Origin: Eledone cirrhosa | Taxonomy: Eukaryota | Direction of reading: 5' to 3' | DNA: 64,000 nt | Assembly (NCBI GenBank): GCA_964016885.1 | Contig: OZ024742.1 | Coordinates: forward strand, 261,206,001-261,270,000 | Shown: piece after piece, positions 1 to 64,000 of the stretch | Layout: the number at the start of each line of letters is the position of its first letter | Position numbering within the stretch: the first letter of the stretch is position 1 | The notes under the pieces: model-generated | Told to the model about the DNA's origin: nothing | The model's database searches: none | The model's input: only the letters and a program-made list of their open reading frames with translations | Translations under genes and position numbers: made by a program

Positions 1-1170
1 AAAGCAACCAAGGAAATGAAAAATGGTAAAGCTGCTGGACTGTCAGAGATAGTCACTGAGATGCTGAAATCATCTGGGGAAGTATGAGCTGAACTAGTCA
101 CCTGCATAGTTAATCAGGTAGTGCACGATGGGGCCATACCCAATGACTAACACAGTAGTATACTCATTAATTGTTATAAGAAGAAAGGTGATGCACTGGA
201 GAAGAGCATCTACAGGGACATAAAACTGATGGACCAAGTTATGGAAGAGTCCTAGCAAAACTAAGTAAGATATAAGTCAAATTAGATGAGATGCAGTTCA
301 GTTCTTAGGGAGGCTTTTGTGGATCTGGAGAAGGCCTTTGACTATAGATTACTCTATATTTACTATTGTATTTTCATGGTAAAGGCTTTATTTCAATTAA
401 TTATCTCATGATTTTGAATCTTAACATTGGTATGAGTGACTGGTTACAGCTGGTTTGAACAGAAAGAACTGAGAGAATTCTAGCTGGATGCAACTGGTTT
501 AAATGCTAAAGGGTTAATGAAACAAGGTGTTGAAGAATGGCTTGTGAGAGCAGTGCAAGCTATGTACAGAGGAGCTGTCAGTTAGGTGATTGTAGGCTAT
601 GAGTTCAGTGAGGAATTCAGAGTGTTCATCAGGGCTCAGTCCTCAGCCCACTCATGTTTATTATAGTTCTCCAGGCCATAACAAAAAGTTTAAGTCAGGC
701 TGTCCATGGGAACTTCTGTATTTTGATGATATGGCTTTTAAAGACGAATCAGTGGAAGAGCTAGAGAAGAAATTTTGACTTTACACACAGAAATGGCTTA
801 GAGTGAACTTGGGAAAAACCAAAGTTTTGGTAAATACGAAAGACAGGACCCTGATGCCACCAGACTCTGCTGATATGTAGAAAAAGAAGTAGTTGGTAAC
901 TCTATAAGATCTACACAATGGATAAACAAGAAGTGTAGTATGACAGCAGGCAGATTAACAAGAAAAGGAAACCTTGTATGTGGTAGATGCACAAAGATAT
1001 TTGGGAGTAAGAGCATTCGGAAAATAAACTTTTTCTAATCTCAAGATGTCATAGAGGTGGTTGATAGCGGTTGCTACGTAGATGATCATAATAGTTGGGT
1101 AGGAAGTTGCAGCGAGAGCATAATAAACTAGGTTAAGACGTTCAGGAGCTACTTTCTCAGTAACTATGTC
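1..1170 (+). mobile_element. Degenerate RTE-like LINE fragment (RT region)
   Basis: Broken RT motifs (K.GKAAG, FVDLEKAFD, HQGSVLSP, ELLY.DD) with stops and frameshifts. Confidence 0.75.
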
Positions 1171-1438
1171 AGAATGCTGGCATAGATTCTCCCACTAGCA
1201 CTGGTGCAGACTCTTCCACTATCTCTCTTTTAACTCTATCTCTCTCTTTTTCTCATGAAGAAATTGGCTGTGTTAGTTGGAGTGGGATGGAATCCACCAA
1301 GTTTAAATGCTTAAGACATTCTGTATGTCATGATGGCACCACTATGACTACATTAAGAGTTAAGAGACCATGCATGCATATTCCCTGTACAACATTTCTA
1401 ATTTAATTCTCTCTTTCTCTGTCTATCTTTTTACTCAG

Positions 1439-1681
1439 TCATGGAGATATGCTGTTTCTCAACTTTGAGTCAAATGCCAGTAGCCAAGATGCTTCAGATT
1501 CTGCAGTAGCCTCGACATCATCAGCCATTCCTGTGGTCTCCAAGAAATTTAATACGAACACCAATGTTACCAACTTCAGCACCACATCCCATATACCACA
1601 TAGAAATGTTGTCTTGGATGAAGTTGATGAAATTCTTGAAAAGGAAGATGGGAAAGTTGAGAGGAAACGTAATGAACAATT
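1439..1681 (+). CDS. NPLOC4: NPL4 exon (end of UBX-like domain plus linker; first exon visible in window)
   Basis: Acceptor ttactcAG and donor GTaagt. Encodes HGDMLFL...VVLDEVDEILEKEDGKVERKRNEQL, matching the NPL4 HGDLLFL and DEID..L.K.DG.I.R motifs. Confidence 0.9.
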
Positions 1682-2433
1682 GTAAGTATTTGTGAAAAGT
1701 GTTTTGGTAGCAGTAAATTAATAGTCCTCCTGGCTATGTTGTTACAGTAGTGTTTGAACTAACAGCTTATAATAAGATTGTGATTTTGAATCCACTGCAA
1801 GCATTTCATTGTGCCTTGTGCTTTTCATCCTATCGAGGTTGATAAATAAAGTATTAGTCCAGTACTGGGGTTGATTCTTCCTCTCTCTTTCACTTTGTGT
1901 TCAGACCTGGAAAGAGATAAGCTTCACCAGGTTTTAAATGTCGTGTGTCACGACAGCACTTGTTTTTTTGTTTTTTTTTAAACCTATGAGCAGACCATTG
2001 CATTCTATATTGCCTCTCCTCACCTGTGTCAGAAATAAATATCAGATAGTGTTGAAAAGTTACCTGCAATAGACAGGTGCTTCTCCAATAGAACACTAAT
2101 ATCTCATTTAATTCACCCTTTTATTATTCTGTTTCTGAAGAATTTGGAAGGATTTATTAAAAATAATATTTCATTATTAAGATGGCATTTGTAACATAAT
2201 AAAAGGTGCGTATATAAATTTATGTTGGAAAATTTTGATAAAATAGGAACACTTTAAAATGGCTGGTTTTATTTAATAGAACCAGAGGCAGTTTGGGGAG
2301 GGTTACTTTACATATTGTTTCCTTGGTTTGATCTGATGATCAGTCTCTTTCTTTTTCAAAGCTATTCTATATATGACCAACTGTTAGTAATACCTGAGGC
2401 AGCTTCCTAATATCTGAAATAATTCAATTGTAG

Positions 2434-2482
2434 ATGTCACCATGGACCACATGGGAAGTGCCTTCACTGTGCAGCTTTAGAG
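2434..2482 (+). CDS. NPLOC4: NPL4 exon, zinc finger CHCC-1
   Basis: AG/GT boundaries, phase compatible with neighbours. Encodes CHHGPHGKCLHCAALE. Not in the ORF track. Confidence 0.92.
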
Positions 2483-2749
2483 GTAAGGCAGGCATTTTAC
2501 TCTTTTAACCCTTTCATGACCACATTTCTCATGGAATGTGTTCCATTTAACTTTGAAAATAACCAAGATTTTGGAAGGTTTTAGTAAAATAACTTTTTCA
2601 TTAAGTTTGTTTTTATAGCATAACAAAAAAATTCTTTGCATAAAATTATAATGGATGTTTTTAATTTAAATATGAACACTTCAAAATGTACAATTTTATC
2701 ATTGAACTAGAGGCAGTTTCAAGTGGGTTGGTATCAAAAGAAAGAAGTA

Positions 2750-4500
2750 ACAAGAGCACAAGAAACACAGAAAAATATTTAGAAAACAAATGAATTTTGA
2801 ATAGGGTCAGAGAGAGCTGTTTAGGTTTGCAAGGCAGTTAATGAGAGATGTGATGTGACAGGGTGAACTTCTTGAGGACAAAGAGGAGGAAATTGTTGTT
2901 GACTTGGATGGAATTAAGAAAAGCTGGAAGAGATATATGGAGAATGTGGATATATATTGTTGAAAATGGAGAATGAATGAAATAGTAACATAGAAGTAAT
3001 CCAGTTCTTGGACTGATAGAGGAGGTAGCTGAAGAAGAAGTTGAGGAAGCATTTAGAAAGATGAGTGGAAAAGCAGGAGAGCAAACAGGTATTGTGCGAG
3101 ATATGTTAAAGGCAGTGGAAAGTTGGGGTTGGAAGAGAATGACAGAGATCTGAAGGTTGGTCGTGAAACAAGACTATTCCAGTGGATTTGCAGTTGAGTA
3201 CTGTCATTCCTCTCAACAAGGAGAAAACCAATCCTCAATATTGTAGCTTGTATAGAATAATTAAGCCATTGCTACATAAAATAAAGGTATTGGAAAGAGT
3301 TTTAGAGAAGAGGATAAAAAGTGAAGATTAGTGAAATGAAGTTTGTATTTGTGCCAAGAAAAAAATTTGACTAAGGCAGTTACAGAAGTATAGGAACCAG
3401 AAGTAGAATTTATTTTGGGGGTTTGTTGATCTGGAGAAAGCTTTCAATAAGGTCCCACATGAAGTAGTGACATTGGTGTTGGGAGTGGAAGAATGGTTGA
3501 TTAGTGTAGTGATGACAATGCACGACAAAACATGTATAGATGTAAGGACAAAGTGACAGATGGAATGCATCAGGGATCAGTCTTAAGTCCACTAGTTTTT
3601 GTAGTTGTGTTGGAGGTACTGGACCAACATAAAGAAGAGTTTACCATGGCAGCTGCTGTGCACAGATGGTAGAAAGGTGAATATTGAAAAGACGAAGGTG
3701 ATGTAAGGTGGTAAAGCATTTGATGAGATGGAAAGAACAGGAAGGTGGCTGTGTGCAGTATGCTAGTAGCATGCCTGAGTGAACTCCATTAAAAGTACAA
3801 TGTGTACTGGGTGGATACATTGAAAATGTAGTGGTGTGAAAGCATTATTAAATAATATGGCTGCTACATATAAGTGTAAAGTGTATATGAGGGGAGCTAC
3901 AGATGGTGAGGATGTCAAGCTGGATCTTGGGAATGTTGTAAAGATAGAAGGTGTGAAAATGTTATCTTGGAGACATGTTGAATGGAGAAGGTGAATCAAA
4001 TTCTTCAACAGTATCAAGAGTGAGATGTGCATGGAAAAAGTTCCAGGAACTGAATTGTGTGCTAATGAGGAGGGGAGTGTTGCTGAAACTGAAGGGAAAG
4101 TCTATGCTGCATATGTAAGAAGTGCCATGATTTATGGTAATGAAATATCGATGATGAACACGGAGCAGCAGAGAAGGCTGGAAAGAACAGAAATGAGAGT
4201 GGTCTGGTGGATGAGTGAAGTATCATTTGGAAAGAAGATAAACAATGAATTACAGAGGGTAATGAATGTTGCAAAGAGAAATGGAATAAGATGGCTAAGT
4301 CATGTACTGAGGAAGGGTGAAAGTGACTGGGTGATGGAAATGAATATGGAAAGAATTAGAGGAAGGGATGACCAAAAAAGACAGCTAAAAATGATGGAAG
4401 AAATGAAAGACAAGGTGTTTGCAAGGAGGGATGCAGACAATAGGGAAATGTGGAGAAACTTGTCATGGGGCCCACAAATCTAACCCCTTCTTTACCAGGG
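2750..4500 (+). mobile_element. Degenerate RTE-like LINE, 3' part
   Basis: FVDLEKAF, GMHQGSVLSP, VRSAMIYG.E, RLERTEMR..WM, IRWLSHVLRK. Confidence 0.8.
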
Positions 4501-4924
4501 AAGATGATCTTAAAATGTTAGTCTTGTATCCGGTGAGGACTTAACAGAAAGTATCCACAAACGTGTTTGTTAATTCAAATGTTTATCGTATCTCTACTTG
4601 TGGAAAGATCATTTTGAAAATTTTCTGTAACCCAAAGACTTTTAATACATTCCAGTTATAGTGTTATTTTGTATTTTTGAAGAATGTCTTGCTAATGTGG
4701 TTTCATGTGGTACAAGATGTTTAGGGTTAATGTAAATGGGCACTAGGGATAACTGGATAATGTTGATATTATAGTTGCAAATTAGTAGTTTGGGTGGGGT
4801 GGTGGAGAATTCCAGATAAATGTGATGTTTTACAGGGAAGATGTTGAGTAGAGTAGTAACTGTTGGCCATTATATCCATTGTTTCCTTTAGTAATCCTTT
4901 TAAATGTTATATTTCTATCTTCAG

Positions 4925-5019
4925 CCTTATGATGAGGAAGTTATGAATTCTTGTAAACCTCCAATAAAGTTCTTCTCCTTCCATTCCTATCTGCGTAAGT
5001 TGACTGGTGGAGCAGACAA
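4925..5019 (+). CDS. NPLOC4: NPL4 exon
   Basis: tcAG...GTaagt. Encodes PYDEEVMNSCKPPIKFFSFHSYLRKLTGGADK. Confidence 0.93.
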
Positions 5020-5379
5020 GTAAGTTATATCTTTTCTTTTATTCTGCTTCATTGCCTTTTATCACATGTTGTTTCTGTTACTGATCCCACCCACCGCTGC
5101 AGTCCACCTTAGCCTCTTAGACCAATCAAACTACAGCAATACAAACATCTTCACTCACTATCTGCTGGCAATAACTGCTACTGTTACAATATTTTCTATT
5201 CTTCCTGGAGATTTTGTTTATTATGGATAGGCTGAAATGATGGAGCAACCCTAAATATAAATGTGAATCCACACATTTCCAGTGACCATGCAAATCTTCT
5301 TTATTTCAGACACAGAAAGCACACACCCACCCCAACTCCTGCAAATATCCACCCTCATCTTCCTCCTCTACCATTGACA

Positions 5380-6530
5380 GCAAAGGCCCAAACTTCCAAA
5401 TTGGCACCATCAACATGAGCACAATGAAAGGAAGAACAGGAGAGATTGGGTTGTCAGACGAACTCAAAGATAGGTTTTATGAATCCCTAATGTACACTAC
5501 TATTCTAATAAATGACAGTGACTTCCTAATCATCGCAGGGGATTTTAATGGACACACAGGAAAACACTGTGACAGCTTCAGAGTCCATGGTGGCCATCAG
5601 GTTTGGCGCAAAAAATGAAGAAGGCTTGAAGTCCCTAGAATTCTGCAATTTCAATGATATGTAATACAAACTTCAAAAAACCTGACAACCACCTCATTGC
5701 CTATAGATCTGTTGAACATTCTAGTCAGATAGATTTTATTCTTACCAGAGGTTGAGATAGTGATGGTGGTGAACACAAAATCCTTCCCTGGCGAGGAATG
5801 CACCTCCCAACTTAATCTAGTTATTAGCAACTTCATTATCAGAGCTAGATGAACTTGGAGATGGAAGGCAACCTGAAAGAGAAGGATATGGAAGTTGAAA
5901 GAGCCCTCAGCCAATAATAAATTTAGAGATATTTTGCTTGACACCAATGACAGTAAGGAAGAACAAATAGAGAAATTCAATATAGTAGAGCATTGGGAGT
6001 TCCTGAAAGATAATTTACTGAAGGTGACAGATGAGATCTGTCAATGGAGCAGGGCTACGGAAGGAAGAAGAATGACCTGGCGGTGGATAAGGTAGATGAT
6101 ACAATTAAGGACAAGAGAAGGCATGGAAAAAAATGAAAGAACGAGCGAAGCAGTGTATATAACAAAGCGGCCAGGAGGGAAGCTAGGTGACAAGTATACT
6201 TTGCAAGGAGGGAAGCAGAAGATAAAAACTCCAAGCATGTATTGCAGCATGAAGACCAGAAACATGAGGTGTTCAAGATTGCAAGGCAGTGTGTTAGGGA
6301 AAATTGTGATGTCATTGGTGAGAAGTGTGTTGGTGATGATAAAGATGCACTTGCCCTCACAGTCACTGAAAAGAAAGTAGCATAGAAGAGTCATTATGGA
6401 AGATTACTGAATAAGAATGCATGGGAGAAAGAGCCTATGCCAAGTGGGCCCAACCATACAAGCTAGCAGCAGTATAGTAAGTAAGGCAATTAAGGATCTG
6501 AAGACCGGGATAGTTGCCGAGATGTTGGCC
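5380..6530 (+). mobile_element. Degenerate RTE-like LINE (APE endonuclease region)
   Basis: IGTIN..TMKGR, IIAGDFNGH, QIDFIL and PGEEC..Q motifs. Confidence 0.7.
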
Positions 6531-7197
6531 TCCTACAAGTCACGGAAAAAATAAAGGCTGTGGGCATTACCTTTCCCTCCTGACTAAATAATTAAAAAAA
6601 ACAAGAAAAATTAAGGAAAAATGTGAAGGTTGACTACAGATGTGGCCATCATCAGAATAAAAGTAGCAAGGAGGGTGTTTGTGTTAGAAAATAAATTAAA
6701 CATTCACTGGGTGAGTATATGATTGTTGCTTAAGTATAGTGTTGTGTGCAGAGAGTGGAGTCATATAGGGAAAAAAATGGACATGACGATATTTCTAATG
6801 AAATGCACTCTATTTCAATTAACGAATAATTTTGAGAGATTAACTAAAATCATTAATCATTTTGTTTCTAAGATAGCTAAATTTATGGTTCTTATATAAA
6901 ATTATGTTAGAAGATTATAAGTTAACCCTTTCATGGCTGTATTTCTAATGAAATACATTCTATTTCAATTAATTAATGAAAACTTTTGAAGGATTTATTA
7001 AAATTATTAATTATTTCATTACCAAGATAGTAACTTAACATATGATTCTTATATAAAATTATGTTGGAAGATTATAATTTAAATAAGAATCCTTTAAAAT
7101 ATGTGGTTTTGTTTAGTAGAACCAGAGCAGATTTCAATCAGGTTTTTATTAAAAGGCTTTAATACTATTTCTTTTTCTAATATATTTCATTTTCTAG

Positions 7198-7321
7198 AGG
7201 TAAATTTGCCAATTTGGAAGACATCACTTGTAAAATCAAAGATGGCTGTACAGAACACCCTTCATGGCCCCATGGTATCTGTACGAAATGTCAACCAAAT
7301 GCTGTCACATTAAACAGACAA
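7198..7321 (+). CDS. NPLOC4: NPL4 exon, zinc finger CHCC-2
   Basis: Encodes [41 protein letters not shown]. Canonical splice sites. Confidence 0.94.
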
Positions 7322-7927
7322 GTAAGTTATATCTTATTACTTGATGGGTCATTTAGTTTAGTTTAGTAAAGGTTCTTCAACTAGTGATTAGAGAATTAGG
7401 TTCATTGTAAGGTTGGGAGTTTAATTTTCAGTCCATCCAGCAGCGTTTTGTATCCTTGAGCAAGACACTTTGTCAAACCACTAAGTTACTGGACATAAAT
7501 ACAGGCACAAACATAAATACAGACATGGTGTTATACATGGACGCATATATATGTATATGAAGAACTTCTGTAGTTTCTATTTACTTAATTTCTCTCGAAA
7601 GGCATTGGTCAATCTGAAGTGGTACCCTGCAGTGGGACTGACCCTGAAATTACATTACAAAGCAAATTCCTTAACAAAACAGCCATGCTTGCTTTCATTA
7701 ATTATCTTCCCCTTTTTTTTCTTAGTTAATTTTCTAATTGTGCTTCAGCTTTTGTTGGGTGTATCCAATCTAGAATAAGTACATTGTATCCCTGTATGTT
7801 GTAAGAGATGACTAATAGGGCTGGCCTCAGTTGTAAAATATCCCCTCAAAAATGGCCTTCGATGAGGAATATGAAACTTATCATGAAGCCTGCAAGGCTA
7901 ACTCCTGTTTTAACAGGAAAATTAGCC

Positions 7928-8135
7928 TTAACCCTTATATTACCATCTTGAATTACTATTGAAAATAATAGAAAATAATCAAGAATTCGGAGGAATTTAG
8001 TAATATAACTAGTTTTTTAATTATTTAGCTCATTTGGAGCATAACTTAAAGGTTCTTACAGAAAATTATGGTGTAAGGCTTTTAGATAAATATAAACACC
8101 TTAGATTTCAGGTGTTTTGGTATCAAAAGGGTTAA
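7928..8135. mobile_element. piggyBac-like TTAA MITE (representative copy)
   Basis: TTAACCCTT...AAAGGGTTAA. Related copies at about 2110-2305, 2506-2741, 6790-7160 (two), 10265-10511, 12332-12565, 16955-17288, 21342-21586 and 40800-40997. Confidence 0.7.
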
Positions 8136-8249
8136 AACACTTGTAGTAGAAGTAATTTCTGTTTTTGCTTCATCTCTTGATATTATATCTTCTCATTAAA
8201 CCTATGTTTATATATATATATATGTTATGTTGTATTTTATTTGTTACAG

Positions 8250-8429
8250 ATATATCGGCATGTTGATAACATAATGTTTGAAAATCCCAAAATAGCTGAA
8301 CGCTTCTTGAACTATTGGCGTAGTACAGGTCGACAGCGGCTTGGAATACTTTATGGAAAATATGAGGTTCATAAAGACGTGCCTTTAGGAATTAAGGCAA
8401 CAATATTTGCCATCTATGAACCACCTCAG
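8250..8429 (+). CDS. NPLOC4: NPL4 exon, start of MPN domain
   Basis: Encodes [12 protein letters not shown]...[18 protein letters not shown]...[17 protein letters not shown]. Confidence 0.96.
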
Positions 8430-10095
8430 GTAAACTAGCTCCTTTTTCATTTTCATTTGCCAATATCATCATCATCATTTTTACGTCTTGCATGGGTTAG
8501 ATGAGTCCTCTTCAGTACAGCATCTCTCCACTCGTCTCTTTCCTTTTTTGTCTACTTTGTCAGGTATAGTTTCTTGAGATTGCTGTTCACCACTTCTACC
8601 CACAACTTCCTTCCACTTGGAACTCTTGGTATTTCTTTGCAACCAAAACATGGCAGTGGATTGTCAGAGTTGCTATGTTGACAGTCAACATTCTTTGCAA
8701 TGTTTAGTTAAGTCCCTTTACATTCTGAATTTAAATCCGACTGGAGTTGACTTATTCAAAAAAATGAAATGCCAGTTAGTTATTTCCTGAGTTGAAATGA
8801 TCTGCCATGTTTATGTTGAATGTTCACACATTCGTTGTCATTGTCATATTGATTTCTCCCAGTAAATTATGAGAACAACTTATTTACAATGCAGTCATGT
8901 CAGAACCCCACCCCAAAAGGCATAGAAACAAGGTGGACTGTTGAAAATGTGGATTGGCATGATCAAATCTAATCACTAGGCCTCATACCATTATTCCTCA
9001 CCTGCCTTTTCTTTTATTACAATGGCCTCTTCCCTTGTCATTCATATTGTCTCACCTCAAGGCTCTGCTCTAACCTTTATACCCAATCTTTCCTCCTGAG
9101 AATGTCATCATCATTTTATGAGTTGAATGGGTCGTCACGGTCGAGACTAGATGGGTTAGAGAAACCTTATTGTGTGCATATATTTCATATTTGGCATGGT
9201 CTCTACTGCTGACTGCCCTTTCTAACACCAACTACCTTTCAGAATGTATTGGATACATTTTCTTGTGGTACCTCACTAACACTTTACTGAGTGTACTGGG
9301 TGTATTTTATTGTGGCATTAGTACTAAGACCTTACAGTGTGTATTGGGTGCATTTTATAGTAACATCAGCACTAATAGTGGCACATATGTCAATCTTTTG
9401 AAATTCCTTTCCTTCCAATGTTTTCCTGCAGATTTCCAAACTGGTCATCAGCCGTATTAATCTTATTGTTACAGTCATGGGCATTGCCACTTCTTATTCT
9501 CTGACAATCCATCAAAAAGAAAGAAAACCTTTTACTGAATAATTCAGTAGCTGATGTCTGTGTTGCAAATTGTTGATAGGAAGAGTATCCAGCTGTTGAA
9601 ACCATGCAAAACAAAGAGCTGAAAAGACTTCACTTGTGTCAAGGACATAACAATATCTCAGGTACTGGTGCCATGATAAAATGCACTTAGTACATTGTGT
9701 AAAGTGGTTGGTGTTAGGAACGGCATCTAGCCATACAAGCAATGCCAGACAAAGGGTTGAGAGGATTCTTCACTTATGTCAAGGACATAACGTCTCAGAT
9801 GCTGGTGCCAGGATGAAGTGCACTCAGTACAATTTGTAAAATGGTTAGTGGTAAGAAGGGCATCCAGCAATAGAAACTATGCCAAAACTGGAATGTATGT
9901 AAACAAGACATATTTCTCTGCCTAAGAGGTCAGTAGCACTAATTAAGTACTGACTTGGTCTGTAACAACCTATCCAAACATGCCAGCATGGAAAAATGGA
10001 TGTAAAATGATGTATCTGACGGATTAAAGTTTTTTTATTGGCATCTCCTAATTTCAATAGTGTAAGCCTTTTTCTGTCTTCTGTTTTTGTTACAG

Positions 10096-10257
10096 GAAAG
10101 TTCTAAAAGTCGTATTCAAATAATGAAAGATGTTAATGAAGAATCTGTGAAGAAAATAGCTGAAAAGATGGGAATTCATCCAGTTGGCTGGATTTTCACT
10201 GATCTTATGGCAGAGGACTTGAAGAAAGCAACTGTGAAACATTATAGAGGCAATCAG
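10096..10257 (+). CDS. NPLOC4: NPL4 exon, MPN domain
   Basis: Encodes ESSKSRIQ...VGWIFTDL...YRGNQ. AG/GT boundaries. Confidence 0.95.
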
Positions 10258-11158
10258 GTAAGATTTTAACACTTTTATTTCCATGTTCCTAATGAAATAC
10301 AGAAACAGTTTGTTTCAATGAATTGTGAAAGTACTAAAAGATCTGGAAAGAATTAGTAATATAGCTTAACTTTTTCATTATTAAGCTGATATTTTGAAAA
10401 TTACTTAAGAAAAAGTTCTTATATACAATTATTTTTGAAGGTTTTAATATAAGCATGAACACTTTAAAATAGAACCAGGGACAGTTTCAGGTGGGTTAGT
10501 ACCAAAAGGGTACAATAGATTTGGAGGTTCTGTAGCCCTCATATTGTTATTTTTAAGTAAAATTAAAATCGGTAGGTTTTGGAAGCTACTACAATGCAGG
10601 TGGGATTGTAAATATCGAGGTAACAAGTCAGGATATGGAAGAAGGAGATAGGTAAGAATGAATGAAAGGATTTACAGACCTGTTTGCATTATAGTGGCTT
10701 CCAAAACCTACCAATTTTTCATATTCCACAATATCTTGTGCAAACTATACCACTCTACTGTTAATATTAAGAAATGTGTGAGTGGAGAAGGAGGTGCTTT
10801 CCAGTAAACTTTATAAATGATGGGTGAAAATGGCAAGAGTAAATGGTTCTACTCTTAGCATGAGCCTGTAGGTTGGAGAAGGACAATCAGAAGAGGGCAC
10901 GCACCTGTGGTAGTCAGAGTGAGTGATTAGATTTGTGAGGCTCCTCAATCATCCCTATTTGGAGGTTCTGTGTCAGGACTGTTTATCATCATTATACACA
11001 CTATGTATATATACTTTTTTTTCATCATCCAATTTTTATGTAAACCCCCACACTTTATATAACTTGTCTTTATCATTATAAAGACAAGTTATATAGTTAT
11101 AGTGTGGGTGTTTACATCCTTGTGGCAAATAAAAGAAATCATTATTAAATAAATAAAG

Positions 11159-11346
11159 CGGTGGATTGGCAGTATCGGTAGAGGGTCGGACGCCATGCTT
11201 TCCAGCATAGTTGAGTCCCTTTACGATCTGAGTTCAAATCCCGCCGAGGTTGACTTTGCCTTTCATCCTTACGGGGTCGATAAAATAAAGTACCAGTAAT
11301 GCACTGGGTATTTGCTGGCCTTGTGCCTAAAGTAGAAACAATTATT
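11159..11346 (+). mobile_element. SINE family A (Meta-domain-like core GCCTTTCATCC..GGGGTCGATAAA, ATT tail)
   Basis: B-box-like GAGTTCAAATCC. 18-bp TSD ATTATTAAATAAATAAAG at 11141 and 11341. Confidence 0.85.
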
Positions 11347-13004
11347 AAATAAATAAAGAAATCATTATCTTTAGGGTAATAGATTGGTTCATTAACTTTG
11401 GTTTTCATCCCGAGGTAGATAAAATAAAGCACCAGTCAGTTACTGGGGTTTATATAATTAACTTTCCAGGGTTGTGATTGACAGAATTGTTAGTCAGATA
11501 AATCCTCTGTAGTTTTTGTTTTTGCTCTCTACATTCTGAAGTCAAATCCCACTGAGGTCAGATTTGCTTTTCAAGTAATTGGATCCATATAATCGACTTT
11601 CCTTGACTTTTGTGACATTTTTTCAGCTATTCATTTTTAACCTAGCTTAGCGACCCACCAGACATTGCCCAAATACCTGTATGACCAGTCTTCTTCACAC
11701 CATAACCCTCCTCTATAATGTTGTGACCTGCTAATGTGCGGAACAACCACCTCCACCATTACCATCATTATCATCATTATGGACATGTGTTTAACAGTTG
11801 TAACTGTCTTTCATTCTTCAACGGTGTTCTGCTCTGTTTTCTTCACATGTGTGAAAGTCTTGTCTTATTGTTTCATTAGGGAATCTGCAATAATGAAGGT
11901 ACATTGCCAACTGTTGGGTCATGATCATATGGTAGTAGTTAAGGGGTTAGTTTCATGATTATATGGACTGGTCAAGCATGTGTTCTTCAGCAAATGAAAT
12001 GCCATATTAACAAGACATTCTTCAAAAGTACTAAATAGCAATATGATTACATCACATTAAAAGTTAAGTCTTTATTTTGATTTACTGCAAGTTTTCATAT
12101 CAGTCTCTCTGATTAAAAATACTGCAAACTACTAAAAATTAAAGTTTTTAGTTTCCTGCAATTTTTGTTAACAATCTATTCACTAGTAAGAACACTGTAA
12201 ACTGCACATTAAAAATTAGATTCTTTAGTTTACTGCAAATTTTGAATGATCTGTCAATTAGTTAAGATATTACAAACATTTGAATTAACAATCCATTTTT
12301 ACATATTTTCTGCTAAATCATTATAAGATATTAACCCTTTCATGACCATATTTCTCATGAAATACATTGAATATGTTTCAATTCATTTTGAAAATAATCA
12401 AGAATTTGGAATGTTTTAATAAAATAACTTTTTCATTAAGTTAAACACATAACAAAGTTCCAACATAAAATTATGGTGGAAGGTTTTAATTTAGATATGA
12501 ACACTTTAAAAGAGACAGTTTTATCACTGAACCAAAAACAGTTTCATGTGGTATCAAAAGAGTTGTTAAACCTCCGTCATTTCTGACATCGAGTGTTCCA
12601 GTTGATTCAATCAATGGAACTGCCTACTTGTGCAATTAATGTGTATGTGGCTGGGTATTTCATAGACACAATGTACCCTTAACATAGTTCTCAGAGAGAT
12701 TCAGCATGGCACAATGTGCGACAAGGCTGATCTCTTGAATTTATAGGTATAATTCATTTTTGTCAGCTGAGTAGACTGGAGCAACATGAAATAAAGCGAT
12801 TTGCTCAAGGACACAATGTGCCGTCAGGCCCTGGGATCAAACTCACTACCTTTTGATCATGAGCTGAACACCCAAACCACTAAGCAATGTGCCTTCACAT
12901 AAAACGTGTTCAGAGTTAACTTATAAATTGTTCAAGTAAATATTCCCATCATTGAGTGTCTTCTATTTAACTAACACTATTTGTCTACGCTTCTTTATGT
13001 CCAG

Positions 13005-13292
13005 TATTCACATTATTTGAGTGCAGAAGAATGTATCATGGCTGCTGAGTTTCAAAACAAATACCCTAACCCTTGCCAGTACTCTGCTGAAGGCAAGTTT
13101 GGTTCCAAGTTTGTCACTGTTGTTGTAACAGGGGACAGTAAAAACCAAGTTCACTTTGAAGGTTATCAAGTTTCCAACCAATGCATGGCGCTAGTCCGAG
13201 ATAACTGCTTGATTCCAACTAAAGATGCTCCGGAGCTCGGTTACGTGAAAGAATCTTCTAGTAAACAGTTTGTTCCTGATGTTTTCTACAAG
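13005..13292 (+). CDS. NPLOC4: NPL4 exon, MPN domain
   Basis: Encodes YSHYLSAEECIMAAEFQNKYPNPC...FGSKFVTVVVTGD...GYQVSNQCMALVRD...VPDVFYK. Confidence 0.96.
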
Positions 13293-13990
13293 GTAAACAT
13301 CCATTCCTTATCCTTATCACTGTTGTCACCATTGTTATCAACGTTGTCATCATCTTCGTTATAATCATTGTTGCCATTTTCATTATTGTCATCTTTTTTG
13401 TCATCATCAACATTCTTGCCCACATCTTGCTTATATACCTTCCAGCACTTTACAGAGTTCACTGAGTGCATTTCATCATGGCATTATAACACTTGGGAGG
13501 ATGTCATGTCCTTGACATAACTGAAAAGTCAACTCTTTATTTGGCATGATTTCTATAGCTGGATACCCCTCCTAATGCCAACCACTGTACATTTTTCATC
13601 ACATTAGCACTAGAGGTTATCATGTCCATGACATGACTAAAGAGTCCTCTCAACCCTTTATTTGGAATGATTTCTACAGTTGGATGCCCTTCCTAATGTC
13701 AACTACTCTACAGTGTGTACTGGATGTATTTTTATCACAAGACAAGTTCTTAGGAAGTTGTGTGTGTGACATGACTGAAGGGTCTTCTCAACCCTTTTGG
13801 CATGGTTTTTACAGCTGATTGCTCTTCCTAATACCAACTACATTACAGAATGTTGTTGCAGTTTTATCATGGCACTAGCACTAGAAAGGTTGTCAAGTCA
13901 CTGCTTCAACCGAACAACTCTCTTTACCTTATGGTGGTGGGGTGATACCTTGTTTAAAGGCAGCATAAATATATTTTTTTAATATTTCAG

Positions 13991-14161
13991 GTGACAGATG
14001 AATACAGGAATGAGGTGATAGAATTGGCACGACCCTTGCCTGTTGAGTATCTGTTGGTTGACATTCCATGTGCTTTTCCTGTATATCCACGGTCGTTTTT
14101 CAACAGTTCTGCTAGCAAACCTTTCCCTGTTGAAGAACGCGAGAGTCTAGGAGAAATCCAG
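13991..14161 (+). CDS. NPLOC4: NPL4 exon
   Basis: Encodes VTDEYRNEVIELARPLPVEYLLVD...FPVEERESLGEIQ. Confidence 0.95.
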
Positions 14162-14599
14162 GTGAGATCAGAATTTCTTTTAATGTCTGTGAATAGGTGA
14201 GGTTCATTGTTAGCCTTATCGATGGGGGTTTTGGACCATCATCCAATCAATATCATCATCATCATCTAGCATGGTTTAGACGAGTTGTCCTGTTGTGATA
14301 AATGCCAGGGCAGGTGACCATACCTTGCTTATACAGATCTGATTTTGACATGGTTTCTAATGCCACCACATTTACAGTGAGTACTGGGTGCTTTTTTTCG
14401 TGACATCTATACAACCACTTTACAATGTGGGCTGGCCACTTTTTGTTGTGTCGCCATCAGGACCTCTTTACAGTGTGTGTGGGCTGGGGACTTTGGTGGA
14501 AGACGTGGGTATTTGGGCGTGTGTGAGGGAGCAGATTATTAGGACATGGGAATTAAGTGGAAGGGAGGTGGGGTGGAGCACACCAGATGTATGCTTCAG

Positions 14600-15250
14600 C
14601 CTGTGCTCATGGGAAGGTAGGTCTTCTGTATTACTAAATAACGCCAGAGATCTCTGTGTCATTACCTTTGAGAGGTGCAAATCAGCATGGTCAGCTTTTA
14701 TCATTTCATCCCAAGTCTTCCTGGGTCTCTCCACTCCAGGGCTTCCATCAACTTTCAGCACTCTGCACCTTTGTTTACCACTGTCACTCTTCATACGCAT
14801 CACATGTCCATACCAACGCAATCTTCTCTCTTGCCCACTACATCTGATTCTTCTTAATGCCTAGTTTCTCTCTCTGTTTGTTTATGCTTTGCCGTTCACG
14901 CATATTACTATTACACATCCATTGGAGCATGCAAGCTTCATTTCTTTCCAATCTACGCAAGGCATCATACAGTCTGCCTTTCATTTTGAGGGAAAAGCCC
15001 TTTGTAGTTAATAGTGGTAGTAGCTCCTTGAACTTCTTCCATCCTGTTCTCACTCTGACTGCTGTACTTTCGGAACACACACCTCCGCTGCTAATTTAGT
15101 CACCCAGGTAGCAGAAGCTGTCTACTGCTTCTACTGAACCTTCCCAGAATTTGATAGTACTTGATTCCTGTGGTTGTTTGCTGCTTGCTACTCCGGTTCA
15201 GCGGCTACATGTAAAACCTATGTTCTTAGCTAAATTGCCTGAGATCCCAC
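14600..15250 (-). mobile_element. RTE-like LINE 3' fragment
   Basis: RVRTGWKKFKELLPLL..KGRLYDA, RWYGHVMRM, GVERPRKTW. Confidence 0.8.
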
Positions 15251-15507
15251 TACATGTTGCTTTTCCTGATAGGATATATTTTGGTATGGTTTCTATGGAA
15301 GGATGCCCTTCTTACCACCTACCATTTTACAGTATGTACTGGGTGCATTTTATTGTGGTACCAGCACTATCACTTTATAGAGCATACTGGGTACATTTTT
15401 ATCATGGCATCATCACCATCACTTTTCAGAGTGTATTAGGTGCATTTTTATCATGGCGTGAGCAGTAGAGAGGTTGTCATGTTTTTTTACTTTACATTTT
15501 GTTTCAG

Positions 15508-15624
15508 GACTTCAATGCTTTAATACAGTACATGGATCAGTTCCAGCCTAATGACTTTTTGGAAGCTATGTCAGATTTTCACCTTCTCTTGTTTCTCGCG
15601 ACTTGTGATATGCTTCCACTTAAG
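15508..15624 (+). CDS. NPLOC4: NPL4 exon, C-terminal domain
   Basis: Encodes DFNALIQY...FLEAMSDFHLLLFLATCDMLPLK. Confidence 0.95.
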
Positions 15625-15794
15625 GTAAGGTGTTCATGCCTCTTACTTCTTTCTCTTTCATATACCTTAGTGAAGGCATGTGGCCTAGTAGTTAGGGTGT
15701 TGGGCTCATGATAATCAGGTCATGAGTTCAATTCCTAGACCAGATGCTGCATTGTGTTCTTAAGCAAGCTGCTGTATCTCATGTTGCTTTATAT

Positions 15795-16133
15795 CAGTGG
15801 TTCCCAACCTTTTGTGTACCATACCCCACCTTAACATCTCAAAACTTGTCATGCCCTTCTTTGATATGAAAATGCACATTCTTTGATATGAAAACAGCGA
15901 TAATCAACTGCAAAGTGTAAACAAATGTATAGGTGGTGCCAGATGCACAGTAACATGCGTGGAAGAGGTGAGATAGAAGTTTCCAACAGTAATATGTACC
16001 AAAGTTGCCTTCATGTAAAGGTAATAAGGTAAAATCTGAAGTTTCTTCTCATTAACATCTTTTTCAAATTCCACCTCCTTAAATATTCAAATTGTCCCCC
16101 TTTTGGGCATGTACCCCACGATGAGAATCACTG
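15795..16133. mobile_element. hAT-Charlie-type MITE
   Basis: Ends CAGTGGTTCCCAA...GAGAATCACTG with a perfect 8-bp TSD CTTTATAT (15787-15794 and 16134-16141). Confidence 0.85.
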
Positions 16134-16459
16134 CTTTATATGATACACTGGAGCCCCTAACCTTAAAACACCTGAGAAACTTCCTATGCGATGCAACCTC
16201 ATAGGAAAGTAGCTAAAATTGCATAGGTGTGAGCTAAAACAACATGATATGACTTGGGCTCCTATTATTAAAACACCTCCAAGAAACCTATGAGATACAA
16301 GAATCTCAGTTGTGAACAAATTTGTATAATTAAATAAAATATATAATAATTTTCTGCCATCAATAAATAAAACACTAAACATCATTGCCATGTAGCAGCT
16401 TTGTGAAAATATCCAAAGTGTTGGAGAGGGTCATATGGTGTTGTGACTTATCACATGAT

Positions 16460-16830
16460 TTGACTACATCTTAACTTCTCTATGCTACATCTCAACACAT
16501 CTTGGCTACATGATAATGTGTAATCATATCTTAAAATCTCTTGGTTACATCTTAGCGCCTCCTAGCTATAACTTAACACCTCCTGGTTACATCTTAACAT
16601 CTTGGCTACATGATAACATCTCCTAGCTACATCTTAACACCTCTTGTCTACATCTGAACACATCTTGTCTACATCTTAACACTTCTTACCTACATCTTAG
16701 CACCTCTTAGTTATATCTTAACACCTAGCTACATCATAACACCTAGTTACATCATAACACATAGTTACATCTTAGCACTTCTTAGCTACATCTTAACATT
16801 GATAATATCTTTTAGTTACATTTTAGCCAC
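16460..16830. repeat. Minisatellite, unit about 20 bp (GCTACATCTTAACACCTCTTA-like)
   Basis: Visible degenerate tandem copies. Confidence 0.85.
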
Positions 16831-17340
16831 TGAAAGTCCACATTCTGTGCTAGTTTATGCCAACCAGCAACTTACAAGAAACCATGAGTACACCAACCCG
16901 ATATCTATTATATTCCTTTAGCATCTTGTTATGGAAGTGAACTGCACACTTGCTTTTGTTACCATCTTTTTAATGAAAATCACTGTCTATGATTTTCAAA
17001 TGACTTTGAAAATAATTAAGAATTTGAATGAATTTAGTGATATACAACTTCCTCATAATTTAGCTGGTATTTGGAACATAATGTAAAGGTTTTTACTTAA
17101 AATTATGATGGAAGGCTTTTAGATAAATAAGTGTTTCTACTTTTGGCACAAGGCCAGCAATTACCCAGTGCATTACTGGTACTTTATTTTATCGACCCCG
17201 TAAGGATAAATAATAAAACTTAAAAGCAAACAGTTTTATATTGAAGAACCAAGGCTGGTTGCAGACAGTTTGGTATCAAAAGTGTTAATGAATGCCCTGG
17301 TATCCAATCCTCTGATCTATCTATTATTGTTCTATTTTAG

Positions 17341-17452
17341 GAGAATATTTCAATGATATTGGAAGCTGTAAAAACCAAAGATAAGGAACTTGCACACCAG
17401 TTTAAGAAATCAGTAGGATGGGCAACAGTTGAGGAAATGATGGCTGCACAAG
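17341..17452 (+). CDS. NPLOC4: NPL4 exon
   Basis: ttttAG...GTaact. Encodes ENISMILEAVKTKDKELAHQFKKSVGWATVEEMMAAQ (LEAV...WAT.E motif). Confidence 0.93.
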
Positions 17453-17795
17453 GTAACTTTTGTAATTCCTTTGTATTATAAATGAGGGACATTATTTGAA
17501 GAGGGGATGTAATTTCTTCTAAAAAATGAGGGTCTTTGCTTGAAGATGGCATGGTTGCCGAAGTTGGGTAACTATTGTAATTCCTCTGTATTCTCATAAA
17601 TGAGAGACTTTACTTTAAGAGGAAAGGGTTGCCCATGGATGAGTAACTTTTGTAATTCCTCTGTATTCTTCTCATAAACAAATGACCTGGATTAAAGAGG
17701 GCATCACTACCCAAGGTAGGTAACTTGTAATTCCCCTCTATTTTTCTGATATATGCAAGACCTTACTTGAAGCAAGCATAGTTGCTCATGGGTGT
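17431..17795 (+). repeat. Degenerate tandem repeat (about 75 bp) of the exon end and splice donor
   Basis: GTAACT..TGTAATTCC.CT.TATT recurs four times, followed by a partial fifth unit. Confidence 0.75.
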
Positions 17796-17913
17796 GGAAT
17801 CTTTGATATATCTTTTATTCTTTTGCGTTTTTGCTGGTTTCAATCATTAGACAGCAATCATGCTGGGGTACCACCTTAAAGGGATTTTAGTAAATTGTAT
17901 CAGCCTCATTACA

Positions 17914-19158
17914 TACAGGAAGTATCTGTTTTTTTAGGACATTTGCGTGAATTTAGAAAACGATGCATAACACATCAAAGAAATGCTATATTTAGATACA
18001 AATATTATTTTCAATACATTTATGATATCTATTCAATGAATCCTTCAATAGCTTTCATGACTGCTTCAATATCGGGTTTGAAGCGTTGGCATTCCCGAAT
18101 CAGAAGACCTCTATCAATATTGGACATTGTGCTGGTAATGGTGGGCTTGAGAGATTCCATAGTGTTGTGAGGGTGATGATTGACCTCTCTTTCATCTACG
18201 CTCCATACGTAATAGTGCAGGGAATAGAGCTCTGGTGAGCTAGGAAGCCATGTATCTGGAAGAACCTAGTCATGGAGATTGTTACGCATCCATGCTTGTG
18301 TCGTTCTGGCCTTATGAGAGGGTGAAGAGTCTTGTTGGAAGACAAATGGTCTTCTGTTGCTTGACCTCTCTGTCCAGGGCTTCGCAAGTGTCACCAACAC
18401 TTCTTTGTAGACAGTAGCATTGACTCTTAAGCCCTAAGAAAAAAATGAGGAGGAATGATATCTCCCTTGTTGCTGACAACACTCAGAACAATTACAGTCG
18501 CTGGAAATTTGGTGTGCATGACTGTTGGAACCTCATTTGAGTCTCTGCATAGCTATCTGTTGTTTATTCAGTTGACCTTTTGGTCCTGATCAAAGATTTT
18601 CTCATCAGAATTCCAGCTTCTTGATGTTTTTTCTTTTTAGTAAGTGCTTTGCACAGACCAAACAATCTTCTTTTGTTATATACAACAAAAACTGGCCTCC
18701 CCACATCACATATGACTTGTTTGGTTATCTTCATGAACAACTCTTCTGATGGTGCATGCTGAAACTTTAAGGTCATTTGCAATGGCTCTGATTGACTTAG
18801 CTGGGGTTTTATTGATTAATTTTTAAACTTTTTTATTTTTATAAACATAGATGTTCTGATTGTATTAGGACCTTGTGCATGCATTTTGTGCTTGGCTGCT
18901 GATGTTGGATCCTTGTCAGCAGCTTCCAGATCCTTTCTAACTTTGATGACGATGGATCAGGCAACTTTCAAGAAGGAAGCTATCGCTGAATCACTATGCT
19001 GTGCTTTTATGGCTACAATTACAGCGTGCCTTTTCATTTGCTGAGTCAATTTAATGTCTGGCATTATTTATCTGAAAAACTGAAAAAAAAAACAAATTTG
19101 TGATAAGAAAGTTAGAGCGCAAGAAATAGATATCCTCAAAAAACTGATGCACCCTGTA
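17914..19158 (-). mobile_element. Decayed Tc1/mariner-like (probably maT/DD37D-type) DNA transposon
   Basis: Imperfect TIRs (TA-CAGGAAGTATCTGTTTTTTTAGGA vs TA-CAGGGTGCATCAGTTTTTTGAGGA). Minus-strand W..SSPEL.SLHYYVW is a relic of WPPSSPDLNPLDY. Confidence 0.75.
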
Positions 19159-19483
19159 TTTTTTAAGCTTGGTACTTATTTTATTGATCTCTTTGTTTTT
19201 GTTGAATTGGTAACTTACAGGACATACATACAAATGCAGACACTAATGTAAACATAGATATAAACACACACGTACATGGTGTCACTAGGAATCGAACTCT
19301 TGACTTTATGATTGTGATTTGAACGCTAACCTCTAAGCTACATGCCTTCACAGACAGACATGAATGCACAAACACACAGATACACACACAAAACAGTTTT
19401 GCAAATATGTACACACAAACACCAATCCAAACGATCTCATAGTAGTTTTGTCATTGTCTACAGATGTACCTTTCTCTTTTCAG

Positions 19484-19680
19484 CGATGCCAATAGATGAA
19501 TCAAGCAGTGTGAATTTTGTGGCTGGTGCTGAAGCCAGCAATACCAATGTAATTGATATACCTGGCGTTGGTGGTGCCGGGGGCAGTGGAAGTACTGGAT
19601 CCAGCTGGGCCTGTGCCTACTGCACTTACATCAATCGGTCAGGTGATGCTGCCTGTGAGATGTGCTCTCTGCCTCCCTGA
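19484..19680 (+). CDS. NPLOC4: NPL4 last coding exon, ubiquitin-binding NZF finger and stop
   Basis: Acceptor tttctcttttcAG, phase 1. Ends WACAYCTYINRSGDAACEMCSLPP*. Confidence 0.94.
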
Positions 19681-20883
19681 GACATTTTTGTTATAATTTC
19701 TCTCCCTTCCACCAACCCACACTCTACACCTTATGTTTTGCCTCTCTTGCAATGTTACCTGACTCACTTCTCTCCCTCCCCTAGCTGCTTCCCACCCCAG
19801 GATCATGAGGCAAGCATTAACCCCTTTCCTTCTCCCCTTCGTCTCTCTTTCTGTGCCTCCCTTTGCTACCAGTTGATGAACTGGATCTCAGGTTTGATGG
19901 ACTTCCTTCTCTCTCCTATTGCCCCCCTTCTCTCTCTCTCATTCTTTCTACACACACACACACACACACTCTCTCTCTCTCTCTCTCTCTCTAACTCGTG
20001 CAATCTCCTTGCTCCTCTTTTTTTTTAGTTTTTGTTATGAAGATTGTTGGATGTTTTCCTTTATTTTAATACTCACCCACCCTTACACTCCTTTACAGCC
20101 TCAGACCTCTCTAACACTTGTTTGATGGTGATGCATAGTGGTGGGTGTGACAGTGAAGGCAGTGGTTTGGGGGAGAAGAAAGGATTCCTTGACACATCTC
20201 ATCCTCTCACCCCACTTACATAATGATAGGTGTGGTTGTGAAGGCCATGGTTTTGTGGAGAGGGAAGGATTCCTGGACACACCTCATCCTCACTCCACCC
20301 CCACACACACACATTCACATAGAAGTGGGTGAGGTAATGAAGGTAGTGGTTTGTGGAAGGGAAGGATTCCTGTATGCACTCCCTTCTGTTATCTTCATCC
20401 TCGCCCCAAGCACACTCACCACTCCCACCTTTTATTATATGTTGGACTAAAGAAAGTTGTTTTCTTTGGATGGAAAGAAGAATAAAAAAGAAAATATAAT
20501 GAAATAATATAACAACAAAAACAACAGCAAGTGTTCTAAGGCCATTTACCCCTGCCAAAGCAGGAGTTAGTCTTGCAGAACGCCCCACCATGATAGGCTT
20601 CATTCTTATCATAGAGGCCTTTTTGAGGCTCTTTTTATAGCTGGATGCCCTTCCTAGCACCAGCCCTTTTAGTCACCTCTTACGACAAGCAGGGATATGG
20701 TGTACATAAATAGAAGATAAATGTGGAAACAAAGTCACGACAAAGAAAAATATGAAAAAACACAAACCTAGAAAACCAACCAGACTGTTCTACACCAATT
20801 AACAGCTTTGTATGTGTGTATATAAATATATATATCTTTTCTTCTATTTTTCTCTATTCTTCTGACTATTGCACATGCACAAA

Positions 20884-20940
<57 letters not shown>

Positions 20941-23900
20941 ACGTGTGTGTGTGTATAAATACATATATACACACAGAAAAAAAATTAAAAACAGGAAGAA
21001 ACATGTCCATGCATGCCTCTTTGCTCATGAGGTAAGCTGGTTGCTGGTTCCATTTATTGATCACACCAGTAAAATAATGCTGGTAACTGATCTAATTGGC
21101 TCTGTTGATAATTTTCATTAAAAAAATTGCTTAACTTCGCACATTTGTATATTAAGACAGTTCTAATAACACACATACACACACACATACATGCATAAAC
21201 ACACAAAGCCTACAGCCATTCTATGACACATATTTCACATTTTATGTTGTATGTGTATATAAATTATATAATAACTTCAAATGGAATCAGTGTTTGGTTG
21301 TTATTTATCAAAATCGGTAGATCTGACGCAACAGAACTGAGTTTAATCCTTTTTGTACCAAACTGCCCCCTGATTCTATGATTCATTCCCATTAGTTTTA
21401 AAGTGGCCATATTTGAATGTAAACATTCCATCAACATTTGTGAGAAAGAACATTTTGTTTATGTTCTGAACATCAGCTTAATAAGAAAATTATATTATAA
21501 AATCACTTTAAATTCTTGATTATTTTTTAAATTAATTGAAAATTATTTGCAGTGTTTTTCTTTAGAAATATAGTAACAAGAGGGTTACCACTTAACAACC
21601 TGTAATGATTTAGTAGAAAATATCTAAAAACAAGTTGCTTAATTTAAATGTTAATAGTATTTTTATTAGTGTACAGATCATTGTGAAGATTTGCAGTATT
21701 ATCTCTTTATATTCTGCAAAGACTTAGCAGAAAATATCCCAAAACAGGTTGTTAATTCAAATGTTTATAGAATCTTTACTCATAGACAAATTATTGTGAA
21801 AAGTGTTAAGTAAACATTTTTCTTCTAACCAGAAGTTTCTCAAAATTTTTAATAAGAATAGCATTAAGGTGAATTATATTTGAACTTATAATTTTACTTC
21901 CTCTTTCGCTACAATTAATAGAAAGAGATCAGTATATACAAGCACTCAAAATGTAACACTACAATGCCATTGCTTCACTAGCAATACCTGCTAAAGGGTT
22001 AATAATTTTTTAAAATGTGATATCCTGTGATATGCTCACTAATAGTGACAATGCAAAATTTATATGTGCCAGGAATGGTGGACTTGAGAGATTCCATAGT
22101 GTTGTGAGGGTGATGATTGACCTCTCTTTCATCTACGCTCCATACGTAATAGTGCAGGGAATAGAACTCTGGTGAGCTAGGAGGCCATGTATCTGGAAGA
22201 ACCTAGGTAACACCAGCATACCTTTTCATTCAGTTTGCAGAAAAAAGTACTGGAATACTCTCAGTAAATCTGAAATCTGAAGGACATGTATTCACAAGTA
22301 TATTACTCACTGGTCAACTATCAAATCTGCTCCTTTATATATTAACGGCTTCAAGTATTCTCATAACCCCCTGACACAGCCGTTGCACCTACTAAATTCA
22401 AGATTAGAACTAGTTTCCTTAAAAGAAGTGTGTACCTGTTATTCAAAGCACTAGCCTTGAAAGTGAGACCTTGAGCCAGCGGATGAACTTCTACATTGTT
22501 GCTTGAATGGCTAAAAACAATCATTAATTACTGCTTAAAAAAAGGAATGACACATTAGACAATGTCATCCAAGTCTTGAGTATATTGGGAGCACTGATTC
22601 CTAATATGTTATCGATTTTGTTCTACTCGGAAGCTGAAATTAGGGCTGCATCATCATTATCATCATTTAACGCCCATTTTCCATACTAGCGTGGGTAGGA
22701 TGGGCTGTCCTGTTATAAGAGATTCAGGTCAGAGGACTGAGTTTTGCTCACAGAACTGATTTTGGCTTGGTTTCTACGGCTGGATGTCCTTCCTAATGCC
22801 AACCACATTTACAGGGTGTGATGGGTACTTTTTGTTGTGACACCTACATAACCACTTTACAGTATAGACTGGGCGCTTTTTTGTTATGACACCTACAAGA
22901 CCACTTTATGGTGTGGTTTGGGGACTTGGGTTGGGAAGATGCATGAGGAATTGGGGAGGTAAATATAGGGATGGGATGATTACATGTATAGGAGGGGAGG
23001 TGGTGCATACTAGATGTATGCCTCATCGCCTTAGAAATGCAGTAGAATTTAAATATCTTTGGATATATTTGAACTGCTGATTCTAAAAATCGCATCAGAT
23101 ATGTCTTATCAGCTCTAATTAATTAATAATCACATGTCTTCGGTAGCAAAATGTGTGTTAGTGAGTATAATAATTCTGCTGGATCAAATATAACCTAGTA
23201 ATAAAAGACAGTAACAATGCTACTGCTGAAATAACAAAATGAAAATCAATGTGTCAAAAACTAAACTTTATTGATCACAAGACAAACTGGAAATGAGTGA
23301 GGGATGGGCTCAAAGAATCGAACCAATACAACATAATGTTCTTTGTTCTATATTGGTACAATGAAAACAAAAAAGGAACATAGTTATTTCTTTTCTTTTA
23401 TTTCTCCTAAGTTAGAGTTTGTCACAGGGCTTTATAGATAAGGTAAGGGCATGTGTGGTAATAAACTGACAGGTTAAAAGAATGGGGGGGGGGGCTGACT
23501 TTGCTGTAACTAGGTGCCTTACCATATTTAAAGGGACTACAAATTAATCTTTTTGCTCCCATAAAGAATATGCTAGAGTTCCAATCAAATTTTCAGCCAG
23601 GGGTTCCATGCAAGCTTAATCCACCTCTTAGTAATAAAGGGTGACATTCTTTCATTTTAAGACTCTTTTAAGTATCACAGGAATCCAGCAATGTCGGGCA
23701 ATCTCAAGCCATAGTCTACTTTTGTGGATCCCCATGATCCCACCACCAATCTCAACATGGTAGAACTGATCTGGAGCAAAATAAAAGGGAAATTATGTCC
23801 CACATAAAACAAAACAATTTAAAATAAAATTGCTACAATGCAGATAACTATAATAAAATACCACTGGACATAAAAAAAAGTGAACAGGATGCCTAGGCTC

Positions 23901-24029
23901 ACCCAGCATGCAAGGGATGTGGGGTTTGTTTCCTGTAGGCATATCTATTCACTTTTTTATGACTCCAGAGCTGCTTTACCTGATTTATTCAACTATTATT
24001 TATGAATATCAACTATTATTTATGGTTAT

Positions 24030-24220
24030 CGTGGATTGGCAGTATCGGTAGAGGGTCGGACGCCATGCTTTGACACATAGAGTTACGACCCTTGCCAATC
24101 TGAGTTCAAATCCCGCTGAGGTTAACTTTGCCTTTCATCCTTATGGGGTCGATAAAATAAAGTACCAGTAATACACTGGGTAATTGCTGGCCTTGTACCA
24201 AAAGTAGAAACAATTATTAT
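24030..24220 (+). mobile_element. SINE family A
   Basis: Near-identical to 11159-11346. Confidence 0.85.
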
Positions 24221-24534
24221 AGCTAGCTGCATTGAATTGACTATATTTTCAAACTTTGCAATGCTTCTTAAGCCAAACCAAGACGTGTTTACACAAACCA
24301 TTTAATTTTACATTAATTTATATCCTTTTTCTTATAAATTAATCGCTAGGAATTTACAAACATAGATGATTCGGGTATTGTTCAGTTTCATTTTATTCCC
24401 CGATTATGTATGGTAATTTCTGTGAATTGCTGAATTGGTTTTACAATTAAATCTTTCCGAGTTTGCATACACAAATAAATCAAGCACTGTTCAGTAGAGT
24501 TTATTTTAAGGAAATTTTAGAACTGCACAAATCT

Positions 24535-24747
24535 TTAACCCTTTAGCATTTAAACCGGCCATATCTGGCCAGAACTATCTCACCTCTTTCTGTTCAAACC
24601 AGCCGTATCTGGCCACTCATACCTACAGTAAGGTACTGTTCTCAAAATAGATAACATCAAAATTTCATAGATTCAATATTATGTAAGATAAAGCCTTTAC
24701 TGTGAAAATGCAATAGTAAATATAGAATAATGTAAATGCTAAAGGGT
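24535..24747. mobile_element. Second piggyBac-like MITE family
   Basis: TTAACCCTTTAGCATTTA...AAATGCTAAAGGG. Further copies at about 25096-25300 and 335-517. Confidence 0.65.
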
Positions 24748-27700
24748 GCTTGATATTCTTTGAATCTGAAAAGCATTTGTAAAGGCTATTTTTAATATTT
24801 TATGATTTGTTTTTCACCATCATTTACAATGCAAGCACATGTAATATTTGATTCAAAATGTAAACTTAGTGTACAAAATTAGATTTAAAATTGCACAAGT
24901 AGGGGTCAACTGTGTCTTTAAAATAATCAATGCTATCCAGTTACATTTTGTTACCCAATTATGTATGGTGATTGCTAAAGATTGCTGAATTTCCATGATA
25001 TTTAAAAAAACTTAAAATAAATGAATGCCTAAAGAGTTATTTGAGGCCAATCATATCAATTTTACATATTTGTACACAAACGATCACTAAAGCCTTAACC
25101 CTTTAGCATTTAAACCTGCCACATCTGGCCAGAATTCTCTTACCTCCTGCTGTACAAACTGGTCGTAACTGCCTGCTAATACCGATGTTAAGGTATTATT
25201 CTCAAAATAAATAATCTCAAGATCTCATAGATTTGATATTATGTGAGAGAAAGCCTTTTCTGTAAAAATACAATAGTACATATAGAGTAATGTAAATGTC
25301 CTCAGGGGGTTACAGGATATGTTTTATCTCGCTCTTATATAAGCCAACAAGGGAGCTTCAATACTCTTGCTTAATCTGCTAGAAATAACAGCTAAAGATA
25401 TCTCTGAAATCACTCACCCTTTTCTCTTATAAAATGGACACATTGAATAATGTAGTCTAGGATATAAAATACTTGAAAGAATATGGGATGGTCATGGTTG
25501 GAATACCTTTGATCATAGGCCAACTGGATCACAGCTGATCTGGGTTTAAACAATAACAATAATGTAAAGCTTACTCTCATATTAGGCAGAGACTGGGGAG
25601 AAGAAAGAGGGATCCATGTTTTGCTTGTGAAAATTTGTGGTTTATCTGTTAGTTAGTCTGTCTATTTATCTGCCTATCTGTTTGTCTGTCTAGTAGCCTG
25701 ACTATGTGGCTGACAGTCTGTCGGCCTTGCCCCTTACATGGTGCCACAGCACTATAAAGTACTTTAACAAAATACATTCTTTTCCCTGTTGCAGAAGGAA
25801 GTGCCAGTAGGAAATACTAGAGATAGTAAAAGTATATTAAAAATAGTTGCAAAGGTGATGTTAATGCTTATGATCCACTCAGTTTTGACGATGAGTGTCC
25901 AGTTTCATCAACGGAATAGTCTGCCCATGACTGGCTGAGCATCCCACTGATGTGTACTGAAGGAGATTCAGTGTGACAAGGTGAATGACAAGGCTGGCCT
26001 TTTAAATTACAAGTACAATCTATCTGACAAGCTTTCAAATAGTTTCTGTCTACCCAATTTCACTCACAAGACATGGGTCGACCTGAGACTATGGTAAATG
26101 ACAAGATACCAGGTAGTGGAATTGAACTTAGGACTTAATGATTGTGAAACAAATTCCTTAACCATTTGGCCATACCTGTGACCACTGCAAAAGTAATAGT
26201 AGTTATACTAATTGGGGATATATCAGTTCAGAGTGAAGCCTTACCAATTCAAAGTGATAAAGATTTCAAAATGAGACTTTATGACTTAAAAGTGAGAATA
26301 GCAATTTCAAAATGAAATTGACACGAACAGATATTATGGTGATATTTTGAGAGATGAATAGAGAATGTAAAATGACATTGTAACATCATTTGTAATGTCA
26401 ACTTGCCTGGTTAATAAGTTTTTATCGGCCAAGCAATTTCACTGATTCACAATCATAACAATCTATGAGCTAATTAGAAGCAACATTAGAAATTGTGTCT
26501 TCTTTGTTCTATGATCACTTGATGCTGATTATCTTAGTCATTACAAAAACCATGTTCACAGAATAAACAGTTTAACTTTTAAACAATTAGATGATATGCT
26601 GTTCCTGAAAAACACCTAACTTTGAAATCATTATTCTCACTTAGGATTACAAATATTCTAGTAGTCTTGGTAATAGTAATGGTGGTATGGGCAGTGGTAT
26701 TCGTAGTAAAAATATTAGAATTTTTGGTAGTAGTGGTAGTCATGCTAATAATGGTTATGTATGGAAAAAATTGTATTAGTATAGGTGGTGGGTTCTGGTT
26801 GTAAGAAATATTGATGATTGCGAAACCATTTTTTTATTATTTGCTATTCACTTAATGATGACTTGGTTGACAAACAGCATCATAATATTATTAATAAAAT
26901 AATATTAATAGCATTATAATATTGTTGTTAATAGTATTATAATGTTATTATTAACATAAAATATAATATTGTGGATTAACTTTGTGTAACATCTTAATGT
27001 GGACTGTTAGCTGTAGTCTGTACAGACCAACAGCATTAGAATGTGGTTAATAACATTATATTAATATTGATAACAATTTTGTTTGTACAGACAGTATTTT
27101 ACTTTTTTTAATACTTACAACACTGTTTAAGGGTCATCTTAACTGCATTATAGGCTTCTGTGTAAAGCAATTAACTGGTGCCCCTACCACAGAATGCATA
27201 AATTAGCATTGGGCATCTCGACCCAGTGAGCCTCCAAGTAACTGCCCAGTGCATCCATGCCTTAAGACAGCACTGCTATGTTTTGATCAATTTGATCTTT
27301 GATTGATTACAAGTGTATTATTCCTTGACTTGTTTACTCATGGGTCTTGAACAGAGTTGTTAGGGTGCCATCACGATATGACGGAGGCTATCCCTCTCCA
27401 GGTCTGAACACAACCAGTTTCTTCAAGAGAGAAAAGAGTGGAAGATTGACTCTGGTACTTTATTTATCAACCATGAAAGGATGAAAGAGCTGGAAAGAAT
27501 ATTATCAAGAATTCTATTCGATGATCTAACAACTCTGTCAACTTGTTGCCTTCCTTTCATGTATATACAATACCAAACAGTATTCTAGTTAGAAACCTTT
27601 TAAAAGTTTTTCTTTTTATGTTCACTGTGGCAGTGAAAGGATTGTTGGGACTATGATATGTACGATCCTTTGTTGGCCCCTTCATATAGCTGATTGAGTA

Positions 27701-28699
27701 GGAGAAGAAAACGATAATAGTATTGCTAATAATGGTTTCTAATTTAGGTACAAAGTGAACAGTTTTGAGGGTAAGGGAAGGTTGATTATATTGGCCCCTG
27801 TGCTTGATCTGCACTTTACTTATCGTCCCTGAAAAGATAAAAGGCAAAACTGACCTCAACAAAATTTTAACACGGTGCACAAAGTGCCAGAATGAATAAC
27901 TTAATGCACTCTATCTGACACACTAATGACTGTCACATTCAATGCCTTCTTTCTAAACTAAGGTCCTGAATAAGACAGTTGGGAACCATTACAAACCAAA
28001 CAGATTGAAATGAAGTCTAGATGTAAATGTTGAAAAATAAAAAGCCTCTAATTTCTCGAAACATGATAACAGTATGAAAAATTATAATCGTATTAGCAAC
28101 ACATCTGCATATATATAATTTAATATAACATGTTTTAAACGTTTTTTTTTTAATTTTTTTTTTACCATTTGCAATGAACATAAAAAGGAAAACAAGAGAA
28201 AAATATAAAGTTTTACAATAATTTAGAGATTTTTTTCTTTTTTGGGTTCTGAAAGTAATTTGTTTTTGTTAAAGAGAATAATGAAATGATAGAGTCAAAT
28301 AAGAGTTGTAATATGAAAGACAACACAAAACAATAGATATTTATTAAATGAGAGGAGGTGAAATAATAGAAGAGAGACTTTAACATGTTGGTGTTTGTGA
28401 GGTAACACTGTTGGGCCATTGTGATATCAGGTTTAATTTTGACTGGATAAATCCTCTCTTTTTCTCTTTCATATATATTCATTTAAGTTGTGTGGTTTAC
28501 CAATGGGTAGAACTGGTCATTCCTTAATCATGATGTAATAGTAAGAAAAGCACTCTACGTTATGCAACTCATCCATCGTAGATGTGGTATTCTGTGGCTG
28601 GTGGAGGAACAGAGTTAAATATTTATTTATAACAAGAGAAAGCCGGAGTGGAAATATCCCTTTAAAGTTTTAATGTTGCAACAAACATATTTCAATGGC

Positions 28700-28960
28700 C
28701 TGCTACATCCACCATTGATGACGTAAGGAGGGCACCGAATTGAACCACGGGCTGCTGTTTGGCTGTGAAGTGGAGTGGAGGCAGGTGAGGTGGTCTTGGT
28801 CCAAGCCAGACACAATCTGCCTGAAGGAAGACCTGCATTTGATGTCATCCCAGTTGTGTTGGATATTTGTATTATGGGGAACAGAGAGGCCTTCACCTGT
28901 CCAGTTGGCCAGAGCCTGCTCGCACTCAGAGACCACATCAGGTTCGGCTGTCTGAGGCTA
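28700..28960 (-). mobile_element. CRE-like retrotransposon fragment
   Basis: QHNWDD...LDQ.HL..L..S.PNSSPWFNSVPS, the segment that normally precedes the Zn knuckle. Confidence 0.55.
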
Positions 28961-29084
28961 TTTACTTGCAAACGAATCAAATATTATTATTATTAGATTT
29001 AAAACTCGGGAATGCATTTACGTATAAGCTATGTTAGAGCGAAAACTAATTTTGTTTATATATGTGCGTATGTATGTATGTATG

Positions 29085-29119
<35 letters not shown>

Positions 29120-29499
29120 ATATATGTGTGCATGTGTATATTTATATATATATATATATACATACATATCATCATCATCACATCACTGTTTAACATCCAT
29201 TTTTCGACGCTTGCATGTATATATATATAAACAGATAGTATCAGGAAATATTTGGCAGGAAGATGTGGACATAAGAAGAATTTATTGTGTTTAATCTTTA
29301 ACATATGTTTCTTCTTCCGTGTTAATCTTTTTTTCCTGATTTGCAATCACAGACACATAATGGATACAAATGAACATTATATAATGTAGTCAGCAGATGT
29401 AGACGGTTACGTTATTGTGCAGAAACATATGTTAAAGATTGAATGAAAATGGTGAACTCCTACAATAATTAACATTTTTCGTCTTTTGTCTCAAACAGA

Positions 29500-30640
29500 G
29501 CTTTAAGACAACCTGAATGCAGCCAAGAACAAAGCACTGACATATGCTCGATTATATCATTTCCAAGGCAGCAACACCGAGCTGAAGTTTTAATCACATG
29601 TGCCATGATTGTTGGACTGATCACTGCGTGCTGGTGACGAAGATGTGCTACAAAATAAAATCAAGGCCATTCCATCTAATAAACAAACCATCAAAGAAGT
29701 TCAACTCAGAGAAATTGCAGCAGAACGTCAACGTTGCTGCTGCATACCATGAAGCCATCTCAAGGAACATGAAAGACACCCCAGTAGCAACCACCTCAAT
29801 TGAAAATGAATGGAGCAACTGAAACACTGGGATTTAAAACCTGGAAACATCAAGACTGGTTCTGTGAAAATAATATTATGATCACTGATGCCATATAGAC
29901 CAAAACACAAGTTTGGTTTGAGTGGGAGGCAGAAAAATGCTCAAAAGCTCAAGAGATGCGTTTCAAGATTCCCAAACCTTCGGAAAGCGAAAGACAAGTG
30001 GTGGCAAGAAAGAGCACAAGAAATCTCAGGCCTATGAAGAGCTTCTATAAGGCCACCAAGCATCTCTATGGGCCGATACCCTTATCAACAGGCGTACTCC
30101 TAACAACTGACAACACCATAGTACAAAGCAACCCTCTGGAAATTCTAGAGCGTTGGCGGAAACACTTTGCAAACTTACCAAATAAGACCTCGAAAACTGC
30201 TGTTGATTAACTGAGGAATGTTCCATAACATCAGGAACAGCACTGGATGTCCAACCCAGAATGAATTCCGGGTAGCTGCTTGGCAGATAGCACCAAACAA
30301 ATCCCAGAGACCTAACATCATTCCCCTGGAATTGTACTACGCGGGGAAACATTTTTAAAGACGATCATATTTTGCATATTTGGTATGGATGTCCGCCAAC
30401 GATGGTCTCTATTATCAAATCATTCCACGCTGGTATGGTGGGCAGGGTGGTGTACAACAACCAAACCACCGAAACCTTCCAAATCACATGTGGCTTAAAA
30501 CAGGGCTGCGTCTTGACACCTACCCTTTTCTCCATCTATCTAGCAGTCATGATGTCTGAAGTTCCACCTGACATCCATGGAATAGATCAACACTACCGAC
30601 TAGATGAGAGCCTCTTCAATACTGCCTGCTTTCGATCTAG
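29500..30640 (+). mobile_element. Degenerate RTE/BovB-like LINE fragment
   Basis: CWTDH, FYKATKHLYGP, ILERWRKHF, GLKQGCVLTPTLFSI. Confidence 0.75.
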
Positions 30641-30647
30641 GAGAAAC

Positions 30648-30897
30648 GGCACGTAGCTGAGTGGTTAGAGAATTGGATTCGCAATCGTGAGGTTGTGAAC
30701 TCGATTCCTGGATCGGGCGATGCGTTATATCCTTGGGCAAGACAATTTATTTCACGTTCCTTCTGCCTGAAATTGCGACCGACAGATAGTATTAGCAATT
30801 GGAAAGACCGATGGAAACATTGTTTCCTCGGTCCGATTTGACGAGCACCATCCCACTCGTTGAGGGAATGAGGTCTGGGATCTTGTTGACCGACTGT
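30648..30897 (+). mobile_element. tRNA-derived SINE family B
   Basis: A-box TAGCTGAGTGG and B-box-like ACTCGATTCC. Related copies at 42263-42481(-), 12570-12897(-) and 15674-15786(+). Confidence 0.75.
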
Positions 30898-30932
<35 letters not shown>

Positions 30933-31005
30933 AAAAGGTAAAAAGAAACAACACAGTATATGGTAGGAATGTATTAGTTTAACGCTTGAAATAGCAGGAA
31001 GAGTG

Positions 31006-31041
31006 TCTTAACGTTTTGGACGCTAGTCCTTCATCAGAAGA
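31006..31041 (-). ncRNA. Minimal degenerate hammerhead motif (same family as 51.8 kb)
   Basis: TCTT-CTGATGA-aGGActagcgTCC-AAAACGTTAAGA (GAAA>AAAA). Shares the downstream AAGCGT.AA.CTAATA. Confidence 0.55.
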
Positions 31042-31328
31042 AAGAATAAGAAATTAGAATGATTGAAGGGACAGGGTGGGTGGAATTTGAAAAATGTTTT
31101 TAGGGAAAAATAACAGGTTGATTCATGTTGCCATCACTTGAAAAACTCATATATATATGTGTGTACGTGTATATATGTCTATATATGTGTGTATATGTAT
31201 ATATATATATATATAAGTTGAAAAAAATGAAAACGAAATTTCATTTCTCACTCTTAGTATGGCACTTACTTAAATGTAAGTATGTATGTATACGTACATA
31301 CATATATGTATACAGACGTACAGTAGCA

Positions 31329-31368
<40 letters not shown>

Positions 31369-31538
31369 TATACACATATGCATACAGGTACACATACATA
31401 TATGCACGCATCAGTTTAGCCGACGTTTATTATAACGCCTGCTTTGTTCGTTTGTTTGTCAACAAATCGAACAGCCTGAATTTATGCCATACGGTGTTAA
31501 GGCAACCACGTCACCTTTTTGTTCAACACTGACGCAGG

Positions 31539-31583
31539 AACGATGTACTAGTTTCAAGCTTGTTAGCTATCATCAGCACCGTT
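31539..31583 (-). ncRNA. Type I hammerhead ribozyme motif, intact core
   Basis: AACGGTG-CTGATGA-tAGCTaacaAGCTt-GAA-ACTAGT-A-CATCGTT. Stem I of 7 bp, palindromic stem III, GUA site. Confidence 0.85.
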
Positions 31584-31747
31584 TACCCATCTGCCAGATA
31601 GTTGAACGTTCGAACTTTTTTCAACTTATCGTTTTCGGTATGCCTGACCGATTTAACTCACTCAATATGCAAATTAGGCTGCTCAGCCGTTAATTTTCAT
31701 AAGGAAAGTATATACTTTCGAACGTTCAACTATCTGGCAGATGGGTA

Positions 31748-31792
31748 AACGGTGCTGATGATAGCTAACAAGCTTGCAACTAGTACATCGTT
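31748..31792 (+). ncRNA. Type I hammerhead copy with GAAA>GCAA core mutation
   Basis: Mirror of 31539-31583, with C at 31777. Confidence 0.75.
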
Positions 31793-31951
31793 CCTGTGTC
31801 AGTGTTGAACAAAAAGGTGACGTGGTTGCCTTAACACCGTATGGCATAAATTCAGGTTGTTCGATTTGTTGACAAACAAACGAACAAAGCAGGCGTTATA
31901 ATAAACGTCGGCTAAACTGATGCGTGCATATATGTATGTGTACCTGTATGC

Positions 31952-32000
<49 letters not shown>

Positions 32001-32048
32001 TGCTACTGTACGTCTGTATACATATATGTATGTACGTATACATACATA

Positions 32049-32103
<55 letters not shown>

Positions 32104-32479
32104 TCGGAAAAGATTGTTTTGGTAAAAACAGGAGTAAGAAGGAGAAAGCTCTCAACAATCGTAGTTTTTAGTTACGATGGAGAATTTTATAAAAATAACA
32201 AAATAAGATGCTGAGGTTACATATATCATTTAATCATTATAATTATTTCCACGGTTCTCCATGCAATCGAGATGTCCTTCGTGCATTTTTCTGTTGATTA
32301 TGAGAACGGTATCCTCATATATATATATGTGTGTGTGTGTGTCTGATCCTATCAGGGAAGTCTGCTCAAAATGTTGAAAAAGAGAGGCAGAACCTCTATA
32401 TGATGTACACGGTGCAAATCATGGACACACGAGGTGTAGTGGGATAACGTGCAGACTAACAAGAAAGGAAGACTTTGTA

Positions 32480-33573
32480 TGTAGTAGATGTTCAGAGTAA
32501 GTGTGTTATATTCTGATTTCTATGTTGTCTATATTACCACCATGTCTTTGTCTGGCGTATTCATATAGTATCGAACCATCTTTTTGTCCTTTTAGCGCCC
32601 CCCAATGTTGGTCTATTCCCTCTCATATGCTCCGAGCTGTCTTACTTATGTATGTCGTTGTCATATTTCTGCAAGTATCCTCTGCGCATCTTATGCTATC
32701 GACTACATTTCTAGTTTTGCAATTCATTTATGGATTTATTCTACATATAACACATTTCTTATTAGTACAGTGGGTTTTCTTAAAGGGGTAAGTTTTGCTG
32801 ATCAGGGATTTTATGTTTATGGTAGTTCCTGGCTTTTCTACTACTTTAATCTTTAAATGGGTCTTTCTAAATTGGTTAGTTAATTCACCTCCAAGGGTTG
32901 CATCCACGAACATGACACTCTGGTATCTCTGGTTATCGTACCACGAAGTGGCTCTCTCTATCTTATGTTTAGTCCTATCTATGCTAATCCATGATTTGCT
33001 CCTGTACAATGGGCAAATACTTTTTATGAGGGTCTTATATTTCTTCGTGGCTCCTTTGTACACCCTGATTCTGTCTCTTTGGTTGTAACAGGAGAACTGC
33101 ATGCGATTGATGAAGTGTATGTGTCTTTCTAGTTCAGTTGGATCACACATGCAGGACACATTCTTCACCACTCTTACCAAGTCTGAGATCAGAATATTAA
33201 ATTTAGCACTATTGGACATCGCTGAGTTTTTGTGTATAAGGTATTTGGAAGTCATGGGTTTAGCATAATGGGAGTGGAGAATTTTGGTTTTCTCGTTTAT
33301 AGTGTTTAACCAGAGTTCAGTGTTTAATACTGGTAGTCTATTGTTAGGTTGTTTGGAAGGGTAGTCGATAGTTACTGTTATGCTCTGGTGTATGGAGATA
33401 GCTATCTGTTGGATGTTCTCCATTGTGTTAGTTTCTAATTCGGGTTTATTGGTACTCTCTTGTGGGGTTGTTTTTATTACAATATTACAATATCTACTTA
33501 AATGACGAGGGCTATGGAGTTCTCTTCTAGGAGTTCTCTGAGTCTCTTTTCCCACCATACCATACGATTTCAT
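32480..33573 (-). mobile_element. Penelope-like element remnant (RT thumb, linker and decayed GIY-YIG)
   Basis: TIDYPS..NNRLPVL, HYAKPMTSK..IHKNSAM, KVVEKPG, C..C..C, then CKTRNVV.SI.C...C.....YI.KTARS with stops. Confidence 0.8.
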
Positions 33574-33669
33574 ATAAAAAAACCTTGAAAAACAAATAAA
33601 TATATATATATATGTGTGTGTGTATTTACCAACCTACCTATCCATCCATCTATCTATTTATCTATCTTC

Positions 33670-34745
33670 CAACGGAGGGCTGGGGATGCCGTGGCTGACG
33701 ATGCGCAAACACGCGCTCAAGCTGCGGCATCTCTACGTATTCCTCACCGGACAACCGGTGTGGGCCCCGTTCGTGAGGCGAACCTTCCCACGACTCGTCT
33801 CGCTGACCTGGGTCAAGCAAAGACCGAGGAAAATAGGCGACTAGCACATCGAATGTGCTCAGGCGCTCACAGCCCTCTGGCAGGTGGACCCGGCGATCAG
33901 TGGAGACTCCACTTCGTCATTCTATAGAGGATTGATCCGCAGCAAGTGCGACGAGGTGCTCGGTGAAACTCTGGGTGTAGAGGAAGACGAACTGGCCAGT
34001 CTGTTCGGGATAGATGGACAACTTCCAAAAGTCCCTGGTCTGGCAGTGCTACCGAGGAGCTCTACCAGTTCGAGACAAGCTCTACAGAGGGGACCCTTCG
34101 AAAAAGATCTGTCCGAGATGCGTGCGAGACGTAGAAATCGTCGCGCACGCATTCATACACTTCCCGGGCGTTACCTACCTGTGGGGCTATGTAGAACGAC
34201 TATTGTCGCGGGTGGGACCAATCCGGTTGACCACCGAATGATCAAACCGCCACCCTCCTTCAAAAACGAAGCAGAGGCGCTTTTCCTTTGTGTGATAGCT
34301 ATGGCGAAAGAGATTGTATGGTGGACAAGGTTGAAAGGGCTGAGGTAAGACACCTTTCTCTCCGGCCAACAACTGATTCTTTTTTTCAAATACCACTTTG
34401 GAAGAAGAATCAGGATGGAGAGAGAGGTGCTGTACCCCAGTAAGTCTTATGAAAGGTGGGTGAAAGTGGCGAGAATGACCCGAGTGAATGGGCCTTCTCT
34501 CTATATCAGCCTGTAAGTTGAGGAAGAGAAGAAGGGGGTACAAACTCTTCGTACTTCTGGAGATGAGGGTTGCACATTTTTTTCGAGGGTATGTGTTACC
34601 CATATGAAATGTCTCCCCCTATTGGGGAAAATCGATTAACTTTTAAATTGTATTTGTGATAATATTTTACACGTTTTTATTGTATGTAAACTTCCCCCTT
34701 TGTATTTGTCCCCTTCTTTTGTGCCCCTGTGGCTAATAAAGAACA
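33670..34745 (+). mobile_element. Tx1/L1-like LINE 3' end
   Basis: zf-RVT-like FQKSLVWQCYRGALPVRDKL..CPRC...H. The 3' UTR ends AATAAAGAA followed by (TATC)n. Confidence 0.75.
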
Positions 34746-34759
34746 TATCTATCCCCCCC

Positions 34760-34796
<37 letters not shown>

Positions 34797-34850
34797 CAAA
34801 ACTAAAAAAACAGCGTAAGCCCATCGCTGACTTTCGTAATTACCACTAAA

Positions 34851-34910
<60 letters not shown>

Positions 34911-35139
34911 GTGTGTGTGTGTTTTAGTGGTAATATATATATATATAATATGGTGGTAATATATATATATATATATATATATATAAGTGGATTCCAGATG
35001 TATATCGGGAGGTGACCACAGTTAAAATGGGAACCTAATACGTTAGTAGAGTATATACATATTTATTTTATTATAGAAATACTTCTACATGACTAGAACT
35101 GTTTCATTCGTAAGAAATCATCAGGATTAATCACCGGAT

Positions 35140-35715
35140 CCTGTTGAAGAGACGATCCAACATTGGTGTCTGTGGAAAGTTACTACAATGGATTAAGTGT
35201 TTCCTGATGAACAGAGCCCAGCATGTTATGGTCTAAGGAATACGATCAAGCTCTGCCAAATTTAGCCAAGGTACAGTGTTGGGCCCACTTATCTTCATTA
35301 TTTATATCAATAGCATTATTGCCGTAATCAAGCACAGCAACATAAGAATCTTCGCAGATGATTGCAAGCTCCTGAAGGTCATCAATGGAGTGGAAGACCG
35401 GTCTGCTTTCAATCGGATCTGCTTGCTGTTATTTACTGGGCGAAAAAACAACAACAATGCTACCAAACGAAGATAAATTATTTGATCTAACCCACTTTGG
35501 AGAAGAGGATGCACTTAAGTTATATTCTCTTCGCCTAAGTGAAGTGAAACTCTCGTGGAATCCAATAACGCCAGAGACCTGGGGTAAGTGCAACTTAAGC
35601 TGGAATACTTACATAAACAACAAAACTGACATGACCCGCAGAATGTGTTCTTGGATTCTTAGAACTTTCCGGTTGAAAGATATCCACACCATCCCCCTCC
35701 TCTTCTCTTTTTTTG
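35140..35715 (+). mobile_element. CR1/L2-like LINE RT fragment
   Basis: QGTVLGPLIFIIYIN and FADDCKL motifs. Confidence 0.7.
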
Positions 35716-35719
35716 CCGG

Positions 35720-37320
35720 GGTGAAGACGGCTATACTTTCTTATTTTATCAAATGACTCCAATTATTAATGTCTCTTCAAACAAGAAAATATCCGGCAAT
35801 AGTTTTAATAAGAACTTCATTTTCGAAACTAAACTATACAGATGATTTTCCATGGAATGCATCAACTAAAATGTGGAAGAAAAGAGTTCAAGGAACATTA
35901 ATCGAAGGATATGCTGGCATTAAAAGAAGTATCCTATTTACACAGTTAATAAATAAACTTTGAATGTTTTTTTCTTTGAATCTTATTTCATGCAATTAAA
36001 TACCCAACATCTTATGCGGTACTAAGAACAGTAAATGGAAGGCTGTTGATACATATCGTGAAATTTGCTATCTTCTCCGATTACTTGATGATAATTTACA
36101 TTAGGATGATGGTCTTCATGATACAAAAGCGATATACCCACCAGTCCACATGAGAAATTTATTTGCAATAATGCTTGCACTTTGTAATTTGAGCAGCTCT
36201 GTTAGACTTTGGGAGAAGTACACAAAAAATAAAAAAAAAATAAAAAATTTGGCGAAAGCTTCTATTTCTAATTTCAAATTTGCTCGCTGTTTCAAAACAA
36301 ACTTACATGTCCGAATACATTTTGAAAAACAATATCAGTTAACCAATCGGACAATTGAAATCAGTTAATATTCAATTAAGTTTTAGATTTCTAATATAGG
36401 TACAAGGCCAGTAATTTTGGGGCAGGGGAAAGTCGATTAAATCGACCCCAGTACGTTACTGGTGCTTTATTTATGCTGCAAAGAATGGTGTCCGCCTCTC
36501 TACCGATACTGCCAATCCACTGACATAAGCTGTTGCATATAATAAATCCATACAAAAGTCAATGAAGAAAAGGTAAATTTATGTTTTGGGATGCATCAGG
36601 TGAAACTGGAAACACTTTCCTTAAGAATTTAATTCTGATCACAATGCGACAGCAAAGAAAATTGCAATAGTTTTGCATAATCCGGAATTGCTGCTACATT
36701 GCAGGCAGGTGAGAAAACAGCACACTGCATTGAAACTAATTGCTGCTTAATTTGGCAGTATCAGAAAACCCAATGTGCAACATTATATCAAGCTGAGTAA
36801 ATTGTCATTTCTGAGAGACGTTGAAATTTTATTACCACTTTAGTTGAACGCAAGGAGAATATACACCCGAATCTTCATTTTAATTGCAAAAAGAAATTTG
36901 GTGGTGAAAGAGTTATTCTTGCTCCTAAAAATGCGATGGTTAATTCAAATATGCCTGGTCAATCAAGATTGTACAAATCATTTGACTAAGTCACAAAGGA
37001 TGACCAGGCAGTGAATAAACAAATTGAATTCCGGAATGCCATCGCATGAATTGGAACTGACGTTTGAAACCTCTATTATGCTTTTGATTAATCTGAATCC
37101 ATTAAACATGTGCCATGGAACAAGATTAGTAGTAAAACATGCTTCCAAATCTTATCGACGTAACCATTATCACTGGATATGGTAAAGAAAAACAAACGAT
37201 TCCATATTACGGATTCTTATTATATTGTCAGATCTTCCATTCAAATTTAAATAGTTTCAATTCACCGACAGGCTAAGATGTGCTGTCATTTAACAAGTCT
37301 AAAGGACAGTTCGTTATTTA
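35720..37320 (+). mobile_element. Decayed Helitron (Rep/PIF1 helicase remnants)
   Basis: MRNLFAIML, ILAPKN, MLLINLNP..MCHGTRL, SDLPFKFK..QF and NKS.GQ relics. Confidence 0.7.
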
Positions 37321-37812
37321 AGAAATATCTTTCGGTCAGTATGTAAATAAACAATTATATTTTTGGAAACCGTTAAGCGGATTATGAATTTTAAATGTAA
37401 TTTAGCTTGAAGTCAACAGCTTCAACGCAGACTGTTGACTAAGGAAAATAGTCTAACAAGTTGGGCACTTTAGCCTCTAGAGTCGGAAAAAGTGGATATC
37501 ACCTGTGGGACTCGAACTCATATACCAGTTTTTATATATATATATATATATATCCATTGGTGGCTGGGTAGAAGCTAGACAAACTAATATTAGAAAGTTT
37601 CGTTCTCATCATCTCCCTTAACTGCAGTTTCTGGAATTAAGAAACAATAATAATTATCCTAATAAAGATGTCCAAGTATATTAGTGAGAATATGTAACGG
37701 AATTCTTCCGTTACATATAACTTTCTGAGCTGAAAATATATACATATATAATATAGAAATGGCTTCAACAGGAATAGAACTGTTTCATTAGAAGGAAATC
37801 ATTAGGAAAGCG

Positions 37813-37844
<32 letters not shown>

Positions 37845-38476
37845 TATACCACACACACACACACACACAGGCGCGCGCACTCGTACATAAACACGTGCCA
37901 AAGAAAGATGTTGAATCTCAAATCAAAAAGTGGGGCATTCGAATTTTATGGAAATGATTCGTCTTTAATTCCGGAACAAAAAGAAATGGTCCGATAATTT
38001 TTTCTTTTTCTTTTTTTTATATCCATTAGTCCTCTCTGTCTTTCACTCTCTCTCCCTCTTTCTCTCTCCCCCCTTATTTCCGTCTTTCTAATTTTTGTTT
38101 ACTCTTTTTTGTATTTGTATGTATGTTTTTTATTTTATTTTTCCAATTTTTGTTTTGTTTTTATTTCACTATATTTTCTCTGATACCTTTTCATTCCTCA
38201 GCTTTTAAAGGTAATTTACAATATGGTGCAGCTTTTTGTTGAAGATAGAATAAAATAAAATAAAATAAAATAAAAAATGGAGGAGAAATTGTACTTTTGA
38301 TAAAAGACAATGAAACATGCAATAGTTACTTTCCCTCACCATTTGGGCAATGTTTTTAGTCAATGCTTCCCATTTAATAGGTTACTCTATTGAACAAGCG
38401 GTAGATGATAACGAAAAAATATATTAAAAACAAAATATATATGAAAGGATTTGGAAGCAACAACTTCTGCTACTGC

Positions 38477-38508
<32 letters not shown>

Positions 38509-39859
38509 CCAGCAGCAGCAGCAGTAGTACTAGGAGTAGTATCAGGGCCGGCACTACCACTAGGCGAACGACTATCGCCTTACTAAGGGTCATCCCTCAG
38601 AAAGGTGCATTACTGAACCTTAAAGAATCATAGTTTTATACAAATTTGTATGATGACATTAAATATATGATAATTTCATGCGATCAATAAATAAATTATT
38701 AAACATCTTTGTTGTGTGGAAATTCTATTGTGGAAATATGCGAAATAGAGGACAAGGTCGTATGGTGTTATTGCCAGTCATGTGATTTGGCGTGTGTGTG
38801 TGTGGATTCAGTATTCAGACCTAGTCATTTTTTTAGTGTGGTCAAAGCAAGTGTTAAAAACTATGTTTGCTACCTTGAAATTATTTTATTTGGAAGAATG
38901 GGGCGCATAAATGAGAGAAAGGGAGCGTACATTGTAGGGCTGACCTAGTGGGCTAAATACACAGGCGCTGGTTCTGTGTATATATGCATACGTTCACATA
39001 TACTTACACATACATGCAAATGCACACATACGCGCCCACGCATACACACACATATTCAGAATCATACATACAAGCATACACACATATACATCATACACAA
39101 TCATATATAGACATAGTCATACACAGTCATTCACGTAATCTAGGGTCGATCCTATTGCATAGCACCTTAAGGCAAATGTCTCCTACGAAAATTATATGAA
39201 ATTATATGAAAGCCTGTCGTATATATTAGCATAATTAATGAGTTTGCTTCGCAATCATTAGGCCCCGAGTTTGATGCTACTGCATGGTATCTTGGGCGTA
39301 TCTCGTTTATAATAGCCTCGGATTAACCAATACCTTGTGAGGGAAAGTGGTAGACGGAAAGTGGGTAGACGGAAACTATTTGGAAGTCCGTCGAAAGGAC
39401 TACCTGTAATTCACTGAGCCAATTTTGTCACACACCGTGTCACGCCGAATCTCCCAGATAATTAGGTTAAGGGTACACGTGTCTGTAGAATTCTCAACCA
39501 CTCACATGTTAGTTTTATGAACAGGTTGTTCCGTTGATCAAACAACTAGAATACTCATTGTCGAAAATGACGAAGGTCCATTCAACTCCGCATTAAGGTG
39601 AAATACTAATATCCTGTGATATTGATATCTGATTGGATTATTTCCCGCGTACGTCAATGGTTATTCGCATTTACGAAGACGTATAATCGACTAAAATTAT
39701 TGAATGTGGTGATCCAGCATGACTGCAGTTCATTGATAAAAACGTGTAAAAGAACAAAGAAAACCGACATACACATGCACAGACATATATGCATGCGCAT
39801 ACGCATGCCCACACTAACACGCATGCACACATATACACAAACGAAAACACTCAGGCATA

Positions 39860-39864
39860 CCCTA

Positions 39865-39898
<34 letters not shown>

Positions 39899-39938
39899 CC
39901 ACTCACACACACACACACACACACACATACCCACTCAC

Positions 39939-40030
<92 letters not shown>
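39860..40030. repeat. (CA)n microsatellite, representative of many (TA)n, (CA)n and (GA)n tracts from 29 to 62 kb
   Basis: Directly visible. Confidence 0.95.
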
Positions 40031-40032
<2 letters not shown>

Positions 40033-40719
40033 TAACATTTATGTGAGGCAGCAAAATAAAACCTGATGAAAAATGGTATTCAACAATTATTTAACGCTCT
40101 CTCTCTTCCCGAAACCGTGTTAAGTCGGTAGAGGAAGGAAGCAACATTAATGGTGGTTCACTCTCGAAGATTGCATGTGGATTTTCTTACACGGATCATT
40201 GTCTCTCGCTCAAGGGCTTCATCAGTTTATACATGACTGGTTCCATGCAGAAGATTTCGTTATTTTCTACCGGAAAGCGTGCGTTTTTGTTAAATCACCT
40301 GAGCCTGCAAATACTCGTGAAATCGCTATTGTCAGCTAGATGAGGTGTTAGCATCTAGATTGGTGAACCACGAGTTCGTGCCCCATGTATGTCGCTGATG
40401 ATTTTTGTTGTTGTGAACAGGCTAATATATATTTTTTGCTAGGTCTAGAGTGATGGTTTCCAGACTCTTTTTTATACACTGCACACTTTAGAACAAGTAA
40501 AAATATTTTGGCGCTCTTTGTGCCTAAATTCAAAAAATTATTCTAAAGAAGTATTTATACATATTAATATAGAATAAAGTAGAGACATACATAATTAAAT
40601 ATACAGAAAAATTATTTGTACTTCCTTTTTTAGTCAATGAATGGAGCATAATTATCAATGAGAAACATACACTTGGTGTTTTTTGGCAATGTTTTCATTC
40701 TTAGTTTAGTTGTTTCCTA

Positions 40720-40762
<43 letters not shown>

Positions 40763-41317
40763 GATGATATTGATGACGCTGGTGGTAATGATGATGATGT
40801 TTGTTTTAAAGAGTTTATAATTATCTAAAACCTCCCATCATATTTTTATGTAAGAACCTTTAAGTTATGTTCCAAACACCAACTTAATAATGAGAAAGTT
40901 ATATTAACAAATCCCTCAAAATTCTTGATTATTTTCAAAATTATTTGAAAGCCATAGACAATGTTGTACATTAGAAATATGGTAACGAAATGGTTAAAAA
41001 GGGAAGGGAACATTACGTAATGTAGCCCTAGATAAGCTTAAAAAGACTGAATGGTCACAGTTGCATTATAATTGATCATATGACTGCTCGAGCAGGTCTG
41101 ACCTGGGGCTATACAACAACAACGACAATAGCAACAATAACAACAACGTAACAAACAATACGAAGTGGTCAAATAAGAAAGATATTAGTGTGGGGGGAAA
41201 TAGAAACATAGATGTGAAACAGTTAAATTTACTCCATATAGAACGTAACTTCCGCTGCAAGGAGGTCATGTGACAACAATCGCTAGCGCTGTTTCTTGTT
41301 TTGAAGTTTCTTTAATG

Positions 41318-41502
41318 CAGGCATGTCAAACTGAGGATCCCCCGAGGACCACATGGGTCACATATGTGTTGTCTGAGGGCCACATGACCACTAATTGCGC
41401 ACATTACAACTAATATGTTTATGTTATATTACACTCGCGCTGTAAAAACCTTTGTGCGAGCCGCAGGTGTGCTGGTAAAGGCCTGCATGTTTGACATGCT
41501 TG
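41318..41502. mobile_element. hAT-type MITE
   Basis: TIRs CAGGCATGTCAAAC / GTTTGACATGCTTG. Imperfect 8-bp flanks ctttaatg / ttctaatg. Confidence 0.7.
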
Positions 41503-41587
41503 TTCTAATGGATGAGATATCCTATCATTATGGGTAAATGCAGGTGTGTGAATGCATATGTTTGAGTGTATGTGTGTGTATGTGGAA

Positions 41588-41683
<96 letters not shown>

Positions 41684-43146
41684 GCGCGTGTGTATGTGCG
41701 TGTGTGTATATGCGTGTGTGTGTATGTGCATCTGTGCGTGTTACGTTAGAAAATGAGGATTATGTCAACATAAGTATGATGGTGGAGTATATATAGATAC
41801 ATACATATTTACGTACAGAAACACTACACTCTATATTTATTTCAGTGTAGTTTTTCCTACTGATGGCATTGTATATTGCCTTATCCTCTCTCTTTCTTTT
41901 CGTTTTTTTTTAAATTATGTAAACGTTGATGAATTGGAAATTTCTTTATTTTTATTTTTAAATGAAATAAATCATTATATATGAAGTAGATAGAGAGATA
42001 GATAAATATATAAATTGATAGATAGATTGACAGACTGTGTGTGCAAGGCAACATGTCTACTCTTTTGTAGTAGTCACAAGGAAACCAATAAATGTATTTA
42101 TTTCAAGAATATTTATTAACCAATAAATGTATTTATTTCATGAATAATAAAACTTATCAAGGTATTTGAAGTAGGAATTAAAGCTTTATGTGAGATCACA
42201 GAACATATTCAGTCGTTTGAAAAAGAAAAGAAGAAAAGGGAGTGGATGGTATATTTTTAATATCGACAGTCGATCGACTCTCGTCAAATCGGACCGAGGA
42301 AACAATTTTTCTGGTAGTCTTTCCAATTGCTAATACTATCTACCGGTCGCAGCTCCAGGTAGAAGGAGCAACGTGAAATAAAGAGTCTAGCTCAAGGACA
42401 TAACGCATCGCCCGGTCCAGCAATCGAACTGACAATCTCACAATTACGAATCCAATTCTCTAATCACTCAGCCACGCGCCTTTAATATATGTACGTTTAA
42501 ATAAGATATTGTTATTCTAATAATTCTTTACTCAGTGAGCCTAAGTTTCCCTAAGTTCCAGTTATTTTCTTCTAGTCAATATTCTTCTTGTAGATATCGA
42601 TATTCCCGTTTGAAATCCATTTAGATCTAAATTTAAGCTAATGTGGAAGAGACTTGTCCTCAAATGTCTTTATTGTTCAAATGGGAGCAATTCACGAGTC
42701 CTACATCAATAAGCTGGCTTAGTCAGGAAAAGGGTCTGCATCCATGATGTTTGCAGGCCCTCTGGGATGAATATGATTCATAGTATTTATATTCACCTCC
42801 AACATTTGTAGGTCAGGAAAGGAATTTCAGATAGTTTTTTTTATCAAGCGATGAATCGACGCTATTTTATTGTTTCTTCATTATCGATTACATTAGTAGG
42901 ATGCAGAAGCTGACTGGGTTTTAATATCAGTGATACTGGCTGTTGACTGTTGAGGAGGACCAGAAGTGTGTTTTCATGGCTCAGCTAAGGTCACACGGAC
43001 TAACAGACTGGTGAATGCTGAGGGATAGAGGTATGTTTTCACTGCTCAGCTATGACAACACAAGCTAACAAACTGCTGAGGACAAGACGTGTGTTCCCAC
43101 TGCTCAGCTACAGTAAGACTAGCTAACGGACTGCTTAGGAGCCATT

Positions 43147-43336
43147 GGTGGATTGGCAGTATCGGTAGAGGGTCGGACACCATGCTTTGACGCATAGAGT
43201 TACGGCCCTTGCGCTTCTGAGTTCAAATCCCGCCGAGGTTAACTTTACCTTTCATCCTTACGGGGTCGATAAAATAAAGTACCAGTAATGCACTGGGTAA
43301 TTGGTGGCCTTGTACCAAAAGTAGAAACAATTATTA
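43147..43336 (+). mobile_element. SINE family A
   Basis: Near-identical to 11159-11346. Confidence 0.85.
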
Positions 43337-43726
43337 CTGATAATATATTGATATTTCGTTATTTATGATCTACTACACGAATTCAGTAAACATTATACTT
43401 CGTGTAATTGTATACGAGGCGTACACATAGCTGTGTGGTTAAGGGGTTCACATAGTAATGACGTATTTCAGGTTAAGTCACACTGCGTAAAACCTTGGAC
43501 AAGTGTCTTCTACTATAGCCTCGGGTTGATCAATGCCTAGTGAGGGAAATTTGGTTGACATACACTGCCGTGTATATATATATATATATATATGTAGAAG
43601 TTCTATTTAAATTGTTGGGATACAACAAGCAAATATTTTTATAACTGATATAAAGCACTCAACAAATTATTGGAGTAAAAATACGATATATTAACAAATG
43701 GAAACTATATTTATAAAACCATATTT

Positions 43727-43789
43727 ATTTCATTATACATATTTCAAGGACACCAAGTTAAATTATGGTGTGCTTTCATCAGATAAAAT
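43727..43789 (-). ncRNA. Type I hammerhead ribozyme motif (mirror copy)
   Basis: Reverse complement of 43939-44001. Stem II acacca/tggtgt is fully paired. Confidence 0.75.
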
Positions 43790-43938
43790 ATAATATAGAT
43801 CAGTTTTATAAATAAATATTGACATACCCTTAAAGAATGCGACTATTTCTGTTGGAAGCTATCCGGGAGCTTCCAACAGTAATGGTTGCATTCTTTAAGG
43901 GTATGTCAATATTTATTTATAAAACTGATCTATATTAT

Positions 43939-44001
43939 ATTTTATCTGATGAAAGCACATCATAATTTAACTTGGTGTCCTTGAAATATGTATAATGAAA
44001 T
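43939..44001 (+). ncRNA. Type I hammerhead ribozyme motif
   Basis: ATTTTAT-CTGATGA-aag.acatca..tggtgt.ctt-GAA-ATATGTAT-A-ATGAAAT. AUA site after 43994. Confidence 0.75.
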
Positions 44002-44043
44002 AAATATGGTTTTATAAATATAGTTTCCATTTGTTAATATATC

Positions 44044-44081
<38 letters not shown>

Positions 44082-44299
44082 GATATATTAACAAATGGAA
44101 ACTATATTTATATATATATACATATGTGGTTGACTGCTGAGCGAAAAGAGTACTCAATACCGAAATCAAGTTTTAACATTCATTTTATTAAGGCTAAATA
44201 GTGAGTCTTGTTACTCTGGTTTTGCCTAGTTATCACAGGCTCACCAGGCAAGAACTAACGTTTCAATAACAAACCCAGTATAAATAAAATCCCACTTAG

Positions 44300-45210
44300 A
44301 AAAAGGATAGGTTACCCTTTAAAGCCGACCTAATCAACCTAATTAAAAAAATAAAATTAATAAAAACACAAATAAGTGCCAACAAAATCTCAAGGAACCT
44401 ATCGTACGGGCCGATAAAGTCAGGAAGACCTACAAATTAGATAAACTATCGTATGATTCACTATTGTTTGTAACATCACGGATACCCGCAAAAAACACAA
44501 CCACAGTGTGTACAACGATGAAGCAAGAACGCTCACTACACAACTGGGAATAGCAGACAGAGTTGAGCAGCTCACCCTACGAAAACCTTATCTCCTGTTG
44601 ATGGACCAAAATGTCGTCTAATCAATGAAGAGTGAAATGGGTAAAGTCAGCAAACAAATTCTCGACAATATAAACACCACAACCAGGAGATCTACAAATC
44701 TCAAGCAATGGAACAGTAACTGTGCTACTATAAAATGGTTGAATGACATAGACGACAAACATAACTGCAAGTTCATATAATTTGACATTCCTCGCGAGCT
44801 ACTCCTCCAGTCTCTGGAGTTCGAAAAAAACAAAACAACTACACTACCATAATAGACAACGACGTACAAATTATATTAAATGCGAGGAAGTCATTATTGG
44901 ACCACGATGTCTCTTTCACTCTGATGAACTCTTTGACGTCGCAATGGAGTGGGGTGACAGACCTTGTCGGGGTATACCTGATATAAACCCTGAAGAACAA
45001 GCTCCTAGGCGTTGAACTAGGGCTATACAGAGACGATGGACTCGGCATAGCATAGCCTACATCTGTAACGGGAACGATATGGATAAGCTGAGAAACACCA
45101 TAATTGGCGCGGTGAGACAACTAAACCAAAGATTCACTATTATAACCAACTTAAAAGTTGCAGATTTCCTGAATATAACCCTGGATCTAAACACGGGACA
45201 AAACCGTCTC
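44300..45210 (+). mobile_element. Penelope-like element RT remnant (LYRDDGL type)
   Basis: KQWNS....IKWL, FI*FDI, FDVAM, GLYRDDGLG, TNLKVADFLNITLDL. Frameshifted. Confidence 0.75.
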
Positions 45211-45452
45211 AATCAGCAGTCAATATTTATTTATAACTTTATAAAGTTATACGTAAATGAATCTCAATGAAATGATAAACTATATTAATAAATTATCCAC
45301 TCAGAGAAGTATTAGAATATATTAAACCTAAGTCATTGTTGAGCTGATTTAGACGGTTTTGGCTGCTATTTCCAGCGTCAATATAAGCCCGTCATATTGT
45401 ACTCATACATTAAGTAGAAAATATTCATACAGTAATTCCGCGTTGCAATACG

Positions 45453-46143
45453 TTGTTTCACCATGCCTGGCTCCATGCCCTGCCCTCCTTCTCCACTGGC
45501 ACGCAGCTAGACAACCATAGCCTGCGAATCGGCGTTTCCCTGAGGCTCGGCCTCCGGATCTGCCAGCCACACCAATGTCGCTGCGGTTCCACCGTGGACT
45601 CTTTCGGCCTCCACCAGCTTTCCTGTCGCCACAGTGGCAGCCGCATTCCACGCCATGCTGCCCTCAACGAGGTCATTAAGCATGGCTTGGACGCTGCAGG
45701 CCTCCCTTCCCAGCTCGAGCCGGTGGGGCTGGATCGAGGGGACAGCAAAAGGACAGATGGCATGACCATCTTCCCGTTCCGCGGTGGCAAACCCCTCGTC
45801 TGGGATGCCACTTACACCGACAGTTTCTGCAGCCGCAACCTGGTGCAGTCTGCGACTGACCCAGGTTCTGCTGCACGTCGGGCTGAGGGGGCCAAACTCC
45901 TCAAATACCGCTCGCTCTCCGACAGGTTTGCGGGCGTACCCCTGGCAGTGGAGACTTCTGGGTCCTCGGCCCCAGGGCTACCTCCTTACTCACCACCATA
46001 GGCGCTGAGCCGGCCAGCCGCAGGTGTGAGCCCCGCGAGTTGGAGTGGCTTTTCCAGCGCATGTCCCTTGCCGTCCTCCGGGGAAACGCCTTCTCCATTC
46101 TGTCCGCCGGGGCTGTGGGTGGGCCCTATCGCATACCGTTGTA
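45453..46143 (+). mobile_element. 3' fragment of a CRE-like non-LTR retrotransposon (Zn knuckle plus restriction-like endonuclease)
   Basis: AWLHALPS, LRLG..IC.PH.CRCG...H.LSC..RH, RTDG, WDAT, K..KY, PLAVET.G, FQRMSLAVLRGNA. GC-rich island. Confidence 0.85.
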
Positions 46144-46606
46144 GTTGTTGTATACAGATATCAACTCATCAATCCCATTGTCCTAATCCATAACATTAAA
46201 TAGGGTTTCTTAATACTGAATACATTCGGTATACAGGGTACTCTTTCATTTAATGGTATGGCATGGTATGTATGATATATATTCAATGTGTCTCTTTAGG
46301 GTCGAATATATTTTTGCGGTAATTCAGCTATACAACATCTTATTCACCATACGGTCTAGCAATGAAATGGTATGTATGATATATTTTCAACTTGTCCCCT
46401 TATTTCTATGAAGAATTCACTTCCCGGTGAAGGAACTTAAATTCTTCCAATATTGGTTATTCCAATGTCTTGGATTTGCTGATGTTGAATCTTGAGTTTC
46501 AGAAACCATTTTGGGGGTATTATATAAGTTAAAGCTGACTTCTTTAGCCGATTTGGCTTATAGCCCCACAAAATGAGATTTTAGCTTAAGTTTAATATAT
46601 ATATAT

Positions 46607-46717
<111 letters not shown>

Positions 46718-47564
46718 CGTGTATGTGTGCGTGTGTGTGTGTGAGTGTGTGAGTGTGTATATAAACATGAACACATGCATCCATCCATCCATCAAATCCA
46801 TACATACAGGCACTGAGATATGTTCGTAACTGCCTCAATACAAATCTTGACAAGCTGGGCTTCACAGAACCAGAAAGAACACGATTAGTTACGATATTAC
46901 AAGTACAATCCATTAATGGAACAGAAAAATATATAAAACTTCCAAAAATTCTGCATGTAATAACTGCATGTACACATGTACAGATACAAAATATATGCAC
47001 ATGCCCATATATACCTTAAAACATCCACATCCACACATACAATAACATCCATACCTGCACACACATGCATGCATGCAGCTATGCATACATATCTACCTAG
47101 TTGATGTCTAAATTCCAATGAAAGTCTTGCGTTTATGTTAAAAACCGACTCTCTCTATTGGCAAAAATTTATAAACTTATAACACCAGAATATACATACA
47201 TATGCGAGCAAACGTACATAAGCCTTATTATATATATATATAGATAAATATATATAGATTTAACGACAAGAAGTCTTTTCCTTAAAAGGTTTTTTGATAC
47301 ATGTTTCATTGAATCGTATGTGCAGAAATGCCTTTATGATCCATTCTTTTCATGTTGATGCAAATGCTGCCAAATTTGCTGTGACAATAATGACAAATTG
47401 ATAGAAAATGATCGGCTGTTAAATACAGCTATATATATATATATAAACGTGTGGGCTCGTATTGCTTCCTCGTTGAGTTAAACTGTCTTGTTGCGTACAT
47501 ATTTAAACACACATACACACACACACACACGCGCACACACACGCACACACACACACACACGCAC

Positions 47565-47668
<104 letters not shown>

Positions 47669-47904
47669 GCACGCACACACACACACACACACACTCACAC
47701 ACACACACACACACATGCATATATATATATATAACTCATACATTCATTACACACAACGGATATCTATCTACATAATGAAATTGATACATACGCATGCAGC
47801 GTACTGGTTTATAACTAAACTAAAACACTGCATCAAATACACTCTCCCCGCCCCCTCTCTCTCACACACACACACATTAACACATGCATGTATATGTACG
47901 TATG

Positions 47905-48021
<117 letters not shown>

Positions 48022-48065
48022 CTCAAACGGCCTACCGCATACGGACGCTTTAAGTATCCAACACC

Positions 48066-48113
<48 letters not shown>

Positions 48114-48262
48114 CATATCAAGGGAATTTTACCCGCCCTAGATATATATATATACATACATATTAGCAGATTGGCTGCTAATATGCAAATCAGGCCGATC
48201 AGTCACTGTGTATTTTTGAAAATAGCATTTCACTAGCTCTGACAGTTTGGCAGGTGAACAGT

Positions 48263-48312
48263 GAGCTGTACTGATGAAGGGTGATACCCAGAAACATTAG
48301 TGTCTGCAGTTC
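48263..48312 (+). ncRNA. Type I hammerhead ribozyme motif, canonical GUC
   Basis: GAGCTGTA-CTGATGA-aGGGTgatACCCa-GAA-ACAttagTGT-C-TGCAGTTC. Predicted cleavage after 48304. Confidence 0.88.
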
Positions 48313-48478
48313 TGTTCGCATGCCAACACAAGAGCAAGAATGAAGTGTTAATTCTACTGACATGGCTATAAAATTGAGGCTTGTTTGCATAATTGCAAAC
48401 GAATCGAATGTTATTAATATTCGAAAAACTCAGATTACATTTATTGTATTCAGCCATGTTGAGCGAAATTTTCTTTTT

Positions 48479-48572
<94 letters not shown>

Positions 48573-49209
48573 AGATAGATATATAGATATCTTGATAGAT
48601 AGATAGATAGATAGATAGATAGGCGCACCACAGATACATACTTAGCAGACACTAGAAGAATCGATTATTTAGTTTTGAACCTGTATTACGAGTAAAAGAG
48701 AAAAGAAAAGTTTTAACGATTTACGTTGAAATGCCATCTGTCATATGCAAAGCTGTAGTAACGTAGTTATAAAAAGCTGCAGTAATTGGGGGATGGTCTA
48801 TTAGCATTCTATAGGATGACTGTAGAGGTTTCGTTGGTGATGGCCTACAGAAACAGTAAATATAATTCGACAATTCCACTGATTCTTCTTAGATAAATCG
48901 CATTTAAAATGTAAATCGTGTTTAAGACGACAGTACGAAAACGTAGGTACGCTTGTCAATGGTTTCGGAGTATAAGATTAAAAGATGGTAGCATATTTTA
49001 TGAGTTGAATGAGTAGATGTAAACATGTTAGTCTTTAATATAAGATTGCTTTCGAGAGGTAACAATATTGGCATCTGTTCAGAATAGTGAGTAGTGATTA
49101 AACGATAGTTCTGACATGAATGATTTCGATGAGTCTTTTCAATGGAACAAAAGAAAATAGATCCAAGTAGCCATAATTTGCTTTGAATACGAGTGAGTAC
49201 CTAAAAGAG

Positions 49210-49292
<83 letters not shown>

Positions 49293-49368
49293 CGAAGGAA
49301 ATGTGGTAAGGAACCAGGTGGACCATAACGCACCAAAGTACTCAATACTTAGGGTAGTAGAGTGGGTA

Positions 49369-49500
49369 ATAGGAACGAGTAGGACCCCGACGGCTGAGCT
49401 CAAGCCGTTTCGACGGCTAATTCTGGACTAAATGATTTTAGTCCAGAATTAGCCGTCGAAACGGCTTAAGCTCAGCCATCGGGGTCCTACTCGTTCCTAT
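49369..49500. repeat. Foldback palindrome, 64-bp arms and 4-nt loop
   Basis: Centre GGACTAAA-tgat-TTTAGTCC, 2 mismatches, (TA)n flanks. Confidence 0.93.
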
Positions 49501-49612
49501 ATATATATGTATGAAGAAATTATGTTTGAAATGCGGTGAGCGAAGAAAATATTTTTTTACTATAATAGAGTCTAATAATGGAGCTTATAAACCCACTGAA
49601 TGGAATTATATA

Positions 49613-49683
<71 letters not shown>

Positions 49684-49720
49684 TGCGCGCACACACACAC
49701 ACACACATATATATGTGTGT

Positions 49721-49770
<50 letters not shown>

Positions 49771-49845
49771 CAAAATGACAAACAAACAAACAAACGCAGG
49801 AGTCAATGGTACAAAATGTTATTAGCTTCACGCTTGATGAGAGTG

Positions 49846-49898
<53 letters not shown>

Positions 49899-50253
49899 AT
49901 ATATATAGTTTAAGAATCTATACGCCTTCAAAGCGTAATATCATTCTCTAATTCTCTATAATAGTTTCTCATCGAGGCACGAAATTGTGAAGCGAACACA
50001 GCCATAAGGTTTGAAATAACGTTTTTGTTAATAAACTGTTTACTCTCTAGTTGTCGAGTTAAAATTTGCTAACCCAATATAGCGATGCTTTATTCACTCA
50101 CACATTTCAATGGTAAGTATTTTGTAACGGTCGTGGTGTCGTGATGTTAACAAAAATCCGTGCTCACGACTAGAACAGACACTGGCAAATCAGCGCAAAA
50201 CGGACAAGGGAATAATATCCTTTTTAGTAAACGCAAACTTGCCCCGCCTCTCC

Positions 50254-50332
<79 letters not shown>

Positions 50333-50341
50333 GCCCTCTCT

Positions 50342-50389
<48 letters not shown>

Positions 50390-50393
<4 letters not shown>

Positions 50394-50770
50394 GCACATT
50401 TCAATTTGGTGTTCGTGACTACCCTTAATTATGGTCATGAATTTTGGGTAGTGACCGAAAGAATACAATCTCGAATATAAGCGGCCGAAATAGGATTCCT
50501 CCGAAACGTCTTTGGAAATCAGGGAGTCGCTACAGGTAGGGCTTCTACTTCTCCGAATCATGAGATCACCGCTCCGGTGCTACTGATATGTGGTTAGAAT
50601 ATCTAAGGAAAGAATCACTGGACAGATTTTACGGGCAAAATCAATCGACAGGAGACCCAGGGGTAGTTCACGATCAAGGTGATTGGATAACATTCATGAG
50701 ATTTGTTGATCTCGTTTACGGATCCTGTCGGAACAAATTGCTTCTGATAGTATCTTCTGGAAGACATGTC
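50390..50770 (+). mobile_element. RTE-like LINE 3' fragment
   Basis: LNYGHEFWVVTERIQSRI.AAEI.FLR. Confidence 0.6.
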
Positions 50771-51095
50771 TGATCACTCTACCCAATGATCTATTTAGTC
50801 GTTGTATTGCGTACTCAGATTATATTTTTCTAAGATGTGAAATGTTTTACAACAGTTGCATATTCACGTACGATTTATTCATTGGTCGGTTCAGTAGATC
50901 TTGAGTATCTCCATATTGATTACACCATTCATGTCCTGTTTTGCTAGTTGCCATTCTGTCTATTTCATAAAATTGGTATTTGGGATCTAGGCTCACTAAA
51001 GATATTTTCGATATATATTATTTAGTATTTCTTTTCGTCATTGATCTGCTTAATGATTACATAATGTACCCCCTCTCTCTCTCTCTCTCTCTCCC

Positions 51096-51127
<32 letters not shown>

Positions 51128-51776
51128 CAAAAATATAGATTTTTCGTAAATAATTGCTTCTTAGATAATTCTGTTTATATTTCTAGACATTTATACATGC
51201 ACACACACGCACACACACACACGCACACACGCGCACACACGCACAAACACACACGCACACACACACTGTGGGTGCCACTGTGGCAACTGTTTATTTTGAT
51301 TTTGTTTTATTTATTCTGTAGAGGAGACAGAGGAGAATAATCATTGAGAAAGTTACAGAATGTGTGACGAAGGAGGTTTTACAATTAAATAACCATCTGG
51401 TTATTGAACTAACTGAGAATGGATTAGTTACCTGACTGATAATGAAAATCAAAGTAAAACTAAAATGATGTGTATTTTTATTGACAGCATGAGCCTCCCA
51501 AAGTTTAACAATATCTTTTTCAACACACGATTTCACATCAAGAATTTTGCAAAACAAATACAAAAACGAAATACGTACACCCTCACCCCATTCTCCCCTT
51601 CAACCCACCCACCCACTACCACACCGATGTCACCCCCACACCACCTGGGACCTATACCCCCTATCCCATTTATTTTTATTTTTATCATTATTTTTATTTT
51701 CTATTTTTTACTTTCTAACTTCCCCTCTTACACCACCCTGCTCCTTCTTAGAGTTCCTGTTCTGCCCCTATCTGAA

Positions 51777-51814
51777 CTTTCCTGATGAAGGACTTCTATC
51801 CGAAACGGTGAAAG
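51777..51814 (+). ncRNA. Minimal, probably degenerate hammerhead motif
   Basis: CTTTC-CTGATGA-aGGActtctaTCC-GAAACGGT-GAAAG. The cleavage triplet is imperfect. Confidence 0.55.
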
Positions 51815-51981
51815 CTCCTCCACTCTTCCACAAAGCGTGAACCTAATATAACTGTGTATAATTGTCTCCAGTGTTTTGCTCGTTCATTTTCAACTATATA
51901 TATATATATATATTTATTAAAATAACAGATTAAAGTTTAAGCAAAGAATCGCTGCTTTCACCCTTAACGGGATCTTATATA

Positions 51982-53599
51982 TATCAAAATAAAGATACGA
52001 AGGCATGGTATAAATTTCCAATCATTTTAATCACGACACATGTTTCAATAAGCGATTGTAATTTATGCATAGCTGAAACCTTTAATATTATTAGAGGCGG
52101 CCCCCTATTAATCAATAGGAGGGCGGATTTTTTCAGCAACTGCCAACATAGAACCTCGTTGTAACCTCCCACTAACTCCCCCCTCTCTACCCTAGCCATA
52201 GAGTTCTCTCAATTAGCACAAAACAGACAATCACACACTCAGGTAGTTAGACAGCTAAGATCGTTTGCGCACTTACAAACGGTACTCGGCCTGTTTCCAC
52301 AGAGTTCTCACAGCTGAGTGCACATTAGAATACCTAATTAGTAAATAGCTAGAATGATTACATACTCAGGTAAGACCGATTACGCGCATTCACCATTTCT
52401 TTAGGATACCCTAATCATTGAGTTCTCTCGGTTAGGATATAGCTAGACGTATTAGACACACAGTTAAGACCGATTACGCTCTCTATACATAACTCTACAC
52501 ACAGTACCCGGTTTCTTTAGACACGGAGTTCCCACAGTTATGACTGGTCACGTTCCTATCGATTGAACACTACACCAGGTTTTGATCCGTGATCATCTAA
52601 CCATGGAGTGCTCACGGTTACTGATTGAACAATAATACTTACACACCATTAATGGGCCTACACACATCCTCTGGGTTTTGCTATTTTTTGTTATTTTATT
52701 TTATTTTATTTTATTTTTATTTTTGTGTTGGATAACACACCTCCACCACTCAAACACCTATCTTAAAAGCCCAAAGGCCCATATGACGGGGAAACGCACA
52801 TACTGACACCTTAACCCAAATACCCAACCCTACACAGAGCCCCTTGTTGGCCTACATAGCGGTTGCTTGCACGCACAGATTTGGGGACTCAGATTCTCAA
52901 CGGCACATACTGAATTCGATATGAGCTGACTACTTGCTCTTCACATGGATCTGTATATACCTAAACATACACTTTTTTGGACGATACGGATGTGTCTATA
53001 CCATAACATACACTATTTGGAGATACGAATGTTACAATTCAATCTATACACGCATAGCAGAACTTACTGAACTTACTTGCGTGTGTACAGGGTTGCGGTT
53101 GACCCAATTTTTCCAATTTACATCGTCAAATTGAGATTTGACCAATGTAATATTTGTTGTTTTGTAAACTAACTTTCGGTGAATACGATGTTGGAATATT
53201 TATATTTTTTCTTTGACCTCGCGTCGGTGTGTGTGTGAGTGTGTGTGTGTGCCCACTCACATTAACTGTGACCGACTGTAATTCTACAGATTTGATTGAT
53301 GTCCAGCGTCTTTTACAGCTATTGGGATATAGAGACTTGATAGTTTTATGATCCTAACTGAAGACGATAGCAGTCGCCGTGTTTTTACTGCTTGATCTTC
53401 ATATGAGGGACTAAACTCTGTGAGTGAACATCGTTAATTTTCTCCCTCATATCAAGGATTTGAAGACAATTCATTTTCACCTGACGAGATCAGTGATAAT
53501 CGATCATGGCTATACGATCGATCTATCTCTTATTGAAACATGTGTCGTGATTAAAATGATTGGAAATTTATACCATGCCTTCGGATCTTTATTTTGATA
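51982..53599 (+). mobile_element. Non-coding 1.6-kb element with about 75-bp inverted termini overlapping a hammerhead (Penelope-like non-autonomous)
   Basis: 51982-52056 is the reverse complement of 53525-53599. Internal degenerate repeats. Confidence 0.65.
53471..53559 (+). ncRNA. Type I hammerhead motif with long stem II
   Basis: TCATTTTCAC-CTGACGA-(47 nt including an ATCGATC/GATCGAT hairpin)-GAA-ACATGTGT-C-GTGattAAAATGA. Confidence 0.7.
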
Positions 53600-53736
53600 C
53601 AAATACTCCGTTTTACATCATCTAGCTGTTCCCATAAATGGAATTGGAGATATACAAAAGCGTGGAGAACTTAATATTGGTAACAAAAATTTATTGGACC
53701 GTTTGACACGACCAATAATACACCTTACTATATAAC

Positions 53737-53782
<46 letters not shown>

Positions 53783-53854
53783 TGAAGTTTCCGTTGAAAA
53801 TTGAAAAAGTCATAGGAGTGAAGAGTGCTCTATGTAAGTACCAGAGCAAAATTG

Positions 53855-54002
53855 AATGTATAAAAAACAATACAATATAATTACCTCATTACCAGAGGTT
53901 TCCCGAATAAGACGAATACGAAAGAAACGTCTCTTTCGTATTCGTCTTATTCGGGAAACCTCTGGTAATGAGGTAATTATATTGTATTGTTTTTTATACA
54001 TT
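53855..54002. repeat. Perfect foldback palindrome, 71-bp arms and 6-nt loop
   Basis: Centre TACGAAAGA-aacgtc-TCTTTCGTA. Confidence 0.93.
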
Positions 54003-54764
54003 ATATATATATATATATATTTAAGAGTTAAACAAGATTCAATGAATACATCAAAGAATGAAGGAGTTTTACAATAGATTGGAAGCACTCTACAAGAAAT
54101 ATTTTCCAGAGTTATTAATATTAATTCCAAATATTAACAAAATAGATATTCTTGTGATCAAGTATATCTATATATAGTTTGTACAAATATCTTTATCTAG
54201 TGTAATAACATAATCGTAGTTGCATTTATATAAAACTACTAACAATGATTATAATTATTATTCTTTATTAAATGTATACCGTTTCATTAATACCTAGTAT
54301 ATCTATATATAGTTTGTACAAATATCTTTATCTAGTGTATTAACATAATCGTAGTTACATTTATATAAATAATTTAAACACTCAAATGACATTATTATAA
54401 GTGTTTGGTTTTCCCTGGAAGGTCGAACTTATTTAATCATTTACTTAAATACAATATATGAACAAATAATAAACTATAGTCTTGGTATATTATGATCAAT
54501 ACACACATATATATAGCTGAAAACTCTGACTTCTTTAAGTTTAATTATAAGACCTGTTAATACTTTAGGCACTCAAACTATTTAACAATAAACGGAAAAA
54601 ATGAAACAAAATTTCATTTCTCACTCTTAGTACGGCTGTTACTTAATTATAAGTATGTATACAGACGTACAGTAGTATATATATATATATATATATATAC
54701 ATACATACATGCACACATAGATATATGTACGTATGGATTCACCGAGCATTATAATAAATGTTCG

Positions 54765-54950
54765 CGGTGGATTGGTAGTATCGGTAGAGGGTCGGACGCC
54801 ATGCTTTCCAGCATAGTTACGTCCCTTTACGATCTGAGTTCAAATCCCGCCGAGGTTGACTTTGCCTTTCATCCTTACGGGGTCGATAAAATAAAAGTAC
54901 CAGTAATGCATTGGGTAATTTCTGGCCTTGTGCCTAAAGTAGAAACAATT
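54765..54950 (+). mobile_element. SINE family A
   Basis: 17-bp TSD ATTATAATAAATGTTCG at 54748 and 54948. Confidence 0.9.
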
Positions 54951-55760
54951 ATAATAAATGTTCGGTGAATCCATACGTACATATATATATGTGTGCATGT
55001 ATGTATATATATATATATATACATACTACTGTACGTCTGTATACATATATGTATGTACGTATACATACTTATATTTAACAATAAATGATTTAATAGTTAT
55101 AACTGTAAATATCTCATGAATTATATTATAGAAACTGTTGTCAATATTATAAGTAATTTTGGTAAAGATTACCTTTTGTGGGGATATCGAACATTATATG
55201 TATATTTTCTTTCTTTCGCGGGTCTCGTAAATCCTTTAAATTTGTCTTCATAAAATTTGAATTTTAGAAATTTAACATAATTATATTATAATATTAATAC
55301 AAATACTCATCAATTTTAAAACCTAAAATTTGATTCTTTAACCTGAAATAACATAAATTTAATATTTTGAAAATTAACAGCCAACTTTATATGAATATGT
55401 GTATGTAGAAACTTGAGCATAAATTACTCCCACTTGTCTCTCTCTCTCTTTATTTCATCTTTCATTTGTCTTCTCAAGCTAAATACTAAATAAGTTATAA
55501 CATCAGCTACGTCTTCCTCTATGCTTTCCTCTCCCGCATATTTCTCTAGTAGTTTTTTTTTAATATTAAAAATTCTATAACTGTGACATTGATGCCATGT
55601 ATTTCTTAAAATATATTACTCACACTCTCTCTATTGATTGTATTACGTTTTCTCATGTTCTCAATATTAGGGTATAAATATTGAGTTTTCTCATAATTTA
55701 ATCACTACCTTGATTAAATCTTAACCATCTACCATGTCAGGGTATGTCATGTATCATTTT

Positions 55761-55825
55761 ATTTTATCTGATGAGGACGTACTGTTGAACTTAATTCAGT
55801 ACCTCTGAAATATGTATAATAAAAT
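55761..55825 (+). ncRNA. Type I hammerhead motif (relative of the 43.9 kb family)
   Basis: ATTTTAT-CTGATGA-gga.GTACTG..CAGTAC.tct-GAA-ATATGTAT-A-ATAAAAT. Confidence 0.78.
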
Positions 55826-55869
55826 ATAATTGATCACAAGAATATCTATTTTGTTAATATTTGGAATTA

Positions 55870-55904
<35 letters not shown>

Positions 55905-55986
55905 TATATATACACATATATATATACACACACACAGTGGATATGGCGCATGTCTCTCAGACATGACAACCCTTAATTTTAATTTT

Positions 55987-56045
<59 letters not shown>

Positions 56046-56314
56046 GTGTGTGTGTGTGTGTATATGTATGTATACACATACACACATACACACATAAATA
56101 CCTATATCGTCACATGCCCAACAAAAGAAAAAATGGTCTGTAATACTTTTCACAATTACGTACATGGTATCTAATTAGTAATTTCGTGTTTTCTCGTCAC
56201 CAATATCGTAATATGGAAATGATGTAAGAGTATAAAGATAATTAAACATGCTATTCAAATGATAGTGGATGTATGATAGCCGCGGATTCCATGTCATATT
56301 TCTCATCAACTTAC

Positions 56315-56380
56315 CTGGAATAGAATGACGTCACCGGAAACACGGTCTTAAGATTGGATGCATTCAATAATGAGTATTTG
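56315..56380 (-). other. Candidate 66-nt internal exon
   Basis: ttttaattttattttctcAG ... CAG/GTaagt. One frame is open (KYSLLNASNLKTVFPVTSFYS). Confidence 0.35.
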
Positions 56381-56619
56381 CTGAGAAAATAAAATTAAAA
56401 ATTGTGCACACACATAGAGACATACATGCACACACGCATACACACACACGTACACACGCACACACGCACACACACACATATATATGATTAATTGATATCA
56501 GTATACGCACAAAGGTGTGTGTGAGTTAGCATATATTCATTTATATGTATATATATGTATATATATGTATATATATATATACACACACATTCATATGTAT
56601 ATATATATGTATATATGCA

Positions 56620-56715
<96 letters not shown>

Positions 56716-57397
56716 CTTATAATAATATCTATACTACTTTCCATGGACACAATTATGTACATGAGTATATTTTGAGTAGGTTTCTTTTTACAACCTGCTA
56801 ACGAAAGTGACATATATATGTCAATATTTATTTTGATATGCATATCTCAATTGATTTATACGCACACACACACACATACACACACACACACGTATATATA
56901 TATATATATACACATATGTGTGTGCGTCAATGTGTGTGATTCTGTGTGTGTATGTGTGTTTGTCTGTGTAATGATAGCTAATTTGCGAATACGTAACTAT
57001 ATTTTAGCGAGCCTTTTGATATATTGGAAAATGAAAACGTGATTAATGTACTTGTGGACTTGTGAGCGCTCACCCGTATTCAATGAATTTAGTGACATAC
57101 ACTTGAAACAGCCAATTAATTATGAATAAAGTTGAGTTTAAAAACTGTCATAATTCACATAAACACACACACACACACACACACAAACAAAATTAACTCG
57201 AACATCGAGTTCTGAAACGCGTGAGTATTAGAATTCGTAAGAAAATTGAAAAACTCGGCGTAAGGAAACTGTTAAAACAGCAAAATGCTGTCGAAACGGC
57301 GTTGGGTAAAACATTACCACGAATAATAGAAATCTGCGGCTCGTAGTGAGTTCGCTCGAAGAATTGAAAGGAATGAAGAAATACAAATAAATCTACA

Positions 57398-58365
57398 ATG
57401 CACAACGAGTGCCTTCAGGCGCTCACAGCCATCAACCAAGCGGAAACGGCAATTAGCGCAGACTCCACTTCAACATTCTATAGGGGATTAGTGGAGGATA
57501 AGTGCGATGACGTTCTCGGGGAAACTCTAGGCATCGAGGAGGACGAACTGACCAGTCTGTTCGGGAGGACTTTCCGTCCAGGGCCTATGGATAACTTCCA
57601 GAGGTCTCTGGCCTGGCAGTGCTACCGAGGAGCTCTACCACTTCGAGACAAAATCTACAGGCACGAACGCCCTGGCAGAGATCCTGCCAAAAGGACCTGT
57701 CCAAGATGCGAGTAGGACGTCGAAACCGTTCTGCACGCTGTTCAGTGTCCAGGGGTGACCGACCTGTGGAATTATGTCGAACAGCTACTGTCACGTGTGG
57801 GACGCATCCAGTTGTCAGCCGAGTCCATCGTGAGGATCACCCCGCCGCCTTCATTTAAGAATGGAGAGGCGGTTTTCCTCTGTCTGGTGGCTATGGCGAA
57901 AGAGGTAATATGGTGGACAAAGTTAAAAGGACTGAGGGCAAACACCTTTCTCTCCGGACAACAACTCATCCCCTTCTTTAAATACCACTTCAGAAGGAAG
58001 GTGAGAGTGGAGAGAGAGGTGCTACACCCCAGTAAATTCGCTGAAAGGTGGGTGAATGTGGAGAAAATGGCCCGAGTGAATGGGCCTTCTCTGTATATAA
58101 ATCTGTAGGTTGAGGAAGATAAACAGAGGGAAGACAGGAACACCTACAAAACGTGTTCCTGGTGTTGAGGGTTGTTCTATCCACGGAGTGTAACACAACC
58201 CTGCAGTAACGTTCCCCCCTATTGGGGATTTCAATTGTTATTTTATTTTATATAGTTAATTGTTATTTATTAATGTTAAAGTTATATGATTTTCATGTAA
58301 AACCCCCGCCGTCACATCTTGTAATGTCCCATTTTTGTACGCCCCTGTGGCAAATAAAGAAAGAT
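57398..58365 (+). mobile_element. Tx1/L1-like LINE 3' end (same family as 33670-34745)
   Basis: FQRSLAWQCYRGALPLRDK..CPRC..ETVLHAVQCP. Ends AATAAAGAAAGA followed by (TATC)n. Confidence 0.78.
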
Positions 58366-58737
58366 ATCTATCTATCTGTCCTATTTAAAGAGATATATGT
58401 ATATTTACCAATTCATCCATCTTACGCCAAGAACAAAAATAATAAAGTAACAATACCAATAGCAGTTCCAAGATAGATAGATATCTCTGAAAATAGATTT
58501 TTCAAAGAATCCCCGGTCTTTAAAATCCCTTGGTTAACGACCTTTACCCAACCTTCCCCAACCACCAGAAAACATATAAATGCCGCCATATTACAATGTG
58601 AGTTGGTTTTTATGATGATTTCTTTCAAATGAAATAGTTCTAGTCCTGTAGAAGCTATTTCTATTTAAAATTTGTATATACTCTACTAATGTATTGAGTA
58701 CTTCAATTACTATGGTTACCCCTGATTGCAACCGAGA

Positions 58738-58806
<69 letters not shown>

Positions 58807-58871
58807 TAGAAGCTCAAGTGTCTTGAATCGAAACTCTGAGTTTCACATTTTCGATTGATGAAACGGTCTTA

Positions 58872-59060
58872 ATAATTGTTTCTATTTTAGGCACAAGGCC
58901 AGCAATTACCCAGTACATTACTGGTACTTTATTTTATCGACCCCGTAAGGATGAAAGGCAAAGTTAACCTCGGCGGGATTTGAACTCAGGTCATAAAGGG
59001 ACGTAACTCTATGCTTCAAAGCATGGTGTCCGACTCTCTACCGATACTGCCAATCCACCG
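58872..59060 (-). mobile_element. SINE family A
   Basis: Reverse copy. TSD CGGTCTTAATAAT at 58864 and 59059. Confidence 0.88.
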
Positions 59061-59404
59061 GTCTTAATAATGTCTCGGTAATAGTTTGAGCACAATAAAC
59101 CAAAAAGTTGTAACTCGATAGGCCTCAGCTTTTAACAAAGTATACTCAATTTACTTAATATATTGAGGAGGTGCCTCGGTTATAAGCAGACGTTGACAAA
59201 TCCACACACTCACACATACATGCGTACACACACATTTATATGTAAAGAGAGAGAGGGGGGGGGGGGAGAAGGCCGGGGAGATAAATATCAAGATACAGAT
59301 GGTATATCATAAATATCATATATATATATGTGTGTGTGTGTGTATATATATACGCCCCAGCATGCCCTCAGCCAGATGGCTGGAACAGGTTAAAAAAAAA
59401 GACT

Positions 59405-59710
59405 ATATATAAATTAATAAATTACATGAATACACCAAATTCCATGATTGAAGGATTAATATTTAATATGTAACTTACACATATTTTGTTAATATGTATA
59501 CATAAACACATTGTCCTACTTTGATAAGTTGATATGTGAACTCATGATACAGCATATTTGAAGTCGAATTTATCCTGAAATCTACGTCGGATTAGCGATT
59601 CTAGATATAATCATTTGCATATTAACGAAACACGTGTAGGTTACATGATAAATATTGAACCATCAATTATGGAATTTAGTGTATTCATGTAATTTATGAA
59701 TTTTTATATA
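59405..59710. repeat. Diverged inverted repeat, arms about 90 bp
   Basis: 59418-59497 mirrors 59619-59698 with scattered mismatches. Confidence 0.8.
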
Positions 59711-60152
59711 AATACTCTAGGAATTAGCACTCACAGTACCCACGTTTAATCACCACAGAAACAACTATAGAAAGCGATTCGTATGTCAAAAACCACTGTA
59801 TGTTGACACAGTCTTCGATTTCATGTTACACAAATTCATCAATTCAACTAACGGAAACCGATTTTTAAGAGGAATCTTTAAAAGATTATTTAAAAAAATA
59901 AAAATACAAACGAAGGACTCAGAACTCCAGGGTCATTGGCCGTTGAGGTGGACTTTGGCAGTTTCCACCCTTACCAACTGGTCAACCCGGGTCACAAACC
60001 AAACACTGTTTAGTGGAGTAAGAGACGGAGAAAACATTAATTTATAGCAAGAGAGAGAGAGAGAGAGAGAGAGATGTAAAATCCCGACCGCGGCACCAAT
60101 CAGTTTCGGCTTGTGTGTCGATAAATACACGTACATATATATATACATAATA

Positions 60153-60702
60153 CCGTATATACTTGTGTAAAAGTCGATCCACGTAAAAGTTGACTCAAGT
60201 TCTTTTGGAAAAACTGATCAACATTTGTAAATCAAGATATTAATTTGAACATAATAGCAAAATAAGCAAAATTAATTTTTCTGCTACCAGTCTTATTTAT
60301 GTGCTTTGCTAATATGGAGTGTGTTTTGATGCGTATAAATATTGGTATTATCACTGTAACTTATTGTTTTTGTTGTTTTTATTCATTTAGAATCCATTTG
60401 GGTTTCTGCCTTTTGATACGGTATTTTAGATTGTAGTGAAAAGTAATATCCATATAATAATTATTTCTACTTTTGGCACAAGGCCAGCAATTATTCCAGT
60501 GTATTACTAATACTTTATTTTATCGACCCCGTAAGGATGAAAGGCAAAGTTAACCTCGGCGGGATTTGAACTCAGACCATAAAAGGCCATTACTCTTTGC
60601 TGCAAAGCATGGCGTCAGACCCTCTACCGATACTGCCACTGCCCAAGAATTTAACTGCAAAACATAGTCTAAAAAATTCGACTTTAACATGAGTATATAC
60701 GG
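60153..60702. mobile_element. Tc1/mariner-superfamily (pogo/Tc2-like) MITE with nested SINE
   Basis: TIRs TA-CCGTATATACT..AAAAGTCG / CGACTTT..AGTATATACGG-TA. Confidence 0.7.
60457..60638 (-). mobile_element. SINE family A
   Basis: Reverse copy nested in the MITE. Partial copies also at about 17131-17208 and 36385-36521. Confidence 0.85.
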
Positions 60703-61194
60703 TAGAGAGCTTCATAGTTATTTAAACAACAATAGGGTAGTACAATGTCATATAATGAATTTATATACATTTGTGTAACTGGGCTGAAGGGAATCAAACC
60801 TGTCTGTTCATTTCTCTCTTTTATTTTATTTTGTTAGGTGTGGAGGAAGGGACCGTGCCCATGACCTCTGAAGGCCCTCCGAAACTGATAAGATTGATGT
60901 CGTTGATGCTTAGTTTAAATTGTTTTAGGGAGGCTTTGTGTCCGTCACCTTTGCAGGCCCTCCGTGACCGATGAGATTGAAGCTGTTGATGTTCAGTTTA
61001 AACTGTTGCAGGTTGACTCCCACAGGAAAGATGTGCAGGGAGAAATTCCAGAGGTAGGACTGGGCGCAGTGGTTAGTGCGGGGCCTGGAGAGTTGAACAC
61101 AATGTGGGTGATGAAAGGATAAGAGAGATGAGTGAAGTGGGAGTGCTTGACTGGAGGTGGCTCGAAGTTAACCAACTCCGAGGTGCAGTAGAAA

Positions 61195-61267
<73 letters not shown>

Positions 61268-61356
61268 TAGAGAAAGAGAGAGACAAAGAGGAAGAGAGAG
61301 AAAAAGTGAAAGAGTGAGGGAGAGAGAAAGAGAAAGTGAGAGAGAAAGTGAAAGAG

Positions 61357-61425
<69 letters not shown>

Positions 61426-61998
61426 GAGAGAGAGAGAGAGAGAATATGTCTGTTTGTTAGCAAAGACATCGGGGTAAATCTGAGTAAATCTGGGTAAATC
61501 TGGGTTAATCTGGGTTAGAAGTGAGGTTCCAACGGGTGGGCATGGAGATATATTCTGTTGAATTTAGATTGAGGACATTGTTATTTAGGGTGGGGCATTT
61601 ATTGCAGGTTCAAGTACACACGGGGTGGTGGTGAGGTAACGGTGATTGGAAGATGAGTGACTAGGGCATTGCGTGAGGTTTTCAGCGGGATTGACATCAT
61701 TTGACATGGTGGGGTTAAAACAACCAGAGACCGTTGCAGTACAGTTTCAAAAAACCCCAAAAGGTTAGGTCACATCTCCATGATGTGTGTGTATGTATGT
61801 ATGTATGTATGTATGTATGTATGTATGTATGTATGTATGTATGTATGTGTGTATGTATAAACACACACACTCACACACATGTATAGATAGTATGTATGTA
61901 TGCATGCATTCATGTATGTGTGTGTATGTATATGTGCATATATGTTTGTATGCATCTTGTCGATATATATGTAAGTATGTGCGTGTGTGTGTGTGTGG

Positions 61999-62150
61999 TC
62001 AGTTGATCTGTGGACTGCCAAACTCCAATGTCAGTATGACAATAACCCCTATTGTGGCACCCATACCCATAAGTGCCACATACTTCACAGCACGGCCCAG
62101 TCGTTTGGCCTGTTGGTATCGTTTCTTGGCAAACGCTGTATCCGATTGCA
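61999..62150 (-). CDS. Probable terminal exon of a CD225/dispanin-family membrane protein (PRRT/SynDIG/TRARG1-like)
   Basis: Minus-strand acceptor ttttctctttgtgttttgcAG. Encodes QSDTAFAKKRYQQAKRLGRAVKYVALMGMGATIGVIVILTLEFGSPQIN*, a basic amphipathic loop followed by one hydrophobic helix. Upstream exons were not seen in the window. Confidence 0.6.
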
Positions 62151-62689
62151 CTGCAAAACACAAAGAGAAAACACACATGTTACAAGCAGCTCAATTATAT
62201 TGTTTTATGATAATTTTATATTCATTTTATGTTTTATGTCATATCTTATTTTAATTATTGCGTGTTTTATAATAATTTTAAACTTATTCCATGTTTTATT
62301 AAAATTAATCTCTCTTGTATAACGCCCCTCCACTTCTCTCGTTGTAACATATCCTTGTCCAGCTACACATGTAATGCAATCCTATACTTATAATGTTTAC
62401 AGTATTTCTTGTGCAAGAGTTTATGACTAATAAAGAAATCAATATTATTATATATATTAGTTGATAACGTAGAAATTCTACGATTTAATTAGAAACAAGC
62501 ATAAAATATTAAAGATAAATTTGACATTTTAAACATTGTATTTTAAACATATATATTTATCAATAATATAATCACCTGGGATTTAAAACAAATTCTTCAG
62601 TGTTACCTTTACTTTGCCACCGCTCTCTCAAACGCACACACATACTCATAATCCCTTTTCCATAAAACTTGTTATAGCGTGGGATTAAT

Positions 62690-63500
62690 GAAAAATCTCG
62701 GCGTTGCCACTACCACCACTGCTTGTAACGGAAAAGAGCAATGGCGTTCTTGGGGTGGCTCTGAGCATTAACAAAAGTGAGGTTGCCGGTTTGTTTCAAT
62801 GATTTTTGAGACGGGATTTCTATGGATAATTTCCAGTAGTCTTTTTATAGGCAGTGCTACATGATACCCTCTACATGCACAGTAGAGCCATCAGACCGGC
62901 TTGTCCGAGATTCCCGCGAGGCGACGAAACCATTTTGCCCGCAGTCGTTCAATATCTAGGCATTACTCTCCTGTGAAGTAATATCAAACGACGCGTGTAC
63001 GACGTATCTGGTTATCAACCGTATCCATTGTAAAGATCGCTGCACCGCTCTTTTTTAATCGGAAATGGCTGGAAGTTTTTCTTTGTCTGGTGTCTATGGC
63101 AAAAGAAGTTATGTGGTGGGCAAGGATGTGAGAACTGAAGACCAACATTTTCCTCTTCGGTTAAGTTCTCATCGAATTTTCAAGTTATACTTAAAAGGTA
63201 AGAATGTAAGAGGAGGTGCTCTCCTTCAGTAAATTTTTCAAAAGATTGATGACTGTGGCGAAAATGGCAAGAGTGAATGGTTCCACTCTCAGTATGGGCC
63301 TGTACGTCGGAGAAAGACAAATAGATGAGTGACCGTGGTTTTGTGGAATTCCTTGAGGTTTCTGTCAGTATGACTGTTTATCATCATCATGTACACTAAG
63401 TATACCTCTTATTTTTCTTATCCGATATATGTAAACCCCACACGCTATATAACTTGTCTTTGTAATGTTCTATTCGGAATCCTTGCGGCCAATAGAAAAA
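62690..63500 (+). mobile_element. Older Tx1/L1-like LINE 3' end
   Basis: Degenerate homologue of 57398-58365. A related tail lies at about 10770-11140. Confidence 0.65.
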
Positions 63501-64000
63501 AAAAATATTAGTAGTATTTAAAGGGAGAAGACGTATTATTGTGAGCTCGTGTAAGTTTGTTGTTTTAACGTATTTAAATACTTTTGTTGTTAGTATTTTT
63601 CGTTACAAAGGGGGCATAAGAGTTTAGTCTTTGCCCTGAAGAGGGGAGTCCCCATAATATTTGGGCCTTTCGCCCAAATATTTGAACTTTAATTTGTGTT
63701 AGTACAAATATTTTTCTATTTAAAATATGGACAGAATACGCCCCTGGCGTTAAGCCAGCTGTTCAGTGACAGCGAATAAAACGTCGAGCAAAGTTACACT
63801 CCCCACCACCACCACTATTATGAAATCTAACACCAATTTAGGCAGTATTGCCAACAATAACAACTACAACAGCAGCACTAACAACAAAAACAAGACAAAT
63901 GAGAGCAGCAACGGGAATAATGACAACAACATCAACAATAACTGCAACACTAACAACAAGAACAGTGTCAAAACAAATGAGAACAACAATGACAACAATA

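What the first reader, a model, noticed from the sequence alone, without database searches (positions are those of the whole stretch)
48160..48480. 320-bp solo ribozyme unit is a distant relative of the 31.7 kb arm, with an octamer motif exactly 88 nt before the core in both
AATATGCAAAT(T/C)AGGC...TCAG occurs in both (ATGCAAAT at 31667 and 48183), each 88 nt upstream of CTGATGA (31755 and 48271). Both also share TGGCAG(A/G)TG before the ribozyme and ATGGC.ATAAA.T.AGG.TTGTT after it. Stems I, II and III differ in sequence yet all still pair, which suggests selection on structure. ATGCAAAT is the established POU/Oct octamer. Inference: a conserved internal promoter plus ribozyme cassette.
Basis: partly seen in the sequence, partly recalled or inferred. 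Interest (0 to 1): 0.75.

Follow-up and report, generated by a model that had tools for sequence, protein, structure and literature searches.

The report
Ribozyme repeat with snRNA-type promoter
This is one damaged copy of a very abundant non-coding jumping repeat whose units place a hammerhead (self-cutting RNA) motif just behind sequence boxes that match the promoters of the animal's own splicing-RNA genes, so the repeat likely carries its own promoter and is likely copied by Penelope-type transposons; the 'exactly 88' spacing is a coincidence caused by a small deletion in this copy.

Summary
The motifs are there and the two units are distant relatives, but neither is 'solo'. Each belongs to a multi-thousand-copy family of non-coding type I hammerhead repeats (retrozymes); octamer-then-core occurs 29,483 times genome-wide against 1 control. 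'Exactly 88 nt' is chance: this family's spacing is 92-93 and the window copy lost 5 nt from its TATA-like box; other families use 88-100. What is conserved is the promoter block: TATGCAAATNAG, as at -76 to -78 of host U6, U6atac and MRP genes; a YCASY box 16 nt later, as at -55 to -58 of host U1/U2/U5/U12; and a TATA-like box 40-42 nt after the octamer. This predicts a start about 72 nt after the octamer, 15-20 nt before the core. Copies end at a T-run beside (TA)n, are often joined head-to-head, and are occasionally fused to Penelope-like elements. Transcription and cleavage are untested (no RNA run listed); polymerase II versus III is open. Newt satellite 2 is the published precedent. This scan already reported the same system from other loci of this genome.

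The parts
48175..48479 (+). Family A retrozyme copy, 5'-truncated (monomer positions 126-438 of 438), about 97% identical to the family majority
48159..48169 (-). Short inverted repeat of the unit's own 5' end (snap-back junction)
   Evidence: sequence
48182..48193 (+). TATGCAAATCAG box (octamer 48183-48190), same as box at -76 to -78 of host U6, U6atac, MRP genes
48199..48203 (+). TCAGT, matches box at -55 to -58 of host U1/U2/U5 genes (PSE-like)
48225..48229 (+). Remnant of the TATA-like box; 5 nt (TATAT) missing after 48227 relative to the family
48248..48256 (+). TGGCAGGTG block: predicted transcription start region (about 48250) and 5' strand of extended stem I
   Evidence: inference; fold
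48263..48312 (+). Type I hammerhead: stem I 48263-70/48305-12, core 48271-77, stem II 48278-90, GAAA 48291-94, self-complementary stem III 48294-48303, predicted cut after GUC at 48304
48362..48385 (+). Body block shared with family B
48469..48479 (+). Terminal T-run, the usual 3' end of insertions
48481..48549 (.). (TA)n target microsatellite
31616..32052 (+). Family B copy, right arm: octamer 31667, TCAGC 31683, GTATATAC 31708, core 31755 with GCAA mutation; ends at the short 3' end in (TA)n
31213..31614 (-). Family B copy, left arm, joined head-to-head; intact hammerhead (core 31576), no octamer; ends at the long 3' end (hairpin + T-run) in (TA)n

Best explanation
48175-48479 is a truncated copy, with a deleted TATA-like box, of a 438-bp non-coding hammerhead repeat (a non-LTR retrozyme) present thousands of times in this genome, whose units carry boxes matching the host's snRNA promoters and likely use them as a built-in promoter. 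Shown: repeat status, hammerhead pairing and covariation, promoter-box matches, (TA)n targets, head-to-head insertions, multi-unit arrays, two fusions to a Penelope-like element. Inferred mechanism: in an intact tandem array, transcription would start about 72 nt after the octamer, 15-20 nt before the core, and run through the next unit; hammerheads (probably as dimers, given the palindromic stem III) would cut out a monomer that carries the promoter in its 3' part; the monomer would be ligated to a circle; a Penelope-type RT/GIY-YIG enzyme would nick (TA)n, prime at the 3' hairpin/T-run from both ends of the break and copy round the circle, giving promoter-bearing monomers, arrays and head-to-head pairs. 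I favour Pol II snRNA-type transcription over Pol III about 55:45. The window copy itself is most likely dead as a promoter.
For: Copy number: 29,483 matches of box-N72-96-core vs 1 reversed control; 2,871 exact matches of a 23-nt family-A motif. Box at -76..-78 in 5 of 5 distinct host Pol III type-3 promoters examined (3 U6, U6atac with one mismatch, MRP) and in 0 of 13 Pol II promoters (U1, U2, U5, U12) at that place. YCASY exactly 16 nt after the octamer in 5 of 5 diverged families (A, B, C, D, F), not part of the search pattern, background 0.8% per position; host Pol II genes have TCAGT/CCAGT at -55..-58 in 12 of 12 and U12 has CCAGC at -58. Family A scores 13.4 bits on the host Pol II matrix, rank 1 of 790 positions. 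Hammerhead stems pair in A, B, B2, C, C2, D; covariation 0.295 vs 0.174, 0 of 500 shuffles, on an alignment with two rows out of register. Circular monomers fold at z -8.6 to -11.3. Of 90 3'-anchored family-A places, 60 end at T-run plus (TA)n, 21 run into another monomer, 9 other; 60 of 90 hold both orientations. 23 of 79 extend 5' of the predicted start and 9 exceed one monomer. A 14-unit head-to-head B array has both outer ends in (TA)n, and units are closer within arrays than between. No excess of 5' ends at the family-B cut site: 15 vs 20, 26, 29, 9 at control positions, as expected for circular or uncut templates. 2 of 119 family-A loci are fused at their 5' junction to a Penelope-like RT whose other half is not on the far side. 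Every monomer holds 2-4 runs of T4 or more, mostly in the promoter part, which Pol III would have to read through to copy the promoter.
Against: No transcription, start site, cleavage or circle was observed. Octamer-to-TATA is 40-42 nt against 45-47 in host Pol III genes, and host Pol II genes lack the octamer, so the block matches neither class in full. The Pol II matrix supports only family A (B -5.8, B2 -8.4, C -19.5, D 1.4, D2 3.3 bits). Two of seven other listed matches (E, G) lack YCASY and TATA. Families C, D, F were found with a pattern containing the box, so their box match is circular; only A and B are free of that. The host distal box near -260 is not visible in the printed A and B monomers (by eye). 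The lowest-energy fold of the window unit is not the active hammerhead. The two Penelope-like families examined have no such cassette in their terminal repeats, so the partner is not identified by homology. No pile-up of 5' ends at the predicted start.
Confidence: 0.68

Rival explanations
1. Same element, but the block is a U6-type Pol III promoter: Pol III would start just before the ribozyme and stop at the terminal T-run, giving a short linear RNA; rare read-through or host Pol II transcripts supply the promoter-bearing templates.
For: The box matches host U6, U6atac and MRP and no host Pol II snRNA gene examined; TATA-like box present; no T4 run from the predicted start to near the monomer end in A, B, B2; insertions end at the T-run.
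Against: Box-to-TATA spacing 4-5 nt shorter than host Pol III genes; T4-free stretch is not significant (p 0.13-0.25 per family) and family C has an internal T5; the Penelope-like elements examined also have fixed 3' ends in (TA)n, so the T-run end may be a priming site; no pile-up of 5' ends at the cut site or start.
Confidence: 0.3
2. The boxes are a relic or an RNA/DNA-level signal (for example an Oct-factor enhancer or part of the circle's fold) and the repeats are transcribed only by read-through from flanking DNA, as reviews propose for retrozymes.
For: PMC7761336 (passage) states retrozymes seem to lack promoters; geometry fits neither host class exactly; sequence upstream of the predicted start pairs with sequence after the ribozyme, so the region is also under RNA-structure constraint.
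Against: Three spaced boxes matching host snRNA promoters are kept across families that are otherwise barely alignable; family A triplicated the octamer+TCAG module.
Confidence: 0.2

Closest known systems
Metazoan non-LTR retrozymes (Cervera and de la Pena 2020, PMC7229834, passages and Discussion read; Li, Clavereau and Pollet, bioRxiv 10.64898/2026.07.22.740005, parts 1-3 of 5 read)
   Same: Non-coding 430-480 bp monomers, type I hammerhead, dispersed monomers plus tandem arrays, low GC, co-occurrence with Penelope-like elements
   Different: Units carry an snRNA-type promoter block, which PMC7761336 (passage) says retrozymes seem to lack; monomers slightly longer than the 170-400 nt reported; circles not shown here
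Newt satellite 2 (Coats, Zhang and Epstein 1994; paper not held; title and one sentence seen in PMC2220036; octamer+PSE detail is recalled)
   Same: Hammerhead tandem repeat with an internal snRNA-type promoter
   Different: Here an invertebrate (octopus-like, by inference), at least five families, U6-type box directly ahead of a U1-type box and a TATA-like box, and clear Penelope-type insertion footprints; promoter untested
Penelope-like element pseudo-LTRs with minimal hammerheads (PMC4209133 part 1 of 4; PMC8557442 passages; PMC11167929 parts 1-2 of 4)
   Same: Palindromic stem III, 5' truncation, inverted 5' partner, two alternative 3' ends, AT-rich/(TA)n targets
   Different: No ORF; no homology found to the terminal repeats of the two Penelope-like families examined
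Host snRNA promoters (U1/U2/U5/U12 Pol II; U6/U6atac/MRP Pol III type 3); general architecture in PMC1761439 (abstract, Introduction, passages)
   Same: Same boxes in the same order
   Different: Combines the Pol III-gene box with the Pol II-gene box; box-to-TATA 40-42 vs 45-47; distal box not seen

Membership tests
Non-LTR retrozyme | Type I hammerhead with intact core in the repeat unit | tested here: met
   (by hand-anchored pairing; no Rfam hit at gathering score)
Non-LTR retrozyme | Short (about 150-450 bp, up to ~970 in the 2026 survey) non-coding monomer occurring in tandem and as dispersed copies | tested here: met
   A 438, B 479, B2 430, C 466 bp; dimers and arrays
Non-LTR retrozyme | No LTR, PBS/PPT or protein-coding region | tested here: inconclusive
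   No coding frame other than microsatellite-driven ones; no LTR layout; PBS/PPT not searched for
Non-LTR retrozyme | Self-cleavage of the RNA | not testable with these tools
   needs in vitro assay; MFE fold is an inactive alternative
Non-LTR retrozyme | Accumulates as circular RNA | not testable with these tools
   no RNA holder listed; indirect only
Penelope-like insertion pathway | 5' truncation, inverted 5' partner, alternative 3' ends, microsatellite target | tested here: met
Penelope-like element (autonomous) | RT + GIY-YIG ORF between pseudo-LTRs | tested here: not met
   no ORF in the unit; autonomous elements exist elsewhere (923-aa ORF)
Host Pol III type-3 promoter | TATG(C/G)(A/T)AATNAG box | tested here: met
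Host Pol III type-3 promoter | TATA box 45-47 nt after the box | tested here: not met
   40-42 nt in six family representatives; deleted in the window copy
Host Pol III type-3 promoter | First T4+ run marks the 3' end | tested here: inconclusive
   true for A, B, B2, not C; p 0.13-0.25
Host Pol II snRNA promoter | YCAGY box 25-27 nt before a TATA-like element | tested here: inconclusive
   geometry met in 5 of 5 families; matrix score high only in A
Host snRNA promoter (either class) | Transcription start at the predicted distance | not testable with these tools
   no RNA reads

The most novel reading that the evidence does not exclude
These retrozymes are self-transcribing circles: each carries, inside the circle, a hybrid snRNA promoter (U6-type octamer box fused to a U1-type proximal box) that is an external promoter on DNA and survives retrotransposition only because ribozyme cutting and circularisation move it behind the start site; with newt satellite 2 this would be a design shared across bilaterians and overlooked in current retrozyme models.
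Probability: 0.4. Interest if true: 0.7.

Novelty: new variant of a known kind. Interest (0 to 1): 0.5.

Why it matters
How animal retrozymes are transcribed, and what the hammerhead is for, are open; a 2020 review says they seem to have no promoter. Here the promoter candidate, its predicted start and the polymerase question are all directly testable, in tens of thousands of copies. It also offers a reason for the ribozyme: cut-and-circularise lets a retroelement keep an upstream promoter. The newt precedent lowers the surprise, and this particular copy is a damaged one.

Tried and rejected
Rfam scan of the window: no hit. Expression: no RNA holder listed; contigs of two runs of unrecorded kind laid on the unit only re-showed the family's variants; no conclusion drawn. 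Pile-up of 5' ends at the cut site: 3 of 79 family-A copies start at the first base after the cut, but all three junctions use a TGC/TGCA microhomology, and the genome-wide family-B test showed no excess (15 vs 20, 26, 29, 9), so rejected. Pile-up at the predicted start: none in family A; not tested in B. T-run as Pol III terminator: not significant. Autonomous partner by homology: two Penelope-like families (30 and 20 loci) have no octamer cassette in their terminal repeats; other clades (Naiad, Hydra, Poseidon) not searched. A first 5'-end map used a diverged monomer and was redone. MAFFT put families A and F out of register, so understates pairing; one search is hand-anchored. The Coats 1994 paper could not be read, nor the PMC7229834 supplement, which holds mussel, coral and axolotl retrozyme sequences that could show whether the boxes occur there; bioRxiv supplements were closed. 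Literature searches for this promoter in retrozymes: 'retrozyme+promoter+octamer' 0 papers, 'octopus+hammerhead ribozyme' nothing relevant, only the newt citation; the library lacks most subscription papers.

Full report
Setting. The window lies in a 3.0-Gb, microsatellite-rich animal genome, octopus-like by my inference; an NPL4 exon lies at about 13 kb. The finding is about 29 kb further on, between (TA)n tracts.

Observation. The coordinates are right: ATGCAAAT at 31667 and 48183, CTGATGA at 31755 and 48271. The two units align at score 60 against 25.5 +/- 3.9 for 1000 shuffles, none as high, and their bodies beyond the ribozyme are homologous as well (0 of 300 shuffles). Both fold as type I hammerheads with 7-8 bp stem I, 4 bp stem II over a mismatch, and a self-complementary stem III. 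The plus-strand 31755 copy has GCAA in place of GAAA; the intact one is on the minus arm at 31576. Rfam does not detect them at gathering score.

Neither unit is solo. The 48160 unit (family A) has 2,295 first-look candidates, the best 40 at 94-100% identity, and a 23-nt motif of it matches exactly 2,871 times. The 31.7-kb unit (family B) has 1,106 candidates at about 99%, many in arrays of about 479-bp period. The pattern box-N72-96-core matches 29,483 times against 1 for the reversed control. Its first 100 hits give further families C, D, D2 and old copies E, F, G. The full A monomer is 438 bp with three 33-bp repeats of octamer+TCAG; the window copy is positions 126-438.

The 88 is an accident. 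Of 35 best-hit A cores 28 had a recognisable octamer: 25 at 93 nt, 1 at 92, 1 at 86, and only the window copy at 88; of 49 cores in a sample anchored at the 3' end 22 had one, 16 at 92-93 and none at 88; B is 88 in 43 of 51 (8 without a match). The window copy lacks TATAT from its TATA-like box. C, D and D2 use 99-100.

What the octamer is. I pulled the host's snRNA genes. Five of five distinct Pol III type-3 promoters examined (three U6 types, U6atac, MRP) have TATG(C/G)(A/T)AATNAG at -76 to -78 and a TATA box at -31; lower-scoring U6atac hits were promoterless retrocopies and a SINE-interrupted U6 variant was set aside. Twelve of twelve Pol II promoters (U1, U2, U5) have TCAGT or CCAGT at -55 to -58 with a TATA-like element near -30 and no octamer there; U12 has CCAGC at -58. 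The repeats have the Pol III-gene box, then YCASY exactly 16 nt after the octamer in 5 of 5 diverged families (not part of the search pattern; 0.8% per position in the window), then a TATA-like box 40-42 nt after the octamer. E and G lack the last two. The fit is incomplete: box-to-TATA is 4-5 nt short of the host Pol III genes, and a Pol II matrix scores A well (13.4 bits, rank 1 of 790; window copy 7.6) but not B, B2, C (negative) and D weakly. The box match of C, D, F is circular; that of A and B is not.

How copies arise. I fetched 90 of the first 100 listed places of the 3' motif (a few pairs belong to one insertion). Sixty end at the T-run followed by (TA)n, 21 continue into another monomer, 9 are other; 60 of 90 hold the element in both orientations. 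Of 79 not interrupted by a SINE, 23 reach 5' of the predicted start and 9 exceed one monomer. The 31.2-32.05 kb locus is two B copies joined 5'-to-5', one ending at a long and one at a short 3' end, each in (TA)n; a 14-unit array on C1 has the same plan, and units are more alike within arrays than between them (unequal crossing-over could also do that). These are the Penelope-like footprints described in PMC8557442 (passages) and match the two-strand, two-site priming shown for a lizard element in PMC11167929 (parts 1-2). Two Penelope-like families here also end in (TA)n; one has a 923-aa RT+GIY-YIG frame, the other a minimal hammerhead in its terminal repeat; neither has the octamer cassette. 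Two of 119 A loci are fused at the 5' junction to the second family with the missing half absent from the far side, and one D2 unit is fused to the first. This points to, but does not name, the partner.

Template. Because copies carry sequence upstream of the predicted start, the template must be a read-through multimer or a circle. 5' ends do not pile up at the cut site in B (15 against 20, 26, 29 and 9 at neighbouring positions); the three A copies that start there share a microhomology. Circular monomers fold far better than shuffles (z -8.6 to -11.3, 60 shuffles each), and the lowest-energy fold blocks the core, which fits dimer-dependent cleavage (PMC4209133 part 1) but is also evidence against easy monomer cleavage. 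Each monomer has 2-4 runs of T4 or more that Pol III would have to pass to copy the promoter, while the T-free stretch after the start is not significant (p 0.13-0.25). Hence a slight preference for Pol II.

Comparison. The element meets the sequence-level definition of a non-LTR retrozyme (PMC7229834; bioRxiv 10.64898/2026.07.22.740005); cleavage and circles are untested. PMC7761336 says such elements seem to lack promoters, but newt satellite 2 has an snRNA-type Pol II promoter (Coats 1994, cited in PMC2220036; not readable; the octamer+PSE detail is my recall). Searches found no paper on this promoter in an invertebrate retrozyme, within a library that lacks most subscription papers and without the PMC7229834 supplement. 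Earlier notes of this scan describe the same system at other loci of this genome; I had reached the reading before looking and they are not independent evidence.

Verdict. A real, known kind of element with a likely built-in snRNA-type promoter; the particular copy is damaged and its 88-nt spacing meaningless. New variant of a known kind; interest 0.5.

Noticed in passing
window 43676-44052 and 55700-55860: Another hammerhead-like repeat family (long stem II, GAAATATGTAT) as a head-to-head palindrome (cores 43782 minus, 43946 plus) and a relative at 55768; no octamer cassette seen in the printed flanks.
   Followed up: partly
window 30895-31147 (minus) and 51770-51830: Minimal-hammerhead terminal repeat fragments; the first is the 3' pseudo-LTR of a Penelope-like family.
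   Followed up: partly
window 54584-55078; 28963-29044: Head-to-head B2 fragments without promoter or core, and an old family-A 3' remnant.
   Followed up: partly
L161, L167, L180, L188, L191, L196, L212, L221, L228, L229, L185: A tRNA-like SINE has inserted at the same TTATTATTAATATT site of family A in 11 of 90 sampled places: site-specific nesting.
   Followed up: partly
L137 (and L134, L135): A U6atac retrocopy is joined head-to-head to an inverted family-A copy; other U6atac retrocopies sit in (TA)n. The same enzyme may retropose U6atac.
   Followed up: no
L061-L102, L285 upstream, about -250 to -270: A shared distal box TTAYCTCCCTT in host U1, U2, U6 and U12 genes, apparently in place of an octamer enhancer.
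   Followed up: no
window 49098-49480; L147:3300-3500 region (minus): A short palindromic (TA)n-embedded element; in L147 a piece of it forms the left arm of a family-B insertion.
   Followed up: no
window 32728-33633 (minus) and about 44900-45050: Fragments resembling other Penelope-like RT clades (one reads GLYRDDGL); no Pfam hit for the first.
   Followed up: no
L301:490-520: Five telomere-like CCCTAA repeats next to the A/Penelope-like fusion.
   Followed up: no
window 59620 (minus): TATGCAAATGA not followed by a hammerhead core.
   Followed up: yes
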